Shown here piece by piece: positions 1 to 64,000 of a DNA stretch of 64,000 nucleotides. This stretch comes from an uncultured Candidatus Saccharibacteria bacterium. GTDB lineage: Bacteria; Patescibacteriota; Dojkabacteria; B142; OLB20. A program made the position numbers and the translations under genes. Numbering within the stretch: position 1 is the first letter of the stretch; the number at the start of each line of letters is the position of its first letter. The stretch lies in assembly GCA_964461915.1 (NCBI GenBank), contig CAYWVD010000001.1, positions 235,168 to 299,167 of the forward strand, written 5' to 3'. Under the pieces are notes generated by a model that did not search any database, was not told the DNA's origin, and saw only the letters and a list, made by a program, of their open reading frames with translations.

Positions 1-2198
1 AGATAGCCATTTTCATCTTCTTTGATCAAAAATTCACCACCTTCTGTTCGAGTTGAAATTATTGCGTTTTTAAAAGACATTGCTTCGATTATACTGACTC
101 CAAAGGCCTCCCAAGAACTTGGCATCACAAATATTTTTGAAATATTTAAAATGGTTTTTAGAGTGTCATTTTTGGGATTTTGTAGAATATGAATGTAGCC
201 TTCAGCCTTATTATCTTTGATTATTTCTTCAATTTTTTCGAGGAATGCACCCTTATTGCCAATAGCCACTAGTGTAATGTTTTTATGTGTCTCTTTTAGC
301 TTGATGATAGCATTAACTAAATCTTGTAATCCTTTGTATAATTCAAAACGGCCAATAAATGAAATCACAAACTTCTTTTCGAGTTTTAACTTTGTAATTG
401 TTTCGGTATCTTCTACAAAATTTGTAAAATCATCGTGAATTGAGTTTGGAATATAAAATATCTTTGATGGATTGATTCCGTATTCTTTAGTTATCCAACT
501 AGTTTGAACTGGATTAACTGCAATTACATAAGAATATAACCAATTTAAATACATTCTTTGAATAAATGTATAAACTGATTTTAGAAATCTTTTAAAAAAA
601 GAATACTGGCCATGAGCCATAAATGGGCCGTGAGGTGTATTAATATAAATAGTATTTGATTTAAAAATCTTTTTTAAAATCAAACAAAAATCGTGCCAAA
701 TAAAGCCAAATCCATGCACATGCAAAATATCCTGTTTACTTTTGAATAATTTATTAAAAAGATCCGGATAAAACCCTAAATAGTACTTATCATTAGTCTT
801 TTTTGAACGATCAATTTTTATATTATCAAACGAATCGTTGAGTTTTAACGATTTATTATTACTATTACTTGTATAAACCGTTACATTATGACCTTTTTGA
901 GTGCTACTACGAGCTAGATTCAAACAATTTTGTTCAGCGCCACCTTTAATAGGATAAAAATTCGTAATTAGATAATCGATTTTTAAATTTGGGATTTTTT
1001 GGTATTCATCTTTAAAAGCTTTCATTGTTTCTTTGGCGGTTTTAGCCCAATTGTAATCATCAGATAACGCATTACCCTTTTTAATCAAATCTTTTCTGTA
1101 TTTATCATCTTCAAGAACTTTAATAATACCTTCTGTTACAGATTCAACACTTTTGGGATCAACAAAGTGAGTAGCTTCACCTAAAATTTCAGGATAACAA
1201 CTTCTTCGGGCAGAGATAGTTGGAATATTGGCTGCCATAGCCTCTAAGACAGAAAAGCCAAAGCCTTCATATTCTGATAAATGAACAAATGCTTCAGCAT
1301 TATTTAAAATGATGGGAAGATGTTCATTATCAGCTTCACCGGTAAAGATCATATTATGTTTTAATTTAAGATCATCCACAAGAGAAAGTATTTCTTTTGC
1401 TTGTGGAGTAAGAGCTTGGACTTTTCCATCCCAACCGATTTTGAATTCTTTACCAACAATAACGAGTTTTAAGTCCGGAAAACGCTTAATAATATTCTTA
1501 AATGAATGGATAAGACTTATAACGTTTTTATTGAATTCTAATCCTCCGTAATACAAAACATATGGCTTAGAAACTTTGTAGAGCAACAAAATCCTTCTAA
1601 TCTCCCTTGTATCTTGGTCAATATTAATTGATCTAAAATTATTTTTTATACCTAAATATATTCTTTTAATTTTAGATTCATCAAAGCCACCCCTAAGCAC
1701 CAGCTCTCTTTTACTGAAATCAGAATTAGTAAGAATAAGATCTGCAGATTTTGCCCTTTCCAAATTATATTTGTAGAAGATACCCTTAATTTTATTTGCT
1801 AGACCGCTTCGTGAGGAAAAAGAATTTGTAGTTAGCGGAATTACATCATGAACCATGACTGCTGTTTTTACCTTACCAAGAGGAAGTCCTCTTTCAAAAT
1901 GAGGAGCAAAATAGAAATCCAGTTTTTCTTTATAAATCTTACCGGAAAAAGAAAATTTAAAATAAAAAAGATTAGATAGATTCGATTTTCTCGGTTTACC
2001 TAGTGATACAAATTTAATATTGCTCTGCTTTCTTATCCGTAAAGCCTCATAATTTGACTTGGCATTATCAAAACCAAATAGAACGAACTCATTTGTTTGA
2101 TCTTGTAAAAGGTTACTGAGCAATTCTTTCCCATAGGTCCCAATTCCTCTATTAGAATACTGATCTTTTAAAAAAGTGATATCAATTCCAATTTTCAT
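1..2198 (-). CDS. Tandem double-domain glycosyltransferase (two GT1/GT4-type modules in one ORF); N-terminus at 2198 (ATG), C-terminus runs off the window start (partial)
   Basis: Manual minus-strand translation from ATG at 2196-2198 is open to position 1. It shows two GT-B modules with EX7E-like motifs: EYEGFGFSVLEAMAANIPTI and SSWEAFGVSIIEAMSFKNAII. Not in the ORF track because no stop codon falls inside the window. Confidence 0.55.
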   Translation of the reverse strand, partial: MKIGIDITFLKDQYSNRGIGTYGKELLSNLLQDQTNEFVLFGFDNAKSNYEALRIRKQSNIKFVSLGKPRKSNLSNLFYFKFSFSGKIYKEKLDFYFAPHFERGLPLGKVKTAVMVHDVIPLTTNSFSSRSGLANKIKGIFYKYNLERAKSADLILTNSDFSKRELVLRGGFDESKIKRIYLGIKNNFRSINIDQDTREIRRILLLYKVSKPYVLYYGGLEFNKNVISLIHSFKNIIKRFPDLKLVIVGKEFKIGWDGKVQALTPQAKEILSLVDDLKLKHNMIFTGEADNEHLPIILNNAEAFVHLSEYEGFGFSVLEAMAANIPTISARRSCYPEILGEATHFVDPKSVESVTEGIIKVLEDDKYRKDLIKKGNALSDDYNWAKTAKETMKAFKDEYQKIPNLKIDYLITNFYPIKGGAEQNCLNLARSSTQKGHNVTVYTSNSNNKSLKLNDSFDNIKIDRSKKTNDKYYLGFYPDLFNKLFKSKQDILHVHGFGFIWHDFCLILKKIFKSNTIYINTPHGPFMAHGQYSFFKRFLKSVYTFIQRMYLNWLYSYVIAVNPVQTSWITKEYGINPSKIFYIPNSIHDDFTNFVEDTETITKLKLEKKFVISFIGRFELYKGLQDLVNAIIKLKETHKNITLVAIGNKGAFLEKIEEIIKDNKAEGYIHILQNPKNDTLKTILNISKIFVMPSSWEAFGVSIIEAMSFKNAIISTRTEGGEFLIKEDENGY

Positions 2199-2232
2199 TC
2201 TTTATTATTTAAGACTAGCTAATTTTAGTATT

Positions 2233-3048
2233 TTATTGGCTAATTAAGCAATAGTTATTGATATTATGCAAATATTCAACAAGCGATAGATTTTGATCAT
2301 GTAGATATTTAGCTGTCTCTATGCCAACATACCTAAAATGCCAAGGTTCATAAGTAAATCCCGTAATATTTTCCATTCCCTTGGGGAAAGATAGCACAAA
2401 GCCATATTTATAAGCATTCTCTGACATAAATCGATGTAATTTTGTATTTGTATACGAGGGCATTAATTTATAATTATTTTCAGATGAAACAATGTCCATT
2501 GCAGTTCCGAGATGATGTTCGCTTCCACCAATTGGAGCAGCATATTTGCTCCCATTTTGAAAACCCAGCGCATTTATCCAATAAGACAGAGCTCCTTCTT
2601 GGCTTTGAAAGTCACGCCAACCGGAATTTATTCTAATAGTTACTCCTTCTTTAGCTAAATCGTTTTGAAGCTTTGCGACAGCTTCGGCAGGATCTTTTCG
2701 TAGGCGTACAATCCCGCTAGTATTGATATTCAAACTAGATAAAATTATTAAATCTGAGGGAATGTAATCTTCTTCAAGTTTAGAAAACTTATTAATTAAA
2801 ACTAAATATTTATCTGCCTCATCAGTATTAATTATTTGTTCATTCAACTGACAAGTTGAAAGTATCTGAATCAAATTTGTTTTGGTCAGCAATGAATTAT
2901 CGGTAATCATATTAATAGACTTTTCAACAACTTGCTTTTTATAGCCCCCGAAATTATTGATGAAAGTATCTTTTAAATTGGGGGTTAAGATTAATCCGTA
3001 AATTAAAAAAATTGCACCAAACAAAATTAAGAGATATTTTAATTTCAT
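2233..3048 (-). CDS. D-Ala-D-Ala carboxypeptidase, VanY/M15B zinc peptidase family, N-terminal signal anchor
   Basis: Motifs SGWRDFQSQ and SEHHLGTAMDI match the VanY/M15 zinc-binding H/D signatures. N-terminal hydrophobic segment. Confidence 0.65.
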   Translation of the reverse strand: MKLKYLLILFGAIFLIYGLILTPNLKDTFINNFGGYKKQVVEKSINMITDNSLLTKTNLIQILSTCQLNEQIINTDEADKYLVLINKFSKLEEDYIPSDLIILSSLNINTSGIVRLRKDPAEAVAKLQNDLAKEGVTIRINSGWRDFQSQEGALSYWINALGFQNGSKYAAPIGGSEHHLGTAMDIVSSENNYKLMPSYTNTKLHRFMSENAYKYGFVLSFPKGMENITGFTYEPWHFRYVGIETAKYLHDQNLSLVEYLHNINNYCLISQ

Positions 3049-3084
3049 ATTATTTGACTTGAAAATTTTTGATAGAATTCATTT

Positions 3085-3726
3085 ATGCAAATACTTTCTT
3101 TAAAACAAAACAAAGATAAATCAATTTATGCAACAACTGATATTGGACTAAATTTTCGTCTAAGTATCAATTCGATAGCTAAGTTTAACATATTTCAAGG
3201 TAAGTTGATTACAGAAGAGGAAATTCGTGAAATTCAATCTGAAGAAAAAAGATCTGCTCTTTTACAACTTATTATTGAATATATTGCGATCAGACCAAGA
3301 TCAACAAGAGAGATCTCGGATTACATTGATAAGATACTAAAACGAAAGTTTAAATTAGAAAAGATTGGGACTGAAGAACTTCTACTTAAAAAATCTCTTA
3401 TCGAATACTTAATCGAGAAAAAGTATGTCGATGATTTTGACTTTGCTAAATGGTGGATTAATAATAGGGTGGATTTCAAAAATATGAGTAAAAAGGCGAT
3501 TAAATATGAATTATTAAAAAAGGGTATCTCAGAGAATTTAATCGAAGAGAATTTGACCGAACTCTATTCAGAGGAAGACGAAAAGACAAAAATTCAAAAT
3601 ATTATATTAAAAAAGTATAAAGGGATCGTAATCTCAGAGCTTAATCCTAAAGATAAACAAAAAATAATTTCCTTTTTATACAATAAAGGCTACAATTACG
3701 AATTAATTAAAGAAATTATTCAATAA
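3085..3726 (+). CDS. RecX-like regulatory protein (tentative)
   Basis: About 210 aa, helical repeats with the RecX-like pattern (LLQLIIEYIAIRPRSTREISDYI...). Weak, similarity-by-eye only. Confidence 0.35.
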   Translation: MQILSLKQNKDKSIYATTDIGLNFRLSINSIAKFNIFQGKLITEEEIREIQSEEKRSALLQLIIEYIAIRPRSTREISDYIDKILKRKFKLEKIGTEELLLKKSLIEYLIEKKYVDDFDFAKWWINNRVDFKNMSKKAIKYELLKKGISENLIEENLTELYSEEDEKTKIQNIILKKYKGIVISELNPKDKQKIISFLYNKGYNYELIKEIIQ

Positions 3727-3776
3727 TGATTGTCTAATGTCTTATTAGATGTTAAAATCAATCCGTTGATATTATT

Positions 3777-4223
3777 ATGTTGAACAAAATGAATGAGCAA
3801 AAAATTAAAGAATTAGAATCCAAATTTATAAAGGATCTTCCAAAATTCGATGTTGGCGATACTTTAGCCGTTAGTACAATTGTTAGAGAAGGTGATAAAA
3901 AAAGAACTCAAATTTTTAAAGGAATTGTAATTGCGATTAAAGGTTCAGGTATAAGGAAGACTTTTACTATAAGGAAAATCAGTATGGGAGTAGGTGTAGA
4001 AAAGATTTTGCCTCTTCATTCTCCAAACATTTCAAAAATAAAAGTATTAAAAACTGGTGTTGTTCGCAAGAGTAAGATCTACTATATGCGAAAAAGAATC
4101 GGTAAAAGAGCTTTAAAAATTAAAGAAGGCGTTGCTGTTCCAGAAGAAGGAGCAGTCGAAGCTCCAGTTATTGAATCAGCTACTGTTGACGAGACAATCA
4201 CCGACGAAAAAAAATCCGAATAA
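3777..4223 (+). CDS. rplS: 50S ribosomal protein L19
   Basis: DVGDTLAVSTIVREGDKKRTQIFKGIVIAIKGSGIRKTFTIRKISMGVGVEKILPLHSP is a typical L19 core. Has a C-terminal acidic extension. Confidence 0.85.
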   Translation: MLNKMNEQKIKELESKFIKDLPKFDVGDTLAVSTIVREGDKKRTQIFKGIVIAIKGSGIRKTFTIRKISMGVGVEKILPLHSPNISKIKVLKTGVVRKSKIYYMRKRIGKRALKIKEGVAVPEEGAVEAPVIESATVDETITDEKKSE

Positions 4224-4908
4224 TCCAACTATTTCACTTGAAGAATCTCTATTATCCGAAGGTTACGATATTGTTTTAGGTATTGACGAAGCCGGTCGAG
4301 GCCCTTGGGCTGGACCTTTATACTTTGGTGGATATATCTATGACAACAAAGAGAAGTATTCTTTTAACCCCATAATTAAAGACTCAAAGCTATTATCCGA
4401 AGAAAATCGCGAATTATGTTTTGTAAATTTAAAACCAGAAAATCGTGTATTCACAAGAATATCTGCCAAAGAAGTTGATTCCCTAGGACTATCTGAAGCA
4501 GTCAAAGTCGCAATACTCGAACTTGTCCTTCATGTTTTAGCAATGCCAAAGTGTGCTAATAAAAAAATAATAGCTTTAATTGATGGAAAATACAGATTCA
4601 ATTTACCGATTGATTACAAATCTATTATTGATGGAGATAGAATCCATTATTCAATATCATGCGGATCAATAGTAGCCAAAGTACTTAGAGATCATGAGAT
4701 GCGTAAACTTGATGAAAAGTTCCCACAGTATGGGTTTAAGAATAATAAAGGTTATGGGACTAAAATGCATATAGAAGGAATAGAAAAATATGGTCTCTGC
4801 GAAGAACATCGTAAAACATATAAACCAATCAGGGAATATATTGCCAGATGCGAACAAACGGGTAAAAGGAAGTTTCTCCGAACAGATAGCAATAAATTTT
4901 TTAAGTAA
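4132..4908 (+). CDS. rnhB: Ribonuclease HII; real start probably downstream (around 4220-4260, non-ATG) because the longest ORF overlaps rplS by 92 nt
   Basis: GIDEAGRGPWAGPL is the RNase HII active-site motif, plus conserved downstream blocks. No in-frame ATG between the ORF start and this motif. Confidence 0.8.
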   Translation: MLFQKKEQSKLQLLNQLLLTRQSPTKKNPNNPTISLEESLLSEGYDIVLGIDEAGRGPWAGPLYFGGYIYDNKEKYSFNPIIKDSKLLSEENRELCFVNLKPENRVFTRISAKEVDSLGLSEAVKVAILELVLHVLAMPKCANKKIIALIDGKYRFNLPIDYKSIIDGDRIHYSISCGSIVAKVLRDHEMRKLDEKFPQYGFKNNKGYGTKMHIEGIEKYGLCEEHRKTYKPIREYIARCEQTGKRKFLRTDSNKFFK

Positions 4909-5215
4909 AAAGGGTTATAAAATTTTATCTCGTAATTACTTCCAAAAAGTCGGAGAAATCGATATAATTGCAAGGTATCAAAATACTATTGTTTTTGTAG
5001 AAGTTAAAAGCACAAACAATAGAAATTTTTTGATAACAGATCTTTTAAATCAAAGAAAGCTTTTTAGATTAAGTAAGGTTATTAACATTTGGCTTTATAA
5101 AAACCATTTGTTAAATAATGCTTTTAGGCTTGATTTTATTGGCATACAATACGATAATTATAAGTTGAAATCTATAAAGCATTTTGAAAATATACAAATA
5201 AGTCTGGGTCGGTAG
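4790..5215 (+). CDS. YraN/UPF0102 family endonuclease-like protein (start uncertain, possibly TTG at 4841)
   Basis: IAINFLSKKGYKILSRNYF...GEIDIIARYQNTIVFVEVKST matches the YraN family pattern. The last 10 nt overlap tRNA-Lys. Confidence 0.55.
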   Translation: MVSAKNIVKHINQSGNILPDANKRVKGSFSEQIAINFLSKKGYKILSRNYFQKVGEIDIIARYQNTIVFVEVKSTNNRNFLITDLLNQRKLFRLSKVINIWLYKNHLLNNAFRLDFIGIQYDNYKLKSIKHFENIQISLGR

Positions 5216-5280
5216 CTCAATGGTAGAGCAGCGGCCTTTTAAGCCGGTGGTTGCGGGTTCGAGCCCCGCCCGACTCACCA
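5206..5280 (+). tRNA. tRNA-Lys (anticodon TTT), CCA encoded
   Basis: Cloverleaf folded by hand: acceptor gggtcgg/ccgactc, D-arm gctc..gagc, anticodon stem-loop with loop cuUUUaa, T-arm gcggg-ttcgagc-cccgc, then discriminator A and CCA. Confidence 0.8.
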
Positions 5281-5354
5281 GAATATTTGTTGATTAACAT
5301 TTCATGCACTTGATTTACTTTCGTATTTCGGGATAATTAAAAACATATACATAT

Positions 5355-6605
5355 TTGCATATGCTTTTTAGTAGAATCAATTTTCAAGTTAATCCTAATA
5401 AATTTCGCATATTGGTATTTTTAGTACCGGTTTTCTTCTTTTATTTAAACGAAAATGTTATTAGTCTAACTTACCCAATTGTAGGTGAATTGCTTTTAAA
5501 TAGCGCCTTTTATATTGGGATAATAATTTCTTTAACTTCAATAATAGGAATCCTTTGCGATTTCTTTTTCCCTCAAATTTTTAAGGCAACAGATTGGAAG
5601 CAACAATTTATAATGGGAATGATCCTTGCAATCTTTTTGAACATAACTTTATCAAATAGTGTGCATTCAGGAAGTGTTCCTTTGTTAATTCTAGCTGGAT
5701 TATTATGGACTCTATATTATGAATTTTGCGCTTTCGCAATAAATAATTATTTAGCTGTTTCAGAAAAATCCAATAATTTTGTTTATGATTGGAGCTTAAT
5801 TAGTATTGTTTACAATGTTGCTGCAATAATTGGCCCAATCCTAGCGAGCTTTATTATTGAGGACTTCTTTTTAGTATTATTGGTTTTTCAATTAATTAGC
5901 TTAATCTCAATATTTGTTGTTGGCTACATTACAAGAAAAGAAATCAAAGTCACACCCAAAAGTAAAATTAAATCTACTCTGAGTTTGTTTAGGGGTTTAG
6001 AAATTTGGAAGGTTTTAGTCCCCAAAGTTTTACCACTGATACTTTTCTCAATCGGAATTGGAATAATTGATTCAACTTATTGGACGATTGGTGGACTTTA
6101 TGCCTCGCAGATTTTTAAGAATAACGATCTATCTTGGATTACCATTGTGATGTATTCAATACCATTTATATTCGGTTCAATTATAATGGCGAAATTGAAT
6201 ATGAAAAAATTTAAGAAACTTACTTCTCAGATTTTTTTAGCCATCAATGCTGTATTGTTATTGATTTTCTTTATCCCCGATATAAATCCATTTATTGCTA
6301 TGGGTATTATTTTAGTTTCAAGTTTCTTTTTAGCTTTAGCTTCGCCCTTGAATGATGCTGCCTTTAGTGACTTATTAACTAGATTAAACGAAAAAATGGA
6401 ACACTTAGTAGGGATAAAAAAGATTAGTTATTCAATTGCCTATATTATTGGACCGGTTTTATCAGGATTCTTAACTGAAAATTTTGGATTCCAAAATACA
6501 TTTGCAATTATGGGGTTAGGATTATTAATATTAGCCGTGACTTTATTATCAATTACACCTAAAAAAATTAGATTACCCCAAACTGAACTTTCAGAAATCA
6601 AATAG
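5355..6605 (+). CDS. Major facilitator superfamily-like polytopic membrane transporter
   Basis: 416 aa with roughly 12 hydrophobic segments. No specific substrate signature. Confidence 0.45.
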   Translation: MHMLFSRINFQVNPNKFRILVFLVPVFFFYLNENVISLTYPIVGELLLNSAFYIGIIISLTSIIGILCDFFFPQIFKATDWKQQFIMGMILAIFLNITLSNSVHSGSVPLLILAGLLWTLYYEFCAFAINNYLAVSEKSNNFVYDWSLISIVYNVAAIIGPILASFIIEDFFLVLLVFQLISLISIFVVGYITRKEIKVTPKSKIKSTLSLFRGLEIWKVLVPKVLPLILFSIGIGIIDSTYWTIGGLYASQIFKNNDLSWITIVMYSIPFIFGSIIMAKLNMKKFKKLTSQIFLAINAVLLLIFFIPDINPFIAMGIILVSSFFLALASPLNDAAFSDLLTRLNEKMEHLVGIKKISYSIAYIIGPVLSGFLTENFGFQNTFAIMGLGLLILAVTLLSITPKKIRLPQTELSEIK

Positions 6606-6606
6606 A

Positions 6607-7182
6607 TTATTTAACCTTTGCTGAAATTATTTTTACTTCATCTAATGGGCGATCATCTGCATCAGTAGGTACATTTGAAATCTTTTCAACAATATCGTAG
6701 CCTTCAATGACTTTACCAAAAACAGGGTGTTTTGTATCTAAGTAAGTATTATTAGCGACATTAATAAAGAATTGGCTGCCACCTGTATTTGGGCCCGAAT
6801 TTGCCATGGAGATTGTTCCGATACTGTTGTTATTATTTGTAGTAAATTCATCTTTAATTTTGTAACCAGGGCCGCCCATACCTGTTCCTGTTGGGTCGCC
6901 GCCTTGAACCATAAATCCGGGGATAACACGATGAAAAATGATTCCATCATAAAACTTTTCTTCGACTAATTTCACAAAATTTCCGCCAGTAATTGGCATA
7001 GTCTTTGTGTAAATTTGAAGAGTAAACTTTCCAAGAGTGGTTTCGACTTCTACCATAGTGTCGGCTGAATTATCCGTTAAAGTTGAGTCGGTTTTTGTTG
7101 TGTTTGACATATTTTGAATAATTAAAGGTAAAAAAGCTAAAATAGCAATAACAATTAATATAATTAAAGGTTTGTTCTTCAT
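6607..7182 (-). CDS. Cyclophilin-type peptidyl-prolyl cis-trans isomerase with N-terminal membrane anchor
   Basis: FHRVIPGFMVQGGDP..GTGMGGPGY...SMANSGPNTGGSQFFI matches the cyclophilin signature. Confidence 0.8.
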   Translation of the reverse strand: MKNKPLIILIVIAILAFLPLIIQNMSNTTKTDSTLTDNSADTMVEVETTLGKFTLQIYTKTMPITGGNFVKLVEEKFYDGIIFHRVIPGFMVQGGDPTGTGMGGPGYKIKDEFTTNNNNSIGTISMANSGPNTGGSQFFINVANNTYLDTKHPVFGKVIEGYDIVEKISNVPTDADDRPLDEVKIISAKVK

Positions 7183-7194
7183 TTTTTAATTTAG

Positions 7195-8262
7195 TTAATT
7201 TATTTCTGTTGATTGAGGAAATAAATCATACCAAACAAACCAATAAATTGAAAAGATCTGTATTGGCTTTCCCTCAATAGATTCTTTTAAAGAAGCTCCA
7301 CTAGAGTTTATATTTAATTCGTATTTTATACCATCAATGTTAATTTCTTTATCATAAGGAAAAACCAAGCCCTCAGGGTTAATATAGAATTGTTTGTTTT
7401 TTAGAATAAATCCATAAATGTTAGATTTTGAATTGATTTTATCGCTGTAATCTTCGACTTTTTGTAGGGTTTTGCTGTTGGTTCGGTAGTCTCCAAATGG
7501 GTCAGAATTATAATTTAATCTAAATCCAGTATCAAAATTCATATATAGAGCTTCAGGATATTTTTCAATTGATTCGGCTAAAGTCATTATTTCGTTTGTT
7601 AGAATTGGTTCTAAACTTGCACCTAGTTTTGAACCAACTATTGCTCGTCCATCCACAATCGACCATAAAGATTCACTTTTAGAATCAAAAATTAAATCAA
7701 TATTTTTATAAAGATATCCTGATACTCCAAAAGTAATAACTTCATTTTTATAAGTTCGAATATAGGAACTGTATAGATTTGATAATGGAGAATAGGCAAT
7801 CAAAACGGGCGTTTCTCCAAACTTATCATTTATTACTATATGTTGCTCTAAAATCCTTCTAGGATAAACTTTAACTACATCGTTATATTTCAAAATAAAG
7901 ACAGGTTCATTAAGAGAAATACAGGGTGAAATTTCAGAGTATTTCCCAAACCTGGGATTTTCAACTGCTGGAATCGAATTTTTAGTTAGTGCAGTTTTTA
8001 ATAGGTCTTTTTCGTTGTCTACTATGCTTAGATTGAATACAGTAGAAAGATCTGTTGTACTTAGCTTTAAAACCTCATCTGCAGGTGTGAGTGCACATAA
8101 AAAGGCATTATCGGTTATATTATTTGAAGTATTGTTTGATCGATTAACTACTGTAATTAAAAAAATTCCGATGCCTAATACAAAAACAATAGTCCAAATT
8201 TGATTAAGGCCTTTAGCTGTCTTATCATAGGTATTTTCGATTTTTTTAAAAATATTTGCCAT
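7195..8262 (-). CDS. Hypothetical membrane-anchored extracytoplasmic protein
   Basis: N-terminal TM helix. No recognisable catalytic motif. Sits next to the sortase gene. Confidence 0.4.
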   Translation of the reverse strand: MANIFKKIENTYDKTAKGLNQIWTIVFVLGIGIFLITVVNRSNNTSNNITDNAFLCALTPADEVLKLSTTDLSTVFNLSIVDNEKDLLKTALTKNSIPAVENPRFGKYSEISPCISLNEPVFILKYNDVVKVYPRRILEQHIVINDKFGETPVLIAYSPLSNLYSSYIRTYKNEVITFGVSGYLYKNIDLIFDSKSESLWSIVDGRAIVGSKLGASLEPILTNEIMTLAESIEKYPEALYMNFDTGFRLNYNSDPFGDYRTNSKTLQKVEDYSDKINSKSNIYGFILKNKQFYINPEGLVFPYDKEINIDGIKYELNINSSGASLKESIEGKPIQIFSIYWFVWYDLFPQSTEIN

Positions 8263-8264
8263 AA

Positions 8265-8927
8265 CTAAATATTAATAACTTTGGTCTGAACGGCGTCAAC
8301 TAGTGTCCTAGATTTTAGAGATCCGGTAGGAGGTCCGCAATATTGTAATCTAACTTTTGCGATGGAAGAGGCTCCGGTATAAAAGCCCGTAGCCGTAGGA
8401 GAAACAGGAAAAATTTCAGATACTTCATAGAAATATTTTTTTCCTTGGAAATAAACTATAATTTCGTCACCAATAGCTAATTGATCTAAGTATGAAAACC
8501 AAGCATTAGAATCAAGAGCAGTACTTTTGTTGGATACTGCATGTGCAAAAAGGTAGGTGATACCTATCTTTTCAGGAGTTGATGTGAATTTACCGTGCGA
8601 AACGCCATACTCCCAAGATTTACGGTAAATTTCTTCGTATCTTGGATCCACATCCTTAATAATCTTTTTGAAAAAATTAATTTTATCTATTCGTAGGTAA
8701 AATCCTAAAGGATCAATGGTTTCTTCAGAAAATTCTTGAAAAGACTTTTCTGCGGTAGGACCTATTAGTTCCGCAGAATTTTTATTAAGGTTTTGATAGT
8801 TTTCTTCTGATGGTAAAAAACTTCTTAAAAAATCATTAGCTGAGGTATTTGTTAAAAGAAGATTGGTAGAAATATAAATCAAAAAAATGAAGATTATTAT
8901 TAATAAAATTTTAGGCAATACTTTCAT
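8265..8927 (-). CDS. Sortase-family transpeptidase
   Basis: Catalytic triad context in sortase order: LFAHA (His), FSYLDQLAIGDEI..Y.YEV, RLQYCGPP (the TLxTC-like Cys) and KSRTLV (Arg). N-terminal TM anchor. Confidence 0.55.
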   Translation of the reverse strand: MKVLPKILLIIIFIFLIYISTNLLLTNTSANDFLRSFLPSEENYQNLNKNSAELIGPTAEKSFQEFSEETIDPLGFYLRIDKINFFKKIIKDVDPRYEEIYRKSWEYGVSHGKFTSTPEKIGITYLFAHAVSNKSTALDSNAWFSYLDQLAIGDEIIVYFQGKKYFYEVSEIFPVSPTATGFYTGASSIAKVRLQYCGPPTGSLKSRTLVDAVQTKVINI

Positions 8928-8929
8928 AT

Positions 8930-9670
8930 CTAATTACCTTCAATACCTGGGATAACATCAATATTTGGTTCGGCCAGGTAGATATTTGGTATTTGATTAA
9001 CATAATTTAAGTCTAAAGAAAATTTCTTTGTTACTTCTTCAGATTTAGGGTCAATAAAGACCTTAACCTCAACAATCAAATTTTGTTTGTAATTAAAACG
9101 ATTCCCATTGTTATCCTTTAAATCATTAAGGTTAAACTTGTATCCACCCATCTCATTCAAATTGGAAATCAAAGTCTGCGATTCGGTATCAGCTAATAAT
9201 TTTAAAAAGACTAAACCTTTAGATTGAACTGTTTTTCCATCAACAGAAAAGACTTGTCCGTTAATCCATTTGTTTGTATCAGTGAAGTTTTCTGCAAAAG
9301 TTATGGCTTTATAATTATCGGGATATAAATTACCATTGGACATAAGCTGGAATTCATAAGTGGTTTGGGGGTTTAAGTTTTTCAAAGTGATTAAGTGGTA
9401 ATTGCTTTCTGTTGCTTCGCTAACTGGTTCAAGTGAATCTTTGAGTTTCAACATACCTGTTAAAGATTTCTCTGTATACCAAGAAACAGTAAAGGAATCC
9501 GCTTTTACAGAACTAACCTGAATATTCACAGGATCTTCATTCAAAAAAGCATTCACAGAAAAATCTAATTGACCAGACTTCAAAATTATGACAGAAATTG
9601 GAATAGAGATGGCAATCAAAGCCAAACCCAAAAAATTCATTATTGATTTAAATTTTTTATTTTCATTCAT
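8930..9670 (-). CDS. Membrane-anchored surface protein with fibronectin type III-like domain
   Basis: N-terminal TM. FTVSWYTEKSLTGMLKLKD...TTYEFQL resembles the FN3/purple-acid-phosphatase N-terminal domain. Confidence 0.4.
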   Translation of the reverse strand: MNENKKFKSIMNFLGLALIAISIPISVIILKSGQLDFSVNAFLNEDPVNIQVSSVKADSFTVSWYTEKSLTGMLKLKDSLEPVSEATESNYHLITLKNLNPQTTYEFQLMSNGNLYPDNYKAITFAENFTDTNKWINGQVFSVDGKTVQSKGLVFLKLLADTESQTLISNLNEMGGYKFNLNDLKDNNGNRFNYKQNLIVEVKVFIDPKSEEVTKKFSLDLNYVNQIPNIYLAEPNIDVIPGIEGN

Positions 9671-9672
9671 TT

Positions 9673-10452
9673 TTAATGAGGTAAAAAAACTTTTTTTATA
9701 TGTTCGGGAAAGCTTTGAACTTCCTCAGGGAAAATGCTTGTTATTTCAAGTAATACATCTTGCGGTTCTTTATAATGACCTCCCTTTTTTAGAATATTAA
9801 TTAAGCCTTCTTGGCCACTAGACTCTAATATAGTTATAAGATTTTCGGCTTTTAAAGACAATTCTTCCCACTGCGATTCAGTTAATGCGTTAAAATTCAT
9901 CCAATTTTTAAGTTCGTTGAAAACAGTTTTAATCTCCATGAGTAATCCCATATTAGAATTATCGAAGACTAGAGAATGTTTAGCATTAATTGTTTCAATA
10001 TCAAAATAATCAAAACCCCATAAATCGGTGTATTTCTTTTTTAAAACTGAATCCCTTTCATCAAGAAATTCCATATCAACTTTATTGATTGATATCCTTT
10101 CACGCCTTACTTCAAATGGAGTAGTAAGAAATATTGAAAAGACTTTTGGGTTTTTACCTATTCTAAAAACAGAGATATCAGCATCAATTAAAATATTAGA
10201 GGAATTAAGTAATTTGTAGTCTATGAATTGATCAACAGCTTTCCCAATAATATCTTCTATATAGTCATCAAATTGGGGCCTGGAAATACCAACATTTGAA
10301 AATCCGAGTTTTGAACCAAGGTAACGATAAATATTTCCTATATAGATAAAATCTCTTTCGAATAAACAAGCAAGTAATAGCGCTAATGTTGTACATCCGC
10401 TACCAGGCCACCCGCTAACACTAAAGTTGATTTTTTTTGTTTCGTCATCCAT
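9673..10452 (-). CDS. P-loop NTPase / kinase-like protein (cytidylate-kinase-like fold?)
   Basis: N-terminal Walker A-like GWPGSGCTTLA. No other specific motif seen. Confidence 0.35.
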   Translation of the reverse strand: MDDETKKINFSVSGWPGSGCTTLALLLACLFERDFIYIGNIYRYLGSKLGFSNVGISRPQFDDYIEDIIGKAVDQFIDYKLLNSSNILIDADISVFRIGKNPKVFSIFLTTPFEVRRERISINKVDMEFLDERDSVLKKKYTDLWGFDYFDIETINAKHSLVFDNSNMGLLMEIKTVFNELKNWMNFNALTESQWEELSLKAENLITILESSGQEGLINILKKGGHYKEPQDVLLEITSIFPEEVQSFPEHIKKVFLPH

Positions 10453-11200
10453 TTAATATCATTCTATAAGATTTAATTTCCTTTTCAATAACAGATTGTA
10501 TCCAATTATTTTGAATAGTTAATATTTTTAACCATTGCTCTTCAGTCAATTTTATTATATCAAGTTCTGAAAAATCTTTTTTTCTTAAATATTTTTGGAC
10601 TTTAAGAATAGTATCTTCAACTAAATCAGAATCATCTTTTACGTCAAAATGATTTTCACAAACATAGCCTAATGAATTACTTTGAATTATATTTTTTCTA
10701 GGTTTCCCTAATTTGAATGGCTCGTTACAGATTGAGCAATTTAATAAATCAGGTTCGAATCCAAAAATCTCCAAGCATCTTATTTGAAAATAGGCTAGAG
10801 TAGGTAATACACGATCAAGATTTTCTTCAAGATAATCTAGGATATCAATTACGAGTACAAAAAGATCTTCTTGAGACGCATCTTCTATAGTAAAGAAATT
10901 TAGTATTTCAATTATGTAAAAGATTGTAGCAATGCCTAAGCCACTTGCCTTTAAATTTGAATATGATGAGACAATATTTGTTTGGAGTAAAAGGTCGAAC
11001 TCGGATTTGCTTTTATAGTATTGGATTTTTACATGATTCCCTGGATCAAGTGATGGGGCATTTTTACTTAGAGTTTTACTTGCTCCTTTAACTATTAATT
11101 TTAGTTTTCCATTCCCCCGGGAAAAACAAATCAATAATTTAGTAGCTTCTTTAAGAGGTCTTAATTGTAAAATTAAGACCTCTTCATTGATGTTTCGCAT
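10445..11200 (-). CDS. recO: DNA repair protein RecO
   Basis: N-terminal OB-fold pattern (VLILQLRPLKEATKLLICFSRGNGKLKLIVKGASK) and a C-terminal CxxC...C zinc motif (CSICNEPF...YVCENHF). Sits just downstream of the nrd operon. Confidence 0.55.
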   Translation of the reverse strand: MRNINEEVLILQLRPLKEATKLLICFSRGNGKLKLIVKGASKTLSKNAPSLDPGNHVKIQYYKSKSEFDLLLQTNIVSSYSNLKASGLGIATIFYIIEILNFFTIEDASQEDLFVLVIDILDYLEENLDRVLPTLAYFQIRCLEIFGFEPDLLNCSICNEPFKLGKPRKNIIQSNSLGYVCENHFDVKDDSDLVEDTILKVQKYLRKKDFSELDIIKLTEEQWLKILTIQNNWIQSVIEKEIKSYRMILNG

Positions 11201-11207
11201 TGATTAT

Positions 11208-14200
11208 TTATCCGCACTTAGAAAAACCGCATGATCTACATAATATACATCCTTCGGCATACTCAAGATCGCTTCCACATTCCGGACATTCAAAAAGATC
11301 ACCAAATTCATTAGATTTTGAGTAATGACTATGTTCTTCATTTTCAAAAATTGGAGCCGTATCTTTTACAGCACTTTCGGTTTTGGGTAGAATTGCAACA
11401 ATTTTCTCTTCGGGAACATCGTTAATCAAAGGTTTATCTTCAATAACAGGGATTTCTAAATTGATAATGTTTTTGGGATCAGGTATCAATTTTATTTGTT
11501 GAGCTTCGGATTCTAAATGTTTTTTCATTATTTTAGCTACAGCATCCGGAACTGAATAAACAATCATACCTTTATTCAAAGTAGGTGTTGAAGTTCTAAT
11601 ACCTTGAAGTTGCTTAATAATCATTTTGGGCATTATTCCACTTCGTAGGGACATTGATATCAAGCGGCCCATGGCTTCAGTATATCCAGCAGTAAAACTT
11701 CCGCTTTTACCAAGATTCAGGAAAACTTCGACAATACCTTTAGAATCTGAGTTTATAGTCACATATAAGTCACCTTGTTCGGTTTTTACCTCATAAGTCC
11801 TTCCATTAGTGAATTCTTCCCGTTTTCGTGGTTCTAATTGATTTCGAGGAATTTCAGGAGTGGTTATTGGAATTGGTTTAATATCCTCAGTTTTCTTTTT
11901 AGTACCTACCTGAAGTGCTGGATCTTTACTCCCATCTCTAAAAACTGTAATACCTTTACATTTTAATTCATAAGCCAAGGTATAGATCCTTGCGATATCT
12001 TGCCAGGTGGCGTTATTAGGAAGGTTAATTGTTTTAGAAACTGCGCTATCTATATGCTTTTGAAAAGCCGCTTGAATGAAAACATGTTGTTCAGGATCGA
12101 TTTCATGAGTTGTTTTAAAAACATCTACAATGTATTTGGGAACATTGTATTTATCGGAAATTTCGTTAAGGTGCTTGCCAGAGGCAATTTCATGAATAAA
12201 TTCTTCACTATAAAATCCTAAAGATTCAGCTACTTCTTTAATTAGTGGGTCAACTACCTCTTGGTCAGCCCCACCCATAGAATTCTTCCTTCGGTAACCC
12301 AGTGCAAAAATCGGTTCGATGCCAGGATTACAATTAGCTATAATTGAAATTGTTCCTGTAGGAGCAATGGTTGTTACTCGTGTATTTCGCATCGCCTTTA
12401 TACCTTGAGATGCCCAGGTTGAATTTTGGAATTCCGGAAAACTACCTTTTTCAAATCCTAGATCAACTGAAGCTTGATGAGCTGATTTTTGAATAAACTT
12501 CATTACTTCTTCTGCGATAGTTATGGATTCATCGTTACCATAACTTACTCCAAGTTTGATTAATAGATCAGCAAAGCCCATTATGCCTACACCAATATTT
12601 CTTGTCCTTTTTGTCATTTCTTCAATTTCTTTGATTGGATAATGATTGATATCAATTACATCATCCAAGAATCTTACAGCGTATTCTATTACGACTTTTA
12701 ACCTATCCCAGTTAATGAATTGTAGTTTGTCGGCAATAGACATTTTTTGAATATTATCTTCCCCAATAAGAGGGAATCCCATAACAAACTTACTTAAATT
12801 TATGTGACCCATATTGCAAGTTTCAAATGGGATTAATGGTTGTTCTCCGCAAGGATTAGTCGCATTCATTTTACCAAGAGATGGTGTAGTATTCCCTTTT
12901 TCAGCATTATCCAAAAAGAACATGCCGGGATCACCGCTTTGCCAAGCCTTTTTTGCAATTTCTTCGAATAGATCGCGTGCATTTATCGTTTGATAAACCT
13001 TACCGTCATGGGGATCAATCAAATCCCACTCCTGTGAATTTTTTACAGCTTTCATGAATTTATCACTTGCACCAACGGAAATGTTGTAATGGGTGATCGA
13101 AACTAAATCGTCTTTGGATGCAATAAAATCCAAAATATTGGGATGGTCTGCATTTAAAATTGCCATTGATCCCAAGCCTCTTCCGCCTCGACCTCTTATA
13201 GTATCTTGAGCTCGATTATACATACGAATGTATTCTATTGGACCAGCAGCAAATTCTCCTGTTGAAGAAACTTTTGAATAAGATGATCTAATCTTAGAAA
13301 AATTAAAACCTGTTCCTACGCCTCTTCTTAAGCATTGAATATTCCAATTAAGGCTTTGGAATATTGAATCAATTGAATCATTTATTGGTAAAACTAGGCA
13401 TTTTGATATGACCGTATCTTTACCCATACCAGCCCAAATTAAAGTGCCTCCACACAAAAACTCACCATTGTTCATAATCTCTTCGAATTTTGAAGTGAAT
13501 TCTTCGCGTAAATCTGGAATTTCAGCGCTTGCAATGTAAGAAGCTATTCTTCGCCATAATTCTTCAGGAGTTTCTAAAATTTCTCCTGAATCAGATTTAC
13601 TTAATGCCCTTTTACCTAATACTTCTATGGCATTTGGAGTAAGTTGATTTTTAATTATTGATTTTGAAATTGTTTTAACTTCATCTTTTATTTTGGATTC
13701 ACCAATTTTACCTAATACTTGATCTTGTTTTGAGCCATCTCGATAAATTGTAATGCCTTTACATTTGGTTTCCCAAGCTAGAATATAGGCTTTTTTTACA
13801 TCATCTATGGTTGAATCAGCAGGCAGGTTAATTGTTTTACTAACAGCGGCATCAATATGTTTTTGTGCAGCAGCTTGCATTAAAACATGCCAATCGTAAG
13901 AGATTTCGTGAGTAGTAACAAAAATCTCATAGGCTTCCTTAGGTAAACCTTTAATTCCTTTTAATGAGCCATTGTTTTTAGCTATTTTTTCCATTAATTC
14001 TTTGGAATAAAAACCCTGTTCTTTGGCATAAGATTCAAATTCTTTCTCAACAAATAGAAGAGATTTTTTATCCTCCTTTGAATCGTCTTGGTAGAACATC
14101 GAAACTTGATACACCAAGGAGAAAACAGGTTCGATGCCACTACTTACATTTGCAAGCAAGCTTATTGTCCCGGTTGGAGCAATCGAGGTAAATGTTGCAT

Positions 14201-15527
14201 TTCTGACCTTTATCCCTTTTTTATCCCATACACTACCTTTGAATCCTGGGAATACGCCTCGTTCTTTGGCAAGTTCTACAGATTCGTTTTGGCATTCTGT
14301 AGCAATAAATTTACCTATCTTATCCATTAATTTAATCGCCTTTTCACTGTTATAGGGGATCCCTAATTTGTAAAGTAATGAACTAAAACCCATAAAACCA
14401 AGTCCAGATTTTCTTGTCAATGCAACTTCTTTTTGTATCTGATTTAATGTAAATCTACTATTGTCAATCATATTGTCCAGTAAATGCATCCCTGTATGAA
14501 TGGTATTTCTCAAAGATTCCCAATCAATTTCATATTTACCATTTACAGAAATTACATGCGAAGGTAGAACAACCGATCCAAGATTGCATGATTCATAAGC
14601 CCTTAAAGGTTCTTCACCACATGGATTCGTTGCTTCAATAATCCCTAGCTCCGGTGTTGGATTTGCTTTTTGAGCTGTGTCTAAAAAGAAAATACCAGGA
14701 TCAGCTGATCGATATGCTACATCACAAATTTCATCAAAAACGGCTCTGGCTTTCAGTTTCTTAATAACATTGCCGTTTCGAGGATTTATTAATTCATATT
14801 CTTCATCATTTTTTACCTTATTCATGAAATCATCTGTTATACCAACGCTAATATTGAAGTTGCGAATAGTATTGTCTTTTTCTTTTAAGTGAATAAATTC
14901 CAAAATATCTGGATGATTTACATTTAAAATAGCCATATTACCTCCACCTCTTTTTTTACCCTGAAGTATTTGATCAAAAGCCTGAGAAAAAGTTTTGATG
15001 AAATGTAAAGGCCCAGCAGCTACATTCGGCGTCCCTCCAACAGAATCTCCTTTTGGTCGAATATGCGAAAAGTTAAATCCTGTACCGCCATTGTTTTTTT
15101 GAACAATAGCAGCCTCTTTCATAACTTGAAAAATGTGTTCCAAACTATCTTCAATTGGCAAAACAAAACAAGATGCTAACTGACCGGTGCCATCAACTTT
15201 ATTTCCAGCTTCATAGAGAACCCTTGATCCTGGTAAGTATTTATTTGATGCCATAACTGTATAAAAATCTTTAGCTGTTTTGAGTACAGCTTTGTTTTTC
15301 CTTTGTATGGCACCTTTTACATATTTAGCATCTTCTAAAGCTAGAGTACTTGCTACTCGCCAAAACATATCTTTGGGTGTTTCAATAGGGTTTCCTTTTT
15401 CATCTCTTAAAAGATGTCTTTTAGACATAATTTTAATGGAATTTTCATTAAAGTTGGGCTCTATAAGATCGTGGGGCATTTCTTTAACAGATTCTAAATC
15501 AATTAAGTTTTTGGATGTATCGTTCAT
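11208..15527 (-). CDS. nrdJ: Fused tandem class II (adenosylcobalamin-type, NrdJ-like) ribonucleotide reductase: two complete catalytic modules in one 1439-aa ORF plus a C-terminal Cys-rich zinc-ribbon tail
   Basis: Module 1 has LASCFVLPI ... ATNPCGEEPLRAYESCNLGSV ... TSIAPTGTISLLANVSSGIEPVFSLVY ... CKGITIYRDGSK. Module 2 has ISKCLVLPI ... ATNPCGEQPLIPFETCNMGHI ... TTIAPTGTISIIANCNPGIEPIFALGY ... CKGITVFRDGSK. The tail is CPECGSDLEYAEGCILCRSCGFSKCG. The two halves are homologous to each other along their whole length. Confidence 0.75.
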   Translation of the reverse strand: MNDTSKNLIDLESVKEMPHDLIEPNFNENSIKIMSKRHLLRDEKGNPIETPKDMFWRVASTLALEDAKYVKGAIQRKNKAVLKTAKDFYTVMASNKYLPGSRVLYEAGNKVDGTGQLASCFVLPIEDSLEHIFQVMKEAAIVQKNNGGTGFNFSHIRPKGDSVGGTPNVAAGPLHFIKTFSQAFDQILQGKKRGGGNMAILNVNHPDILEFIHLKEKDNTIRNFNISVGITDDFMNKVKNDEEYELINPRNGNVIKKLKARAVFDEICDVAYRSADPGIFFLDTAQKANPTPELGIIEATNPCGEEPLRAYESCNLGSVVLPSHVISVNGKYEIDWESLRNTIHTGMHLLDNMIDNSRFTLNQIQKEVALTRKSGLGFMGFSSLLYKLGIPYNSEKAIKLMDKIGKFIATECQNESVELAKERGVFPGFKGSVWDKKGIKVRNATFTSIAPTGTISLLANVSSGIEPVFSLVYQVSMFYQDDSKEDKKSLLFVEKEFESYAKEQGFYSKELMEKIAKNNGSLKGIKGLPKEAYEIFVTTHEISYDWHVLMQAAAQKHIDAAVSKTINLPADSTIDDVKKAYILAWETKCKGITIYRDGSKQDQVLGKIGESKIKDEVKTISKSIIKNQLTPNAIEVLGKRALSKSDSGEILETPEELWRRIASYIASAEIPDLREEFTSKFEEIMNNGEFLCGGTLIWAGMGKDTVISKCLVLPINDSIDSIFQSLNWNIQCLRRGVGTGFNFSKIRSSYSKVSSTGEFAAGPIEYIRMYNRAQDTIRGRGGRGLGSMAILNADHPNILDFIASKDDLVSITHYNISVGASDKFMKAVKNSQEWDLIDPHDGKVYQTINARDLFEEIAKKAWQSGDPGMFFLDNAEKGNTTPSLGKMNATNPCGEQPLIPFETCNMGHINLSKFVMGFPLIGEDNIQKMSIADKLQFINWDRLKVVIEYAVRFLDDVIDINHYPIKEIEEMTKRTRNIGVGIMGFADLLIKLGVSYGNDESITIAEEVMKFIQKSAHQASVDLGFEKGSFPEFQNSTWASQGIKAMRNTRVTTIAPTGTISIIANCNPGIEPIFALGYRRKNSMGGADQEVVDPLIKEVAESLGFYSEEFIHEIASGKHLNEISDKYNVPKYIVDVFKTTHEIDPEQHVFIQAAFQKHIDSAVSKTINLPNNATWQDIARIYTLAYELKCKGITVFRDGSKDPALQVGTKKKTEDIKPIPITTPEIPRNQLEPRKREEFTNGRTYEVKTEQGDLYVTINSDSKGIVEVFLNLGKSGSFTAGYTEAMGRLISMSLRSGIMPKMIIKQLQGIRTSTPTLNKGMIVYSVPDAVAKIMKKHLESEAQQIKLIPDPKNIINLEIPVIEDKPLINDVPEEKIVAILPKTESAVKDTAPIFENEEHSHYSKSNEFGDLFECPECGSDLEYAEGCILCRSCGFSKCG

Positions 15528-15547
15528 ATTTTAAATTAGTAAATTAA

Positions 15548-17335
15548 TTATTTATTATTTGAACCTAAATTTAATACTTGTTGATCTCTACTTTTATCAC
15601 GATATATAGTCATACCCTTTAATTTTGATTCTGAAGCCATAAAGAAAGCCTTTTTAATATCGGCTTTTGTAGCATTTTCTGGGAAGTTTATCGTTTTTGA
15701 AACTGCATTATCAGTAAATTTTTGGAAAGCAGCCTGCGCTTTGATATGCCATTCGGGTGTAATATCAAAAGCAGTTACAAATATCTTTTTGATTCTATCA
15801 GGGATTTTTTTTATATCTTTTAGAGTTCCTTTTGCAATGATTTCTTTCATAAGAGCTTTGTCATAAAGCCATTCATTTTTTAACTTTTCTTCTAAATATT
15901 TATTTACAAACATAATCTCAGTATCTCCCAAGGTTTCCATGTTTTTTCGTATGTATCCCAATGCAAAAAATGGTTCGATTCCACCATTACAATCGGCTAG
16001 TAATGAGGTAGTTCCGTTTGGAGCAATTGTTGTGACAGTAGCATTCCTCATGTGCTTATAGCCCGATTTATCCCATAATGACCCTTTGAAATTACCAAAA
16101 TCTCCTCTTTCTCTTCCCAACTTTTGTGATTCATCATGAGCTATTTTTTGAATAAAAGACATAACTTTTTCAGCCAATTCAATAGCTGGATCTGAGTTAT
16201 AGGGAATTTCCAATAAATAAAGCAGGTCTGCCCATCCCATGACTCCAAGTCCAATTTTTCTATTCCCAAATTTAACGATTTGTTCGATCTCTGGAAGTAA
16301 ATGGTGTGTAACAGTTACAGTATTATCCAAGAATCTAACACCAATCCTAACCACCTTTTCTAATCTCTTCCAATTAATTTTATCTGCGGGACTGATCCTT
16401 TCTAAAAGCTTATCTTCAAAAATAAACTTATTTAAAACTACAGACCCCAAATTGCAAGCTTCATAGGGTAGAAGAGGTTGTTCCCCACATTGATTAGTTG
16501 CCGTCATTTTCCCAACATTAAGCGTAGGATTGTGTCTGTTAACTTCATCAATAAAAATAAAACCTGGTTCTCCACTTTTATAAATACTATCAACAATTAG
16601 ATCAAGAAGTTCTGTTGCTTTAACTTTTTTATAGACTTTGCCATCGTGTACAAGTGGAAAAAAGTCATCATTCTTTAGAGCCTTAATAAAATCATCTGTA
16701 ATTGCGATTGAAATATTAAAATTTGTAAGTTGAGAATAATCTTTTTTTGCAGTTATAAATTTTTCAATATTCGGGTGATCAATACGCAAAATGCCCATAT
16801 GTCCTGCATGCCTAATTGCTCCTCGATTTAATATAACTTCTGAAGAAAAATCATAGAGTCTCATGAATGAAATTGGCCCGCTTGCTTCGCGGCCTGTAGA
16901 TTTTACTATAGACCCATCTGGGCGCACTTCAGAAAAATCATAACCGATACCCGCTCCTCGTCTATGTAAAATCACAGTTTTAGCCAAAGTGCCATAAATT
17001 GATTCCAAACTATCATGAATTGGCATAACATAACATGCAGCTACAATGTCCTTATTCCCTCTATCAAGAAGAGGCATACCGGACAAGAACTCTAAATTAG
17101 CTTGAATCTCATAAAAGTCATTTTCAATTTGGATTAATTTTTCTTTATCAGGTATTTTATAATTCTTTTTTTTGTCAGAAAGGTCAGATTCTGCGGTAAC
17201 CATAAATTTAGATATTCTTTCAAACATCTGTGCAGGCGTCTCATCTTCTTGACCTTTCTTGTTTATCTTAAAATACCTTTTCTTGGCTATCATTAGTGCG
17301 TTATCAGTAAATTGGGGCGAGATTTTATTTTTCAT
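15548..17335 (-). CDS. nrdJ: Class II ribonucleotide reductase (NrdJ-like), third catalytic module as a separate 595-aa ORF, no C-terminal zinc-ribbon tail
   Basis: VAACYVMPI ... ATNQCGEQPLLPYEACNLGSV ... TTIAPNGTTSLLADCNGGIEPFFALGY ... LKGMTIYRDKSR. Collinear with both modules of the upstream fused ORF. Confidence 0.8.
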   Translation of the reverse strand: MKNKISPQFTDNALMIAKKRYFKINKKGQEDETPAQMFERISKFMVTAESDLSDKKKNYKIPDKEKLIQIENDFYEIQANLEFLSGMPLLDRGNKDIVAACYVMPIHDSLESIYGTLAKTVILHRRGAGIGYDFSEVRPDGSIVKSTGREASGPISFMRLYDFSSEVILNRGAIRHAGHMGILRIDHPNIEKFITAKKDYSQLTNFNISIAITDDFIKALKNDDFFPLVHDGKVYKKVKATELLDLIVDSIYKSGEPGFIFIDEVNRHNPTLNVGKMTATNQCGEQPLLPYEACNLGSVVLNKFIFEDKLLERISPADKINWKRLEKVVRIGVRFLDNTVTVTHHLLPEIEQIVKFGNRKIGLGVMGWADLLYLLEIPYNSDPAIELAEKVMSFIQKIAHDESQKLGRERGDFGNFKGSLWDKSGYKHMRNATVTTIAPNGTTSLLADCNGGIEPFFALGYIRKNMETLGDTEIMFVNKYLEEKLKNEWLYDKALMKEIIAKGTLKDIKKIPDRIKKIFVTAFDITPEWHIKAQAAFQKFTDNAVSKTINFPENATKADIKKAFFMASESKLKGMTIYRDKSRDQQVLNLGSNNK

Positions 17336-17344
17336 ATAAAATTT

Positions 17345-17794
17345 TTAAATATTTAATTCGTTAATAGCTTTTTGAAAGTCATTTAAGTTTTTAAAATCTT
17401 TATAAACTGACGCATAAAGCAAATATCCGACTTTATCAATTTCTTTTAATTTTTCTAATACTAGTTCTCCAATTTCAATGCTTTTAATATAGGTTGTTTT
17501 CGAGTTTAGTAGTGAATTTTCAATATCGTTTATTAAATTATCAATAACGGACTCTTGAATTCTTCTTTTTTTGATTGCAGTTAAAATACCTCTTTTCAAT
17601 TTTTCTCTATCAAAGTCTTCAATTTTCCCACTCCTTTTAATAACATTTAAGCAAATTGATTGTATCCTTTCATAAGTTGTGAACCTTTTTAAACAGTCTA
17701 AACATTCTCTACGACGACGAACAGAGGACGTCGAGATATTATCTCTTTTATCAACGACTCTAGTTTTTCTAGATTTACAATAAGGACAAATCAT
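17345..17794 (-). CDS. nrdR: Transcriptional repressor NrdR (zinc ribbon + ATP-cone). Start taken at MICPYC (ATG at 17792-17794), not the longer ORF start at 17848
   Basis: MICPYCKSRKTRVVDKRDNISTSSVRRRRECLDCLKRFTTYERIQ is near-identical in pattern to the NrdR N-terminus (M.CP.C ... SVRRRR.C..C..RFTT.E). Confidence 0.8.
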   Translation of the reverse strand: MICPYCKSRKTRVVDKRDNISTSSVRRRRECLDCLKRFTTYERIQSICLNVIKRSGKIEDFDREKLKRGILTAIKKRRIQESVIDNLINDIENSLLNSKTTYIKSIEIGELVLEKLKEIDKVGYLLYASVYKDFKNLNDFQKAINELNI

Positions 17795-17842
17795 ATACAA
17801 TCTATAGTGTGGAGAGATTAAAGTAACAACAACTAGTTGTGT
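17795..17842 (-). promoter_or_regulatory. NrdR-box-like operators upstream of nrdR. Box 1 at 17795-17810, directly abutting the nrdR ATG. A palindrome at 17827-17842 sits about three helical turns away. Region is shared with the divergent Mur-ligase gene
   Basis: In gene orientation box 1 reads ACACTATAGATTGTAT, matching 14 of 16 positions of the NrdR box consensus as recalled from the literature (acaCwAtATaTwGtgt). The second element contains the perfect 12-bp palindrome ACAACTAGTTGT at 17829-17840. Confidence 0.45.
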
Positions 17843-18000
17843 AGTCAAATTAAAATTCTTTATTGTCTGCTTTGAATATTAGTCGAATTGTTGAAATTTT
17901 GTTACCATTTTTTGTTCCAAATTTACTTTAAAGTGCTGAAGTTTAAAATTTTGATTTGATTTTCATAATTGATATACTCTTATAAATATTAAATAAAACA

Positions 18001-19440
18001 ATGGACAAATGGATTCATTTTATTGGCATAGCTGGAGTAACAACTGCCGGTTTGGCCAAAGCTTTTAAAGATCTCGGATTTTTAGTCACAGGTTCAGATA
18101 AAGGCTTTTATCCTCCTGTTAAAGATTTCCTAGAAAAAAATAGTATTGAAATTTCCCTTGGATATAAACCCGAAAGACTCGAGTTGAATGGAATGCATCC
18201 AGGAATAGTTGTTGTTCAAGGCACAAAAGGAGATAAAAACCCTGAATATATTCGAGCGAGAGAACTCAATCTTAATATAAAAACATACCCCGAAATTCTT
18301 AAAGATTATTGTGTTTTATATGATTCATCTATAGTAGTAGCTGGTAGTTACGGGAAATCTACAATCACAGCTATCTTGGTTAACATTTTCAAGGCAAACA
18401 ACACGCCTATCAGTTATATGTTCGGTGGCTTTGATATGTACCTTAATGACAATGTTAAATTTAAGGATCATTTCACAAAATATTCTGTAATCGAAGGAGA
18501 CGAATACTTGACCTCTTTTGAAAATACACAATCAAAGTTCTTCTATTACAGCCCGAAATACTTGATAATTAATGGTATTGAATGGGATCATCAGGATCTT
18601 TTCCCAACTTTTGAATCATACTTAAATAACTTTAAGAAATTTGTCGATAGTGTGCCTGAAAATGGGTTGATTATTGCGAATTATGATAATGAAAATGTTC
18701 GCGAAATTCTATCGAATGCAAAAGCAAAAGTAGTATTTTGTTCTTCTAAATTTTCTTTTGAAAAAGATATTAATTGGAAGGTTATTACCGATTCTAATCC
18801 TAAAAAAGTCCTTTTTAGACAAGGCGATCAATTAAAAGACAATCTGATGATACCTTTTAAAGAAAATATTGTTGGAGAATTTAATAATATAAATATTCTC
18901 CTAGCATCAGCAATGGCTTTTGAACTTGGAGTAACCCAGGATAGTATTCAAACCGGAATTGAATCATATATGGGCTTAAAACGAAGGCTAGAAGTTAAAT
19001 ATGTTCAAAACGATAACTATATTATTGATGATTTTGGAAGTACTGTTGGTAAAGCTAAGTTTGCATTAGAAGCTGTACAAAGAGATTTCCCTGAGCATCA
19101 TATTCATTTAATTTTCGATCCCTCAAGTGGTGCACGATCAAGAGTATCTCTAAATGAATATAATAAGGTATTTGAATCGGTTCACCCCACCATTGAACTT
19201 CTAAAATTTTCTTTATTACCAAATAAAGATAACCAAAAATTCTCTGAAGATGAATTTGCTTCAAAGATTGAATCTTTTGGGATCAAAGTTAATCGTTATG
19301 AAACGGATTCTCAGGCACTTGAATCTTTGAAAAAGATTTTTAAAGAAGAAAAAAAGGTAATACTATTTTTAGGGAGCCATAGTTTTAGAGGAATGATCTC
19401 AAATTTGATAAAATTGTTGGAAGATGAAAAGCGAAATTAA
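18001..19440 (+). CDS. murC: Mur ligase family enzyme (UDP-N-acetylmuramate--L-alanine ligase MurC, or Mpl-type)
   Basis: N-terminal IHFIGIAGVTTAGLAKAFKDLGFLVTGSD and the ATP-binding VVAGSYGKSTITAIL. Confidence 0.65.
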   Translation: MDKWIHFIGIAGVTTAGLAKAFKDLGFLVTGSDKGFYPPVKDFLEKNSIEISLGYKPERLELNGMHPGIVVVQGTKGDKNPEYIRARELNLNIKTYPEILKDYCVLYDSSIVVAGSYGKSTITAILVNIFKANNTPISYMFGGFDMYLNDNVKFKDHFTKYSVIEGDEYLTSFENTQSKFFYYSPKYLIINGIEWDHQDLFPTFESYLNNFKKFVDSVPENGLIIANYDNENVREILSNAKAKVVFCSSKFSFEKDINWKVITDSNPKKVLFRQGDQLKDNLMIPFKENIVGEFNNINILLASAMAFELGVTQDSIQTGIESYMGLKRRLEVKYVQNDNYIIDDFGSTVGKAKFALEAVQRDFPEHHIHLIFDPSSGARSRVSLNEYNKVFESVHPTIELLKFSLLPNKDNQKFSEDEFASKIESFGIKVNRYETDSQALESLKKIFKEEKKVILFLGSHSFRGMISNLIKLLEDEKRN

Positions 19441-19798
19441 ATCAGTAAAATCAATCCTTCAAAAGAACGATTTTCTTGAAAGAATTACAAAAAGGAGCCA
19501 ATATATTCGAACAGAACATCAAGATTTTGGAATAAGGCTTTCAGGAAGACTTGGAGATTCTATGCATAAAGCTCTATATATGAAGCTTGCTAAAGATTTA
19601 CCTAGATCAGTAATGGAATCCGCGGCTCAATTTGCAATCGATTATCCTGATAAATCAGGTACCGGTAATAAAGGGAAAATATTCATGTGGAAATTAAAAG
19701 AGCTATGTAACGAAAAGCAAATTAAGATTCCTGCAACAAAACGGAAACTAACTATAAAAAAGCAAATTTCAAAAATTCAAACTAGATTATTTAAATAG
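19424..19798 (+). CDS. Hypothetical basic protein
   Basis: ORF only; overlaps the Mur ligase stop by 17 nt. No motif recognised. Confidence 0.3.
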   Translation: MKSEIKSVKSILQKNDFLERITKRSQYIRTEHQDFGIRLSGRLGDSMHKALYMKLAKDLPRSVMESAAQFAIDYPDKSGTGNKGKIFMWKLKELCNEKQIKIPATKRKLTIKKQISKIQTRLFK

Positions 19799-19802
19799 AA
19801 AC

Positions 19803-20729
19803 ATGGATAATCCGACACTATCAATAATTTTGACTGCTGCAAAAGAAGATCGCACAATTATTAAAGCTATCGAGAATCTATTAACTAGCGCAATAAACTT
19901 TTTAAAAAATGACTTTGAGCTAATAACCATTATTCCAGACGACGAAACTATAAATAAGGCTTCAGAATGTATCAATAATAATTTCAAGAAAATTAAGTGG
20001 CAAAATATTCGAGATCCCTATAAAGGTAAGCCATACGCTCTTAACCTAGGTTTTAAAGCTGCAAGGGGTGATTATCTTTTATTAACAGACGGTGATGTTT
20101 ATATAACTAAAAACTCGGTAGCTAATTTATTCGAAAAAATTAAAGATAAAACTGTAGGTGGTGTTACTGGGAGACCAGTTTCTATGGATCAAAAATCAAA
20201 ATATTGGGGATTCATCTCGCATTTATTAGCTGATGGCGCCCACGAAAAACGCCTTCAAACCATGTCTAGTTATGTTAAAAGGAAATTTTTTGTAATGAGC
20301 GGTTACTTATTCTTGATGCGAAATATTAAACTCGAAATACCTTCGGATTGCTTGGTGGAAGATGCATTTATTTCATATTCTCTTTTTAATAAAGGTTACA
20401 ATTTACTTTACCAGCCTAAAGCAAAAGTATATGTGAAATATCCAAACAATATTAAAGATTGGTTTAATCAAAAAGCTCGATCTGTTGGAGGCTATTCCCA
20501 ACTTTGGTCATATAATATTGTGAAAAACGATACTAAAGTCCGAAGTTTTTCTAAAGAATTGGAATTTTTCAAATACCCAATAAGTTATGCAAAGGATTTC
20601 AAAGAATTTTTATGGTCAATTTCTTTGTATATTTTGAGGGGGATTCTTTGGCTTAAAATATTTTGGGATAGAGAAGTCCTAAAAAAGGATTTTTCTAAGA
20701 CCTGGGTTCGTATTGAGAGCACCAAATGA
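19803..20729 (+). CDS. Family 2 glycosyltransferase
   Basis: LSIILTAAKEDRTI (nucleotide-binding start) and LLTDGDVYI (DxD-type) motifs, the GT-A pattern. Confidence 0.55.
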   Translation: MDNPTLSIILTAAKEDRTIIKAIENLLTSAINFLKNDFELITIIPDDETINKASECINNNFKKIKWQNIRDPYKGKPYALNLGFKAARGDYLLLTDGDVYITKNSVANLFEKIKDKTVGGVTGRPVSMDQKSKYWGFISHLLADGAHEKRLQTMSSYVKRKFFVMSGYLFLMRNIKLEIPSDCLVEDAFISYSLFNKGYNLLYQPKAKVYVKYPNNIKDWFNQKARSVGGYSQLWSYNIVKNDTKVRSFSKELEFFKYPISYAKDFKEFLWSISLYILRGILWLKIFWDREVLKKDFSKTWVRIESTK

Positions 20730-20759
20730 TGTATAATTTACCATTACTTATTTTTACAA

Positions 20760-22721
20760 ATGGAAGAATCAAAGACTAACTTATCTGTTCTTAGAAAACA
20801 AAGAATCGATAAAATAGCTAAATTAAAAATTCTAGGTATTAATCCTTATCCTTCTAAACCTCGCAAGGAACATAATATTGGGGATTTACTCAAAGAGTAT
20901 TCAAAATTTGAAGATAAGTATGTCTATATAACCGGTAGACTTATGTCTTGGCGTGAACATGGCCAGCTAATATTTGGGCATGTAACTGATGAATCGGGAA
21001 GAATTCAACTATATATTAAATCAGATACTATTCATAAAACGAGTGAAGTGAATCAATCATTAGGCTGGGACGATTTGAACCTTGTTGATATAGGTGATTT
21101 TATTCAGGCAGAAGGCAATGTAACTAAAACCAAAACAGGTGAAATTTCAATCCTAGTTAAAAGATTTAGAATCATTAGTAAATCCTTAAGACCTTTACCC
21201 GATAAATGGAAAGGTATTACAGACAAGGAAATTCGCTACAGAAGAAGATATTTAGATCTTACAATAAATCCTGAGGTTAGAGATCTATTCAAGCGAAAAA
21301 GTAAGTTCTGGTTAACAGTAAGAGAATTTTTAAAAGAGAAAGGATTTATTGAAGTAGAAACCCCTGTTCTTGAATTAAAAACCGGTGGAGCAGATGCAAG
21401 ACCTTTTATTACTTATCATAATGATCTTGGACTCAATCTTTATATGCGTATCTCAACCGAGCTCTATCAAAAAAGACTCATTGGTGGAGGTTATGAAAAG
21501 ATTTTTACTTTAGGTCCAAACTTTCGAAACGAAGGAGTTGATGATGAACATGTTCAGGAATATACCGCACTTGAATGGTATTGGGCCTATGCAGATTATA
21601 AAGATAATATGAAGTTAACTGCAGATCTTCTGCAGTTTATTGCCTTAAAGGTATATGGAAAAACTAAATTTACTGCTCGAGGTTTAACATTCGACCTTTC
21701 AGATGAATGGAAGGAAATTGATTATTATGACATCATTCGCGAACGCTTTGGCATCGACATTTTTAAAGATGAAGAATCAAAAATGCTTGAAGTATTGAAG
21801 AAAGAAGGGGTAAAACTACCTGGTGTTATAAATCGCAATAGATTAATTGATAATCTCTGGAAGCAAATTCGAAAAACCATAGCAGGCCCAGCCTTTTTAA
21901 TTAATGAGCCTAAATTCATGTCTCCGCTTGCAAAATCTAAGCCAGATAATATTGAACTCACTGAACGATACCATATAATTATTGCTGGTAGCGAACTTGG
22001 TAATGGATATTCTGAAATTAATGATCCAATCGATCAATTAGATCGATTTTTAGAACAAGAAAAAGCTCGCTTAGAAGGTGACGATGAATCCCAGATGCTT
22101 GATATTGATTTTGTTGAAATGCTTGAATATGGTATGCCACCAACTTCAGGATTTGGAATGAGCGAGAGAGTTTTCTGGTATTTTGAAGATGTTTCCGCAA
22201 GAGAAGGCACTCTATTTCCACTAATGAAATCTGAAGTTGATCATACAACAAAAGACATTTACGGTGATATTTTAGAAACAAAGACAATCAAAAAGAAGAT
22301 TAAAAAAGATTTTTCAAAAAAGATAGCACTTGTTTTAAATAAAGATCTATTAGGCTGGCAACTAAATAACACAATTTCTCAGTTATCGATGTGTATAGGC
22401 AACAAGTTGAGCATAAAAGCTGACGATCTTGAAAAATTTGAGACTTCAGATTCTAAGGAACTTCCTCCAATTCTCAATTTCCCTGTTGTCTCTTTATCTG
22501 CAAAGCCAAGTCAATTTCACGATCTCATAGCGGCTTTAAACGAGGAAAAGCTCATTTTTTCTGTATATACTGAAGATATGATTAAATTCTCTGATGATGA
22601 AGAACTTAAAAAGATTATTAAAACTAAAGAATTTTTGAATCTAAAAATTTTTGGGGTTGGGATTTTTGGAGACAATGATAAAGTTAATCGTTTAACTAAG
22701 AAATTCTCTCTATGGAAATAA
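20760..22721 (+). CDS. lysS: Lysyl-tRNA synthetase (class II) with an unusual ~150-aa C-terminal extension
   Basis: N-terminal OB-fold anticodon-binding region. Class II motifs FRNEGVDDEHVQEYTALEWYWAY and GFGMSERVFWYF. The canonical core ends near LFPLMKSE (about nt 22260); the ORF runs a further ~150 codons. Confidence 0.85.
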   Translation: MEESKTNLSVLRKQRIDKIAKLKILGINPYPSKPRKEHNIGDLLKEYSKFEDKYVYITGRLMSWREHGQLIFGHVTDESGRIQLYIKSDTIHKTSEVNQSLGWDDLNLVDIGDFIQAEGNVTKTKTGEISILVKRFRIISKSLRPLPDKWKGITDKEIRYRRRYLDLTINPEVRDLFKRKSKFWLTVREFLKEKGFIEVETPVLELKTGGADARPFITYHNDLGLNLYMRISTELYQKRLIGGGYEKIFTLGPNFRNEGVDDEHVQEYTALEWYWAYADYKDNMKLTADLLQFIALKVYGKTKFTARGLTFDLSDEWKEIDYYDIIRERFGIDIFKDEESKMLEVLKKEGVKLPGVINRNRLIDNLWKQIRKTIAGPAFLINEPKFMSPLAKSKPDNIELTERYHIIIAGSELGNGYSEINDPIDQLDRFLEQEKARLEGDDESQMLDIDFVEMLEYGMPPTSGFGMSERVFWYFEDVSAREGTLFPLMKSEVDHTTKDIYGDILETKTIKKKIKKDFSKKIALVLNKDLLGWQLNNTISQLSMCIGNKLSIKADDLEKFETSDSKELPPILNFPVVSLSAKPSQFHDLIAALNEEKLIFSVYTEDMIKFSDDEELKKIIKTKEFLNLKIFGVGIFGDNDKVNRLTKKFSLWK

Positions 22722-23254
22722 ATTTAACTAGAAAACAAGCAGAAGACTTGTTGGGTGAACACATTACTGAACCTTATCTTTTACTCCATTCTAAAATGGT
22801 AGCAAAGGTTTTAGAATCTTATGCTTCAAAATATAATGCTGATAAAGATCTATGGTATATAACCGGCTTATTACACGACATAGATTATCAAGAATATCCT
22901 GATCAACATCCAAAAATCAGCTTAGAATGGTTTAGAACTATGAAATTACCTGAAGAACTTATTGTAGCAATCGACCACCATGCACTTGGCGAGCCAAAGG
23001 TTAAGCTAATTAGCGATTTAGAAAAAGTATTAGTTGCTAGCGATGAATTATCGGGACTAATATATGCATATTCACTAATGAGACCAACAGGTTACGAAGG
23101 TATGGAGTCTAAATCTGTGATCAAAAAGTTTAAAGATAAAGCCTTCGCTGCAAAAATTAACAGAGAAGAAATTCAATATGGAGTTGATTCTATGGGTGTA
23201 GATTTAAAAGAACATATAACCTTTTTAATTAATTGTTTTAAAGGGCAGTTTTAA
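22712..23254 (+). CDS. HD-domain phosphohydrolase
   Basis: H...HD motif (ITGLLHDIDY) and a downstream DHH-like metal ligand (AIDHHA). Confidence 0.55.
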   Translation: MEINLTRKQAEDLLGEHITEPYLLLHSKMVAKVLESYASKYNADKDLWYITGLLHDIDYQEYPDQHPKISLEWFRTMKLPEELIVAIDHHALGEPKVKLISDLEKVLVASDELSGLIYAYSLMRPTGYEGMESKSVIKKFKDKAFAAKINREEIQYGVDSMGVDLKEHITFLINCFKGQF

Positions 23255-23269
23255 AATTACTTTAGGTAC

Positions 23270-23581
23270 CTATTTGATTACTTTCCATCTATTAGCGAAT
23301 ACCACTAGATTAGCTTTTGCTTCACCATCTTGATTAAGATAGGCATCAACTGAAGGTCTACCATCCACCATAACTAAATTCCCTTTTTCAATCCTGGTAA
23401 TGTTTTCAAAGGTTTTGTTGAATACTAAAACATTATAAAATGTAGGCTCACTTTCGGCTTTATCTTTTCTAAATTCGTTTACTGCAATAGAAAACTTCCC
23501 AAATTTTTTGCCCTCCTTACTTTCTAAAATTTCGGCCTGCTTTGTGGCTCGACCAATAATAAGTAATTGCTGTATATTCAT
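23270..23581 (-). CDS. ssb: Single-stranded DNA-binding protein-like OB-fold protein (short, no acidic tail)
   Basis: About 100 aa OB fold with an SSB-like pattern (GRATKQAEIL...FSIAVNEF...NVLVFNK). Confidence 0.5.
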   Translation of the reverse strand: MNIQQLLIIGRATKQAEILESKEGKKFGKFSIAVNEFRKDKAESEPTFYNVLVFNKTFENITRIEKGNLVMVDGRPSVDAYLNQDGEAKANLVVFANRWKVIK

Positions 23582-23626
23582 AATTGAATATATAAAAAAT
23601 AATTACTGAATTTTATATGGAGAAAT

Positions 23627-24301
23627 TTAACTTTTACTTAAATCTTGTTTAACTTCGTCAAAATCTTTGCGCCAGATTTTGCCGTCAAACCACTCGGAGT
23701 TATTGAATTGAAGTTTGTAAATATCCGCAGGTCTTGATAGAGTGCCGATATAAAAATATTGTTTATGATTATCGATTGCATATTCTATTGCTTTTAGAAT
23801 CATTCCCATACCCATATTATTCGATACTTTTTCAAATTCATAAAAGGGATATGCATAATGCATTAACGATGGATTTTGATAACAAATTGCATAACCAAAT
23901 CTTTCGTCATTAAAAGAATATTCTAATAAGGAATTGAAATTACTACGATTGGGATCAGTTACTAAAGATTTGATAGTTGATGCGGAAAAAGTTTTTTCAC
24001 CGAATTTTTTGGTGTAGAAATCTTTACCGATGCGGTGAATATTCCAATCATAGGATTCTTTTGCGATTGGCAAAGGTAAATATTTTAGAGTTAAACCATC
24101 AACCTTTCTTAAAACTCTTCGATTTTCACTGGTAAAAGTGAATCCCCTCAAATCAATCCGAATTAATCTGGACTGATACATTGACCCCTTAAACTTTCTA
24201 GAGAACAAATACCCTTTGTCATAAAAGATTGATGCCTCAACGGGATCAGATCCACTTATTGTTTTTTCGTCCCAAATAAAATAATTACTCATTGATTTCA
24301 A
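23627..24301 (-). CDS. Arginyl/leucyl-tRNA--protein transferase-like protein (Bpt/ATE1 C-terminal domain, tentative)
   Basis: C-terminal YFYIGTLSRPADIYKLQF..EWFDGKIW resembles the ATE_C pattern (Y.GYY...KM.YK..F.P.E.L..G.W). Weak. Confidence 0.35.
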   Translation of the reverse strand: MKSMSNYFIWDEKTISGSDPVEASIFYDKGYLFSRKFKGSMYQSRLIRIDLRGFTFTSENRRVLRKVDGLTLKYLPLPIAKESYDWNIHRIGKDFYTKKFGEKTFSASTIKSLVTDPNRSNFNSLLEYSFNDERFGYAICYQNPSLMHYAYPFYEFEKVSNNMGMGMILKAIEYAIDNHKQYFYIGTLSRPADIYKLQFNNSEWFDGKIWRKDFDEVKQDLSKS

Positions 24302-24506
24302 TAGTTTTAAATTTTGATTTTAAACCAGATTTAAAAGTTATCTGATTCTTACTTACTTTAAAATAGTCAGAGATTAATTGCAATAATTCAAGATTTGCTT
24401 TGTTTTCGATGGGACGGCTTTTAAGATCTACTTCATATGAATCGTCAGAAATTTTAACAATCTTTGCAATTTTTTTATTCGGATGAATTTTAATTGTTAA
24501 AATCAA
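24285..24506 (-). CDS. DUF167/YggU family small protein
   Basis: 73 aa with the DUF167-like pattern (ENKANLELLQLISDYFKVSKNQITFKSGLKSKFKTIEI). Confidence 0.5.
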   Translation of the reverse strand: MILTIKIHPNKKIAKIVKISDDSYEVDLKSRPIENKANLELLQLISDYFKVSKNQITFKSGLKSKFKTIEINE

Positions 24507-24524
24507 AGTAAAACAATTTAATAA

Positions 24525-27062
24525 TTAAATAGATAATTCGCTTTTTTGTCTTTCGATTTCTTCGGCTAATAATTGCATATATAAACCATAGCCCATAAAT
24601 TTAATATGACCATGCTGGGCTTTACCCAGAAGATTACCAGCTCCTCTAATTTCTAAATCTTTACTGGCAAGTTTAAATCCACTGCCTAAATCAGATGATT
24701 CTAGTATAGCTTTTAACCTTTTTACATATTTTTTTTCAGCAATCTTCTTTTCATCATCGACCTGATCAGGAGATTCCAATGAACCTTCATAGAACATATA
24801 AGCATATGCTTGTTTATCACTCCTACCAACACGACCACGAAGTTGATAAAGTTGTCCAAGGCCAAAATTTTGAGCATGTTCAATTATGATTGTATTTACA
24901 TTCGGCATATCGATCCCATTTTCAATTATCGTTGTGCAAATCAAACAATCAAATTTGCCTTCATAAAAATCATTAATTCTTTCACTAAGATCATTTGGTG
25001 GCATTTGTCCATGAGCAGTAATAAAACGAACATGGGGCATTAGTTTTTGAAGCTTAAATTTTATTGAATCGATAGTTTTTACTTTATTATGTAAAAAATA
25101 TACTTGACCTCCTCTACTGACCTCAGATTCAATCACAGAAACTATCTTTGACCAATCAATTTTTGAAACATAAGTTTTAATCGCTTGCCTATTTTTTGGC
25201 GGGGTTTCAATTATGGAAATTTCCTGTATCGAAGAAAGTGCCATACTCAATGTCCTTGGTATAGGAGTAGCTGATAAATTCAAAACATGAACATTTTTTG
25301 CAAGCTTTTTTAATTTTTCTTTTTGCTTAACACCGAATTTTTGTTCCTCATCAATGATAAGCAATCCCAAGTTTTTGAACTGAACATCAGAAGATAATAA
25401 TCTATGTGTTCCGATAATAATGTCTATTTCACCATTAAACAATTTCAGTAAAGTCAAATCATTAGAATATTTTGAAAGCCTAGATAGTGACTTCACTTTG
25501 TATTTTGTATTCTTAAACCTATCAGTAAAGACTTTTTCATGTTGCGCAGTAAGTACTGTAGTTGGACATAAAACCGCCACTTGGAATCCAGATTGGCAAA
25601 CCTTGAATGCAGCTCGCATAGCAACTTCAGTTTTACCAAAACCTACATCTCCTACAATTAATCGATTCATGGGTTGATCAATAAGAAGATCGGCAAGGAC
25701 TTCTTTTTCAGCGCGTAATTGATCAGGGGTAGATTCGTATTTAAAATCATCAATGAATTGTTCATATAAATCATCATCATTGTTTTTAATATTTGGAGCT
25801 TTAGAAAGAGCTCTTTTGGCATATAATTCAACAAGATCTTTAGCGACTAGTGCAATATCAGATTTCACCTTTCTTCGTAAATTAGCCCATTCATTTTTAC
25901 CTAGTTTTGTAAGCTCGGGTACTTGACCATCTGGAGCAATATACTTTGTAATCTTATTGATAGCAGTTAGGGGGATATAAAGTTCGTCTGAATCAGCGTA
26001 TTTTATAAAAATATAGTCTTCTTTAGTAGCTTTAGTAGTGTATTCTCCGAAACCTAGCGAGATTTTTTCGACAAATTCTTCTTGTTTAATTCCTTTATAG
26101 ATCCCAATACCGTAGTCTTCATGAACAATGTAATCGTCAATTTCAATTTCACCCTCAAAATCAGCTAACATCTGTCTAGCTTTATTTGTCGTTAGTCTTT
26201 TCGTGACTTTATTTAGAAATATAGTTCCAAAAAGTTCGCGATCGGTTAAAAAGAATAGTTTTTGCGATTTTGATTCAATACCGCTATCCAAGCCTTTAAT
26301 AGGTTTTTCTCTATACTTTTGTAGAGATTTTGGTAGATTTTTAAAATTTTCTGTTAATAATTGAACAATATATCCTTGTGTTTCCTTTTGTTTAATATCC
26401 CGTTCAAGGTTGTCGAATCTTTGAAAGTACAGTTGGGGGTATGAAAAATCAAAGGTGATCTTTTCATCATCATCATCAAAGATCAATTCGTTTGAAAAGA
26501 CTAAACACTTTCTAAGAAACTTCTGCGAAGGATTAAAAACGGTAATATTGTTGTAAATTGTTTTTTCAGGAAGCTCATTTAAATCACCAATCAATAATTC
26601 ATTTAGTTTAGAATAGCTTTTGTTATATACTTCATCTATTAAATCCGCAGATTCAAACTCATCACCGAAATAGCTCATTCTTATTGGATGTTCATATCCA
26701 ATAGGCCAAATAGTTAATATATCTCCACTTACAGAAAATTCAGATGGATTTAAAACCTTTAAAACTCTCTGATAATTATGGTTTAAAACAATCTTTATTA
26801 ATTGGATAAGCGGGGTCTTTAAAAGATCAATCAATTGGATTGTCTTTAAATAATTTAAGGTATCAAGATTTTCTCTTGTTACATAAACAAATCCTTTTTG
26901 AAAATCATCTGATAAAGCCTCAATCAAACTAGATTGAAAAGAGTAGGGGACTTGATAGATTTTTACAACATCAAATAATATTTTGGAACTCGTCTCCTTA
27001 AATATGTCCTTTTTTAAATGGCTATATACAGGATTATTTTTTATTATTTCAGCTAAATTCAT
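24525..27062 (-). CDS. mfd: Transcription-repair coupling factor Mfd, compact version with a shortened N-terminal module
   Basis: CarD/TRCF RNAP-interaction domain (DDYIVHEDYGIGIYKGI...YIFIKYADSDELYIPLTAINKITKY). SF2 helicase motifs GDVGFGKTEVAMRAA and LIIDEEQKFG. C-terminal TRG-type region. Confidence 0.8.
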   Translation of the reverse strand: MNLAEIIKNNPVYSHLKKDIFKETSSKILFDVVKIYQVPYSFQSSLIEALSDDFQKGFVYVTRENLDTLNYLKTIQLIDLLKTPLIQLIKIVLNHNYQRVLKVLNPSEFSVSGDILTIWPIGYEHPIRMSYFGDEFESADLIDEVYNKSYSKLNELLIGDLNELPEKTIYNNITVFNPSQKFLRKCLVFSNELIFDDDDEKITFDFSYPQLYFQRFDNLERDIKQKETQGYIVQLLTENFKNLPKSLQKYREKPIKGLDSGIESKSQKLFFLTDRELFGTIFLNKVTKRLTTNKARQMLADFEGEIEIDDYIVHEDYGIGIYKGIKQEEFVEKISLGFGEYTTKATKEDYIFIKYADSDELYIPLTAINKITKYIAPDGQVPELTKLGKNEWANLRRKVKSDIALVAKDLVELYAKRALSKAPNIKNNDDDLYEQFIDDFKYESTPDQLRAEKEVLADLLIDQPMNRLIVGDVGFGKTEVAMRAAFKVCQSGFQVAVLCPTTVLTAQHEKVFTDRFKNTKYKVKSLSRLSKYSNDLTLLKLFNGEIDIIIGTHRLLSSDVQFKNLGLLIIDEEQKFGVKQKEKLKKLAKNVHVLNLSATPIPRTLSMALSSIQEISIIETPPKNRQAIKTYVSKIDWSKIVSVIESEVSRGGQVYFLHNKVKTIDSIKFKLQKLMPHVRFITAHGQMPPNDLSERINDFYEGKFDCLICTTIIENGIDMPNVNTIIIEHAQNFGLGQLYQLRGRVGRSDKQAYAYMFYEGSLESPDQVDDEKKIAEKKYVKRLKAILESSDLGSGFKLASKDLEIRGAGNLLGKAQHGHIKFMGYGLYMQLLAEEIERQKSELSI

Positions 27063-29671
27063 TTTTGGGCAATTTCTTGTAGTTCTTTTAGTTTATTTAG
27101 CGCATTAATTGGAGTAAGTGAGTTTATATCCAGATTTTCCAGCTCTTTTTTCAAAGGATTTTCATCTACCTTCACTTGGTTGCTTTGTTGATTCATCAAA
27201 CCTATTTGGGATTCGTTAACCAAGTTATGTTTTTCAATATATGATTTAATAGATTTTTTTTGAAATTGAAATTGGACTTTTTCTGCTCTTTTGATGACTT
27301 CGGTAGGGATTCCCGCTAATTTAGCAACATGAATACCATAACTTTTATTTAAACCACCTTTTTCAATTTTATGCATAAATGTAACCTCAGAGCCGGATTC
27401 AATAACTTGGATATTAAAGTTTTTGATATTGTCAAAAAGGTCTTCTAATAACAATAAATCATGATAATGCGTGGCAAACATAGTCCTGCATTGAATCTTT
27501 TTTGCTATGAATTCACTTACTGACCATGCAATGGCCATTCCGTCGTATGTGCTTGTCCCTCGACCAATCTCATCTAAGATCACAATTGACTTAGAAGTTG
27601 CATTATTCAGTATATTTGCAGTTTCGAGCATCTCAACCATAAATGTGGATTCACCTTGAGCCAAATTATCTGAAGCCCCAACTCTAGTAAATATCCTATC
27701 GCAAACAGGGATTTCAGCAGAATCACATGGCACAAATGATCCTATTTGCGCCATCAAGAAAATAATTGCAACTTGTCTAATATATGTTGATTTCCCCGAC
27801 ATGTTTGGACCGGTCAACATAATGAATTCCTGTGTTTTAGGAATAAAATTAACATCATTAGGGATAAAGGCTTCTTTCATGAAATTTTCAACTACAGGAT
27901 GCCTAGAGTTGATTATTTTTGTCGAATTGAGTAAATGGTCATTAAATATTTTCGGCTTATTATAGTTGTTTTTAATTGCGATTTGAGCGAAATTTAAGAA
28001 CACATCGATTTCAGCTATTGTTTTTGAAAGTTTTGAGATCAAATTAAAATTCTCGATAACTTTATCTCTTAATTCTTCAAATATCTGATACTCTTTTTGA
28101 TTAATTAGTTCTGAAGCACTTAAGATTTTTTCTTCCCATGTTTTTAATTCTTCGGTAATAAATCGTTCAGCATTTACCAAGGTTTGTTTTCGAATATAAT
28201 TTGAAGGGACTTTATCAAGGTTAGAGTTACTTATTTCAATATAATATCCAAAAACACGATTGTATCGGATTTTCAAAGATGATATTCCGGTTCTTTTTAT
28301 TTCATCGCTCTCTAAAGTTTTTAAAAAATCATTTCCACTTCCTGAGACCTTGCGTAAATCATCAAGTTCTTTATTTACACCATCCTTAATAATGTCACCT
28401 TCTGTAATTGTTATCGCAGGATCATCCTTAATTGTATTTTCAATTGATCGTATGACAGAATCCTTTAGTTCAGAAAGATCTTTTGAACTAAACTCTTTAC
28501 TATTTAGTACCTCTAATGTTTTTATGGAATTGCTAAGCCCAGTAGATAAAAACTTTAAATCCCTAGCATTAGCACTTTTTCCTGAAATTTTACTTATCAA
28601 TCTATCTAAATCTGGAACATTATTTAGATTTTGTATGACCTCATTAGCTATATCAGGGTTTTTAAAGAAGAAGTCGACCCGATCTAGTCTTTCATTAATA
28701 TCATCTGCATTTTTTAACGGGCGAATTATCCATTGTCTTAATAGTCTTTGCCCCATTCCTGTCATACAATGATTTAAGACATTGAAAATTGTGAATTGTG
28801 AATTTGCACCCCTTAAATCGCTTAAAATTTCGAGATTTAAAATAGTATCTTTGTCTAAATACATAAATTTATCGCTCTCTAATAGAGTAAGAGGCTGAAG
28901 TTTTGGAGTATTTAACTTCCTATTAACCTTTACATAATCCAATAATTTTGCAGAAGAAATCAGTCCAACTTCATAATCATCCAAACCAAAAGATTTAAAA
29001 CTCACTATGTCATAGTATTTTAAAAGATCGTTTTTGAGTTCATTTGTAAAATATTGTCTATCATCAATTCCGACCAAATTAAAAGAAGGGAAATATTCTT
29101 TAAAACTATTAATGAGTGAAGATTGGATAATAATCTCGGATGGACTTATTCGAAATAATTCCATAATAAGTTCGGATGGCGGTATATTCTTTTCTTTACC
29201 AGAGTTTACATATTGATTTAATTTAAATTCACCAGTTGACACATCAGCATAAGATAGCCCCCATGCATTTAAACCTCTATTGCTAGTTAAATATATAGAT
29301 GCAATATAATTGTTTTTATCAAGTTCGATTTCATTTTCATCAAGAATTGTCCCTGCTGTAATTATTTTTGTAACTTCTCTTTTTACAAGTTGCCCGGCAA
29401 TTGGTTCTTCCATTTGATCTGCAATAGCGACCTTATAACCAGCCTTTATTAATTTAGGAAGATAATTCTTAAGGGCATGATGTGGAATTCCTGCCATTGC
29501 TACTCGATTTTCTCTTTCACCTCTACCTGTTAAAGTCAAAGCCAATACTTTAGATAAGACTTTGGCGTCTTCTGCGAAACCCTCATAAAAATCACCAAGT
29601 CTAAAAAGCAGTAAACAGTCAGGGTTCTGTTTTTTTATCTCATTGTACTGTTCAAGCATCGGAGTTGCCAT
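27059..29671 (-). CDS. mutS: DNA mismatch repair protein MutS
   Basis: N-terminal mismatch-binding region (TPMLEQYNEIKKQNPDCLLLFRLGDFYEGF). Walker A LTGPNMSGKSTYIRQVA. C-terminal HTH. Confidence 0.85.
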   Translation of the reverse strand: MATPMLEQYNEIKKQNPDCLLLFRLGDFYEGFAEDAKVLSKVLALTLTGRGERENRVAMAGIPHHALKNYLPKLIKAGYKVAIADQMEEPIAGQLVKREVTKIITAGTILDENEIELDKNNYIASIYLTSNRGLNAWGLSYADVSTGEFKLNQYVNSGKEKNIPPSELIMELFRISPSEIIIQSSLINSFKEYFPSFNLVGIDDRQYFTNELKNDLLKYYDIVSFKSFGLDDYEVGLISSAKLLDYVKVNRKLNTPKLQPLTLLESDKFMYLDKDTILNLEILSDLRGANSQFTIFNVLNHCMTGMGQRLLRQWIIRPLKNADDINERLDRVDFFFKNPDIANEVIQNLNNVPDLDRLISKISGKSANARDLKFLSTGLSNSIKTLEVLNSKEFSSKDLSELKDSVIRSIENTIKDDPAITITEGDIIKDGVNKELDDLRKVSGSGNDFLKTLESDEIKRTGISSLKIRYNRVFGYYIEISNSNLDKVPSNYIRKQTLVNAERFITEELKTWEEKILSASELINQKEYQIFEELRDKVIENFNLISKLSKTIAEIDVFLNFAQIAIKNNYNKPKIFNDHLLNSTKIINSRHPVVENFMKEAFIPNDVNFIPKTQEFIMLTGPNMSGKSTYIRQVAIIFLMAQIGSFVPCDSAEIPVCDRIFTRVGASDNLAQGESTFMVEMLETANILNNATSKSIVILDEIGRGTSTYDGMAIAWSVSEFIAKKIQCRTMFATHYHDLLLLEDLFDNIKNFNIQVIESGSEVTFMHKIEKGGLNKSYGIHVAKLAGIPTEVIKRAEKVQFQFQKKSIKSYIEKHNLVNESQIGLMNQQSNQVKVDENPLKKELENLDINSLTPINALNKLKELQEIAQK

Positions 29672-29749
29672 ATTACTTTTTTACGCTGAAAACTTTATTA
29701 TTAGTCACAATTTTACTATAATTAACAAGTTCTTTCTAATTATATATAT

Positions 29750-29835
29750 GCCGAGGTGGTGAAATGGTAGACACGCTAGCCTTAGGAGCTAGTGCCCGAA
29801 AGGGTGTGCAGGTTCAAGTCCTGTTCTCGGCACCA
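29750..29835 (+). tRNA. tRNA-Leu (anticodon TAG), long variable arm, CCA encoded
   Basis: Hand-folded: acceptor gccgagg/cctcggc, anticodon stem ctagc/gctag with loop cuUAGga, long variable arm, T-arm caggttcaagtcctg, discriminator A, CCA. Confidence 0.85.
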
Positions 29836-29838
29836 TTA

Positions 29839-30969
29839 TTATTTCTCCCAAACAGGATAGTAGCAGTTTAAATCACAAAGAGTATACGATACAAGAGTCT
29901 TTAAATTTATAACGATTGCTGAACCGTTTCTTCTATCAAAGGATGCAAACTTTTCGTTAGGTGAAACTGCAAAGTCTCTTTGATTATAGAATTGGTAATT
30001 ATTAAGATCGAGTATCTGTTTAGCAAGGAGATTGTCCTTAGAATATGAAAATAATTTTCCGTCATATACAATATAAAAATTATAGCCGTTAGCACTAGGC
30101 TTTAGTTTAGAAACTTTCTCAGCATTAACTTGGGTTATATTTAAACTTAACAATTTATTTTGCACCATCGAAGAGGGATCTAAGGATGATAGGCCAATTG
30201 AATTGAAAAATATAAGTTTGTTAGGATATAACCAGTTTAGATAATTAAAAGCAATTTCATCACCAAGATCATAAAGTTCAAGATAAGTAGGTTTTGAAGT
30301 CTCTAAGTTATAAAGATAAGTTCTGTGTAGTCTTTCGTTTTCTTTAGCTAATACCCAATTAAGGTCTTTAGAAACAGAAATAACAAATGAATCCTCTGGT
30401 AGTTTATATTGTTTATCTTCGATTAATTTACCATTCTGGGGATTAAATTTGTTTATTGAAGTCTGTGTTATTACAGCGAAATTATTATCATCTAGCCAAT
30501 AGAAATCATAATCATCAAAAACTAAATCTGTAAAAACAGAAGTCATTGACTTTAACTCTAGAAAAGAAAGTATTGAGTTATTATTAATATAAGCTAAATA
30601 AGCGTTGTCATTAGAAATATCTAACAACCTAAGATAAATCATTTTTGTATCTAAAGATTGTTCTTTTGCGCCTTGGTTATTTGGATCATAAGACATTAAA
30701 ATCCCCGGTTGTTTATTACTCTCATTTAATATATAAAATACTTTGGCATCTTCATTTACAGAGACTTCAGGTGTAGGGATTGGAGTATCTTCAATATTTT
30801 TGGGTGTAGGAGTAGGTGAAATTTTTGTTGGTTTAGGAGCAGTGCCTCCAGAATTACCAAACATTAGTATTCCTAAAATTACCAGTACTAATAAACCAAT
30901 AAAAAGAGCTACAACAACAATTGAAATGATCTTTTTGTTTCTAGCATATGTACTATCTGTAATTGCCAT
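29839..30969 (-). CDS. Hypothetical membrane-anchored protein with a Pro/Thr-rich linker and a beta-rich (propeller-like?) ectodomain
   Basis: N-terminal TM, then PKPTKISPTPTPKNIEDTPIPTPEV linker. No catalytic motif. Confidence 0.4.
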   Translation of the reverse strand: MAITDSTYARNKKIISIVVVALFIGLLVLVILGILMFGNSGGTAPKPTKISPTPTPKNIEDTPIPTPEVSVNEDAKVFYILNESNKQPGILMSYDPNNQGAKEQSLDTKMIYLRLLDISNDNAYLAYINNNSILSFLELKSMTSVFTDLVFDDYDFYWLDDNNFAVITQTSINKFNPQNGKLIEDKQYKLPEDSFVISVSKDLNWVLAKENERLHRTYLYNLETSKPTYLELYDLGDEIAFNYLNWLYPNKLIFFNSIGLSSLDPSSMVQNKLLSLNITQVNAEKVSKLKPSANGYNFYIVYDGKLFSYSKDNLLAKQILDLNNYQFYNQRDFAVSPNEKFASFDRRNGSAIVINLKTLVSYTLCDLNCYYPVWEK

Positions 30970-31046
30970 ATTTTATTATTATTCATCTATAGACTACAAA
31001 AAATCCAATTAAACCTCAAATATTTGTTATAATTAAATTCAAATTT

Positions 31047-31130
31047 GCCCTGGTGCTGAAACTGGTAGACAGGCACGCTTCAGGAGCGTGTGCAAGAAAT
31101 TGCATGGGAGTTCGATTCTCCCCCGGGGCA
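31047..31130 (+). tRNA. tRNA-Leu (anticodon CAG), long variable arm, CCA not encoded
   Basis: Acceptor gccctgg/ccggggc, anticodon stem cacgc/gcgtg with loop uuCAGga, T-arm gggag-ttcgatt-ctccc, discriminator A, followed by ttcc. Confidence 0.8.
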
Positions 31131-31203
31131 TTCCTACATTTATTGAGTATCCCCTTGTTAAATATTGAAATTAGCAATAAAATGACTTGTTATAAAAAAT
31201 CTA

Positions 31204-32124
31204 ATGAATAAAATATTTTATAAAACAAGCGATCAACCAACTTTAAATACTATAAATCGATTTGTAAAAGGCTGCTGGATCGATATAGTTAATCCTGATG
31301 TAGAAGACTTTAAGTTACTTTCTGAAAAACTTAACCTTCAACCGTCTGTTATCGAAGATATACTTGATGCAAATGAAATTCCCAAGGTAGAAAAGATCGA
31401 TGAAAATTTATTGATAATTCTTAAAATTCCTACAACTAAAAACAAAAATAAAGTATTAGGGAATTTCGCTACTATTATAAATCCATTATGTATCGTAACA
31501 ATTTCATCTACTGAGAACCCAGTTATAATAAAAGTAGTTAATAACTTTAAAGATTTAAACACTAATAACAAATCTAAACTATTTTTTAATTTATTAGATA
31601 CTTTGTCTATTTATTATCGAAATAATATCGAAAGTATTGTAAGAGACATCGAATCGCAGAAAAAAAGCTTAGATCAAGTAAACGATTCTAAGATTACTCA
31701 ACTTGTCATGCATGAAGAACAATTAAATTATTACAATCTTGCAGTCCAACCAACCAAATACATCATAAATAAAATTTTGAAAGGGAAAACCTTGCCAATT
31801 TTTGAAGAAGATGAAGAAGATCTTCAAGACATTTACGAAGAATTTAACCAGTTAGCTGAAATTTGCATATTGAATTTGAAAGGAATTGTTACTTTAAGGG
31901 ATTCATATAAAATACTTATGGATCTAAATTTAAACAAAACAATTAAAATATTGACCTCTTTAACAATTATTATTACCATTCCTACTATTGTTAGTAGCAT
32001 ATTTGGTATGAATGTAGTTTTCCCTATGGCTATGGACACTAATGGTTTTTATATAATTATGTTTAGCATAATTGCAATAATCTCTTTTGTAATTGGTGTG
32101 TTTTACAGGAAGAAATGGCTATAA
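31204..32124 (+). CDS. corA: CorA-family magnesium/cobalt transporter
   Basis: C-terminal two-TM region with the GMN motif (IFGMNVVFPMAMD). Confidence 0.75.
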   Translation: MNKIFYKTSDQPTLNTINRFVKGCWIDIVNPDVEDFKLLSEKLNLQPSVIEDILDANEIPKVEKIDENLLIILKIPTTKNKNKVLGNFATIINPLCIVTISSTENPVIIKVVNNFKDLNTNNKSKLFFNLLDTLSIYYRNNIESIVRDIESQKKSLDQVNDSKITQLVMHEEQLNYYNLAVQPTKYIINKILKGKTLPIFEEDEEDLQDIYEEFNQLAEICILNLKGIVTLRDSYKILMDLNLNKTIKILTSLTIIITIPTIVSSIFGMNVVFPMAMDTNGFYIIMFSIIAIISFVIGVFYRKKWL

Positions 32125-33177
32125 CTATTTGTTTAGAATAGCTACTTCAATATTAGCTTTAATTACTTCGGTTGTTTTTTCTAAAGCATCCTTTATTGAT
32201 TCAGCTTGGAGTTTGAATCCCGCAGCAGCTTTATGTCCACCTCCGTTTAGATTTTTAGCTAATATACTTACATCAATTGATCCATATATTGCTCTGAAAG
32301 ATCCTTTATATTTACCTTTCCCCAAATCTAAATCAGGAACAAGAATATAGCCCCATTTAAAAGGTTGTAAATTTCTTAAATAGTTATCCATAAAGAAATG
32401 ATATCCAATATTGTAGTCACCAAGATCGAAACCATTTTCAATATATTTAGTGCCAAATTCATCAGACACAAAGCTATAATTACAGACATCCGATTGCATA
32501 TAGTTGTTAGTTAACTCTTGTACAACCATTAATGAATATTTATTTAACATATGGGTATGAAGTTGTAATTCTTCAATATTTAAACCATCACTAACAAGTT
32601 CAGAAGCAATCTTAAAAGTATCATTATGGTAATTATTATTGTACATAAACCTGCCTGTGTCATCGATAATCCCAAATAGAACAGCTTTTTTATCTTCAAT
32701 ATCAATTTTTAAATTTAATTGATCTCTAAAAATTAAATAAATCTGTTCACAGGTTGAAGAACGTCTTTCGTTTATATAGAAATCAACAGGATCCTGATGT
32801 TCTGGATTATGATGATCAAATACTATTGTTTTTATTGAATTATTCCGAATAGAAGCTCCAACCTCAGAAGTATGTTCTCTTGAAAACCTTCCAAATATAC
32901 CTCCATCGAGCATTATTATTAATTCCGGTTTAAGTTCAAGGATAGTTTCAGATATGTTATCTGATTTTAAAATTGCGTTAAATCCTTCTAGAAAAGAATA
33001 TGTTTCGGGTATTGCTCCCTCAATAGAAGCATTAATATTTTTTTCTGGGAAGTTCTTTTTTAAAACATTTAGGGCAAACAAAGTTGAACCAATTGAATCA
33101 GGATCAGGATTGAAGTGTGAGATTACTAGTATGTTGTTAGAATTCTTGATTGTATCGGCTAATATATTTATATTCAT
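32125..33177 (-). CDS. nrnA: DHH/DHHA1 phosphoesterase (NrnA-like oligoribonuclease / pAp phosphatase)
   Basis: DHH motifs (ISHFNPDPDSIGS; DHHNPE) and DHHA1 GGGH (NGGGHKAAAGF). Confidence 0.7.
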   Translation of the reverse strand: MNINILADTIKNSNNILVISHFNPDPDSIGSTLFALNVLKKNFPEKNINASIEGAIPETYSFLEGFNAILKSDNISETILELKPELIIMLDGGIFGRFSREHTSEVGASIRNNSIKTIVFDHHNPEHQDPVDFYINERRSSTCEQIYLIFRDQLNLKIDIEDKKAVLFGIIDDTGRFMYNNNYHNDTFKIASELVSDGLNIEELQLHTHMLNKYSLMVVQELTNNYMQSDVCNYSFVSDEFGTKYIENGFDLGDYNIGYHFFMDNYLRNLQPFKWGYILVPDLDLGKGKYKGSFRAIYGSIDVSILAKNLNGGGHKAAAGFKLQAESIKDALEKTTEVIKANIEVAILNK

Positions 33178-33968
33178 TTTTTGTTAATTTCAATTATTTT
33201 TGTTTCAAATTGCTTAGCAAAAGCAAAAAAATTATAGTTCTTATTTGTATCATAGGGGTTTTCATATATAGATCTGATCCCATTTTCATTCCAAAATACT
33301 CCACCTGCTTCTTCTACAATTATCTGCAATGGAACATTATCCCAGATTTTACTACTTGTACAAACAACAATGGAATATTTTCCTTCTGCTAATTTACAAA
33401 TATCATAAACAGAATTTGAAATTCGAACATTACGTAGTTCTAAGGCGTAATCTGCCAACTTCTTACAATCTTTAAAAGTTCTTTCAGGATTATCTTTAAA
33501 TCCATCAATCCAATAACAACCTAATGTTTTACTAAAATCCATTTGGTTAGTAACATTAATCTTTTTGTCGTTTAACCAAGCTCCCTCGCCTTTTTCTGCG
33601 TAATACAACTCATTAAAATAGGGGAGTACCGCACCACCAGCAATACTAACGTTATTATGTAAAAGCCCAATCATAATTCCATAATGAGGGAGGCCATTTG
33701 AAAAATTAGAGGTTCCATCTATAGGATCAACAACGAAAGTAAATTCAGAGTTGTTATTAATAATCCCAGCTTCTTCATCAATAATATTATAATCAGGGAA
33801 TTCCACCTTTATTCGATTAATAATGTAGTTTCCAATTTCTAAATCTACCTGAGTTAAAACCTGATTATTATCTCCTGCTTTATCTATTTCTAATGTGTTT
33901 TGAAAATATTTTTTAGCAATTATCGAAGATTCTTGTAGGACAGATTTAATAAATTTATCGTAAGTCAT
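33174..33968 (-). CDS. Inositol monophosphatase family protein (SuhB/IMPase-like)
   Basis: IMPase signature VVDPIDGTSNFSNGLPHYG and downstream WD..A. Confidence 0.75.
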   Translation of the reverse strand: MTYDKFIKSVLQESSIIAKKYFQNTLEIDKAGDNNQVLTQVDLEIGNYIINRIKVEFPDYNIIDEEAGIINNNSEFTFVVDPIDGTSNFSNGLPHYGIMIGLLHNNVSIAGGAVLPYFNELYYAEKGEGAWLNDKKINVTNQMDFSKTLGCYWIDGFKDNPERTFKDCKKLADYALELRNVRISNSVYDICKLAEGKYSIVVCTSSKIWDNVPLQIIVEEAGGVFWNENGIRSIYENPYDTNKNYNFFAFAKQFETKIIEINKK

Positions 33969-33974
33969 TTTTTA

Positions 33975-34715
33975 TTAAATAAAATCTATTGGAGTAATAC
34001 TAATAAAACCACTATTTAAAGCTCCAGTATCATAATTAACATCATAATTTTGATTTTCAGCATAATATTTATCGAATTTAAAAATTATTTCATCATCTTC
34101 AATATAAAGATCGTTATAATAATAATTACTCCAATTTTTATCAACTTTTGTAATTTTAATTTCTGAAGTTGGCTTATCGGGTAAGTTTATATTTACAATA
34201 TTTTTACCATAAAACTCTTTCTTAATCACAAGATCAATCAATTCTAATACTTTTTTGCCCGGATAATCTATCAAATGTTCAATATCAGGAGTCGACTCAT
34301 GATCAATAAAGTACTTTTTCCAATTTGTTTTCATGCTAAACACAATTGCTTTATCAGCAATGTCATTTCCAATAGCTCGAACTGCAGCCGAGAAAGTCCC
34401 TGAAGAAATTATAGCAGAACTAATATTTTCACCCGAATTTACACCCGAGATAATAAGATCAAACTTTTCTTTAGTAAAAGCTCTTACAGCATTGATTCCA
34501 TCAGAAGGAGAGCCATCAACTATAACAACGTCAGCATTGCCAATTTTTTGTCTTGTGAAGGTCAGTTTAGATTTTAAAGTCATATATCCTCCAACTCCTG
34601 ATTGTTGAGCTTTCGTTACTATAGCAAAAACATCATGATTTTTTGAAAGCAGTTTTAATAATAGATTAAAGCCAACTGAATTAACACCATCATCACCTGT
34701 TAGGAAAATCTTCAT
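33975..34715 (-). CDS. surE: 5'/3'-nucleotidase SurE
   Basis: N-terminal MKIFLTGDDGVNSVGF (SurE DDG metal motif). Confidence 0.75.
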   Translation of the reverse strand: MKIFLTGDDGVNSVGFNLLLKLLSKNHDVFAIVTKAQQSGVGGYMTLKSKLTFTRQKIGNADVVIVDGSPSDGINAVRAFTKEKFDLIISGVNSGENISSAIISSGTFSAAVRAIGNDIADKAIVFSMKTNWKKYFIDHESTPDIEHLIDYPGKKVLELIDLVIKKEFYGKNIVNINLPDKPTSEIKITKVDKNWSNYYYNDLYIEDDEIIFKFDKYYAENQNYDVNYDTGALNSGFISITPIDFI

Positions 34716-34862
34716 TAGGATTTAATATTTTATTGAAAAAGAATTTTATCGGGACGACAGGACTAGTTACGAACTGATTTCCATCTTGTTTAATAAGGTA
34801 TTATGCCTTGTTGATGAGCTAAAATGTAAATGGCAATTTCTATCAGAATTTTATAATATTAA

Positions 34863-35537
34863 TTAAATAGATAAAGACATTTCGGGAATAATTATCGATG
34901 GCTCTTTTTCTTGTAATGAAACTAACAAAACACCAAATTCCAAAATTTGAGGAAGATTCAAATCAATATATTCCCAGCATTCTTCAGCCTTCTCTGGTCT
35001 TGTATAGTTAGAAATGTTTAAATGGTTTGCAATACAGTCTGAATCTTTTATTTCGTTTATTTGGACATGATCTGTTATTTCTTTAACTTTTCTAACATTT
35101 TCTAGATAACTTTCGTTATCATTGATACCATACTTTTTCATTAATTCATCACACTTCTGATATAAACTCATTAAGTATTTATTATTTTCAAATAACAATG
35201 CTAACCAATAATAATCCTTGTTCATTAGATGATTGGCACTTTGAAATTTCTTGGTCAAAACCCATTCATTTCTCTTAATAACAAACCTGTGTTCTTTTGC
35301 TAATTCGTTTAATACTATTTCCAGGTCTTCAATTTCATTGGTTCTAAACTGACCTATTGTAATATGTGGCGTAGCGCCATGGGGTTTTATCGTAAATCTT
35401 GAACCATTTGAATAAACTTCATCCTTGATCTTCTGGATTTGTTCAATATTAAAAGGTTTAATTAGTATATTTCCTGTCATAGCTTTATTTTGAATACCAT
35501 TCTCTGAACTGTAATTAAATTGACATATTCGTGGCAT
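34863..35537 (-). CDS. Hypothetical protein (possible 2H-phosphoesterase-like; one HxT motif only)
   Basis: ORF with a single H-I-T-I motif (PHITIGQF). No second HxT/S, so unassigned. Confidence 0.3.
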   Translation of the reverse strand: MPRICQFNYSSENGIQNKAMTGNILIKPFNIEQIQKIKDEVYSNGSRFTIKPHGATPHITIGQFRTNEIEDLEIVLNELAKEHRFVIKRNEWVLTKKFQSANHLMNKDYYWLALLFENNKYLMSLYQKCDELMKKYGINDNESYLENVRKVKEITDHVQINEIKDSDCIANHLNISNYTRPEKAEECWEYIDLNLPQILEFGVLLVSLQEKEPSIIIPEMSLSI

Positions 35538-35970
35538 TTACTACAAATATATCAAAATTATCGTGAATATAAAATGGGGGGACTGCAGGACTTGAACGGA
35601 TTAAATTCTTCAAAATGCCTGTATATTGGGCATTTCTAGCGTTTGTATATTTTGGGGTAATTTTTATGATAAATCTAATGCACTTTTTGTAAAGCTCGGT
35701 ATATCAAGCTTTTCTTAAAAACCGTACTGTTAAATCGGGGTGATCGTACTATGTACGAACGGATTCTCCCTCTCATTGATACCATTATCTCATATGTTAA
35801 AGAGTTTGAGTATAAGTGGAAGTTCCTTTTTGAGCTTCCTCAATTAGATTTAAGTTGTTAGGGCGATTGTTTATTATAATTCTGGGTTTAAAAATTACGG
35901 GTGCTTGATGAACATACTGATAATGCCTATACAGATAATTACATATGCTATTAAATATTAAAAACAGCAA

Positions 35971-36216
35971 TTAAGAGGAATAACTAGCCGTTAAAAATTG
36001 CTTTCCATCAAGATTATCAAATTGAAGGACTTTTGATACAGTAGCCACTGCTGAAACAGGTTCGCCAGAATCTTTAAAATAAACAGTATCGCCTTCACTG
36101 ATTCTATCCCAAGGGGCTATTCTGTTCTTATACCATCTTGATTCAATTGTTTTCTCGCCAGAGATAATCTTCGGAATAAGTTCCCACGATTTTTTCATTA
36201 TTGCGATATGATTCAT
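35971..36216 (-). CDS. Small hypothetical protein (possibly PUA/ASCH-like beta-barrel)
   Basis: 81-aa ORF at the edge of the accessory island, adjacent to the IS element. No motif recognised. Confidence 0.25.
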   Translation of the reverse strand: MNHIAIMKKSWELIPKIISGEKTIESRWYKNRIAPWDRISEGDTVYFKDSGEPVSAVATVSKVLQFDNLDGKQFLTASYSS

Positions 36217-36260
36217 TTTGCTGTTACATCTTCTAAATATTTACCTGTAAGTGACTTTTT

Positions 36261-37004
36261 ATTAGGGTCTTGTGAAGATTAGAGAGGATTTTGACTCAAC
36301 TCTTTCATCAACACTTTGTATATATTATCACTTCTGTGGTTAAAACACCACTCGGATTCTTTCAAATGTAAAATAAACTTATTTTTAGGCACTCCATTAA
36401 ATTGTGCTATTCTTCTTTTAGCATAACTCCAAAAACTTTCTATACCGTTTACATGATTTTTTCCACGAGCAAATTCATCCTTCGAATGATATATTCTGTA
36501 ATGCTTGTATCCATTTAAAACTAAACTATCATAGCTTGTCCAACCATCCGTATATATCGTACTATCCTCAAGTATTTTACCCTTAATTATCGGCATTAAC
36601 TGCTTCCTTTTACAATTCTTGACGATAACCGTATATACCTTACCATTACGCTTCAACAATCCAAATACAGGAACTTTACCTTTAGCTCCACGACCTCTTT
36701 TACCTCGTATTCTTTTAGCTCCAAAATATGATTCATCTGCTTCTATTTCACCTGATAACTTTTCTTCATTTTCTGTTAGTTGAAATATTCTTAATCTTAA
36801 TTTTTGATAGATATCTGAAATTGTTCTCCTTGAAATTCCGGTTAATTTACTGGTCTGAGTTGAGTCAAAATCCTCTGTAAAACACCTTAGAATCTGTCTA
36901 AATTTTGCCTCTGAAATCTTTGAACGGTTTGTGTACTTGTTTTTCATTGTCTTGCAAGGTATTTTACCACATTTACAACGTGCTATTCTTCACAAGACCC
37001 TAAT
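36261..37004 (-). mobile_element. IS1595-family insertion sequence (about 744 bp) with ~18-bp terminal inverted repeats; transposase CDS 36279..36947 on the minus strand
   Basis: Transposase has an N-terminal HTH/zinc region and a DDE_Tnp_IS1595-type core (TDGWTSYD ... NHVNGIESFWSYAKRR). Left end ATTAGGGTCTTGTGAAGA at 36261-36278 is a perfect reverse complement of TCTTCACAAGACCCTAAT at 36987-37004. Confidence 0.75.
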
Positions 37005-37268
37005 TATTATTTGCCTCTTTTCGAGTTTTAATTCAAAAAGTTTTGAGAAAGTTTTTTTCATTTAGTGAAGAATACAGATTATTAATAAATTTATCACTCG
37101 CTATTAGTGATGTCAAAGTTAGAAGATATTGTTCCTGACCTGTATTTCCCGCCATTTTCAATATGTTCCAACAAGACCCTCAACAATATTTACAACCATT
37201 GCCTTTCACCTTGTCAATTATATTGTCAATTAACTTGACAATTATTTTACATATCCATATAATGGATT

Positions 37269-38276
37269 ATGATAAATACTAAGTACAAACTAAGCCAAAA
37301 ACTCTTAGAAAATATCTCCTCTATTGAAAGACTCTACGGTCAATTAGAATCACAAGTAGTTCCGAAAGAATTACTTCTTAACCTAGAAGAACACAATCTT
37401 GTTAAATCATCCTTTTCTTCTAACAGTATAGAAGGTAACCCACTCTCTCAAGAAGAAGTTACTAATTTAATACTTGGAGGAAGAGTCCCGGCAAACAGAG
37501 ATGAAAAAGAAGTAAAGAACTACTTTAATATCCTAAAACAGATAGGGAAAGAATATGATACTTTGAATATAGATACCATACTTACTATCCACAAACAACT
37601 TTTGCAAGGAGTTGAGAATCAAATAGGTGGTGAGATTAGAAATAGTAAGGTTGTTGTAGGCAATCCTGCTCAGGATGGAAATATTGTTATCAAACATGAA
37701 CCACCAAAACATACCAAGGAAGAAATTACAAAACTTCTAGAGGAGTTAATAGAATGGACAAATATATCTGAGGAATTACCCATACTAAGAGCAGGAATAT
37801 ACCATCATGAGTTTGTATATATTCATCCTTTTGTAGATGGCAATGGTAGGACTTGCAGATTAACTACTACACTCCTTTTGAATAAGTTAGGATACAAGAT
37901 AAATAAGTATTTTATACTTGATGATTACTATGATATAGATAGAATACAATATTCTGACTCCTTACATTCTGCTGATAGTGGTGATAAGACAGAATGGTTA
38001 GAGTATTTTACAGATGGTGTTAAATATTCTTTACAATCTGCATTAGCTAAGATAGAGGAAGGACTAAAGAACATCTCTTTTGATATGCGACCTACAAACA
38101 GAGAGAAAGATGTTTTGGAATTAATAAAGAAGTACAAAGAGATTACTTCTTCTGATGTTGCAAAGGATCTTGATGTGTCTAGGCAACAGGCTTTTAATCT
38201 TTTAGATGGTTTAGTTTCAAAGGGTTATTTAGAAAAACAGGGTAGTACTAAAAATAGTTTTTATACCTTAAGGTAG
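37269..38276 (+). CDS. fic: Fic/DOC family protein (AMPylation-type Fic motif) with N-terminal inhibitory-helix motif and C-terminal winged-helix-like domain
   Basis: Canonical Fic motif HPFVDGNGRTCR. N-terminal SNSIEGN fits the (S/T)xxxE(G/N) inhibitory motif. Confidence 0.85.
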   Translation: MINTKYKLSQKLLENISSIERLYGQLESQVVPKELLLNLEEHNLVKSSFSSNSIEGNPLSQEEVTNLILGGRVPANRDEKEVKNYFNILKQIGKEYDTLNIDTILTIHKQLLQGVENQIGGEIRNSKVVVGNPAQDGNIVIKHEPPKHTKEEITKLLEELIEWTNISEELPILRAGIYHHEFVYIHPFVDGNGRTCRLTTTLLLNKLGYKINKYFILDDYYDIDRIQYSDSLHSADSGDKTEWLEYFTDGVKYSLQSALAKIEEGLKNISFDMRPTNREKDVLELIKKYKEITSSDVAKDLDVSRQQAFNLLDGLVSKGYLEKQGSTKNSFYTLR

Positions 38277-38325
38277 TTTTTGTTTCCAAAGGATACGATT
38301 TTGCTCTGTTATCGAAACTAAATAA

Positions 38326-39531
38326 TTTATACCAACCACAATATTTATACACGAACATCTCTTAAAAGCATATCTCTCGTCTAGAAAAAACAAACGAAAT
38401 ACCATTAATGCACTAAAATTTGAAATTAACTTAGAACAAAATCTCTCTAATCTACAAAACGAGATATTACTTCACACCTATAAACCATCTAGATCAATAT
38501 GTTTTGCTGTAACATATCCAAAAATTAGAGAAATATTTGCTGCAGATTTTAAAGACAGAATTGTACATCACTTACTAGTATCATATTTAGAACCATATTT
38601 TGAAAAAAGATTTATCTACTCATCTTTTGCCTGTAGAAAAGAAAAGGGAACTCTTTATGCAACTACGTATATACAGAAATGTTTAAGAAAAGTAACTAAA
38701 AACTCTACTAAAAAAGCCTACTATGGACAGTTTGATATTAAAAGCTTCTTTACAAGTATAGATGGGAAAATTTTAGAAGAGATCTTAATTAGTAATATAC
38801 AAAAAGGGTTTCATGGTAGTTTACAAAATGAATTAATATGGTTAACAAAAGTAATACTAGAAAACAATCCCACTCAAAACTATACAGTAAGAGGAGATAT
38901 TAATTTACTCAAACAAGTACCCTCTCATAAGTCTCTTTTTAATGTTTCTAAAAACAAAGGTCTACCGATAGGGAATTTAACATCGCAGTTTTTTGCCAAT
39001 ATATATCTAAACGAATTAGACCAGTATGTAAAAAGAGAATTAAAAATTTCCTACTATACTAGATATGTAGATGATATGGTTGTACTCTCTGATAACCTTG
39101 ATGATGTGTATATATGGAGAGAACAGATAGATACATTTTTAAAGAAAAAACTTAAACTTACTCTACACCCTAAAAAAGATAAATATGGCTCTGTATACTC
39201 TGGAATAGACTTTCTAGGGTATGTAATTAAGCCTAGATATACTCTCTCAAGAAAAAGGGTCGTAGGTAATCTAAAAAACAAACTAAAACTTTTTAATCAA
39301 GGTCTTTTACTAATATCACAAAATCAAAAACAGATTACCCTACCTCTCCATACACCCCCTTCGAAAGAGGAAATTTCTAAAATGTTAGCTATGATTAATT
39401 CTTACTATGGTCATTTTAGACATGTTAACTGTTTTAATTTAAGAAAGGATATATATGAGAATCACTTTGGTTGTTTAAAAGAATACTTAGAGCCTGTAGA
39501 ACAGTATTCATATTTTAAATTAATAAAATAA
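38326..39531 (+). CDS. Diversity-generating retroelement reverse transcriptase; the frame is open from 38326 but has no ATG/GTG/TTG before the RT domain (the ORF track shows only the 39076 ATG fragment)
   Basis: Frame-1 translation gives RT motifs DRIVHHLL, YGQFDIKSFFTSIDGKILEEIL, GLPIGNLTSQFFANIYLNELD (the DGR-specific IGxxxSQ instead of QGxxxSP), YTRYVDDMVV (YxDD), and the thumb/X-like motif INSYYGHFRH. It sits next to the Avd-like gene and the TR. Confidence 0.8.
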   Translation, partial: FIPTTIFIHEHLLKAYLSSRKNKRNTINALKFEINLEQNLSNLQNEILLHTYKPSRSICFAVTYPKIREIFAADFKDRIVHHLLVSYLEPYFEKRFIYSSFACRKEKGTLYATTYIQKCLRKVTKNSTKKAYYGQFDIKSFFTSIDGKILEEILISNIQKGFHGSLQNELIWLTKVILENNPTQNYTVRGDINLLKQVPSHKSLFNVSKNKGLPIGNLTSQFFANIYLNELDQYVKRELKISYYTRYVDDMVVLSDNLDDVYIWREQIDTFLKKKLKLTLHPKKDKYGSVYSGIDFLGYVIKPRYTLSRKRVVGNLKNKLKLFNQGLLLISQNQKQITLPLHTPPSKEEISKMLAMINSYYGHFRHVNCFNLRKDIYENHFGCLKEYLEPVEQYSYFKLIK

Positions 39532-39536
39532 TATAT

Positions 39537-39896
39537 ATGGGTAGTACAAACAATTTGCCTTTGTACAGGAGTGTGTACAAACTTTTAATATATCTTTACT
39601 CTTTAATTAGTAATTTCAAGAAAGAGTATAAATATACATTGGGTCAATCGATAACGGATTGTGCTTGGGTTGTATTAGATAGTGTAATTATTGCTAATAC
39701 CCTACCTAATTTAAAAAAGAAAGAGTATATATTAAAAGCTAGTAATCATTTTGATATGCTTAAGACTCGTATTAGGGTAGCACATGAATTAAAACTAATA
39801 GATAACAGAAGATATACTTTCATTGTTAATCAGTTTGAAGATATAGGTAAGATGTTGAATGGTTGGTATAGATGGAGTAGTAAAGCCCAAAGCTAA
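39537..39896 (+). CDS. avd: Avd-like DGR accessory protein (four-helix-bundle family)
   Basis: 119 aa, predicted helical. The C-terminal IVNQFEDIGKMLNGW matches the conserved ending of the four-helix-bundle/Avd family. Lies between the RT and the TR. Confidence 0.6.
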   Translation: MGSTNNLPLYRSVYKLLIYLYSLISNFKKEYKYTLGQSITDCAWVVLDSVIIANTLPNLKKKEYILKASNHFDMLKTRIRVAHELKLIDNRRYTFIVNQFEDIGKMLNGWYRWSSKAQS

Positions 39897-39899
39897 GTA

Positions 39900-40020
39900 C
39901 CGGGATACACAACGAACTCCGTTGTTTGTATTTGTCTTATTGTTGTTGTTGGTATTTCCATTGTTTAGGTTTACGTTCCATGCGTTTGTTGAATTGTTGG
40001 AGACCTCCGAGCTAGACCAA
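39900..40020 (-). repeat. DGR template repeat (TR), 121 bp, adenine-bearing sense strand is the minus strand
   Basis: 121-bp near-identical copy of 40310-40430. All 23 mismatches are T in the TR (plus strand), which is A on the minus strand. The TR in target frame encodes 12 AAC/AAT codons. Confidence 0.9.
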
Positions 40021-40236
40021 CGCTAACATTTTTCTACTAACTTGTTTACCACTGTAAAACTGATTAATATTTCAACTAAAAAGTTTAACTGTATTTAAAT
40101 ACCTATTAGGTGTAGTAGAACGGACTTAAATATTTGGGCTTTCTCTACTATCTATTGCCTACAGTGAGGTTAAATAGTAGACTCCATGCACTAAGATATT
40201 ACAATTCTAATTAGAAAATATCAAGTATCAAGAGAT

Positions 40237-40267
40237 TAAAAAACAACCCCTCCACTTTGTGGAGGGG
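40237..40267 (-). terminator. Rho-independent terminator downstream of the DGR target gene (minus strand)
   Basis: Perfect 9-bp stem CCCCTCCAC/GTGGAGGGG with a 3-nt loop at 40247-40267, followed on the minus strand by TTGTTTTTT. Confidence 0.5.
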
Positions 40268-40303
40268 TAAATTAAAAATTACTAAATTACTAAATTCTGG
40301 TTT

Positions 40304-41587
40304 TTAGTCCCGGGATACACAACGAACTCCGTTGTAAGTATTCGTCTTAGCGCTGTAGCTGGTACCGCCAAAGTTTAGGTAGACGCGCCATGCGTAAGCC
40401 GAATAGTAGGAGACCTCCGAGCTAGACCAATAGAGAGTATCTGTAACAAATGCTGCTGCAGATTCCTCATCTATACCCGCCTGGTTATATATCCCATCTA
40501 TATATGCTTGCATCAATTCTTTTTGAGAAGGTAAATACCAATCTGTTCTTCCTGCAAAATCTAATGTCGCACAGTAGTTTATTGCTAAACCGCAATCAGA
40601 ATCTAAACCATCATATGAACTTCTAGGTATTGAAGTAAAGTAATCACATGAAGCCATAGTAAAAATATTTGACATAGTACCTTGGTCTGCAGACCAATAT
40701 ACTCCAGTTCTCTCATCTCTCCATGCTATATCCTCTCCTACTGACATATTACTCCACTCTGACTCTTCTCCTTGATAGTCATCAGTTAATGTCCCTCCCC
40801 ATCCAAGATAGTCACCTCCAGCATAATCATCATATGTACTGTATTGCATATTTGTAAAATCTATAGGTGTTGGAGGTGTATATGTACCTGTTAGAAGAGT
40901 ACCTGAGTCAGAGTAAAACTTCTTTCCACTAATTACCTCATCTACTCTTGCATCTCCCAAAAATGACCAAGTACCTGTTAGTAATGTTCCAGAATCAGAA
41001 TAGAACTTCTTACCACTCATTACATCTGTAACTTGTGCATCACCTAAATATGATACTACTGGAGGAGTATATGTCCCTGTCTTTAATGTACCTGAATTAG
41101 AGTAAAATGTCTTACCTGCTAGTACATCACTAGTACTTGCATTTCCTCTGTATGTTACTGTAGGTACAGTAGGTAGTTTAAGAGTACCTGCTAAAAGTTC
41201 ATCATCCTCTGAGTAAAACAGTTTCCCCTCTAATACATCCTCTGCAGATGCATCACCTAAAAATTCAAACTCTTCAGGAACATATGTCCCAGTTTGTAAA
41301 TCTCTAGAATTGTTGTAAAAAGTTTTACCCTCTAATACATCACTCGTAGTAACAGTACCACTAGGAATCCAATTAGAAGCCTCTTGTACCTTTTCAACCA
41401 TCGAATCTAAATCAACATCAGAAAGTTCTTGTGTATATCCTAATTCTACTAACTTACCATATATACCCCTAACATCTTCCTCTAATTGAGATACATCAAC
41501 TTCTTTACTTGGTTTGAAAAAGAGAAACATTATTACTGCTGTAATAACGACACCTAGTAGAAATGAAAAAATATGTTTTTTATTCAT
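40304..41587 (-). CDS. DGR target (variable) protein: N-terminal signal anchor, five ~22-aa tandem repeats (DVLxGKxFYSxSGTLxTGTY), C-terminal DUF1566/C-type-lectin-like domain carrying the VR
   Basis: N-terminal TM (FSFLLGVVITAVIMFLFF). The repeats are VLEGKTFYNNSRDLQTGTYVP, VLEGKLFYSEDDELLAGTLKLPT, VLAGKTFYSNSGTLKTGTYTPP, VMSGKKFYSDSGTLLTGTWSF and VISGKKFYSDSGTLLTGTYTPP. The C-terminus TDWYLPSQKEL ... YWSSSEV ... AWRVYLNFGG ... GVRCVSRD fits the DUF1566/CLec pattern. Confidence 0.85.
   Translation of the reverse strand: MNKKHIFSFLLGVVITAVIMFLFFKPSKEVDVSQLEEDVRGIYGKLVELGYTQELSDVDLDSMVEKVQEASNWIPSGTVTTSDVLEGKTFYNNSRDLQTGTYVPEEFEFLGDASAEDVLEGKLFYSEDDELLAGTLKLPTVPTVTYRGNASTSDVLAGKTFYSNSGTLKTGTYTPPVVSYLGDAQVTDVMSGKKFYSDSGTLLTGTWSFLGDARVDEVISGKKFYSDSGTLLTGTYTPPTPIDFTNMQYSTYDDYAGGDYLGWGGTLTDDYQGEESEWSNMSVGEDIAWRDERTGVYWSADQGTMSNIFTMASCDYFTSIPRSSYDGLDSDCGLAINYCATLDFAGRTDWYLPSQKELMQAYIDGIYNQAGIDEESAAAFVTDTLYWSSSEVSYYSAYAWRVYLNFGGTSYSAKTNTYNGVRCVSRD
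40310..40430 (-). repeat. DGR variable repeat (VR), the last ~40 codons of the target gene
   Basis: See TR. The VR codons at TR-Asn positions now read Y, T, A, S, Y, S, G, F, Y, R, Y, A, Y, Y and so on. The identical 3' flank (coding sense) contains the hairpin ACAACG-GAGTT-CGTTGT. Confidence 0.9.
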
Positions 41588-41689
41588 TTAATATATATAT
41601 ATAACAAATTAATACTTCTTTAATGTTTTAATGGTATCAGAATGTAAAAAATAAAACAATACAAGGGGTGGGTCATAGGACAATACTAT

Positions 41690-42424
41690 GGGTCTAGACT
41701 AGTTTAGAGAGGATTTTTTCTAAACTCTGAAAGAAGTATATCATAAATATTTTCATTTCTCAAATTCCATCTGAACTCTGACTCTTTTAAATGAAGATGA
41801 AACATTTTATCATTTAATCCATTAAATTTTGCTAACCTTCTTTTAGTATAACTCCAAAACGATTCTATCCCATTAATGTGTGTCTTACCACGAGCAAATT
41901 CATCATCACTATGATACACACGATAATGGTCATATCCGTTAAGAATTAATCCATCATAACTTTTCCATCCGTCTGAATATATTGTAGAACCTTCTAGTAC
42001 TTTACCTTGGATTATCGGCATCAAATGCTCTCTTTTACAATTCTTAACGATGTTTACATAAACCTTACCATCCTGTTTAAGAATACCAAATACAGGAGTT
42101 TTTCCCGCTGCTCCACGTCCTCGTTTACCTCTTACACGCCTTGCTCCAAAGTATGACTCATCTACCTCAAACTCTCCTAACTCTGGTGTATGAGCAACAC
42201 TCATCTGAGCTATACGCACTCTGAAAAGATAGTAAAGTCTGTTTACTGTATTACGATTAACTCTAGAATATTTTGATGCTTTTGTTGCGGTTTCATCTTC
42301 GGCAAAATACTTTAAAATTTCCCTAAATTTTCTCTCCGAAATATGTGCTTTATTTAAATACTTATTTCTTATTGTCATAGACTTAATTATACGAGTTTTT
42401 ACTCTATTAAACTAGTCTAGACCC
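41690..42424 (-). mobile_element. Second, distinct IS1595-family insertion sequence (about 735 bp) with 17-bp terminal inverted repeats; transposase CDS 41704..42378 on the minus strand
   Basis: Transposase is a paralog of the first (roughly 60% identical by eye; same motifs SDGWKSYD, THINGIESFWSYTKRR). Left end GGGTCTAGACTAGTTTA at 41690-41706 is a perfect reverse complement of TAAACTAGTCTAGACCC at 42408-42424. Confidence 0.75.
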
Positions 42425-42708
42425 TATCTTTTCACTTGTGGAGGAACGGAACAAGTGAAAATACTGTTTGTTCCCCTCCTATAAATAATAAAAATCAAAA
42501 TTTCTTCCTTTATTTTAATCCTTCAACACCTTTTTCTCAAAAATTTTCAGAAAAATATGTCGGACAACGTTCCGGCATATACGATGTTGCGAGTGAGCAT
42601 AGCAGTATAATTTTTCTCACCGCCTAAGCGAGCGAAGCAATATGGGCGAAACGACGAGGTACGAGGAGTGTAGCCGTATATGCCGTGTTATATGATGTTT
42701 TGGCCAAT

Positions 42709-43401
42709 TCACTCTTCATTACTTTTACCCCAATTGCATTTTTGACATAGTGTTTGTAAATTTTCCAGACTTGTTTTACCTCCTTTTGAAAAAGGTTTTA
42801 TATGGTCAATGTGTAAAACAGTTCCATGATGAGTTGCTGGGCTTTTTCCACAATAGACACAGCAGAAATTATCGCGTTGCAAAACTTTGAGTCTTAATTT
42901 TAGTGGAATATCACGTTTTAATTTTGAATCTTTCGTGTTGATAGGCGTATTTGGAACCTCAGATTTTTGCTTTGTTTCTTCAACAACAGATTCCCCGGTT
43001 TTATATTCGAGAAATTTCATGCAAGCGTTTGTCCAGCCATTAAATCTTGCTTTGTATGTTGAGTATGAATATTTGGGCTTAACTAAATCCCATTCGGTTT
43101 TTGATGGCCTGTGGCCTAATTTTTTCCAAACTTTATCTAATTCCTCAAACAGCTCTTTCTCGGATATAAAACTTCGATCAGTTTCTCGTGGTTTAAGTTC
43201 TACGCCTATTGAATCTAGCGCCTTTTGCCAAGTTCCAAATACGCCGAGTACTTTTGTACCCTTACAAAGTTTTGCAACTTTATCAAATTCGTGCCGAGTG
43301 AATTTTGTATAATCAAAAAGCCCAGCAACTCTTTTAAGTTCTTTTATGACATCCTCTTTGGATATAGTGTCTATTCTTTTTCTGGAAAATTTATAACTCA
43401 T
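42709..43401 (-). CDS. HNH endonuclease-domain protein
   Basis: C-terminal HNH motif CCVYCGKSPATHHGTVLHIDHIKPFSKGGKTSLENLQTLCQKCN. Confidence 0.6.
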   Translation of the reverse strand: MSYKFSRKRIDTISKEDVIKELKRVAGLFDYTKFTRHEFDKVAKLCKGTKVLGVFGTWQKALDSIGVELKPRETDRSFISEKELFEELDKVWKKLGHRPSKTEWDLVKPKYSYSTYKARFNGWTNACMKFLEYKTGESVVEETKQKSEVPNTPINTKDSKLKRDIPLKLRLKVLQRDNFCCVYCGKSPATHHGTVLHIDHIKPFSKGGKTSLENLQTLCQKCNWGKSNEE

Positions 43402-43555
43402 GTTTAAATAGTAATTGAATTGGCCAAAATTTCATATAACTGGTTACTATACGAAGTGTTTTCATAATTCATACAATTTATTGTACTAATTGCGAACTAC
43501 TTTTGGTATAATAATTCAAAATTAACTATCTGTATTTTACCAAACCCTTGCAAAT

Positions 43556-44368
43556 ATGAAAAGCGAACTGGACAGAACCATACGAGAACTAAAAATACGC
43601 AATTACAGCCCCAAGACTATAAAAAGTTATACAAATGGGCTCAGTAAATATTTCAGCTACAAAAGAAAAAACATTGATAAGCTAGATACAAACAACATTA
43701 AAGACTTCCTACTCTACTGCAAAGATAAAAACATTTCAGCCAAAACGAGAAATCAGTATCTTAATGCTATCAAATACTATTATTACAATATCATCAATGT
43801 AACAGATAAAATTGATGTAAAATCCGCTAGACGAACTAAAAGCCTTCCAGTTATCCTGAGTAGATCCGAGATTAAAGCTTTGATCGAAGCCACAAACAAC
43901 CAAAAACATAAAATGTTGCTTGCAATAGCGTATGGAGCTGGGTTACGAGTTAGTGAAGTTGTAAACCTTAAAGTGAAAGATGTAAATCTTGAGGACCTAA
44001 CACTGCATATCAAACATGCAAAGGGAGACAAAGACAGAATAACCATTCTTTCAGATAGTATAAAAGACAAGTTAAACAAGATCATTAGTACTAAGGAAGC
44101 AAATGAATATGTTCTTTCTAGCGAAAGAGGTGGGAAACTCACAACCCGTACAGCTCAAAAGATTTTCTCAAATGCACTTAAAAAGACTGGTGCCAAAAAG
44201 GATGCTTCTTTTCATTCCCTCAGACACAGCTTTGCTACTCACTTGCTGGAAAACGGCACAGATATTCGTTATGTACAAGAATTATTAGGCCATGTAAACA
44301 TCAGAACTACTCAAAGATACACCCAAGTCACAAATCCTCGCTTACGAAATATAAAGAGTCCACTTTAA
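43556..44368 (+). CDS. int: Tyrosine site-specific recombinase/integrase
   Basis: Catalytic R..H..R..Y context (FHSLRHSFATHLL ... LGHVNIRTTQRY). N-terminal SAM-like domain. Sits adjacent to the tRNA cluster. Confidence 0.8.
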   Translation: MKSELDRTIRELKIRNYSPKTIKSYTNGLSKYFSYKRKNIDKLDTNNIKDFLLYCKDKNISAKTRNQYLNAIKYYYYNIINVTDKIDVKSARRTKSLPVILSRSEIKALIEATNNQKHKMLLAIAYGAGLRVSEVVNLKVKDVNLEDLTLHIKHAKGDKDRITILSDSIKDKLNKIISTKEANEYVLSSERGGKLTTRTAQKIFSNALKKTGAKKDASFHSLRHSFATHLLENGTDIRYVQELLGHVNIRTTQRYTQVTNPRLRNIKSPL

Positions 44369-44531
44369 CCAAATTATTATTGTATATAGATCTTACAGGA
44401 CTTGAACGGTGTAAATACCTACATGGTAGGCTTTCCCGTTAACTTACTTGGATTTGGGTAATTTTGATACATGAGGTGTATCACACTGATAAAGTCTATT
44501 TATCAACACTTTTTTAGGGTCTCGTCTTAAT

Positions 44532-44608
44532 TGGTCGGAGCGGTGAGACTCGAACTCACGACCTTACGCACCCCATGCGTACATTCTAGCCAACTGAACT
44601 ACGCTCCG
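44532..44608 (-). tRNA. tRNA-Pro (anticodon GGG), CCA encoded
   Basis: Reverse complement folds: acceptor cggagcg/cgctccg, D-arm gttc..gaat, anticodon stem tacgc/gcgta with loop auGGGgu, T-arm gtgag-ttcgagt-ctcac, A, CCA. Confidence 0.8.
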
Positions 44609-44700
44609 GAAATATATGTAACATTTTATCAAATAAGCTTTAAACAAGAAATAGTAATATGATAAAATAGATCAGTTTGTTTTAAGTTTGTTCTACTTAA

Positions 44701-44783
44701 GCCGAGGTGGTGGAATGGTAGACACGCTACCTTGAGGTGGTAGTGCCCGAAAGGGTGTGCAGGTTCAAGTCCTGTTCTCGGCA
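44701..44783 (+). tRNA. tRNA-Leu (anticodon GAG), long variable arm, CCA not encoded
   Basis: Near-duplicate of the tRNA-Leu(TAG) at 29750. Anticodon stem ctacc/ggtag with loop uuGAGgu. Ends ...cctgttctcggca then tga. Confidence 0.8.
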
Positions 44784-44862
44784 TGATCTTTTCAAATTTG
44801 GGCAAGTTTATTCCCAAATAAAGTATTTTTTGTTATACTTACAAAATCCTATACTTCAAAAT

Positions 44863-44939
44863 GGGATCGTAGCTCAACTGGTTAGAGCACTCGCCTGTCA
44901 CGCGAGAGGTTGCGAGTTCGATTCTCGTCGGTCCCGCCA
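44863..44939 (+). tRNA. tRNA-Asp (anticodon GTC), CCA encoded
   Basis: Acceptor gggatcg/cggtccc, anticodon stem ctcgc/gcgag with loop cuGUCac, T-arm gcgag-ttcgatt-ctcgt, G, CCA. Confidence 0.85.
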
Positions 44940-44949
44940 GATTTCTCTT

Positions 44950-45552
44950 TTAATATAACTTTAATTTCTCAACTTTTTCGTCTTCAATTAGTAAAGCTTC
45001 GCTGTCATTTAAGATAAGAAGTTCTTTACCTTCTAGCTTCGCACGATTGGCAATTGGTTTGATATCTTTCTTCTGAGCGTGAACTAAAAAGAAAAAATCC
45101 ACAGCTTTTATACCTGATAAGTCTTTTAGGTATTCCCATTCTTCTTTAGGATGATACCATGTTGGGACTTCAATGGTAGGTTGCATTATATATGACCCAG
45201 CACTTACTCCCACATAAGGTTTGGTTCTAATCCATTCATTTAAGATCTTATCAAAACCGGTTTTGCGAATTTCATCCATTAAATAAAAAGTGTCTCCACC
45301 TCCCACAAAGATCAAATCGAAATCTTTAACTAAATTTCTTAAATTTTCCTCTGAGTTATCTGAAATATCAAATATAGTTGGTTTACAATTTAATTCTAAA
45401 AAATATTGAAGCGTAGGATTAAGATAGTTAATATTTAATTTCTTTTTACAGGCTGTCACAACCCATAAAACCTTTAAACCGTTTAAATCATTAACTAATA
45501 ACTTCATACCTAAAGCAGCAGCTTTTTCATCAGAAGATAATAAAAATTTCAT
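44950..45552 (-). CDS. Peptidase S51 / dipeptidase E-like (class I glutamine-amidotransferase-like fold)
   Basis: LIFVGGGDTFYLMDEI ... YVGVSAGSYI matches the S51 nucleophile-elbow pattern. Confidence 0.55.
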   Translation of the reverse strand: MKFLLSSDEKAAALGMKLLVNDLNGLKVLWVVTACKKKLNINYLNPTLQYFLELNCKPTIFDISDNSEENLRNLVKDFDLIFVGGGDTFYLMDEIRKTGFDKILNEWIRTKPYVGVSAGSYIMQPTIEVPTWYHPKEEWEYLKDLSGIKAVDFFFLVHAQKKDIKPIANRAKLEGKELLILNDSEALLIEDEKVEKLKLY

Positions 45553-45569
45553 ATTTTAAAAAAGATAAA

Positions 45570-47330
45570 TTATATATTTAACCAGTTTTGTTTATTCCAA
45601 AAATCAAAGAATAATCCTTTATTATCAAGTAATTCTTTGAGACTTCCTTGTTCAACTACTTCGCCATTATTTAACACTAATATTCTATCCATTTTCTTGA
45701 GAGTTGAAAGTCTATGAGCAATAACAATTGCTGAAACATTTGATAGGACTTCATCCAACGAAGACTGAATCTTTTGTTCGGAATCTGAATCTAAATGTGA
45801 TGTCGCTTCATCAAAAATAATCAATTGAGGATTTCGAATAATTGCACGAGCAATCCCAACTCTTTGTCTTTCTCCACCAGACAATTTAAAGCCTTTTTCT
45901 CCAATAATTGTATCAAGCCCTAATGGCAATTTTTTTACTACATCTTCAAGATTAGATATTTTAATTGCTTTTTGAATTTGTTCTTCAGTAACCTTTCCAC
46001 TATGTGGCAATCCAATACAGATATTATTTCGGAGAGTGTCATTAAAAAGCTCTGTGTCTTGGCTAACATTAGAGACATATTTCATATAATCGGATCTACG
46101 GATCTTTTTTAACGATTTACCTTCAAAATTAATCGATCCAGAATAATTTTCATATAAATCAAGCATTAGCTTAACGAATGTTGATTTACCTGCCCCTGAA
46201 ATTCCAACAATACCAATTTGATCACCTCTTTTAATAGTTAAATTGAGTTTTTTTAAAACAGGTTTATCACCATAAGAAAAACTTAGATTATCAATCTCAA
46301 TAGTATTCCAATCACTTGGGAAGTCCATCTGATCTTTCTGTTTCTCGATAGTTGGCTTTTCAGACATCAATTTGTTAAATCGTGTTAGATAATTTCTATA
46401 GATTAATAAATCGTTGTATACATCTGTGAATTCCCATATAGCTTCAATCACTTTCCAGAAAAGTGACCTAAATAAGATCAAAGTTCCAATAGATTCAACT
46501 CCAATTGAAATTCTGTAAACCAGATAAAACATAATTACATATTCCATAACTCTAGTAATCGAATCCAAAACATTATTTCGGATTCTAGTCATTAATATGA
46601 ATTTTCGAAAAAACTCTTTAAGATCGACTAATGAATGTTCAATCTTCTCTGCAACTGAATCATATAGATTTAAAGATTTTACAGTCCTAATATTATTTAT
46701 AGATTCAAAGCTTAAACCTTCGTAGACTTCTTCTTCTTTACTTATTGGTTTATATCTTTTAGATACTTTTTTGCTCAGACTTCTAGAAACAAAGAAAAAA
46801 CCAATAATATAAATAAAAATGATTAGTGTTATTGTTTTGTCTACAGAAAAGAAGATTACCGAAACACCAACTATGCTTACAATATTTTCAATTAGAAGAT
46901 TAAAAACTATATGTAAAAGCTCTTTTATTGCATTACTGGCATTATCGATTCTCTTAATTTTATTCCCCGAATTTTCTTTTTCATGCCAATCTAGATCAAG
47001 ATCAAATGAATGTCTTAGCGCTTTGAATTTAGCGTCGAGGGCTGCATGTTTTGCCAGAGTGTGACCAAAATATTTGGCAGTATCATGACTTAGTCTATAA
47101 TATAAAACAGCTATTACCCAATAAACTAATAATGGCAGAGTTAAATCCCATTTATTTGTTATATTTGGATCGGATAAAATTGTTGTTATAGTACTGAAAA
47201 AATATGCAGGTAGAAGATTAACAATATCTGAAGTAGATCTTAAAAAAACGGCCAACCAAAACTTAAGCCTATAAGGCTTTACGAATTGCCATACATCTTT
47301 GATCATTTGGGATAAAGAATACGAATCCAT
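45570..47330 (-). CDS. ABC exporter, fused permease + ATP-binding domains
   Basis: N-terminal 6-TM domain. The NBD has Walker A GISGAGKST, the signature LSGGERQRVGIARA, and Walker B LIIFDEATS. Confidence 0.8.
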   Translation of the reverse strand: MDSYSLSQMIKDVWQFVKPYRLKFWLAVFLRSTSDIVNLLPAYFFSTITTILSDPNITNKWDLTLPLLVYWVIAVLYYRLSHDTAKYFGHTLAKHAALDAKFKALRHSFDLDLDWHEKENSGNKIKRIDNASNAIKELLHIVFNLLIENIVSIVGVSVIFFSVDKTITLIIFIYIIGFFFVSRSLSKKVSKRYKPISKEEEVYEGLSFESINNIRTVKSLNLYDSVAEKIEHSLVDLKEFFRKFILMTRIRNNVLDSITRVMEYVIMFYLVYRISIGVESIGTLILFRSLFWKVIEAIWEFTDVYNDLLIYRNYLTRFNKLMSEKPTIEKQKDQMDFPSDWNTIEIDNLSFSYGDKPVLKKLNLTIKRGDQIGIVGISGAGKSTFVKLMLDLYENYSGSINFEGKSLKKIRRSDYMKYVSNVSQDTELFNDTLRNNICIGLPHSGKVTEEQIQKAIKISNLEDVVKKLPLGLDTIIGEKGFKLSGGERQRVGIARAIIRNPQLIIFDEATSHLDSDSEQKIQSSLDEVLSNVSAIVIAHRLSTLKKMDRILVLNNGEVVEQGSLKELLDNKGLFFDFWNKQNWLNI

Positions 47331-47405
47331 TCTATGGATAATTTAAAAAATATTTGCAGGTGATAAAATGATTATATTAAAATTTGTAATATATAACAAT
47401 TAAAC

Positions 47406-49187
47406 ATGGGAAAAAATACTTGGGATTTAGAACAAATAATGCCGATAAATGTTCTAAAGGATAATTTGAAAAAAACTTCTGATGAAATTAAAATACTGAA
47501 ATCTGAGATAAATAGTCTTTCTCCTGAAATAGATTCCAACTTATTCTCTAAAGTAATTAAGCATTTTGAAAATGTTCTCAATAAAATTTATATCTTAAAT
47601 GCAAGAGTTTCTTTAAATATCGAAATAGATCTTAAAAATCAAGATCTAAGATATTTAGATGGGCTAAATACAAATCTAGTAAGGGAATTTGAAGATGTTT
47701 CTAGAACTTTATTTTTATGGATTAAGGGTAAAGAAGAAATTAACAACAAAAAATTGGATTTGCAAAATGCGAAAAGGCTTTTTGATTCAATTAAAGATAA
47801 ATCCTACTTCTTTAAAAGAGAGAGGGAGCTTGCAAAATATTCATTATCTTCTAATGAAGAAGCCCTCGTATTTAATAAAGATTTATACGGTATAAATACT
47901 GTTTTAGAATTAAGAACTCTTATTGAAAACAAACAAGAATACCCAGTCGAAATTGATGGGAAAAAGAAGATTTTAAAAACAATAGCCGAACTAAGTAAAT
48001 TTTTTGAATCACCAGAAAGACAGAATCGAATTAACTCTTATAACTCCCTCTACGAACAAATTGAAAAAAACGAAACTGAATACAGCTCGATTTATCAAAG
48101 TGTTGTTAAAGATTTTAACTACTCGGCAAAATTAAGAGGTTTCAAATCACCGATTTCGGTTATGAATATCTCAAACGATGTCTCTGATGAAATTGTTGAT
48201 AACTTATTTAAGGCTTGTGATAATCATATACCCCTCTTCCATAAGTACTTTTCGATCAAATCGGATTACCTAAAAATAAAAGATTTTTCAAGATATGACC
48301 TTTATGCTCCAGTAAATCATGAATCCAAAAAAGAGATTTCAATTGATAAAGCTAAAGAAAATATTTTGAAACTTTACAAGGAACTTGATATCGAATTTTA
48401 TGATAAAGCCAAAATACTAATAGATGGTAAGTTTATTGATTACTTCCCAAGAGAAAATAAAAAGAGTGGGGGATTCTGCGCTGGAATAACTCCTACTAAT
48501 AAACCATTTATTTTATTGAACTATACAGGGAGTTCAAGAGATTTTGTTACAATGGCTCATGAAATAGGCCATGGGATACACTTTATGTTTTCAGGAACTC
48601 AATCAATTTTAAACTACAATGCCCCCTTAATTTTAGCTGAGACCGGCTCTACTCTTGGTGAACTTATGGCTTTTGATTTTTTAATAAAAAATACAAAATC
48701 TAAAGAAGAAAAGATTGGCCTACTTTTTAATAAAATTAGTGATATTTATGCTTCAATTATTAGACAAATATATTTTGAAAAGTTTGAAATCGAAGCTCAC
48801 GAAAAGATTCCCTCCGGTATTAGCTTAGATGAGATTAACTCGATATATTTAACAAATCTTAAGAGTCAATTTGGCAAATCAGTATCTGTCCCGGAAATTT
48901 TCAAACGAGAATGGATGTATATACCTCATATATTTCATACTCCTTTTTACTGTTATTCTTATCCCTTTGGACAATTGCTTGGGATAAGCCTCTATAGGCT
49001 TATTAAAGATAATAAGAAAGAAAATTTGCCTAAAATAAAAAAGATTCTTTCTGCTGGATCTTCAGAGAAACCTGAAAGGTTATTAAAGTCAATCGGAATT
49101 GATATTTCAGATCCTAAATTTTGGGATGAAGGATTCGAATATATAGAATCTCTAATTGAAGATCTACAAAAGGAACTTAAAAGTTAG
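47406..49187 (+). CDS. pepF: M3B oligoendopeptidase F-like metallopeptidase
   Basis: Zinc motif HEIGHGIHF (HExxH) in an M3-like context. Confidence 0.7.
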   Translation: MGKNTWDLEQIMPINVLKDNLKKTSDEIKILKSEINSLSPEIDSNLFSKVIKHFENVLNKIYILNARVSLNIEIDLKNQDLRYLDGLNTNLVREFEDVSRTLFLWIKGKEEINNKKLDLQNAKRLFDSIKDKSYFFKRERELAKYSLSSNEEALVFNKDLYGINTVLELRTLIENKQEYPVEIDGKKKILKTIAELSKFFESPERQNRINSYNSLYEQIEKNETEYSSIYQSVVKDFNYSAKLRGFKSPISVMNISNDVSDEIVDNLFKACDNHIPLFHKYFSIKSDYLKIKDFSRYDLYAPVNHESKKEISIDKAKENILKLYKELDIEFYDKAKILIDGKFIDYFPRENKKSGGFCAGITPTNKPFILLNYTGSSRDFVTMAHEIGHGIHFMFSGTQSILNYNAPLILAETGSTLGELMAFDFLIKNTKSKEEKIGLLFNKISDIYASIIRQIYFEKFEIEAHEKIPSGISLDEINSIYLTNLKSQFGKSVSVPEIFKREWMYIPHIFHTPFYCYSYPFGQLLGISLYRLIKDNKKENLPKIKKILSAGSSEKPERLLKSIGIDISDPKFWDEGFEYIESLIEDLQKELKS

Positions 49188-49535
49188 AATTACTATTAAA
49201 GCGCCAATAAATGCGTTAAATAGTCCAGTTAATTGGTAAATGATATAGATTGCATTATTATCAAGGTTCTTAAATATCGTATCAGGCCTATATTTTCGAT
49301 CACCAAATTGATGTAATAACCAATAGATCATCTCACCAAAACCCCTTAAAAAGAGAAAGATCCCTAGTTCAAGCAAAGCAATTGTAGGCGAAACAATTAA
49401 AGTTGCAATAATAATTAAGAAAATCGGCAAAACAATCAATGCGTCACCATTAATATAAATATGGAATAGAGAAAATATAAAGTGAGGTTTTTCAAAGAAC
49501 CATTTGTTATTTATGATCTTGTTCATCAATTTCAT
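49164..49535 (-). CDS. Small hypothetical membrane protein
   Basis: ORF with 3-4 hydrophobic segments. Confidence 0.3.
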   Translation of the reverse strand: MKLMNKIINNKWFFEKPHFIFSLFHIYINGDALIVLPIFLIIIATLIVSPTIALLELGIFLFLRGFGEMIYWLLHQFGDRKYRPDTIFKNLDNNAIYIIYQLTGLFNAFIGALIVILTFKFLL

Positions 49536-50448
49536 TAATTAGTGTTAAATTATTTCCGAATTTTCCCTTTAATTTTGAAAAATGAAATGAAAAGTTTTTT
49601 CCCATAAAAGTGACTTGTGTACTTTCTGCCTCATAATTGTATTTAATAAATTCAAAATCTCCAAAAGAATAATTTAAAATAAAATTTCCTTTATCTGTTC
49701 GAATTAATCCCTTAATTCTGAAAAAGTCCCATTTAGAAAGGCTTTTAATAAAGGAATCAAATTCCTCATAATTTAACGACTCATAAGTAATAAGCTCCAT
49801 GATATCAACTTCGTTGTGATGATGAGTTTTATCGATATTTGAGCTCGATTTTATACTAGGCAATTTAAGATTAGATCCAAATATAAGATCAGCATCCACA
49901 AAGCCTTTATCGGTTTTAATTTTGGGAGTTTGAGGATTAAGTTCGTAAACATCATCAATAACTTTATCCAGTTCTATTTCAGATAATTTTTCGTGTTTAT
50001 TTATTAATATCAAGCTAGTATATTGAGCTTGTAATTTTGCTGTATAACTTATGTCTTTATAACCTTCAAAATTTTTAGCATCAATTACTGTAATAATTCC
50101 ATCTAGTTTAAGCTTGTCTTCCATTTTTTGGATTTCCCAGGCGATAGGGGCAGGATAAGCAGAACCAGAAGTTTCAATTAATATATGATCCGGTGAATAT
50201 TTTTCAAGAATTTCGTTTATAGCATTACCAAGCTTTCCAACCAAAATGCAACACAAACAACCATTAAGCATCTCGGTAACTTTTATATTTGAATCCTTGA
50301 CTAACTTAGAATCTACTTCGATGTTTCCAAATTCGTTTTTAAGCATTACCATCTTATAATCGGGCGGCATTTGCTTTAGAAGATTGATAATAATAGTGGT
50401 TTTACCAGCACCTAAAAATCCAGTGAAAACTGTAACAGGAATTTGCAT
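49507..50448 (-). CDS. COG0523 (CobW/ZigA-like) GTPase metallochaperone
   Basis: Walker A GFLGAGKTT, the GCxCC motif (NGCLCCIL), and a C-terminal CobW_C-like region. Confidence 0.7.
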   Translation of the reverse strand: MQIPVTVFTGFLGAGKTTIIINLLKQMPPDYKMVMLKNEFGNIEVDSKLVKDSNIKVTEMLNGCLCCILVGKLGNAINEILEKYSPDHILIETSGSAYPAPIAWEIQKMEDKLKLDGIITVIDAKNFEGYKDISYTAKLQAQYTSLILINKHEKLSEIELDKVIDDVYELNPQTPKIKTDKGFVDADLIFGSNLKLPSIKSSSNIDKTHHHNEVDIMELITYESLNYEEFDSFIKSLSKWDFFRIKGLIRTDKGNFILNYSFGDFEFIKYNYEAESTQVTFMGKNFSFHFSKLKGKFGNNLTLINEIDEQDHK

Positions 50449-50501
50449 AGAAAAAATATAACTATATAAGTTATATCAAATTTGCGTGTATTTGGGGAAT
50501 A

Positions 50502-50750
50502 TTAAGCTAAGGTAACACCGTCAACACTACCGAAATTTCTTAAGGCTTTATAACCTTTCATAGAAATAGTGATAGTTTGAACTTTACCTTCGAAGTTAAC
50601 TTTAACTTTTCTTAAATTAGGAGACCATGTCCTATTGGTTTTGTGTGCTCTGAATCTCCAAGCTCCACCACCACCAGAAGAACCTCTTCTATGCTTCATA
50701 TTGTGACCGAAAGCCACTTTTCTACCTGTTAATGCACAAATTCTCGACAT
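50502..50750 (-). CDS. rpmB: 50S ribosomal protein L28
   Basis: MSRICALTGRKVAFGHNMKHRRGSSGGGGAWRFRA...WSPNLRKV is the L28 pattern. Confidence 0.8.
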   Translation of the reverse strand: MSRICALTGRKVAFGHNMKHRRGSSGGGGAWRFRAHKTNRTWSPNLRKVKVNFEGKVQTITISMKGYKALRNFGSVDGVTLA

Positions 50751-50825
50751 GATTGTAAATTACTTAATGAAAATGAATATTACCTAACTAGACTATAAAA
50801 GTCAAATGATTATATCACAAAATAT

Positions 50826-51818
50826 TTAAGATAAGCCAACTATTTCGTAAACTTCTTTAATTGTTTTTTCAGCTATTTCTTTAGCTCTATTTTTTCCAGA
50901 TTCAAGAATTTTTTTAATGAGTTCTGGATCGTTTTCTAAATTTTTTCTTAAAGCCCTTTCTTCTTTAAAATATTCTAAATGAGCATTAAAAAGTTTTTCT
51001 TTTACTTCGACATCTCCTACAGTGCCTTTTAAATACCGTGCCTTTAAATCAGCAACTTCCTCTTTGTTCTGATTTAATAGATCATGAAAAATGAAAACAG
51101 GATTACCTTCTACAACACCTGGATCAGTAGCTTTAATTCTATTTGGATCAGTAAAGCATGACATAATTTGTTTCTTAATGACTTTTTCATCATCAAAAAT
51201 GCCAATTATATTACCAAGTGATTTACTCATCTTCCTTTTGCCATCTGTGCCAATAACTTTTCCAAGATCTTTTGATATTATTGGTTCGGGTTTTTTGAAA
51301 AAATCTTTTTTAACAACCTTGTTAAAATTTTCTGCAATATCTCTAGCCAATTCGATGTGCTGTCTTTGATCTTCACCTACAGGAACCCCATCAACTTGAT
51401 ACAATAAAATATCAGCAGCCATTAATATTGGGTAATTAAACAATCCCATATTAATATTTACATCAGCTCCTTTTGAAAGTTTATCTTTATATGCATGCAT
51501 TCTTTGCATCTGAGCAAAAGAGATGTAATTAGCTAGAACAATTGCCAATTCTGAGTGTTCCGATACATCGGACTGTCTAAAAAAGATGGTTTTTTCAGGG
51601 TCAATTCCTAATGCTAAATAATCTAGTATGACATTACGGATATTATCTTCGAGAATGGTTTTATCTTTTACAGTTGTTAAAGCATGTAAATCAGAAACAA
51701 AGTATAAAGTTTGATGATCAGAATCCTGGAAGTCAATTTGAGGCTTTACAGCTCCGAAATAATTACCAATATGAAGTTTTGAACCACTAGGTGTTATCCC
51801 TGATAAAATTCTTTTCAT
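50826..51818 (-). CDS. trpS: Tryptophanyl-tRNA synthetase
   Basis: Class I motifs: HIGH-like (SGITPSGSKLHIGNYFG) and KMSKS (KMSKSLGN). Size fits TrpRS. Confidence 0.85.
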   Translation of the reverse strand: MKRILSGITPSGSKLHIGNYFGAVKPQIDFQDSDHQTLYFVSDLHALTTVKDKTILEDNIRNVILDYLALGIDPEKTIFFRQSDVSEHSELAIVLANYISFAQMQRMHAYKDKLSKGADVNINMGLFNYPILMAADILLYQVDGVPVGEDQRQHIELARDIAENFNKVVKKDFFKKPEPIISKDLGKVIGTDGKRKMSKSLGNIIGIFDDEKVIKKQIMSCFTDPNRIKATDPGVVEGNPVFIFHDLLNQNKEEVADLKARYLKGTVGDVEVKEKLFNAHLEYFKEERALRKNLENDPELIKKILESGKNRAKEIAEKTIKEVYEIVGLS

Positions 51819-51883
51819 TATTTAAGAAAATATAATTAATTTTACCATATATTAGACCTACCGGCATGGAATAACAATTAAAC

Positions 51884-52735
51884 TTAGAATTGTGAAGTTA
51901 AAACCCTTACTATTACAGGAACTAAAGGTAAATCAATTTTTAAAAGACGAAAAAAGTAATCTTTATCAGTTGGAGCTAAAGGAGAGCCATAAAGCGACTG
52001 AAACATCAAGTTTGGGGAACATCCATTTGAGTGTACATTTGCAGTATATTTACCGGCAGCCTCACAAATGGAAGGTCTTACAGAATAAACTGTACATCGA
52101 TTTGTTCCTGGGTCCAAAAAAACACAGGGGTTATCCCTAGGGACTGGGGTTAAAAGTGCACCAAGTCTAGTACCAAGAAACTCATCTAGTTTTTGTCCAA
52201 AACCAACCCTTCTTGTTATTGCATTCAAATGAAAATCTTCAAGTTGTAATTCCAAAGATCTTTTTAAAGTATCCAATAATTTATCAGGTAAAGTAGTTAA
52301 AACATTTTCTGGGTTTTGTTGATTTATGTGATTAAAATAAGTAGTAGTTAGACTTAATGCTTCTGGAAAATGTACTTTTCTTGGAGACCTACTACCATCT
52401 AATCCAAGAATTATCTGTTCTATTAAATTACTATCTGCTCGTAAACTTCCTGATCTTCTATTGAAAAACTCTCCTATTACATGTGTAGCACTATTTATTT
52501 TAAAAGTTTCAGTATTAGTTAATTCAACTATAGATGGATCGATTGTAGCTAATTGAGCTTGAGCTCTTTTTTTTAAATCCTCAATATATGATCGGTCTTT
52601 ATTCCTTTTTATAAAATCAAAAATTCTGGCCCATTCTACCGGACCAGTTTGAATATTTTGATCATAACAGCAACCAGCGCAACCTACGCCAGGGAAACAA
52701 CCCTGTCCACAAAGAGCTTTATGTGTTGTACTCAT
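51884..52735 (-). CDS. YkgJ/UPF0153-like putative zinc- or iron-chelating protein
   Basis: N-terminal Cys cluster CGQGCFPGVGCAGCC and a C-terminal C....C.VY..RP..C pattern (CVFLDPGTNRCTVYSVRPSIC). Confidence 0.4.
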   Translation of the reverse strand: MSTTHKALCGQGCFPGVGCAGCCYDQNIQTGPVEWARIFDFIKRNKDRSYIEDLKKRAQAQLATIDPSIVELTNTETFKINSATHVIGEFFNRRSGSLRADSNLIEQIILGLDGSRSPRKVHFPEALSLTTTYFNHINQQNPENVLTTLPDKLLDTLKRSLELQLEDFHLNAITRRVGFGQKLDEFLGTRLGALLTPVPRDNPCVFLDPGTNRCTVYSVRPSICEAAGKYTANVHSNGCSPNLMFQSLYGSPLAPTDKDYFFRLLKIDLPLVPVIVRVLTSQF

Positions 52736-52855
52736 AAATAATAATAATAATATATATCTGCTATATTATATCATTTCCATGGGTTTTTATTTGCATAAAA
52801 TGATTTATAAAATATATAATTAGACTTCATTTCTAAAATTTTATACTATCCCCGT

Positions 52856-53458
52856 ATGAACAATGATAATAGTTCGATGAAGTTAATAATAATTTCCGTT
52901 TTAGTAGGTGTATTCGCCTTAATTGGGCTTACATTCTTATTACATAAAGAAGATGCCCCAGTTACACTTCCTATTAAATTTGAAGAATTTACAGATTTTC
53001 AATGTCCTTACTGTGCTTTATATCATCCTATAGTAAAGCAAATTACTTCTGAATTTTCAGATAATGTTGATTATAGATTTGTAAACTATCCTTTATTAGA
53101 ACTACATCCTAATGTAAAAATTGCCCATCAAGCAGTAGTTGCTGCTGGTAATCAAGGTAAATTTAATGAATACGCTAACTTATTATTCGAGAATCAAGAT
53201 AATCAACTAGAAACTGATCTAATTAAATATGCTGTTCAACTAAATTTAGATGTTACCCAATTTACTGCTGACCTTAACAGTCAAGAAACCATCGATAAAG
53301 TGAATGCTGATATGGCCGAAGGAGAGAGCAGGGGAATTAATGCTACTCCAACCTTCTTCATTAATGGAGAAAGAGTTATTTTCAAATCTACCGATAATCC
53401 AGAAACCGTTCTCAGGGAGAAAATCCAAGAGTTAATCAACAAGGCCTCAGCACAATAA
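52856..53458 (+). CDS. DsbA-family thiol:disulfide oxidoreductase with N-terminal membrane anchor
   Basis: Thioredoxin-fold CPYC active site (FTDFQCPYCALYHP). Confidence 0.7.
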   Translation: MNNDNSSMKLIIISVLVGVFALIGLTFLLHKEDAPVTLPIKFEEFTDFQCPYCALYHPIVKQITSEFSDNVDYRFVNYPLLELHPNVKIAHQAVVAAGNQGKFNEYANLLFENQDNQLETDLIKYAVQLNLDVTQFTADLNSQETIDKVNADMAEGESRGINATPTFFINGERVIFKSTDNPETVLREKIQELINKASAQ

Positions 53459-53478
53459 ACTAAGCCCTTTTAGGAGCT

Positions 53479-56271
53479 TTAAATTCTGTGTTTTGGAGAT
53501 TTAATTAATCCGCATTTTTTGTATTTTAAACCTGATCCACAAGGACAAGGATCGTTTCTTCCAATTTCTGCATATTTGTTAGTCACTTTTATTTTTGCAG
53601 TACTACCTTTTGAAGCAGCATTTACGGTCATTTCTCTTGAACCGGTTAATAAATCAGTTATTTGTTCAACATTTGTTTGGATTGTTTTGGTGGGTTCGAC
53701 TTGTTTTACTGCACGGATCTTTAAGAATCTTATTAGTGCTTGAGAATTTATTTGTTCAATAAATTTTTCAAAGATCGTAAAAGCTTCATTTTTATACTCT
53801 ACTAATGGATCTTTTTGAGCATAGCCTCTTAAACCAATACCTTCTCGAAGATCAGTCATTTGGTCAAGATGATCGGTCCATAATTCATCCATTATTTGTA
53901 AATTTGTAATCTTGTAAAGATCAACTATAGAGCTTTCTAATTCTTTAAATTTATCAGTTAGAAGTCCTTGAGAGATTTCAGCAACCTTCGTAAAAATTGA
54001 TTGTACTTCTTCATCCGAATTTATAGCGTTCGATAGTTCATCTTTGTTACTTAGTTCAAAGGTCGAAAATAATGACTTGACCTCATTTAAGAGTTGCTTT
54101 CTTTCTTCATCAGATAAAGCTTTAACTTCAAAATATGGATAAAAGATTCTATCGAGTTCTTTTTCAAGATTTTCAATCAAGGATTTATGGATAAATTCTT
54201 TTGACTCTTCGTTTTGATCTAATTTTACTAGTTTTAGTCTTTTTGCATAAAAGATCTCTCTTTGTTGATTGACGACATCATCATATTCGACAACTCTTTT
54301 TCTAATATCAAAATGATAACCTTCCATTTTCTTTTGAGCATTTTCGATGGCCTTAGAAATTAAAGGGCTTTGTATAGGCATATCATCCGGGATATTTGTC
54401 ATATCCATAAATTTTTTGACCATATCACCACCCTGAATACGCATGATCTCATCATCAAGAGCGACAAAAAATTGTGTACTTCCAGGATCACCTTGTCTAC
54501 CCGATCTTCCTCGTAGCTGATTATCAACTCTTCGAGCCTCATGCCTCTGTGTACCAATTATATGAAGTCCACCAAGTTCTTTTACACCATCTTCTAGTGG
54601 GATATCTGTACCTCTACCTGCCATATTAGTTGCGACTGTTACACTCATTTTTTTACCAGCCTGAGCAACTATTGCAGCCTCTCTTTCATGGAATTTCGCA
54701 TTTAATACCTCATGAGCAACCCCTCTTTTATCTAATTGTGAAGATAAATATTCGGAGTCTTCAATTGTTGTTGTTCCGACAAGTATCGGCTGTCCAGTTT
54801 TATTAATATTTATAATTTCTTCCGCAACAGCATCAAATTTTGCTTTTTTGTTCTTATATATTAAATCCGTCTTATCTTCTCTAATATTGGGTCTATTAGT
54901 TGGTATAACATAAGAATCTAAATGATAAATTTTAGAAAATTCTTCAGCCTCTGTTAGGATAGTTCCGGAACCACCGGATAAAATTTTATAGATTCTAAAA
55001 TAGTTTTGAAAAGTAATAGTTGCTAATGTCTTTGATTCCTTTTTGATTGGAACGCCTTCTTTAGCTTCGATAGCTTGATGCAAGCCTTCAGAATATCTTC
55101 TTCCAGGCAAAATTCTACCTGTAAATTCATCTACAATTAAAACCTCTCCATCTTTTACAATATATTCTTCATTGTTTTTAAACATTGCTAAAGCTTTTAG
55201 AGCATTATCTAGATGATGTGCATATTGATAATCTTCCCAAATGTTTTTAATGCCTAGTAAGCCTTCGACATAGGAGATACCTTCTTCTGTAAGTGTTACT
55301 GAGTGTGCTTTTTCATCTAATATATAGTGTGTATCTGGAATTAATTTTTTAGCTACTCCGGCAAATTTTACATATAAATCGTTGGAATCTTCAGCAGGAG
55401 CAGAAATTATTAAAGGAGTTCTTGCTTCATCAATTAAAATTGAGTCAGCCTCATCAACAATACAATAATATAGTTCTCTTTGAGCTCTATCGACCAATTT
55501 ATATACCATATTATCTCTAAGATAATCGAAGCCAAATTCGTTATTTGTTCCATAGACTACATCTTGTTTATATGCTTCAGACTTTGAACATTCAATTAAA
55601 TTGACTCCATGCATATCTGACAAGCTAGAGACATTAATCTTTTGCCTTTCAATAACCCCTTCTTTCCCTTTGAACTCTTCAAGCTTTTCATCAGGGATGA
55701 ATTTATAAGCAGATTGTGGAGTAATAATTCCAACAGTTATCCCTAAATCAGCCATAGCATGTCCTGCATATTCGCCGTCTCTTCTAGCTAGGTAATCATT
55801 TACTGTAACTACATGAGAGCCTCTTCCCGTTAAACCATATAATGCAGCAGGCAAATGAAAAACCTGAGTTTTACCTTCTCCTGTTTTAAGTTCTGTAAGC
55901 TTATTCCCTTGAGCTAGAATAATTGAAGCCATCAACTGAACAGGAAAATGCTTTTTATTAAATTTTCTATTATTAATTTCACGAAGGAAGGCAAATAGTC
56001 TTGGCATGTATTCTTGAAGTTTATTATAGACAGCTTTTTCTTCTTTGGATGTTTCACTTGATTTTTTAATATTATCAAAAGCTTCACTTGGAAGCTTACT
56101 TATTAAATCAGCAAGTTCTTTTCTATATCCTTCAACTTCTTCTCGCATTTCTAAAAAATCCATTTTCTCAACTTCGGATTCAAGTGAAAGAATAGAGTCT
56201 ACTATGGGTTTTACAGCATCTAATGCTCTGGTATTTGGGTCTGTTGTGAATTTTTTAAAGAAATTAAACAT
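53479..56271 (-). CDS. secA: Preprotein translocase ATPase SecA
   Basis: DEAD-motor blocks throughout. C-terminal zinc-binding tail CPCGSGLKYKKCG. Confidence 0.9.
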   Translation of the reverse strand: MFNFFKKFTTDPNTRALDAVKPIVDSILSLESEVEKMDFLEMREEVEGYRKELADLISKLPSEAFDNIKKSSETSKEEKAVYNKLQEYMPRLFAFLREINNRKFNKKHFPVQLMASIILAQGNKLTELKTGEGKTQVFHLPAALYGLTGRGSHVVTVNDYLARRDGEYAGHAMADLGITVGIITPQSAYKFIPDEKLEEFKGKEGVIERQKINVSSLSDMHGVNLIECSKSEAYKQDVVYGTNNEFGFDYLRDNMVYKLVDRAQRELYYCIVDEADSILIDEARTPLIISAPAEDSNDLYVKFAGVAKKLIPDTHYILDEKAHSVTLTEEGISYVEGLLGIKNIWEDYQYAHHLDNALKALAMFKNNEEYIVKDGEVLIVDEFTGRILPGRRYSEGLHQAIEAKEGVPIKKESKTLATITFQNYFRIYKILSGGSGTILTEAEEFSKIYHLDSYVIPTNRPNIREDKTDLIYKNKKAKFDAVAEEIININKTGQPILVGTTTIEDSEYLSSQLDKRGVAHEVLNAKFHEREAAIVAQAGKKMSVTVATNMAGRGTDIPLEDGVKELGGLHIIGTQRHEARRVDNQLRGRSGRQGDPGSTQFFVALDDEIMRIQGGDMVKKFMDMTNIPDDMPIQSPLISKAIENAQKKMEGYHFDIRKRVVEYDDVVNQQREIFYAKRLKLVKLDQNEESKEFIHKSLIENLEKELDRIFYPYFEVKALSDEERKQLLNEVKSLFSTFELSNKDELSNAINSDEEVQSIFTKVAEISQGLLTDKFKELESSIVDLYKITNLQIMDELWTDHLDQMTDLREGIGLRGYAQKDPLVEYKNEAFTIFEKFIEQINSQALIRFLKIRAVKQVEPTKTIQTNVEQITDLLTGSREMTVNAASKGSTAKIKVTNKYAEIGRNDPCPCGSGLKYKKCGLIKSPKHRI

Positions 56272-56313
56272 GGTTATTTCGAGTGAACAAAATTAAAGTC
56301 AAAGTTTATTCTA

Positions 56314-56532
56314 TCAATTTAATGAAAAATTGTAATTAATATTAGCATCAACTTCGTTTTTATTGAAATTGATATTACTATCTTCAAGGGTGTAGGTCCT
56401 TTTTGCAACTAGATAGTTTGAGTAATTAGGCTTCGTTAGTAATTGATAAATTGAGCCTAAACTCCCAAGAATAACTATTACAATAACAAATGCAATTATT
56501 AAAAAAAATATCAATCTAGACGGGAACTTCAT
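56314..56532 (-). CDS. Small hypothetical membrane protein
   Basis: 72-aa ORF with one TM helix. Overlaps the upstream gene's start by 17 nt. Confidence 0.25.
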   Translation of the reverse strand: MKFPSRLIFFLIIAFVIVIVILGSLGSIYQLLTKPNYSNYLVAKRTYTLEDSNINFNKNEVDANINYNFSLN

Positions 56533-57157
56533 TGGTATACTGCTTTAATTGGAATTTGTGAATATATGCATATTTAGGGCCTTTTCCACCTTCGATATCG
56601 CTTTTTATTATTGAAAATTCAGAAACGGTAAAATCAATGGGATCAATTGGGTTTTCTTTAACTATTGATCTTATTTGTCTTCCAAAACTTCTATTCTGTT
56701 GATGTTTTAATCTACCTAGAGTTACATGATAAATATCTTTTTTCATATATGCAGTTGGAATAACATCACCAAGATCAAGTCTTTTAATTTTGATCCCGAT
56801 TTCTTTATACAAAGCATTGAGTTCGGGTGTGCTTTCGATATTATAAAAAAGGATTTGGGGGATTGTTTGATGAGGGAATCCAAATCGCAATTCTTTAACT
56901 GACAAAGTAATTGGATAAGTTTTCCCTGCAATTTCTTTTAGAACATCTACTATTTTATTTATTGAATAATCACTGACATTTCTTCCAAGGAACTTAATGG
57001 TTAAATGCATTTGTTCCATAGAAACAAAACGAATATTCCTAGCTTCGTGTAGGAAAATTTTTGTATTACTATTTAATTGCCTTTTTACTTCTTCAGGAAT
57101 TTCGAATGCAATAAAAAGTCTATACTCTTTCTTTTTGGGTTTAAATTTTCTCTCCAT
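56516..57157 (-). CDS. thpR: RNA 2',3'-cyclic phosphodiesterase (ThpR/LigT, 2H family)
   Basis: Two H-x-T-x motifs (HLTIKFLG and HVTLGRL) at the spacing typical of the 2H family. Confidence 0.65.
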   Translation of the reverse strand: MERKFKPKKKEYRLFIAFEIPEEVKRQLNSNTKIFLHEARNIRFVSMEQMHLTIKFLGRNVSDYSINKIVDVLKEIAGKTYPITLSVKELRFGFPHQTIPQILFYNIESTPELNALYKEIGIKIKRLDLGDVIPTAYMKKDIYHVTLGRLKHQQNRSFGRQIRSIVKENPIDPIDFTVSEFSIIKSDIEGGKGPKYAYIHKFQLKQYTNEVPV

Positions 57158-57166
57158 ATTTTTTTA

Positions 57167-57736
57167 CTATTGAGGTTGAATCATACCATATCCACCGGAC
57201 TTTCTGCGATAAATCATTGCATATTTCATATTTTCAATATTTTTAAATAAAAAAGAATCGTGACCCAAAAGCTCCATTTTTTCTATCGCTTCGGCTGGAT
57301 TTAGAGGACTATCATCTTCATATATTTTTCTGCGGATTTTAGGAACATAATTCATTGGTATTGATTCATCTTCTAATTGTGGTAAAACGACCTCTTCTAT
57401 TTGTTCCATCTTCCACTCCTTATGCTTTACCCATCGTTCTTTTTGGCTAGTATATCTTTGGATTTTTTTGGTTAAAGGAAGAATCATCTCGTCAATAGTG
57501 TTATTAATGTTTTGACCAACTTGTTGGACTTTGATAAATGCATTAGGCATTTTAATATTTGCTTCGAGTTTATATTGAGGTTGTGCACTATCTATGTTAT
57601 TTTCCTGATCAATTTTTATGGTAATTTGATTAAAATCTTTGGAAAATTTACTTAGTTTTTGAAGTCTTTCTGTAATATAATCAGCGGTTGTATCAGAAAA
57701 GTTTTGAATCCTTGCGAGGAAATTTACTTTTAACAT
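57167..57736 (-). CDS. hpf: Ribosome hibernation promoting factor, long form
   Basis: N-terminal YfiA-like domain. The C-terminal dimerisation domain (AIEKMELLGHDSFLFKN...MIYRRKSGGYGMI) is typical of long HPF. Confidence 0.7.
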   Translation of the reverse strand: MLKVNFLARIQNFSDTTADYITERLQKLSKFSKDFNQITIKIDQENNIDSAQPQYKLEANIKMPNAFIKVQQVGQNINNTIDEMILPLTKKIQRYTSQKERWVKHKEWKMEQIEEVVLPQLEDESIPMNYVPKIRRKIYEDDSPLNPAEAIEKMELLGHDSFLFKNIENMKYAMIYRRKSGGYGMIQPQ

Positions 57737-57752
57737 TGAAAAATATTAAAAA

Positions 57753-58529
57753 TTAAATTATTAAAAGGACTAATATACTTGAAAGTATAACATACTCAAA
57801 TATTACGCCCCATTTAAAATCTGCATTTAAATAATGATGTAATAGGGATAACGTTAGGTAATATCCGTAAGTCACAAGTAAGGCGAGTTTAAGACTAATG
57901 CCCCAAAAAACAACCCCAATAACAAAAAACATAATGTTTACCAAAACAAAAGCTAAATTAACCTTGTTGAAATGCAAAATGTTATATCTCATCAAGGTAA
58001 ATACAAGAGCTAAAACAAAAAGGATAAATAGAATCAAAATTACAATTCGAGCAGATTCATATGAATTAATAAAAATTTCACCGGTCCAAAAAGTATTAAA
58101 AAGTATGAATAAAGAAATAATATCGTAAATATAGTGAGTATGGGCTTCAACAATATATTTGTTTTTAAACCAAGCATCAATATTCTTATAGATATAAAAG
58201 AATAAAAAGATATTTACTGCAATTTGAATTAAATAGGTTAGATAAGATTGATAAGTTATAAAGAAAACATTTAAAACAATTAATTGAGTGATCGGTAATA
58301 TATAATGATTAAATAAATTATGGAAGCTGTGAGATTTATCTTCAATTGGCAATAATAATTGTTTATCTTGTCTATAAATTGCGCTATCTATTGATACTTT
58401 TGATATAAAAATAACTATCTGAGCTATGGTTAGGATAACAACTATTTCTACATTATGCCTAAGAGTTAAAGCCAGTATCTCAAGAGTGATTAATGATAAT
58501 AACAAATTGTTTATTGAGATTGGCTTCAT
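57753..58529 (-). CDS. Hypothetical polytopic membrane protein
   Basis: ORF with about 8 hydrophobic segments. No motif. Confidence 0.35.
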   Translation of the reverse strand: MKPISINNLLLSLITLEILALTLRHNVEIVVILTIAQIVIFISKVSIDSAIYRQDKQLLLPIEDKSHSFHNLFNHYILPITQLIVLNVFFITYQSYLTYLIQIAVNIFLFFYIYKNIDAWFKNKYIVEAHTHYIYDIISLFILFNTFWTGEIFINSYESARIVILILFILFVLALVFTLMRYNILHFNKVNLAFVLVNIMFFVIGVVFWGISLKLALLVTYGYYLTLSLLHHYLNADFKWGVIFEYVILSSILVLLII

Positions 58530-58532
58530 AGA

Positions 58533-59897
58533 TTAAGTATTTATTCCATTTAAAATATTTCCATCTAGATTGGATAACAAACTTAATATCAAAACTATAA
58601 AGAAAATAGCAAAATTCAATGCGGAACTTTTATTAACTCGACCGGTATTCCCAGTTTTATTTAAAACATAAAAATCCAACCCAAATAGAAAGCTTAAAAA
58701 TACTGAAAAAGTTAGATTAACCTGTAATCTAGGATTGGCTTGTATATCAATTTTCGAAATATCAAATATGTTTTCTGAAGAGATCAAGGATGATAATGAG
58801 CTGGTAGGTATATCCAAAGATTTAGTATTTCCGGCTTTGTCCGAAGCTAAAATTGAAACGATTTCAATGTTTACAAGTTCTGTTTCAGAAAGTTTAATTT
58901 GCCAAGTATTTTTACCAATATTTTCAAAAGATTTTGATAAATTTACGATTTCAACTTTTGAAGCATCAAGATCTTTAATTATGAGGAGTCCATTGGAATA
59001 TGAGATTTTATTAATTTCGAGAGCAGGTGGAGTGAAATCGATTTGAAAATTTATAATATTTGAAGAAACAAGGTCTCCATTATCATCAACACCTTCTGCT
59101 TGTAAAAGATATTCTTTTTCAATTTTAAAGCTTTCTGGAGATCTAAAAGTGAAGTTTTCGCCAATTGCATCTACATCACCTATAACTTGCCCATCGCTTA
59201 CAATTTCAACATTTTTAACAGATTTTGCTTTACCAAAGATTTCAAAATCACTAATATTTAGTATGCTTCCATTTGCAGGCTTTTCAATGACTATATCGGA
59301 CGAAATACCTTTAACTGAATTATTAGCCAAGGTTGAATCCTGACTTTCGTTATATCTAGTTCCAAAATGTACAACAATAACTGTATTGTTACTTATTCCC
59401 TGGTAATTTCCATAAGCAAATCCTATACCAATTTCATTGAATTGTTCATTTAGAATATTCTCCTTATGAGTAAGGCTATTCATCCACGCATTCATAACTC
59501 CTTCATTATTTTCAAATCCTTCAGCTAAATTCTCTCCTGCATAAAGATATATATACCCAGAATCATCAAAAAAATCCCAAGGCGATTTACCATCTGGACA
59601 ATAATGCGACCAGCAATTTGCACTCAACATAGCTTCCGCCTTAGCCTTTGCACTATTTATTAGAAGGCTGTTAATTGATAAGGCTTTTAGACCATTTTCT
59701 TGCCTCATTTGATTGTGTAGTCTATATAGTGAGGTAAAGTCAACAGCAGCTCTTGTATTTACAATACTATAATTTAAAAAGATTAAATTGAATATTAGAA
59801 TAAATAGTAGATATATTGATAAAAATTTCGGCCGTATTAACAAAGGATGATAATTGTTTTCTTTGCATGGTATGAATAATTTTTTTATTTTATTCAT
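58533..59897 (-). CDS. CAP/SCP (YkwD-like) domain extracytoplasmic protein with downstream beta-rich region and C-terminal TM anchor
   Basis: CAP-domain pattern LYRLHNQMRQENGLKAL ... NCWSHYCP ... YAGENLAEGF ... NAWMNSLTHKENIL ... IGIGF. Confidence 0.55.
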   Translation of the reverse strand: MNKIKKLFIPCKENNYHPLLIRPKFLSIYLLFILIFNLIFLNYSIVNTRAAVDFTSLYRLHNQMRQENGLKALSINSLLINSAKAKAEAMLSANCWSHYCPDGKSPWDFFDDSGYIYLYAGENLAEGFENNEGVMNAWMNSLTHKENILNEQFNEIGIGFAYGNYQGISNNTVIVVHFGTRYNESQDSTLANNSVKGISSDIVIEKPANGSILNISDFEIFGKAKSVKNVEIVSDGQVIGDVDAIGENFTFRSPESFKIEKEYLLQAEGVDDNGDLVSSNIINFQIDFTPPALEINKISYSNGLLIIKDLDASKVEIVNLSKSFENIGKNTWQIKLSETELVNIEIVSILASDKAGNTKSLDIPTSSLSSLISSENIFDISKIDIQANPRLQVNLTFSVFLSFLFGLDFYVLNKTGNTGRVNKSSALNFAIFFIVLILSLLSNLDGNILNGINT

Positions 59898-60606
59898 CGA
59901 ACATCGGTGGTAAATTTAATTCTTTAGCAAGTTTATTTATATTCTTTTGCTCTCTTTCAACAGAACTAGCCCAATATGGATTACAATTCGGCCCGCAATA
60001 GGTACCCACTAATTTATATGGATTATTCAAATTATTGATTCCGTATCCTTTGACCATACCTCTAGTAATAGTATCAATAGATTCATAAAAGCTGGAGAAG
60101 ATAATTCGGTTCTCTCCTGATCCACCCCAACCCCAACAGTTAAATTGCTTTAACGAGGAAGCTTTGGTGCAAAGTTTAGTTTCGACATAGGCAATTGCAG
60201 GTAAGAAGGTACAATCCCTAGGTGTGCCGTATTTATCACAAGCTTCGACAAAGTTATTACCAAATCCAAAAAGTGGTGAGTTATATTTCTCAAAATATTT
60301 ATCCAATACAAAAGCTCTATAATCAAGGTAAGAGACCTCTACAAAAGAGTTTTGTTTTAAAAAGATAACTTCATCAGTATTTTGAATATAACCACTCTTT
60401 ACTTGAGGTACGGATATTTCTTTGGAATTTGTATTCGAAGAAAATGCAAAAATATTGTAGACATTAAACGCCACTATAAAGGGCAAAATAATATTTACGA
60501 AAAATTTAAATGCAATAGATTTGTAGTTCTTTTTATTCATTGAAATATGATATTGGAATTTCATTGTTGAAATCAAGTTCTTGTGCCTTTGCCTTACTAT
60601 CTTCAA
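59890..60606 (-). CDS. Hypothetical secreted/membrane-anchored protein
   Basis: ORF with an N-terminal TM. No motif recognised. Confidence 0.3.
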   Translation of the reverse strand: MKIVRQRHKNLISTMKFQYHISMNKKNYKSIAFKFFVNIILPFIVAFNVYNIFAFSSNTNSKEISVPQVKSGYIQNTDEVIFLKQNSFVEVSYLDYRAFVLDKYFEKYNSPLFGFGNNFVEACDKYGTPRDCTFLPAIAYVETKLCTKASSLKQFNCWGWGGSGENRIIFSSFYESIDTITRGMVKGYGINNLNNPYKLVGTYCGPNCNPYWASSVEREQKNINKLAKELNLPPMFDE

Positions 60607-62119
60607 CTATATTTTTATTACCTTCATCTACTTCAGGCAATTTAGTATAGGAATAATAAACTTGATAGTTCAATAAATAATAAAAAATCGAACTAGGATC
60701 CAAATTATAAATAATATAAGTATTGTCGAGATTAACCTCTTCGGAATTCAAAAGTTTTAATAATTCCTTAGATGATAGTAATACCGTTTGCTCTTTGGCA
60801 TCAAGCACAAACTCGTATTTATCAGCGGCCATTATGAATTTATTTAAATTATCTTTATCTTTTAAGAAGAATGAGGATTTCAACAAAACAAAATTTACTT
60901 CCTTATTATAAGATTGAGCAATGCTAGTAAAAACATCCGCATATTTTAATAAGTTTGTATAGTCTTTGTAATTTGCCATGATCATAAATAATGCAAATGC
61001 GTTAGATTCTTTATCGTTAGAAAGTAAGTCAGTAATCATCGCTAAGTCCTTTTCGATATTTTCAAACTTTTTTTGCTGATAATACGACTCAATAAGTAAA
61101 ATATGACAAGATATACTTTCAGGATTATATTTAAGGCATCGTAGTAAATGTTGTTCAGCAATTTCAGGAGATTTTAATTTTAAATAGATGCTTCCGGCAT
61201 AAAGGTTAGGCTTTTCGAAAAAACTATTCTCATCAATCAATTTATCATTATATAGTTTAGATAAGACCAAATAGTTTTCTGACAAAAGTTCATGTACCAG
61301 CTGGCTTAAAGCCAATAGCTTTGATTCGGGGGAATCAGCCATATTTATATATGTAGACATTTTGTTGATTAAAATAAGTTCTTCTTCTTCAAAATCCTGA
61401 GAATTATTGGTTAAAAGGGTTGTATCTTCTAGCGATTGGCTAAAATTTAAGAGGTTATAATAAAAGATCGCTTTTGATGAAGAAAAAGTTTCTAAAACCT
61501 TTACCATTTCTTTTAATTTATCATCTTCCCCCAGAACAATAAGGCAATCAATATATTTTAATAAACTTGTAAGATCAGTTGAATCCTTTTCTTTCAGAAG
61601 AAAGAATACATCTCTAGCATCTGAAAAATCACCCTCTTGGAATTTGATCTCACCTAGTTTTATGAAGATCTCCCGATTAAAAACGCCATTAACTATCCCT
61701 TTATTTAGAATATTCTGAGCTTCAGTAGAGTTCCCATACTGCAAATAAAGATCAGCCCAATATATATAGGCGTTGGAAAAAGTTGGGTTTTCGGTAGTTA
61801 CCTTTTCAAGCTCAGAGAAAGCTAATTTGTATTCATAAGAATCCACATAAGACTGTACTTTTTCAAGACTTGGTTCCGTAACGATATCCTCGGAATCGAA
61901 TATTTTAATATTGTCGTATAAATTAATAAAAAGGGAATAAAAGATGATAGAATTCAATATACCAAAAAGTATTACCAATATTATCTGTACTTTTGAAAAT
62001 TTATTCATAAGAATAGTATAATTAATTTCTCTTAATAATAAAAATAGAATTGAATCATTATAATTTAAGTAAAATTCGAAATTTCTCAATAATCGCCCAT
62101 ATCGACCATGGTAAATCAA
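60533..62119 (-). CDS. TPR-repeat protein with N-terminal membrane anchor (real start probably the internal Met near 62011, which avoids overlap with lepA)
   Basis: Multiple TPR-like helical repeats (e.g. AYIYWADLYLQYGNSTEAQNILNKG). N-terminal TM after MNKFSKVQIIL. Confidence 0.45.
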   Translation of the reverse strand: MIYHGRYGRLLRNFEFYLNYNDSILFLLLREINYTILMNKFSKVQIILVILFGILNSIIFYSLFINLYDNIKIFDSEDIVTEPSLEKVQSYVDSYEYKLAFSELEKVTTENPTFSNAYIYWADLYLQYGNSTEAQNILNKGIVNGVFNREIFIKLGEIKFQEGDFSDARDVFFLLKEKDSTDLTSLLKYIDCLIVLGEDDKLKEMVKVLETFSSSKAIFYYNLLNFSQSLEDTTLLTNNSQDFEEEELILINKMSTYINMADSPESKLLALSQLVHELLSENYLVLSKLYNDKLIDENSFFEKPNLYAGSIYLKLKSPEIAEQHLLRCLKYNPESISCHILLIESYYQQKKFENIEKDLAMITDLLSNDKESNAFALFMIMANYKDYTNLLKYADVFTSIAQSYNKEVNFVLLKSSFFLKDKDNLNKFIMAADKYEFVLDAKEQTVLLSSKELLKLLNSEEVNLDNTYIIYNLDPSSIFYYLLNYQVYYSYTKLPEVDEGNKNIVEDSKAKAQELDFNNEIPISYFNE

Positions 62120-63954
62120 CTTTAGCCGATCGACTTCTCGAAGTTACAAAAACTGTATCAAATAGAAATAAAAAAGAAAGAATAATGGACACTCTCGAGC
62201 TTGAACAAGAGAGGGGTATCACGATCAAGTTGCAAACAGCAAGAATGGAATATTTTTATTCTGGCGAGAATGAATCATTAAAATCTCCCGATCCCTATAT
62301 TTTAAATTTGGTCGATACACCGGGGCATGTTGATTTTAATTATGAAGTCTCACGAAGTCTAGCCGCATCAGAAGGCGCTATTTTACTTATTGATGCTGGT
62401 CAAGGTATTCAAGCCCAAACTTTAACAAATTACTATAAAGCAATAGCACAAGATTTATTCATAATCCCTGTTATTAATAAAATTGATCTTCCGAATGTAA
62501 ACATCGAAGATATTAAAGAAAGTTTAATAAACACATTTGGGTTTTCTGAGGATGAAATTATTTATACTTCTGGCAAAACGGGTGCTGGTGTTAATGAGTT
62601 ATTAAACCGTATAGTCGAATTTGTACCTTCTCCAAATGCAAATCTAAACGAACCTACTAGGTGTTTAATCTATGATTCTTTTTTCCATGAGTATAAAGGA
62701 GTGATTGCCTTAGTAAAAGTAGTATCGGGCCAAGTAATGCCTCACGAAAGAATTTATACAATAGGTACACAAATGACAATTGACCCTATAGAAATCGGAT
62801 TTACAAACCCCGAGTTAATCGCTGGGACTGAACTTCATACTGGTGAAATTGGGTACATTGCTACAGGTCTTAAAAGTATTAAAGATATTCATGTTGGGGA
62901 TACTATTACTAAGTATAATGATAACTATTTAAAAGTTCCTCCCTTACCTGGGTACACACCCCCAAAACCCATGGTATACGCCAGCTTATATCCGATAGAT
63001 GCAGATGAATTTGATGTATTTAATGAATCCCTTCAAAAACTAGCTTTAAATGATTCCGCATTAACATTTGTGAAAGAATCATCAAAAGCTTTAGGTTCAG
63101 GCTTTTTATGCGGCTTTTTAGGTTTGTTACATCTTGAGATCACTCAAGAAAGGTTAAGCAGAGAATTCGATATTGAAGTTATTACAACATCTCCAAGCGT
63201 TGAGTACTTAGCCGAATTAAATACAACTGATTATTCAAAAATTAGCAATATCAACATCGCAAATATTGATGATAATAAAATTCTACATATCCATACAGCT
63301 ATGGAGTATCCTGATAAGACATTAATAAAATCAATCAAAGAGCCATGGGTATATCTTGAAATTATTACTCCAGAAGAATATCTCGGCAATATAATGGACT
63401 TATGCCAGAAGAACCGTGGTATTTATATGGAAATGCAATATATAAGTTCAGCATTAATAAATGGTTCAAAACAAGTAATTATTAAATACGAAATACCAAT
63501 TTCGGAAATTATTACCAGCTTTTTTGATAAATTAAAGTCAGTATCGCAAGGATACGCTTCAATGGATTATTCAGAGACTCACTATAAGGAAGGTTCTATT
63601 GAAAAAGTCACAGTAATTATTAATCATGAAGTTGTTGAAGCGCTTTCGTTTTTAAGTCATTCTTATAATGCTGAATACAAGGGCCGACAGCTTGTTGAAA
63701 AACTTTCAGAGTTGATTCCAAGACAGCAAATACCTATTCCTATTCAAGCAGGATTAGGTATGAAAATATTCGCAAGGGCTACTGTAAAAGCTTATAGAAA
63801 AGATGTTCTTGCTAAAATGTCTGGAGGAGATGTTTCTCGTAAGATCAAACTACTTGAAAAACAGAAAAAAGGGAAGAAAAAAGCAAAAGAAAAGCTAATA
63901 GGGAAGATTTCAGTACCTCAAGATGTATTCTTAAAAGCATTAAGAACAGATTAA
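62050..63954 (+). CDS. lepA: Elongation factor 4 (LepA)
   Basis: G1 motif IRNFSIIAHIDHGKSTLADRL, DTPGHVDF, NKID, and the LepA-specific C-terminal domain. Confidence 0.85.
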   Translation: MNHYNLSKIRNFSIIAHIDHGKSTLADRLLEVTKTVSNRNKKERIMDTLELEQERGITIKLQTARMEYFYSGENESLKSPDPYILNLVDTPGHVDFNYEVSRSLAASEGAILLIDAGQGIQAQTLTNYYKAIAQDLFIIPVINKIDLPNVNIEDIKESLINTFGFSEDEIIYTSGKTGAGVNELLNRIVEFVPSPNANLNEPTRCLIYDSFFHEYKGVIALVKVVSGQVMPHERIYTIGTQMTIDPIEIGFTNPELIAGTELHTGEIGYIATGLKSIKDIHVGDTITKYNDNYLKVPPLPGYTPPKPMVYASLYPIDADEFDVFNESLQKLALNDSALTFVKESSKALGSGFLCGFLGLLHLEITQERLSREFDIEVITTSPSVEYLAELNTTDYSKISNINIANIDDNKILHIHTAMEYPDKTLIKSIKEPWVYLEIITPEEYLGNIMDLCQKNRGIYMEMQYISSALINGSKQVIIKYEIPISEIITSFFDKLKSVSQGYASMDYSETHYKEGSIEKVTVIINHEVVEALSFLSHSYNAEYKGRQLVEKLSELIPRQQIPIPIQAGLGMKIFARATVKAYRKDVLAKMSGGDVSRKIKLLEKQKKGKKKAKEKLIGKISVPQDVFLKALRTD

Positions 63955-64000
63955 TTTATCTTTTTAATACTCACCTTAAAATCGACATTTGAGGGGATAT

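Follow-up and report, generated by a model that had tools for sequence, protein, structure and literature searches.

An inverted diversity-generating retroelement with a conserved leader RNA in a Dojkabacteria-like bacterium of the Patescibacteria

Overview of the locus

The locus described here is very probably a complete and active diversity-generating retroelement (DGR) in the chromosome of a Dojkabacteria-like bacterium of the Patescibacteria, working by the steps outlined below. It was studied within a stretch of 64,000 nt, hereafter the window, and its parts are listed in Table 1. The template repeat (TR) and the target gene are antisense to the reverse transcriptase (RT) gene and avd, a layout known as "inverted" that has already been described. 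Apart from its predicted minus-strand template RNA with a conserved leader, the element belongs to a well-known kind and is ordinary for it. CPR bacteria have many DGRs whose targets are DUF1566 proteins, and as a DGR it therefore adds little.

According to the proposed mechanism, a minus-strand RNA would begin near position 40189, as the promoter and the covariation suggest, and would run through a folded leader of about 170 nt into the 121-nt TR and then into segment a'. This segment, 8 nt past the TR, would pair back with the leader and close the TR into a loop. The RT and Avd, whose genes are convergent to this unit on the plus strand, would act on the TR RNA in trans, presumably as a complex. 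By analogy with the family, they would copy the TR into cDNA and misincorporate opposite adenines. The cDNA would then replace the variable repeat (VR), which forms the last 41 codons of the gene for a Lcl_C/DUF1566 surface protein; the outcome is seen as VR differences among strains.

Table 1. Features of the locus, in window coordinates.
Feature	Position	Strand	Description
DGR reverse transcriptase gene	38326..39531	+	Open frame, 401 codons; RVT_1 E = 2.6e-17; LPIGNLTSQFFANIYL and YVDD motifs
avd (accessory variability determinant)	39537..39896	+	119 aa; PF22296 bAvd E = 8.4e-17
Strand a'	39882..39891	-	Minus-sense UUUGGGCUUU; 8 nt 3' of TR; antisense within the last avd codons
TR	39900..40020	-	Adenine-rich strand is minus; 15 AAY codons; A-specific mismatches to VR
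Structured leader RNA	40021..40189	-	Directly 5' of TR, about 170 nt; 5' end inferred from promoter
Leader P2	40119-40113/40039-40033	-	Predicted helix
Leader P3	40089-40077/40066-40054	-	Predicted helix
Leader small hairpin	40111-40101	-	Predicted
Leader strand a	40142-40133	-	Pairs with strand a'
Leader P1	40181-40176/40149-40144	-	Encloses inner hairpin 40173-40167/40160-40152
Promoter-like site for TR RNA	40196..40224	-	TTGATA, 17 nt, TAATAT; consensus match only
GC-rich hairpin and T-run	40236..40268	-	10-bp stem, 3-nt loop, tail TTGTTTTTT; 41 nt 3' of VR
VR	40310..40430	-	Last 41 codons of target gene
Target gene	40304..41587	-	427 aa; N-terminal transmembrane helix; repeats; C-terminal Lcl_C/DUF1566 domain carrying VR

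The repeat pair and the target protein

The initial annotation had placed a TR at 39900-40020 and a VR at 40310-40430, each of 121 bp, with 23 of 23 mismatches at template adenines. The recomputed alignment returned the same coordinates and length, as an ungapped direct repeat with an offset of 410 and 23 mismatches. In every case the first copy has T on the plus strand, which the second replaces by A (10), C (9), or G (4). Since the minus strand carries the template sense, these positions are adenines of the template, where 23 of the 48 A residues are substituted and none of the 73 other residues is (Fisher p = 9.3e-12). The chance that all 23 mismatches fall on that base is (48/121)^23 = 6e-10. 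No mismatch at a non-adenine position occurs within the 121 nt; a single one appears when the repeat is extended by 4 nt (39896-39899), just outside the end of homology, and this edge is read as the IMH/IMH* boundary. The unchanged flank on the target 3' side measures 26 nt (39900-39925), as had been annotated, and terminates in CCCGG, beyond which TR and VR diverge. The flank on the 5' side measures 22 nt (39999-40020) instead of the "about 23" given before. A scan of the 64-kb window, based on the non-A positions of the TR only, found no further VR-like copies.

In the frame of the target, the TR contains 15 AAY codons, of which 12 are altered in the VR and three still encode Asn. The altered codons read Tyr (six), Ser (two), Ala, Gly, Phe, and Arg. 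The annotated number of altered Asn codons and these outcomes were correct, except that Thr had been counted among the outcomes; the codon concerned is a Thr codon of the TR (ACA) that becomes Ala. Substitutions at codon positions 1, 2, and 3 number 11, 6, and 6. The AAY codon design allows 15 residues to vary with no stop codon being created.

DGR VRs typically sit at the C-terminal end of a C-type-lectin-like domain. Residues 290-424 of the target protein match PF07603 (Lcl_C/DUF1566) with E = 7e-16, and the VR lies inside this domain. The protein also carries four to five repeats of about 30 aa (GDA..DVL.GK.FYS.SG.L.TGT), and its homologues go by the name [quoted passage not shown]. A search of PDB sequences with the VR-bearing domain gave only chance matches to antibodies. 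Because a transmembrane anchor and a lectin-type domain are predicted, the protein's most likely role is to bind a surface ligand of a host or partner cell. Downstream of the VR, the stem of the GC-rich hairpin is preserved by a compensatory change in the related loci L003 and L004 (CCCATCCAC/GTGGATGGG). This hairpin is the predicted intrinsic terminator of the target gene, and it may possibly serve as the DGR target-site hairpin as well.

Reverse transcriptase, Avd, and the inverted layout

DGR reverse transcriptases are recognized by a motif 4 of the form [I/L/V]GxxxSQ and by YxDD. The RT of this locus contains IGNLTSQ and YVDD and matches Pfam RVT_1. Its closest PDB match is 8ub7, the Bordetella phage bRT (E = 5.4e-33), while RTs of group II introns and retrons match at 1e-8. 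The reading frame is uninterrupted, with 82-86% identity in L003-L006 and L010-L012. No ATG, GTG, or TTG occurs in the frame before 39076 (codon 251). An ATA at 38341-38343 is conserved, and the start codon is uncertain. At least eight subclade genomes have retained the frame unbroken and conserved; none of them has an ATG, and each keeps ATA or ATT at that site. Translation of the RT would require an ATA/ATT start or some other means.

Avd is found in most DGRs. Here it scores 62 bits against PF22296 (cut-off 40); it also matches NCBIfam DivGenRetAVD with E = 6.5e-20, but its 71.4 bits are under the curated cut-off of 80. The TR begins 4 nt past the avd stop codon. The gene order is target-TR-(avd)-(RT); RT and avd lie on the plus strand, adjoining the TR, and TR, VR, and target lie on the minus strand. 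The DGR interpretation given in the initial annotation is supported by the RT and Avd beside the repeats, by the location of the VR in a target gene, and by VR variants of strains at TR-adenine positions. That annotation was silent on the opposite strand of RT and avd, on the RT frame without a canonical start codon, and on the structured RNA around the TR.

The inverted layout is common to about 30 related loci with RT identities of 47-100%, and the T-biased (template-A) mismatch pattern recurs in dozens of related loci. The inverted loci of Patescibacteria occur in two forms, with avd accompanying either the RT or the TR, and they are interleaved with canonical relatives that have the same leader RNA. 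The related loci and the target homologues are labelled Dojkabacteria, Saccharibacteria, or Patescibacteria. A composite transposon carrying the DGR was considered and rejected: the two IS1595-type transposases on either side share only 61% identity, and in relatives the neighbours are different, GroEL for example.

The leader RNA and the template strand

The leader RNA is conserved more strongly than any other stretch of the locus, with 95-100% identity compared with 73-90% for the RT gene. In the covariance-model alignment, all 32 pairs show compensatory changes and 95.6% of cells are paired, figures that are inflated because this alignment was fitted to the structure. The covariation score is 0.81 against 0.29 for shuffled alignments, and an independent MAFFT alignment (A3) shows compensation in 27 of the 32 pairs. 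Read on the minus strand, the pairs include 112 G.U and 9 A.C, and this imbalance indicates that the leader folds only as minus-strand RNA. In 40 loci the covariance model placed the leader immediately 5' of the TR (E < 1e-5), without exception on the adenine strand of the TR. Inverted loci have it on the minus strand and canonical loci on the RT strand; it follows the A strand of the TR and not the RT. Rfam, including the RT-1 to RT-19 motifs of Weinberg 2017, gave no match at E <= 1 across 39400-40500 on both strands. No description of this RNA was found in the papers covered by the search. A published survey would have missed a 5' leader RNA because only 40 nt upstream of the TRs were examined.

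Strand a' is complementary to 40133-40142 (strand a), so that a segment of the leader is paired to the stretch of 10-16 nt immediately 3' of the TR. Of 36 distinct related loci, 30 have an equivalent pairing at this place, with p < 0.05 against shuffles in each case, and many different sequences form it. Shuffling was used as the control in place of cross-locus ranking, which is uninformative because relatives share helix sequences.

Inverted loci carry a -35/-10 pair about 15 nt ahead of P1, often near consensus (TTGACA-17/18-TATCAT/TATGAT), although promoter-like matches in this AT-rich locus are not enriched over shuffles. The conserved promoter and the strand-specific RNA covariation suggest that the template RNA is transcribed from the minus strand. 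A recurrent complementarity, (G)AUACA/UGUGU(C), was also observed between the leader and the 3' end of the TR; both sides are constrained, the TR side being coding, and a primer:template-like pairing there is no more than a lead.

Together with these data, it can be tentatively hypothesized, at somewhat below even chances, that a large clade of Patescibacteria DGRs, canonical and inverted and with RT identity down to about 44%, uses a template RNA unlike the Bordetella paradigm. A folded, presumably protein-binding domain of about 170 nt (P1, P2, P3) would stand 5' of the TR, whose 3' end would be clamped 8 nt away by the leader duplex, and in inverted loci the RNA would be transcribed independently, as a unit of its own from a separate promoter. 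If this is true, the priming nucleotide and the sites grasped by RT and Avd come from upstream of the template, as a mirror-image solution to cis-primed reverse transcription. Such an upstream domain could broaden the single-model view of DGR reverse transcription priming, and the leader architecture could aid the design of compact DGR-based diversification tools. In this family of loci, RT and avd can flip relative to the TR while the covarying RNA stays on the adenine strand of the TR. The attachment of the leader to that strand identifies the template strand without experiments.

Variation among strains

At least five different VRs occur in strains near-identical to this one from other metagenomes, with changes almost only at TR adenines. 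The target proteins of these strains are 95-96% identical, and the differences lie almost only within the VR. Two of the loci, L090 and L091, differ from the window at 4 and 8 positions in 1157 nt outside the VR (0.3-0.7%), and at 21-23 TR-A positions inside the 121-nt VR. The TR is nearly invariant, with 0-3 differences in L002, L003, L004, L091, and L092; the TR of L090 has a polymorphism at its 5' end. Because VRs differ between near-identical strains while TRs are conserved, the DGR is evidently active, as judged from these relatives. Completely different VRs beside so few outside differences point to recent homing in this subclade. Unrelated VRs in near-identical strains of several metagenomes make a clear-cut natural case of active diversification of a surface protein in a bacterium of episymbiotic type.

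For the exact genome, a single VR sequence is on record, and locus L001 is identical to the window. No other contigs encoding the exact target protein are on record. A look-up with Avd retrieved a single short contig from Logan, with the same sequence as the window, and no within-sample VR variants for the exact strain.

Alternative explanations

Three other readings of the locus were weighed. The locus could be a decayed relic, in which the repeats record past homing and the RT is no longer made for want of a start codon. The lack of a canonical start before codon 251 and the single VR sequence of the exact genome (L001 being identical to the window) are in keeping with this. However, the 401-codon frame is intact in at least eight subclade genomes, all without ATG and with ATA/ATT kept, strains with only 4 and 8 differences in 1157 nt have completely different VRs, which indicates recent homing, and conservation within the locus is highest in the TR and leader RNA. 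A relic is thus improbable. An ordinary duplicated gene fragment, with random divergence and a T bias arising by chance, would account for the existence of a repeat and nothing more. It is refuted by A-specific mismatches (23 of 23 on one of four bases, p about 1e-11) and by the recurrence of the same pattern in dozens of related loci, and RT and Avd are adjacent; its probability is close to nil.

The remaining reading concerns the strand. If one plus-strand transcript spanned RT, avd, and the TR, mutagenesis would act at template uridines, which would be a new base specificity. The plus-strand order of avd, TR, and a conserved spacer of about 170 nt indeed resembles the DGR RNA of BPP-1 (avd-TR-Sp), and the TR starts only 4 nt past the avd stop codon. 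Against this, the conserved spacer folds only as minus strand (G.U 112, A.C 9), and in canonical single-strand relatives the leader is found on the adenine strand, 5' of the TR, tracking the TR and not the RT. In inverted loci, moreover, the -35/-10 pair stands ahead of the leader on the minus strand, and plus-strand T patterns near RT genes have already been interpreted as inverted DGRs (PMC3521204). On the strand evidence of the leader RNA, this reading was rejected as highly improbable.

Comparison with known DGRs

The prototype DGR, that of BPP-1 (mtd-avd-TR-brt), shares many features with the active chromosomal DGR proposed here. Both have a bRT-like RT, Avd, the AAY codon design, a TR and VR of about 120-134 nt with adenine-only changes, and a VR at the 3' end of the target. 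Both also have an unchanged IMH-like 3' segment with a GC hairpin downstream of the VR, and a long-range duplex bracketing the TR, a predicted one here that is comparable to the avd:Sp "cPRT Stop" duplex (bioRxiv 10.1101/2023.10.23.563531). In contrast to BPP-1, which is phage-borne and diversifies the tail fibre protein Mtd, this element is chromosomal and its target is a membrane-anchored Lcl_C/DUF1566 protein. Its RT and avd are opposite in strand to the TR and target, and its TR RNA has its own putative promoter. The folded Sp of BPP-1 lies 3' of the TR, whereas the RNA domain here (P1, P2, P3) lies 5' of it, and the bracketing duplex has its upstream strand 113-122 nt ahead of the TR instead of about 10 nt. 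Because a' starts 8 nt past the TR, there is no room 3' of the TR for an Sp-like primer or an Avd-binding stem.

The element resembles DGRs of CPR/Patescibacteria, as described by Wu et al. 2018 (PMC5758913) and Roux et al. 2021 (PMC8144416, DGR clade 2), in host group, cellular and chromosomal location, Avd, and non-standard gene order. In the CPR set of Wu et al. 2018, architecture B3, TR-(avd)-RT, is reported to make up 90% (PMC5758913); unlike this B3 majority, RT and avd here are antisense to the TR. The existence of inverted cases is also noted by MyDGR and by Wu et al. (PMC5758913). Schillinger et al. 2012 defined Group 4 "inverted" DGRs in Shewanella, Vibrio, and Photobacterium, in which the RT is opposite to TR, VR, and target (PMC3521204). 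Their signature on the RT strand is a set of mismatches specific to T, from which it follows that the TR RNA is transcribed separately, and the gammaproteobacterial cases were described as a rare event of single origin (PMC3521204). The present element has the same division, with the RT on one strand and, on the other, TR, VR, and target, a membership by layout only. Unlike that single-origin group of Gammaproteobacteria, the loci reported here number about 30 in Patescibacteria and take two forms. All relatives retrieved belong to Patescibacteria or DPANN, which indicates that, as far as tested, the RT is not close to the gammaproteobacterial inverted group.

Repeat pair and VR variation

The element in the window is a real, complete and active diversity-generating retroelement (DGR). 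It belongs to a well-known kind, frequent in its bacterial group; judged from sequence comparison, only the leader RNA and its arrangement, permuted relative to the prototype, may be new. The template repeat (TR) and variable repeat (VR) form an ungapped direct repeat of 121 nt (39900-40020 and 40310-40430, offset 410). The initial annotation placed all 23 mismatches at template adenines, and realignment bore this out: each lies at a plus-strand T of the first copy (T>A 10, T>C 9, T>G 4). Of the 48 A in the minus-strand TR, 23 are changed in the VR, against none of its 73 other bases (Fisher p = 9.3e-12). The VR makes up the final 41 codons of the target gene. Read in the target frame, the TR holds 15 AAY codons; twelve are altered, as the annotation had said despite minor miscounts in its description, to Tyr (6), Ser (2), Ala, Gly, Phe and Arg, while three stay Asn. 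Its unchanged flank of 26 nt (39900-39925) stood, but the other end measures 22 nt (39999-40020) instead of about 23. A scan of the 64-kb window disregarding template adenines found no further TR/VR copy.

VR variants, to which the annotation had pointed, were compared across samples rather than within one, and near-identical strains carried independent VRs. The TRs of four subclade genomes are 0-3 nt apart, and their VRs show 23-30 differences from the TR, nearly all at template adenines. A target protein search gave five cluster representatives, 95-96% identical; on alignment, they have 0-3 differences in the first ~385 residues and 10-17 in the last 35. Two further target proteins are the same outside the VR and different within it. 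Among related loci, L090 has 4 differences in 1157 nt outside the VR, and its VR departs from its own TR at 21 A, by one true non-A change (AAG>AAT) and by a 5'-end polymorphism. L091 has 8 differences in 1157 nt and 22/22 changes at A; L092, whose gene is 3 nt longer and was not compared outside the VR, has 23/24 at A. On sequence comparison, VR differences in almost identical strains are independent homing events.

Polymorphism within the initial ~20 nt of the repeat, where positions 7-10 read TAGC or GTCG, was seen in L090 (1832-1956 against its VR) and in the VRs of L003 and L004. The polymorphism lies in the TR in some cases and in the VR in others, which is compatible with a variable 5' limit of cDNA transfer. 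Two relatives use one TR for two VRs, in two different minus-strand targets, one on either side of the RT-avd pair.

Genes and genomic surroundings

The reverse transcriptase (RT) carries the motifs LPIGNLTSQFFANIYL and YVDD. Its best solved-structure match is the Bordetella phage bRT (8ub7, E = 5e-33), with group II intron and retron RTs at ~1e-8. No ATG, GTG or TTG occurs in the first 250 codons of its frame (38326-39076), and a canonical start is also absent in all subclade members at least 82% identical (L002, L003, L005, L006, L010-L012). An ATA (38341-38343) is kept in the subclade nine codons ahead of the conserved AYLSCRK; L006 has ATT instead and a different upstream frame, and the more distant relatives L007, L008 and L013 have ATG at this position. 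This pattern suggests that the RT may initiate at an Ile codon, perhaps as a means of keeping RT levels low. The TR starts 4 nt past the stop codon of avd (accessory variability determinant). In the target, tandem repeats, over which no Pfam family was found (40884-41341), separate the membrane anchor from the lectin-like domain.

The DGR is surrounded by a Fic-HTH gene, two IS1595-type transposases (one on each side), an HNH endonuclease with homing-endonuclease repeats and a tyrosine recombinase. A recent composite transposon carrying the DGR was ruled out because the flanking transposases are only 61% identical. Neighbours differ in relatives, with GroEL beside the target in L003 and L004. 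Related loci come from MAGs called Dojkabacteria, Saccharibacteria or Patescibacteria. The window DNA is ~31% G+C; its cumulative GC skew falls near-steadily throughout, and the minus strand carries the majority of genes. Should this be the leading strand, the target would be co-oriented with replication, an orientation reported to be favourable for DGR homing (PMC12875486).

Coordinates of the DGR and its surroundings (window positions unless a related locus is named)
Feature	Position	Strand	Details
RT	38326-39531	+	401-codon open frame; Pfam RVT_1, E = 2.6e-17
avd	39537-39896	+	PF22296, E = 8e-17; NCBIfam DivGenRetAVD, E = 6.5e-20, 71.4 bits (below curated cut-off of 80)
Strand a'	39891-39882	-	antisense, in last codons of avd
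Gap, TR to a'			8 nt
TR in template RNA	40020-39900	-
Linker, leader helices to TR			12 nt
P2	40119-40113 / 40039-40033	-
P3	40089-40077 / 40066-40054	-
Small leader hairpin	40111-40101	-
Strand a	40142-40133	-	AAAGCCCAAA
P1	40181-40176 / 40149-40144	-	inner hairpin 40173-40167 / 40160-40152
Promoter-like -35/-10 pair	40224-40196	-	TTGATA-17-TAATAT
Target	40304-41587	-	427 aa; N-terminal hydrophobic helix; C-terminal Lcl_C/DUF1566 domain (E = 7e-16) ending in VR
Target tandem repeats	40884-41341	-	four to five units, ~87-111 nt / ~30 aa, GDA..DVL.GK.FYS.SG.L.TGT
Mobile/selfish-gene patch	36279-36947, 41704-42378, 37269-38276, 42709-43401, 43556-44368	-, -, +, -, +
Two-VR locus L007	4040-4180, 7007-7147
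Two-VR locus L025	2255-2383, 4981-5116

Inverted layout and template strand

The target and the TR adenines lie on the minus strand, opposite to RT and avd. Script-based classification of loci retrieved with RT gave 13 with RT+ avd+ and the TR and target on the opposite strand, as in the window, and 15 with RT+ avd- and the TR and target on the opposite strand; the remainder are canonical (target-TR-avd-RT, target-avd-TR-RT or RT-TR-avd). The inverted layout is thus no accident of this genome. It is an already known DGR variant, found earlier precisely as T-specific hits (Schillinger et al. 2012, PMC3521204), also noted by Wu et al. and termed rare by MyDGR.

The most conserved stretch of the locus (39800-40190) runs from the avd 3' end across the TR and through a ~170-nt non-coding spacer, with 95-100% identity to relatives whose RT genes are 73-90% identical in DNA. 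Inverted loci have homologous spacers (nhmmer E 1e-57 to 1e-8), and a common fold of 18 of them, aligned with MAFFT, has compensatory changes in 27 of 32 pairs. A covariance model built from this alignment detected the leader RNA at E < 1e-5 in 40 loci; in every one it adjoins the TR on the 5' side and shares its adenine strand. The strand concerned is minus for inverted loci and plus (the RT strand) for canonical loci such as L046, L062, L048, L045, L031 and L075, so the RNA occurs in both kinds of DGR in the Patescibacteria/DPANN clade. In the model alignment, 95.6% of cells are paired, all 32 pairs show double changes and the covariation score is 0.81 (0.29 for shuffles, at most 0.17 for slid partners), figures tilted towards structure because the alignment was fitted to the model. 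No Rfam family matched the leader RNA.

The alternative that the TR is transcribed together with RT and avd on the plus strand, and mutagenized at uridines, was considered and rejected on the leader strand evidence. G.U pairs outnumber A.C pairs by 112 to 9, an excess expected only when the leader RNA is read in the adenine sense. Inverted loci also carry a -35/-10 pair ~15 nt ahead of the first helix, often near consensus (TTGACA-17/18-TATCAT or TATGAT). The leader position on the adenine strand, the covariation, the G.U excess and the promoter-like pair lead to the conclusion that the window's template RNA would be a separate minus-strand transcript.

The unchanged TR 3' end forms a hairpin (ACAACG-loop-CGTTGT; 39909-39925) with a weak, 6-bp stem. 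On the plus strand, where the T-rich TR complement follows, it scores as a terminator-like site and might terminate the converging RT-avd transcript within the TR.

Leader duplex and comparison with the Bordetella phage DGR

Strand a of the leader (AAAGCCCAAA) is complementary to a' (39891-39882), and this long-range duplex is predicted to close the TR into a loop. Relatives have equivalent pairings at the same position with quite different sequences (GCACUUAUAUC/GGUAUAAGUGC, AGGGCAUAAAGUUU/AAACUUUAUGCUCU and GAGCUAAAAUC/GAUUUUAGCUC). Pairing was better than in shuffled controls (p < 0.05) in 30 of 36 distinct loci, although these tests are not independent because the loci are related. The antisense position of a' in the last avd codons accounts for the added conservation at the 3' end of this gene.

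In the Bordetella phage DGR, the TR is bracketed by a duplex of avd nt 369-379, ~10 nt upstream, with nt 59-70 of the spacer Sp; Sp, located 3' of the TR, contains the stems that bind Avd and bRT, together with the primer strand (Sp 47-56, with A56 as the priming site) (bioRxiv 10.1101/2023.10.23.563531). A TR-bracketing duplex is present in the window too, but its upstream strand lies 113-122 nt before the TR and its downstream strand only 8 nt after it. All conserved structure in the window is upstream of the TR, in contrast to Sp. Among the related loci compared, no conserved sequence was found beyond a'; that position is occupied by the antisense of avd in one layout and by the beginning of avd in another. 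The survey of other DGRs in that study (bioRxiv 10.1101/2023.10.23.563531) took only 40 nt before and 100 nt after each TR, and so would have missed the upstream-leader arrangement. Positions within the RNA suggest possible roles: P2, lying 12 nt ahead of the TR, might act as a polymerase stop, the a/a' duplex might place the initiation site, and the leader may supply the primer. The leader also shows a recurrent complementarity to the TR 3' end, (G)AUACA/UGUGU(C), as a lead only.

Follow-up and report, generated by a model that had tools for sequence, protein, structure and literature searches.

A covariation-supported structured leader predicted 5' of the TR in the template RNA of an inverted DGR

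What occupies the DNA between the TR of a DGR and the terminator of its target gene when the TR is inverted relative to the reverse transcriptase? In the window (the whole 64,000-nucleotide stretch that was analyzed), this spacer covers the 216 bp at 40021–40236, and an earlier note on the sequence treated it as the place where a convergent template RNA must find its promoter. Our main reading, to which we give a probability of about 0.75, is that 40021–40236 is the expression and scaffold module for the template RNA of an active DGR. Judged by comparison with related loci, the spacer is mainly a structured leader and not mainly a promoter region.

The window has a G+C content of 31%, and its closest relatives are MAGs labelled Dojkabacteria or Saccharibacteria together with contigs from activated-sludge and digester metagenomes. 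The locus begins with one IS1595-family element (36261–37004) and ends with a second (41690–42424). On the plus strand it carries a Fic gene with Fic and HTH domains (37269–38276), the DGR reverse transcriptase (RT; 38341–39531) and avd, the accessory variability determinant (39537–39896). On the minus strand lie the TR (39899–40020, read as minus-strand RNA), the spacer, the intrinsic terminator of the target gene (40237–40268) and the target gene itself (40304–41587), which encodes a signal/TM segment, repeats of ~30 aa and a C-terminal Lcl_C domain (Pfam 7e-16); the VR (40309–40430) lies at the C-terminus of this Lcl_C-domain target. Matches of the coding frames to Pfam RVT_1 (2.5e-17) and bAvd (8.4e-17) bear out the earlier placement of RT and avd on the plus strand. 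The order given for them, avd followed by RT, was wrong, as RT comes first and avd second. The RT translation contains IGNLTSQ and YVDD, instances of the (I/L/V)GxxxSQ and YxDD motifs of the DGR clade. Its top PDB match is 8ub7_A (E 8e-33), which the entry codes suggest is the Bordetella-phage bRT, and the nearest matches among retron-type RT structures score just 1.8e-08. A sequence search for Avd found no match to a solved structure.

The RT frame is open from 38326 and has no ATG, GTG or TTG until about codon 250; an ATA at 38341 is the putative start codon. Production of the RT as a Fic fusion is ruled out because two in-frame TAA codons (38269 and 38323) separate Fic and RT. Just 5' of the Fic gene is a candidate consensus promoter on the plus strand, TTGACA-17-TATAAT (37235–37263), with 12 of 12 matches to the consensus, and a Fic-RT-avd transcript that starts there and converges on the TR RNA is probable. 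No further VR and no second DGR component was found within the window.

Which strand supplies the template, and is the system active? TR and VR are the two copies of a 125-nt direct repeat (39896–40020 and 40306–40430) and are 81% identical. In the minus-strand reading, TR adenines account for 23 of the 24 differences, and the 24th is a T/G difference at the 3' boundary. Because the differences fall on minus-strand adenines, the sequence evidence is that the template reads in the minus sense, in the orientation of the target and opposite to RT and avd, which upholds the earlier assignment of the mutagenized adenines to the strand of the target gene. Of the 49 adenines in the TR, the window VR has changes at 23, and the VR of a near-identical metagenome contig (L010) at 25. 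These two VRs differ from each other at 30 sites, every one of them a TR adenine (30/30), whereas the ~3.5 kb outside the VR (37109–40592) contain just a handful of single-base differences. This natural variation shows that the DGR is active. The RT motifs, the adenine-biased TR/VR pair, the ongoing diversification and the presence of Avd together identify the locus as a DGR.

With TR and RT on opposite strands, the two need separate transcripts. This layout is rare but has been documented since 2012, and is not new. Schillinger et al. 2012 (PMC3521204) described “inverted DGRs” as Group 4, in Shewanella, Vibrio and Photobacterium; Wu et al. 2018 (PMC5758913) remarked on opposite-strand RT and TR as well, and MyDGR (PMC6602519) handles the layout as a rare case. 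The three papers contain no analysis of RNA structure or promoters in inverted DGRs. The earlier note called the architecture unusual relative to the Bordetella-phage paradigm; its rarity holds up, with the TR opposite the RT in 3 of the 59 IMG/VR relatives that have a detectable TR/VR pair, but it had already been described. The window locus shares with the Group 4 elements the opposite orientation of TR and RT, and so has the inverted architecture. It differs from them in belonging to another RT lineage, in its occurrence in CPR bacteria, and in having avd on the RT strand (on the TR strand in the sister clade).

How, then, is the template RNA transcribed? A dedicated minus-strand promoter is likely, as the earlier note supposed. 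A promoter scan of the minus strand gives a −35 hexamer, TTGATA (40219–40224), and, 17 nt from it, a −10 hexamer, TAATAT (40196–40201). This is the proposed TTGATA-17-TAATAT pair, which does exist on the minus strand, at 40224–40196 rather than at 40215–40187, where it had been placed 9 nt off; transcription would start near 40189. The −10 is invariant in the window clade, and the −35 is TTGATA throughout the clade except in L002/L003, which have TTGTAT. A 7-nt duplication (TTGATAC) has created a second copy of the −35 (40226–40231) and with it a second candidate, TTGATA-16-TAGAAT (40231–40204). Promoter-like sites are not enriched, with 20 found in 5.6 kb against 26 expected, so the match alone is at chance level and the significance of the promoter comes only from its conservation and its position in relatives.

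The chance-level match is also what would be seen if there were no dedicated promoter, with TTGATA/TAATAT a coincidence in AT-rich DNA and the TR RNA made by read-through from the target gene, which would give the right strand because target, leader and TR are co-oriented. Three observations bear on this possibility. First, a strong terminator separates target from leader across the window clade, although L018 has no obvious hairpin terminator at this position. The stem (40268–40246 on the minus strand) has 10 bp, 7 of them G-C pairs, and is followed by a T run; a C:G pair has changed to A:T by compensation in L002/L011, and the loop is different in L014. The target-gene terminator recognized in the earlier note is thus real, and it probably shields the leader promoter from transcription of the target gene. 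Second, TAATAT, TATAAT or TGATAAT is found 12–17 nt 5' of the first leader helix (P1) in all three inverted-TR subclades, and leader-TR units that have no adjacent target gene (L001, L009 and L006/L021) retain the −10 at the same distance from P1. Sequence conservation starts at the −35, and L001/L009 diverge from the window directly upstream of it. Third, no such −10 was found in same-strand relatives, in which the avd stop (L036, L055, L068, L056 and L048) or the RT stop (L022) marks the start of the leader; in other words, it is missing exactly where the leader could be co-transcribed with avd or RT. The candidate promoter thus turns up in the layouts that depend on one. We consider read-through unlikely and favor a promoter within the spacer.

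Most of the spacer would lie downstream of this promoter, as part of the RNA. The structured leader of the template RNA, supported by a covariance model and by covariation, is 175 nt long and covers 40021–40195 on the minus strand. P1 is a hairpin at 40181–40144. A linker separates it from a three-way junction in which P2 (40120–40113 paired with 40039–40032) encloses P3 (40111–40101) and P4 (40093–40050), and the TR begins 11 nt past P2. Comparison with 30 related genome and metagenome loci shows that the spacer is the best-conserved part of the cassette outside the TR. For example, the identity of the L002 sequence to the window is 0.95–0.98 over 40021–40200 and 0.99 in the TR, with 0.90–0.93 in avd, ~0.83 in RT and 0.5–0.9 in the target.

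Is it the RNA structure that has been conserved? The leaders of the window clade align with those of L018/L023, whose RTs are ~60% identical; the helix sequences differ and their complementarity is kept. In the seed alignment of nine leaders from two subclades, 17 of 45 alifold pairs are compensatory. The covariance model has a single match in the window (40011–40195, minus strand, 217 bits), and among loci outside the seed it matches L006/L021 (RT 57% identical; E 8e-11) and L022 (48%; E 1.5e-4), in each case directly 5' of the TR and on the TR-sense strand. In an eight-sequence alignment that spans five subclades, was fitted to the model and holds only about five independent lineages, 94.1% of pairing cells are complementary, against 35–45% when the partners are slid by 1–3 columns; both sides have changed in 37 of the 45 pairs, and the observed values were reached in 0 of 500 shuffles. 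G.U accounts for 35 of the 354 paired cells (10%). These would be A.C on the plus strand, where just 84% of cells pair, so the functional strand is the TR-sense strand. Together with the minus-strand adenines, these G.U cells support the view in the earlier note that the template RNA is made from the minus strand. Comparative analysis thus shows that the predicted leader fold is conserved in the minus-strand RNA.

The same data bear on two other accounts of the conservation: recent horizontal exchange of the avd-TR-spacer block, or a plus-strand function, with the spacer acting as 3' UTR or terminator of RT-avd. The rise in identity between window and L002 from 0.83 in RT through 0.92 in avd to 0.96–0.99 in TR and spacer would fit an exchanged or plus-strand element, and the rearranged, duplicated cassettes of L028–L031 show the block moving as a unit. 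However, leaders are present in clades with only 48–60% RT identity, with 37 of 45 pairs compensated. There is a terminator-like plus-strand hairpin, which lies inside the TR (39909–39925), but the G.U pairs favor the minus strand (94% against 84%), and in all matched relatives, regardless of RT orientation, the element immediately precedes the TR on the TR-sense strand. Hence, both accounts are highly improbable, and conservation of a minus-strand RNA leader remains the preferred reading.

Other searches define the reach of this leader. An Rfam scan of 36000–43000 at E <= 1 gave no match, with the RT-1 to RT-19 motifs included. The model designated R1 found no leader in the archaeal relatives L007/L026, including with filters off. 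The model designated R2 gave weak matches that end at the TR start in seven same-strand IMG/VR viral loci. Taken by itself, the leader has no exceptional stability (z −0.5; other strand, z −0.1). Only the full RNA, with helices that close over the TR, stands out thermodynamically: for 40195–39860, the folding energy is −76.8 kcal/mol (z −2.94), and 0 of 100 shuffles were as stable. The earlier note had suggested structure prediction for the minus-strand RNA over the TR and the region downstream of it; the RNA is indeed structured, mostly 5' of the TR and not downstream.

In the predicted structure, leader segments close the TR into a loop by pairing with its 3' end and with the sequence just beyond. 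Three leader segments on the minus strand contribute. The first is the 5' strand of P0, AUGGAGU (40181–40187), which pairs with ACUCCAU (39878–39872). The second is J1, AAAGCCCAAA (40133–40142), which pairs with UUUGGGCUUU (39891–39882) in a 10-nt Watson-Crick run (P 0.007). The third is J2, a conserved UUAAGUCCG segment (40121–40129) that pairs with CGG(U)ACUUAG (39902–39893) with a probability of 0.9–1.0. The 3' strands thus fall within 39872–39902 and overlap, in antisense, the avd stop codon (39894–39896) and the last ~8 avd codons; TR/VR homology begins 0–3 nt past this stop. The notion that the transcript runs into avd antisense is supported. The related proposal that RNA structure would lie within antisense avd holds for the ~27 nt of closing strands, but the main structure is the 175-nt leader in the spacer.

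The J1 duplex recurs with different sequences at equivalent positions. The window pairs AAAGCCCAAA in the leader with UUUGGGCUUU after the TR. The corresponding strands are GGCGUAAAGUUU and AAACUUUACGCC in L018, AGGGCAUAAAGUU and AACUUUAUGCCCU in L023, UUUUGUACAA and UUGUACAAAA in L006, and AAAGUGGUUAG and CUAACCACUUU in the archaeal L007. These five duplexes are Watson-Crick runs of 10–13 nt, each with P <= 0.01 against shuffled flanks; that of L007/L026 was located by a direct search for complementarity rather than with the model. The J1:flank pairing was tested sequence by sequence, as its register shifts by 2–5 nt between clades. The closing pairs have a probability of ~1.0 in full-RNA folds of six representatives. 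P0 is invariant within the window clade, has an analogous predicted 6-bp helix with two G.U wobbles in L018, and is not seen in every clade. For J2, a UCCG/UCG motif is conserved across subclades. Because the sequence is conserved on both sides, covariation offers no test of the helix between J2 and the TR 3' end; J2 is a candidate for the primer-side strand. In L011 and L014, the J1:flank duplex has a bulge or a C.A mismatch with no exact compensation. A contiguous Watson-Crick closing duplex is significant in 7 of 31 IMG/VR relatives, and the full-RNA folds of six model-positive viral loci have inconsistent long-range partners, so the closing helix is claimed for the listed clades and not as a general feature beyond them.

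How does this arrangement compare with known systems? BPP-1 is the one DGR whose RNA is structurally understood, through cryo-EM of the bRT-Avd-RNA particle (Handa et al. 10.1101/2023.10.23.563531). In its RNA, a ~10-nt avd segment precedes the TR and a 140-nt Sp follows it. The Sp carries the Avd-binding stem-loop, the primer strand, a strand of the stop duplex, the thumb ring and the bRT-binding stem-loop, such that all scaffold elements are 3' of the TR and only the upstream duplex strand, ~8 nt before the TR, is on the other side. Compensatory mutations failed to restore the BPP-1 avd:Sp duplex. Like BPP-1, the window has a bRT homolog that works with an Avd-family protein, the TR needs flanking RNA on both sides, and the closing duplex adjoins a helix at the TR 3' end. 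A counterpart of the BPP-1 duplex is present, with 40142–40133 paired to 39891–39882 and analogues in L018, L023, L006 and L007, and its upstream strand, J1, is ~112 nt before the TR. Unlike BPP-1, ~175 nt of scaffold precede the TR and only ~27 nt after the TR take part; there is no similarity to BPP-1 in sequence or in Rfam, in which RT-10, one of the RT-associated motifs of Weinberg et al., is the BPP-1 spacer; and the TR is opposite RT and avd, with its own predicted promoter. The window has no BPP-1-type scaffold 3' of the TR, as the avd stop is 0–3 nt from the TR 3' end.

Could the essential accessory RNA, with an Sp equivalent and the priming site, nevertheless lie 3' of the TR in antisense avd, so that the spacer would be no more than promoter and 5' UTR? 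The BPP-1 scaffold elements are all on that side, and the closing helices use 39902–39872. The first ~55 nt next to the TR are identical in the window and L002, but past ~30 nt there are many variable sites among members of the window clade. In the clade with ~60% RT identity, avd is flipped, which makes the 3' flank past ~30 nt unrelated, and the leader still covaries. Moreover, the TRs of same-strand relatives are 7–60 nt from the RT start, which leaves no non-coding room for a 140-nt Sp, whereas ~90–170 nt of non-coding sequence lie 5' of these TRs. We therefore regard a scaffold within antisense avd as very unlikely, and the scaffold role as belonging to the 5' leader. In the 45 nt after the TR, no stable hairpin is predicted besides the closing-helix strands. 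A 3' element that overlaps avd may still exist here, since 207 of 278 DGRs, some of them from CPR bacteria, are reported to have putative Avd-binding stem-loops just 3' of the TR (Handa et al. 10.1101/2023.10.23.563531).

Two further comparisons place the locus. Architecture B3 of CPR and DPANN, TR-(avd)-RT (Wu et al. 2018), resembles the window in its host group, in its Lcl_C/C-type-lectin-like target and in the tail-to-tail arrangement of TR and antisense avd. It differs in RT orientation: the RT of B3 points the same way as the TR, whereas that of the window points the same way as avd and converges on the TR. The published survey of DGR RNA elements was limited to 40 nt before and 100 nt after the TR, so it would not have seen the leader. 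No description of a folded leader 5' of the TR was found in the literature searched, and the new element appears to be the conserved structured 5' leader that closes over the TR.

The second comparison is with retrons. The retron msr-msd RNA has a 5' closing strand, a structured RT-binding RNA, the template, and a 3' closing strand near the 3' end of the template. The likeness to the window is one of RNA topology only. Unlike a retron, the window has a DGR-clade RT (IGxxxSQ) and a TR/VR pair, and mutagenized cDNA replaces the VR, with no msDNA. The features that define retrons (RT clade, msr/msd, priming guanosine, msDNA) were not found here, and there is no sign of retron-type 2'-OH priming from a leader guanosine.

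Is the 5' scaffold a consequence of the inversion? The relatives suggest that it is a trait of the lineage. Among IMG/VR relatives with RTs at least 36% identical to that of the window, the gap from TR to RT is mostly 7–60 nt (typically ~17) and the non-coding stretch 5' of the TR is mostly ~90–170 nt, and the R2 matches are in same-strand loci; this spacing pattern and these matches argue that the 5' scaffold is a lineage trait and not a by-product of inversion. Relatives with 32–34% RT identity mostly have the BPP-1 pattern, in which 153–217 nt follow the TR and 5–29 nt precede it, although the preceding gap is far longer in four of them. The inverted layout is found in all loci of the window clade, in the clade with ~60% RT identity, and in L006/L021. 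In the ~60% sister clade, avd is on the TR strand and the leader is kept. In L022, the order is target-RT-leader-TR-avd, on one strand throughout. A plausible course is that inversion of leader-TR-avd from an L022-like order produced the ~60% clade (RT on the plus strand; avd, TR, leader and target on the minus strand), and that a later flip of avd alone produced the window clade. In L028–L031, there are tandem avd-TR-leader-terminator-target cassettes, each after only the last 85 RT codons, with one common breakpoint equivalent to window position 39275. The template module thus seems to behave as a self-contained unit.

Taken in order, the proposed mechanism would run as follows. A sigma-70-type promoter on the minus strand would start the transcript near 40189, and the first ~175 nt would fold, as covariation indicates, into the P1 hairpin and a three-way junction with P2 enclosing P3 and P4. 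The transcript would run through the TR (40020–39899) and at least 27 nt further, antisense into avd; no minus-strand terminator is predicted 3' of the TR. By pairing with the TR 3' end and with the 27 nt beyond it, P0, J1 and J2 would hold the TR as a loop, as the folds and clade-specific complementarity suggest. RT and Avd, expressed from the opposite strand, probably on the Fic-RT-avd transcript of the 37235 promoter, would act in trans. The leader would most likely take the role of the Sp, in that it would bind RT-Avd and bring the TR 3' end into position for priming. Adenine-mutagenized cDNA would then replace the VR at 40309–40430, an outcome seen in the natural VR variation. A more specific version is possible, though we hold it only tentatively and think it more doubtful than not: the template RNA could be a circular permutation of the BPP-1 DGR RNA, in which the RT/Avd-binding scaffold is entirely 5' of the TR and priming occurs, in a retron-like manner, from a leader nucleotide at ~40121 (the 3' end of the J2 “UCCG”) that the closing duplex sets against the TR 3' end.

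What are the implications for this family of DGRs? Comparative sequence evidence presents the template RNA as following the known DGR RNA plan in a variant form, its scaffold placed on the other flank of the template. First, a covariation-supported scaffold of 175 nt on the other side of the TR would characterize a lineage that is common in CPR bacteria, DPANN archaea and related viral contigs. Second, if this is true, RT-Avd recognition tolerates, or has evolved for, a permuted template RNA. Third, it would explain why inversion of the template module relative to the RT is possible, and why RT-less cassettes can exist. Specifically, if the permuted topology is true, the module could be duplicated without the RT, as in L028–L031, and the copies served in trans by a single RT. 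Fourth, the covariance model would be useful for annotating the strand and boundaries of the TR in DGRs of uncultured organisms. The pairings would be short and defined enough to be testable by reconstitution.

The avd gene occurs in opposite orientations in two related groups of loci. In the clade with RTs ~60% identical to that of the window (L017, L018, L019, L023), avd lies on the TR strand, in the order target-leader-TR-avd, and RT alone converges on avd, with a ~20-nt overlap between the RT and avd 3′ ends. In the loci closest to the window, avd has the opposite orientation; therefore, avd has been flipped in place between the two clades. A TR on the strand opposite RT is also found in three relatives on viral contigs (L057, L059, L095), in two of which (L057 and L059) target, avd and, 170 nt further on, TR share one strand, with RT on the other. 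Because these relatives also have an opposite-strand TR, the TR/RT inversion probably arose more than once.

Two template-RNA layouts occur among relatives from IMG/VR (L032–L111), and the layout correlates with RT similarity. In those with an RT at least 36% identical to that of the window, mostly a long non-coding stretch lies 5′ of the TR, and RT adjoins the TR. Those with an RT 32%–34% identical mostly resemble the Bordetella phage BPP-1 DGR, in that the TR is next to avd, with 150–220 nt before RT.

How are the genes on the RT strand expressed? First, there are no ATG, GTG or TTG codons in the first ~250 codons of the window RT frame (38326–39531). The start of RT homology is invariably an Ile codon (ATA, ATT or ATC) in the window clade, the ~60% clade and L022, an observation that takes in the window and L002, L004, L011, L013, L014, L016–L018 and L022. 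The missing start codons, together with homology beginning at an Ile codon, suggest conserved non-AUG initiation and low expression of RT. No Shine-Dalgarno sequence was evident at the RT start, and an ordinary ATG is found a few codons upstream of this point in L021 and L026. Second, variable-length (CA)n and/or (GA)n dinucleotide repeats lie directly upstream of RT in L016, L017, L018 and L022, stopping ~12–20 nt 5′ of the start codon; RT expression may be subject to phase variation by slipped-strand mispairing at these repeats. Third, the plus strand has a terminator-like hairpin (ACAACGAACTCCGTTGT, followed by a T-rich tail) within the TR, just past the avd stop codon (39909–39925). This hairpin, the inverted repeat of which is also present in the VR, could stop RT-avd transcription short of the leader.

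Directly upstream of RT in the window is a gene for a Fic/DOC protein that has a winged-helix domain at its C terminus (37235–38276, including a promoter that is a perfect 12/12 match to the sigma-70 consensus). Across the loci considered (the window, L001, L005, L009, L010, L014 and L026), the gene has this position in several relatives with 90%–100% identity, and the archaeal locus L026 has a distant Fic gene. The Fic/DOC protein may serve the DGR in an accessory role, or may simply share its operon. Two IS1595-family (ISXO2-like) elements in the same orientation (36261–37004 and 41690–42424) bracket the 4.7-kb Fic-RT-avd-TR-target block. They are ~61% identical in amino-acid sequence and 72% in nucleotide sequence, and each has its own set of terminal inverted repeats. 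In L010, similarity to the window is lost upstream of ~37108; L001 and L009 part from the window sequence at ~40229.

The target gene has four to five direct repeats, imperfect and ~83–111 nt long (40884–41341); they code for ~30-aa units (consensus ...GKxFYSxSGTLxTGT...) that precede the Lcl_C domain. An intact target gene and its terminator are joined directly to an RT remnant (residues 8–34) in L008 (5001–6498); this locus has lost the RT-avd-TR-leader core through a deletion, and its target is now an orphan. L028–L031 carry tandem avd-TR-leader-terminator-target cassettes, each preceded by RT residues 312–396 alone. All share a breakpoint equivalent to window position 39275, and L030 and L031 have two TR-leader-target units each. 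These cassettes look like RT-less satellite template/target modules that are served in trans.
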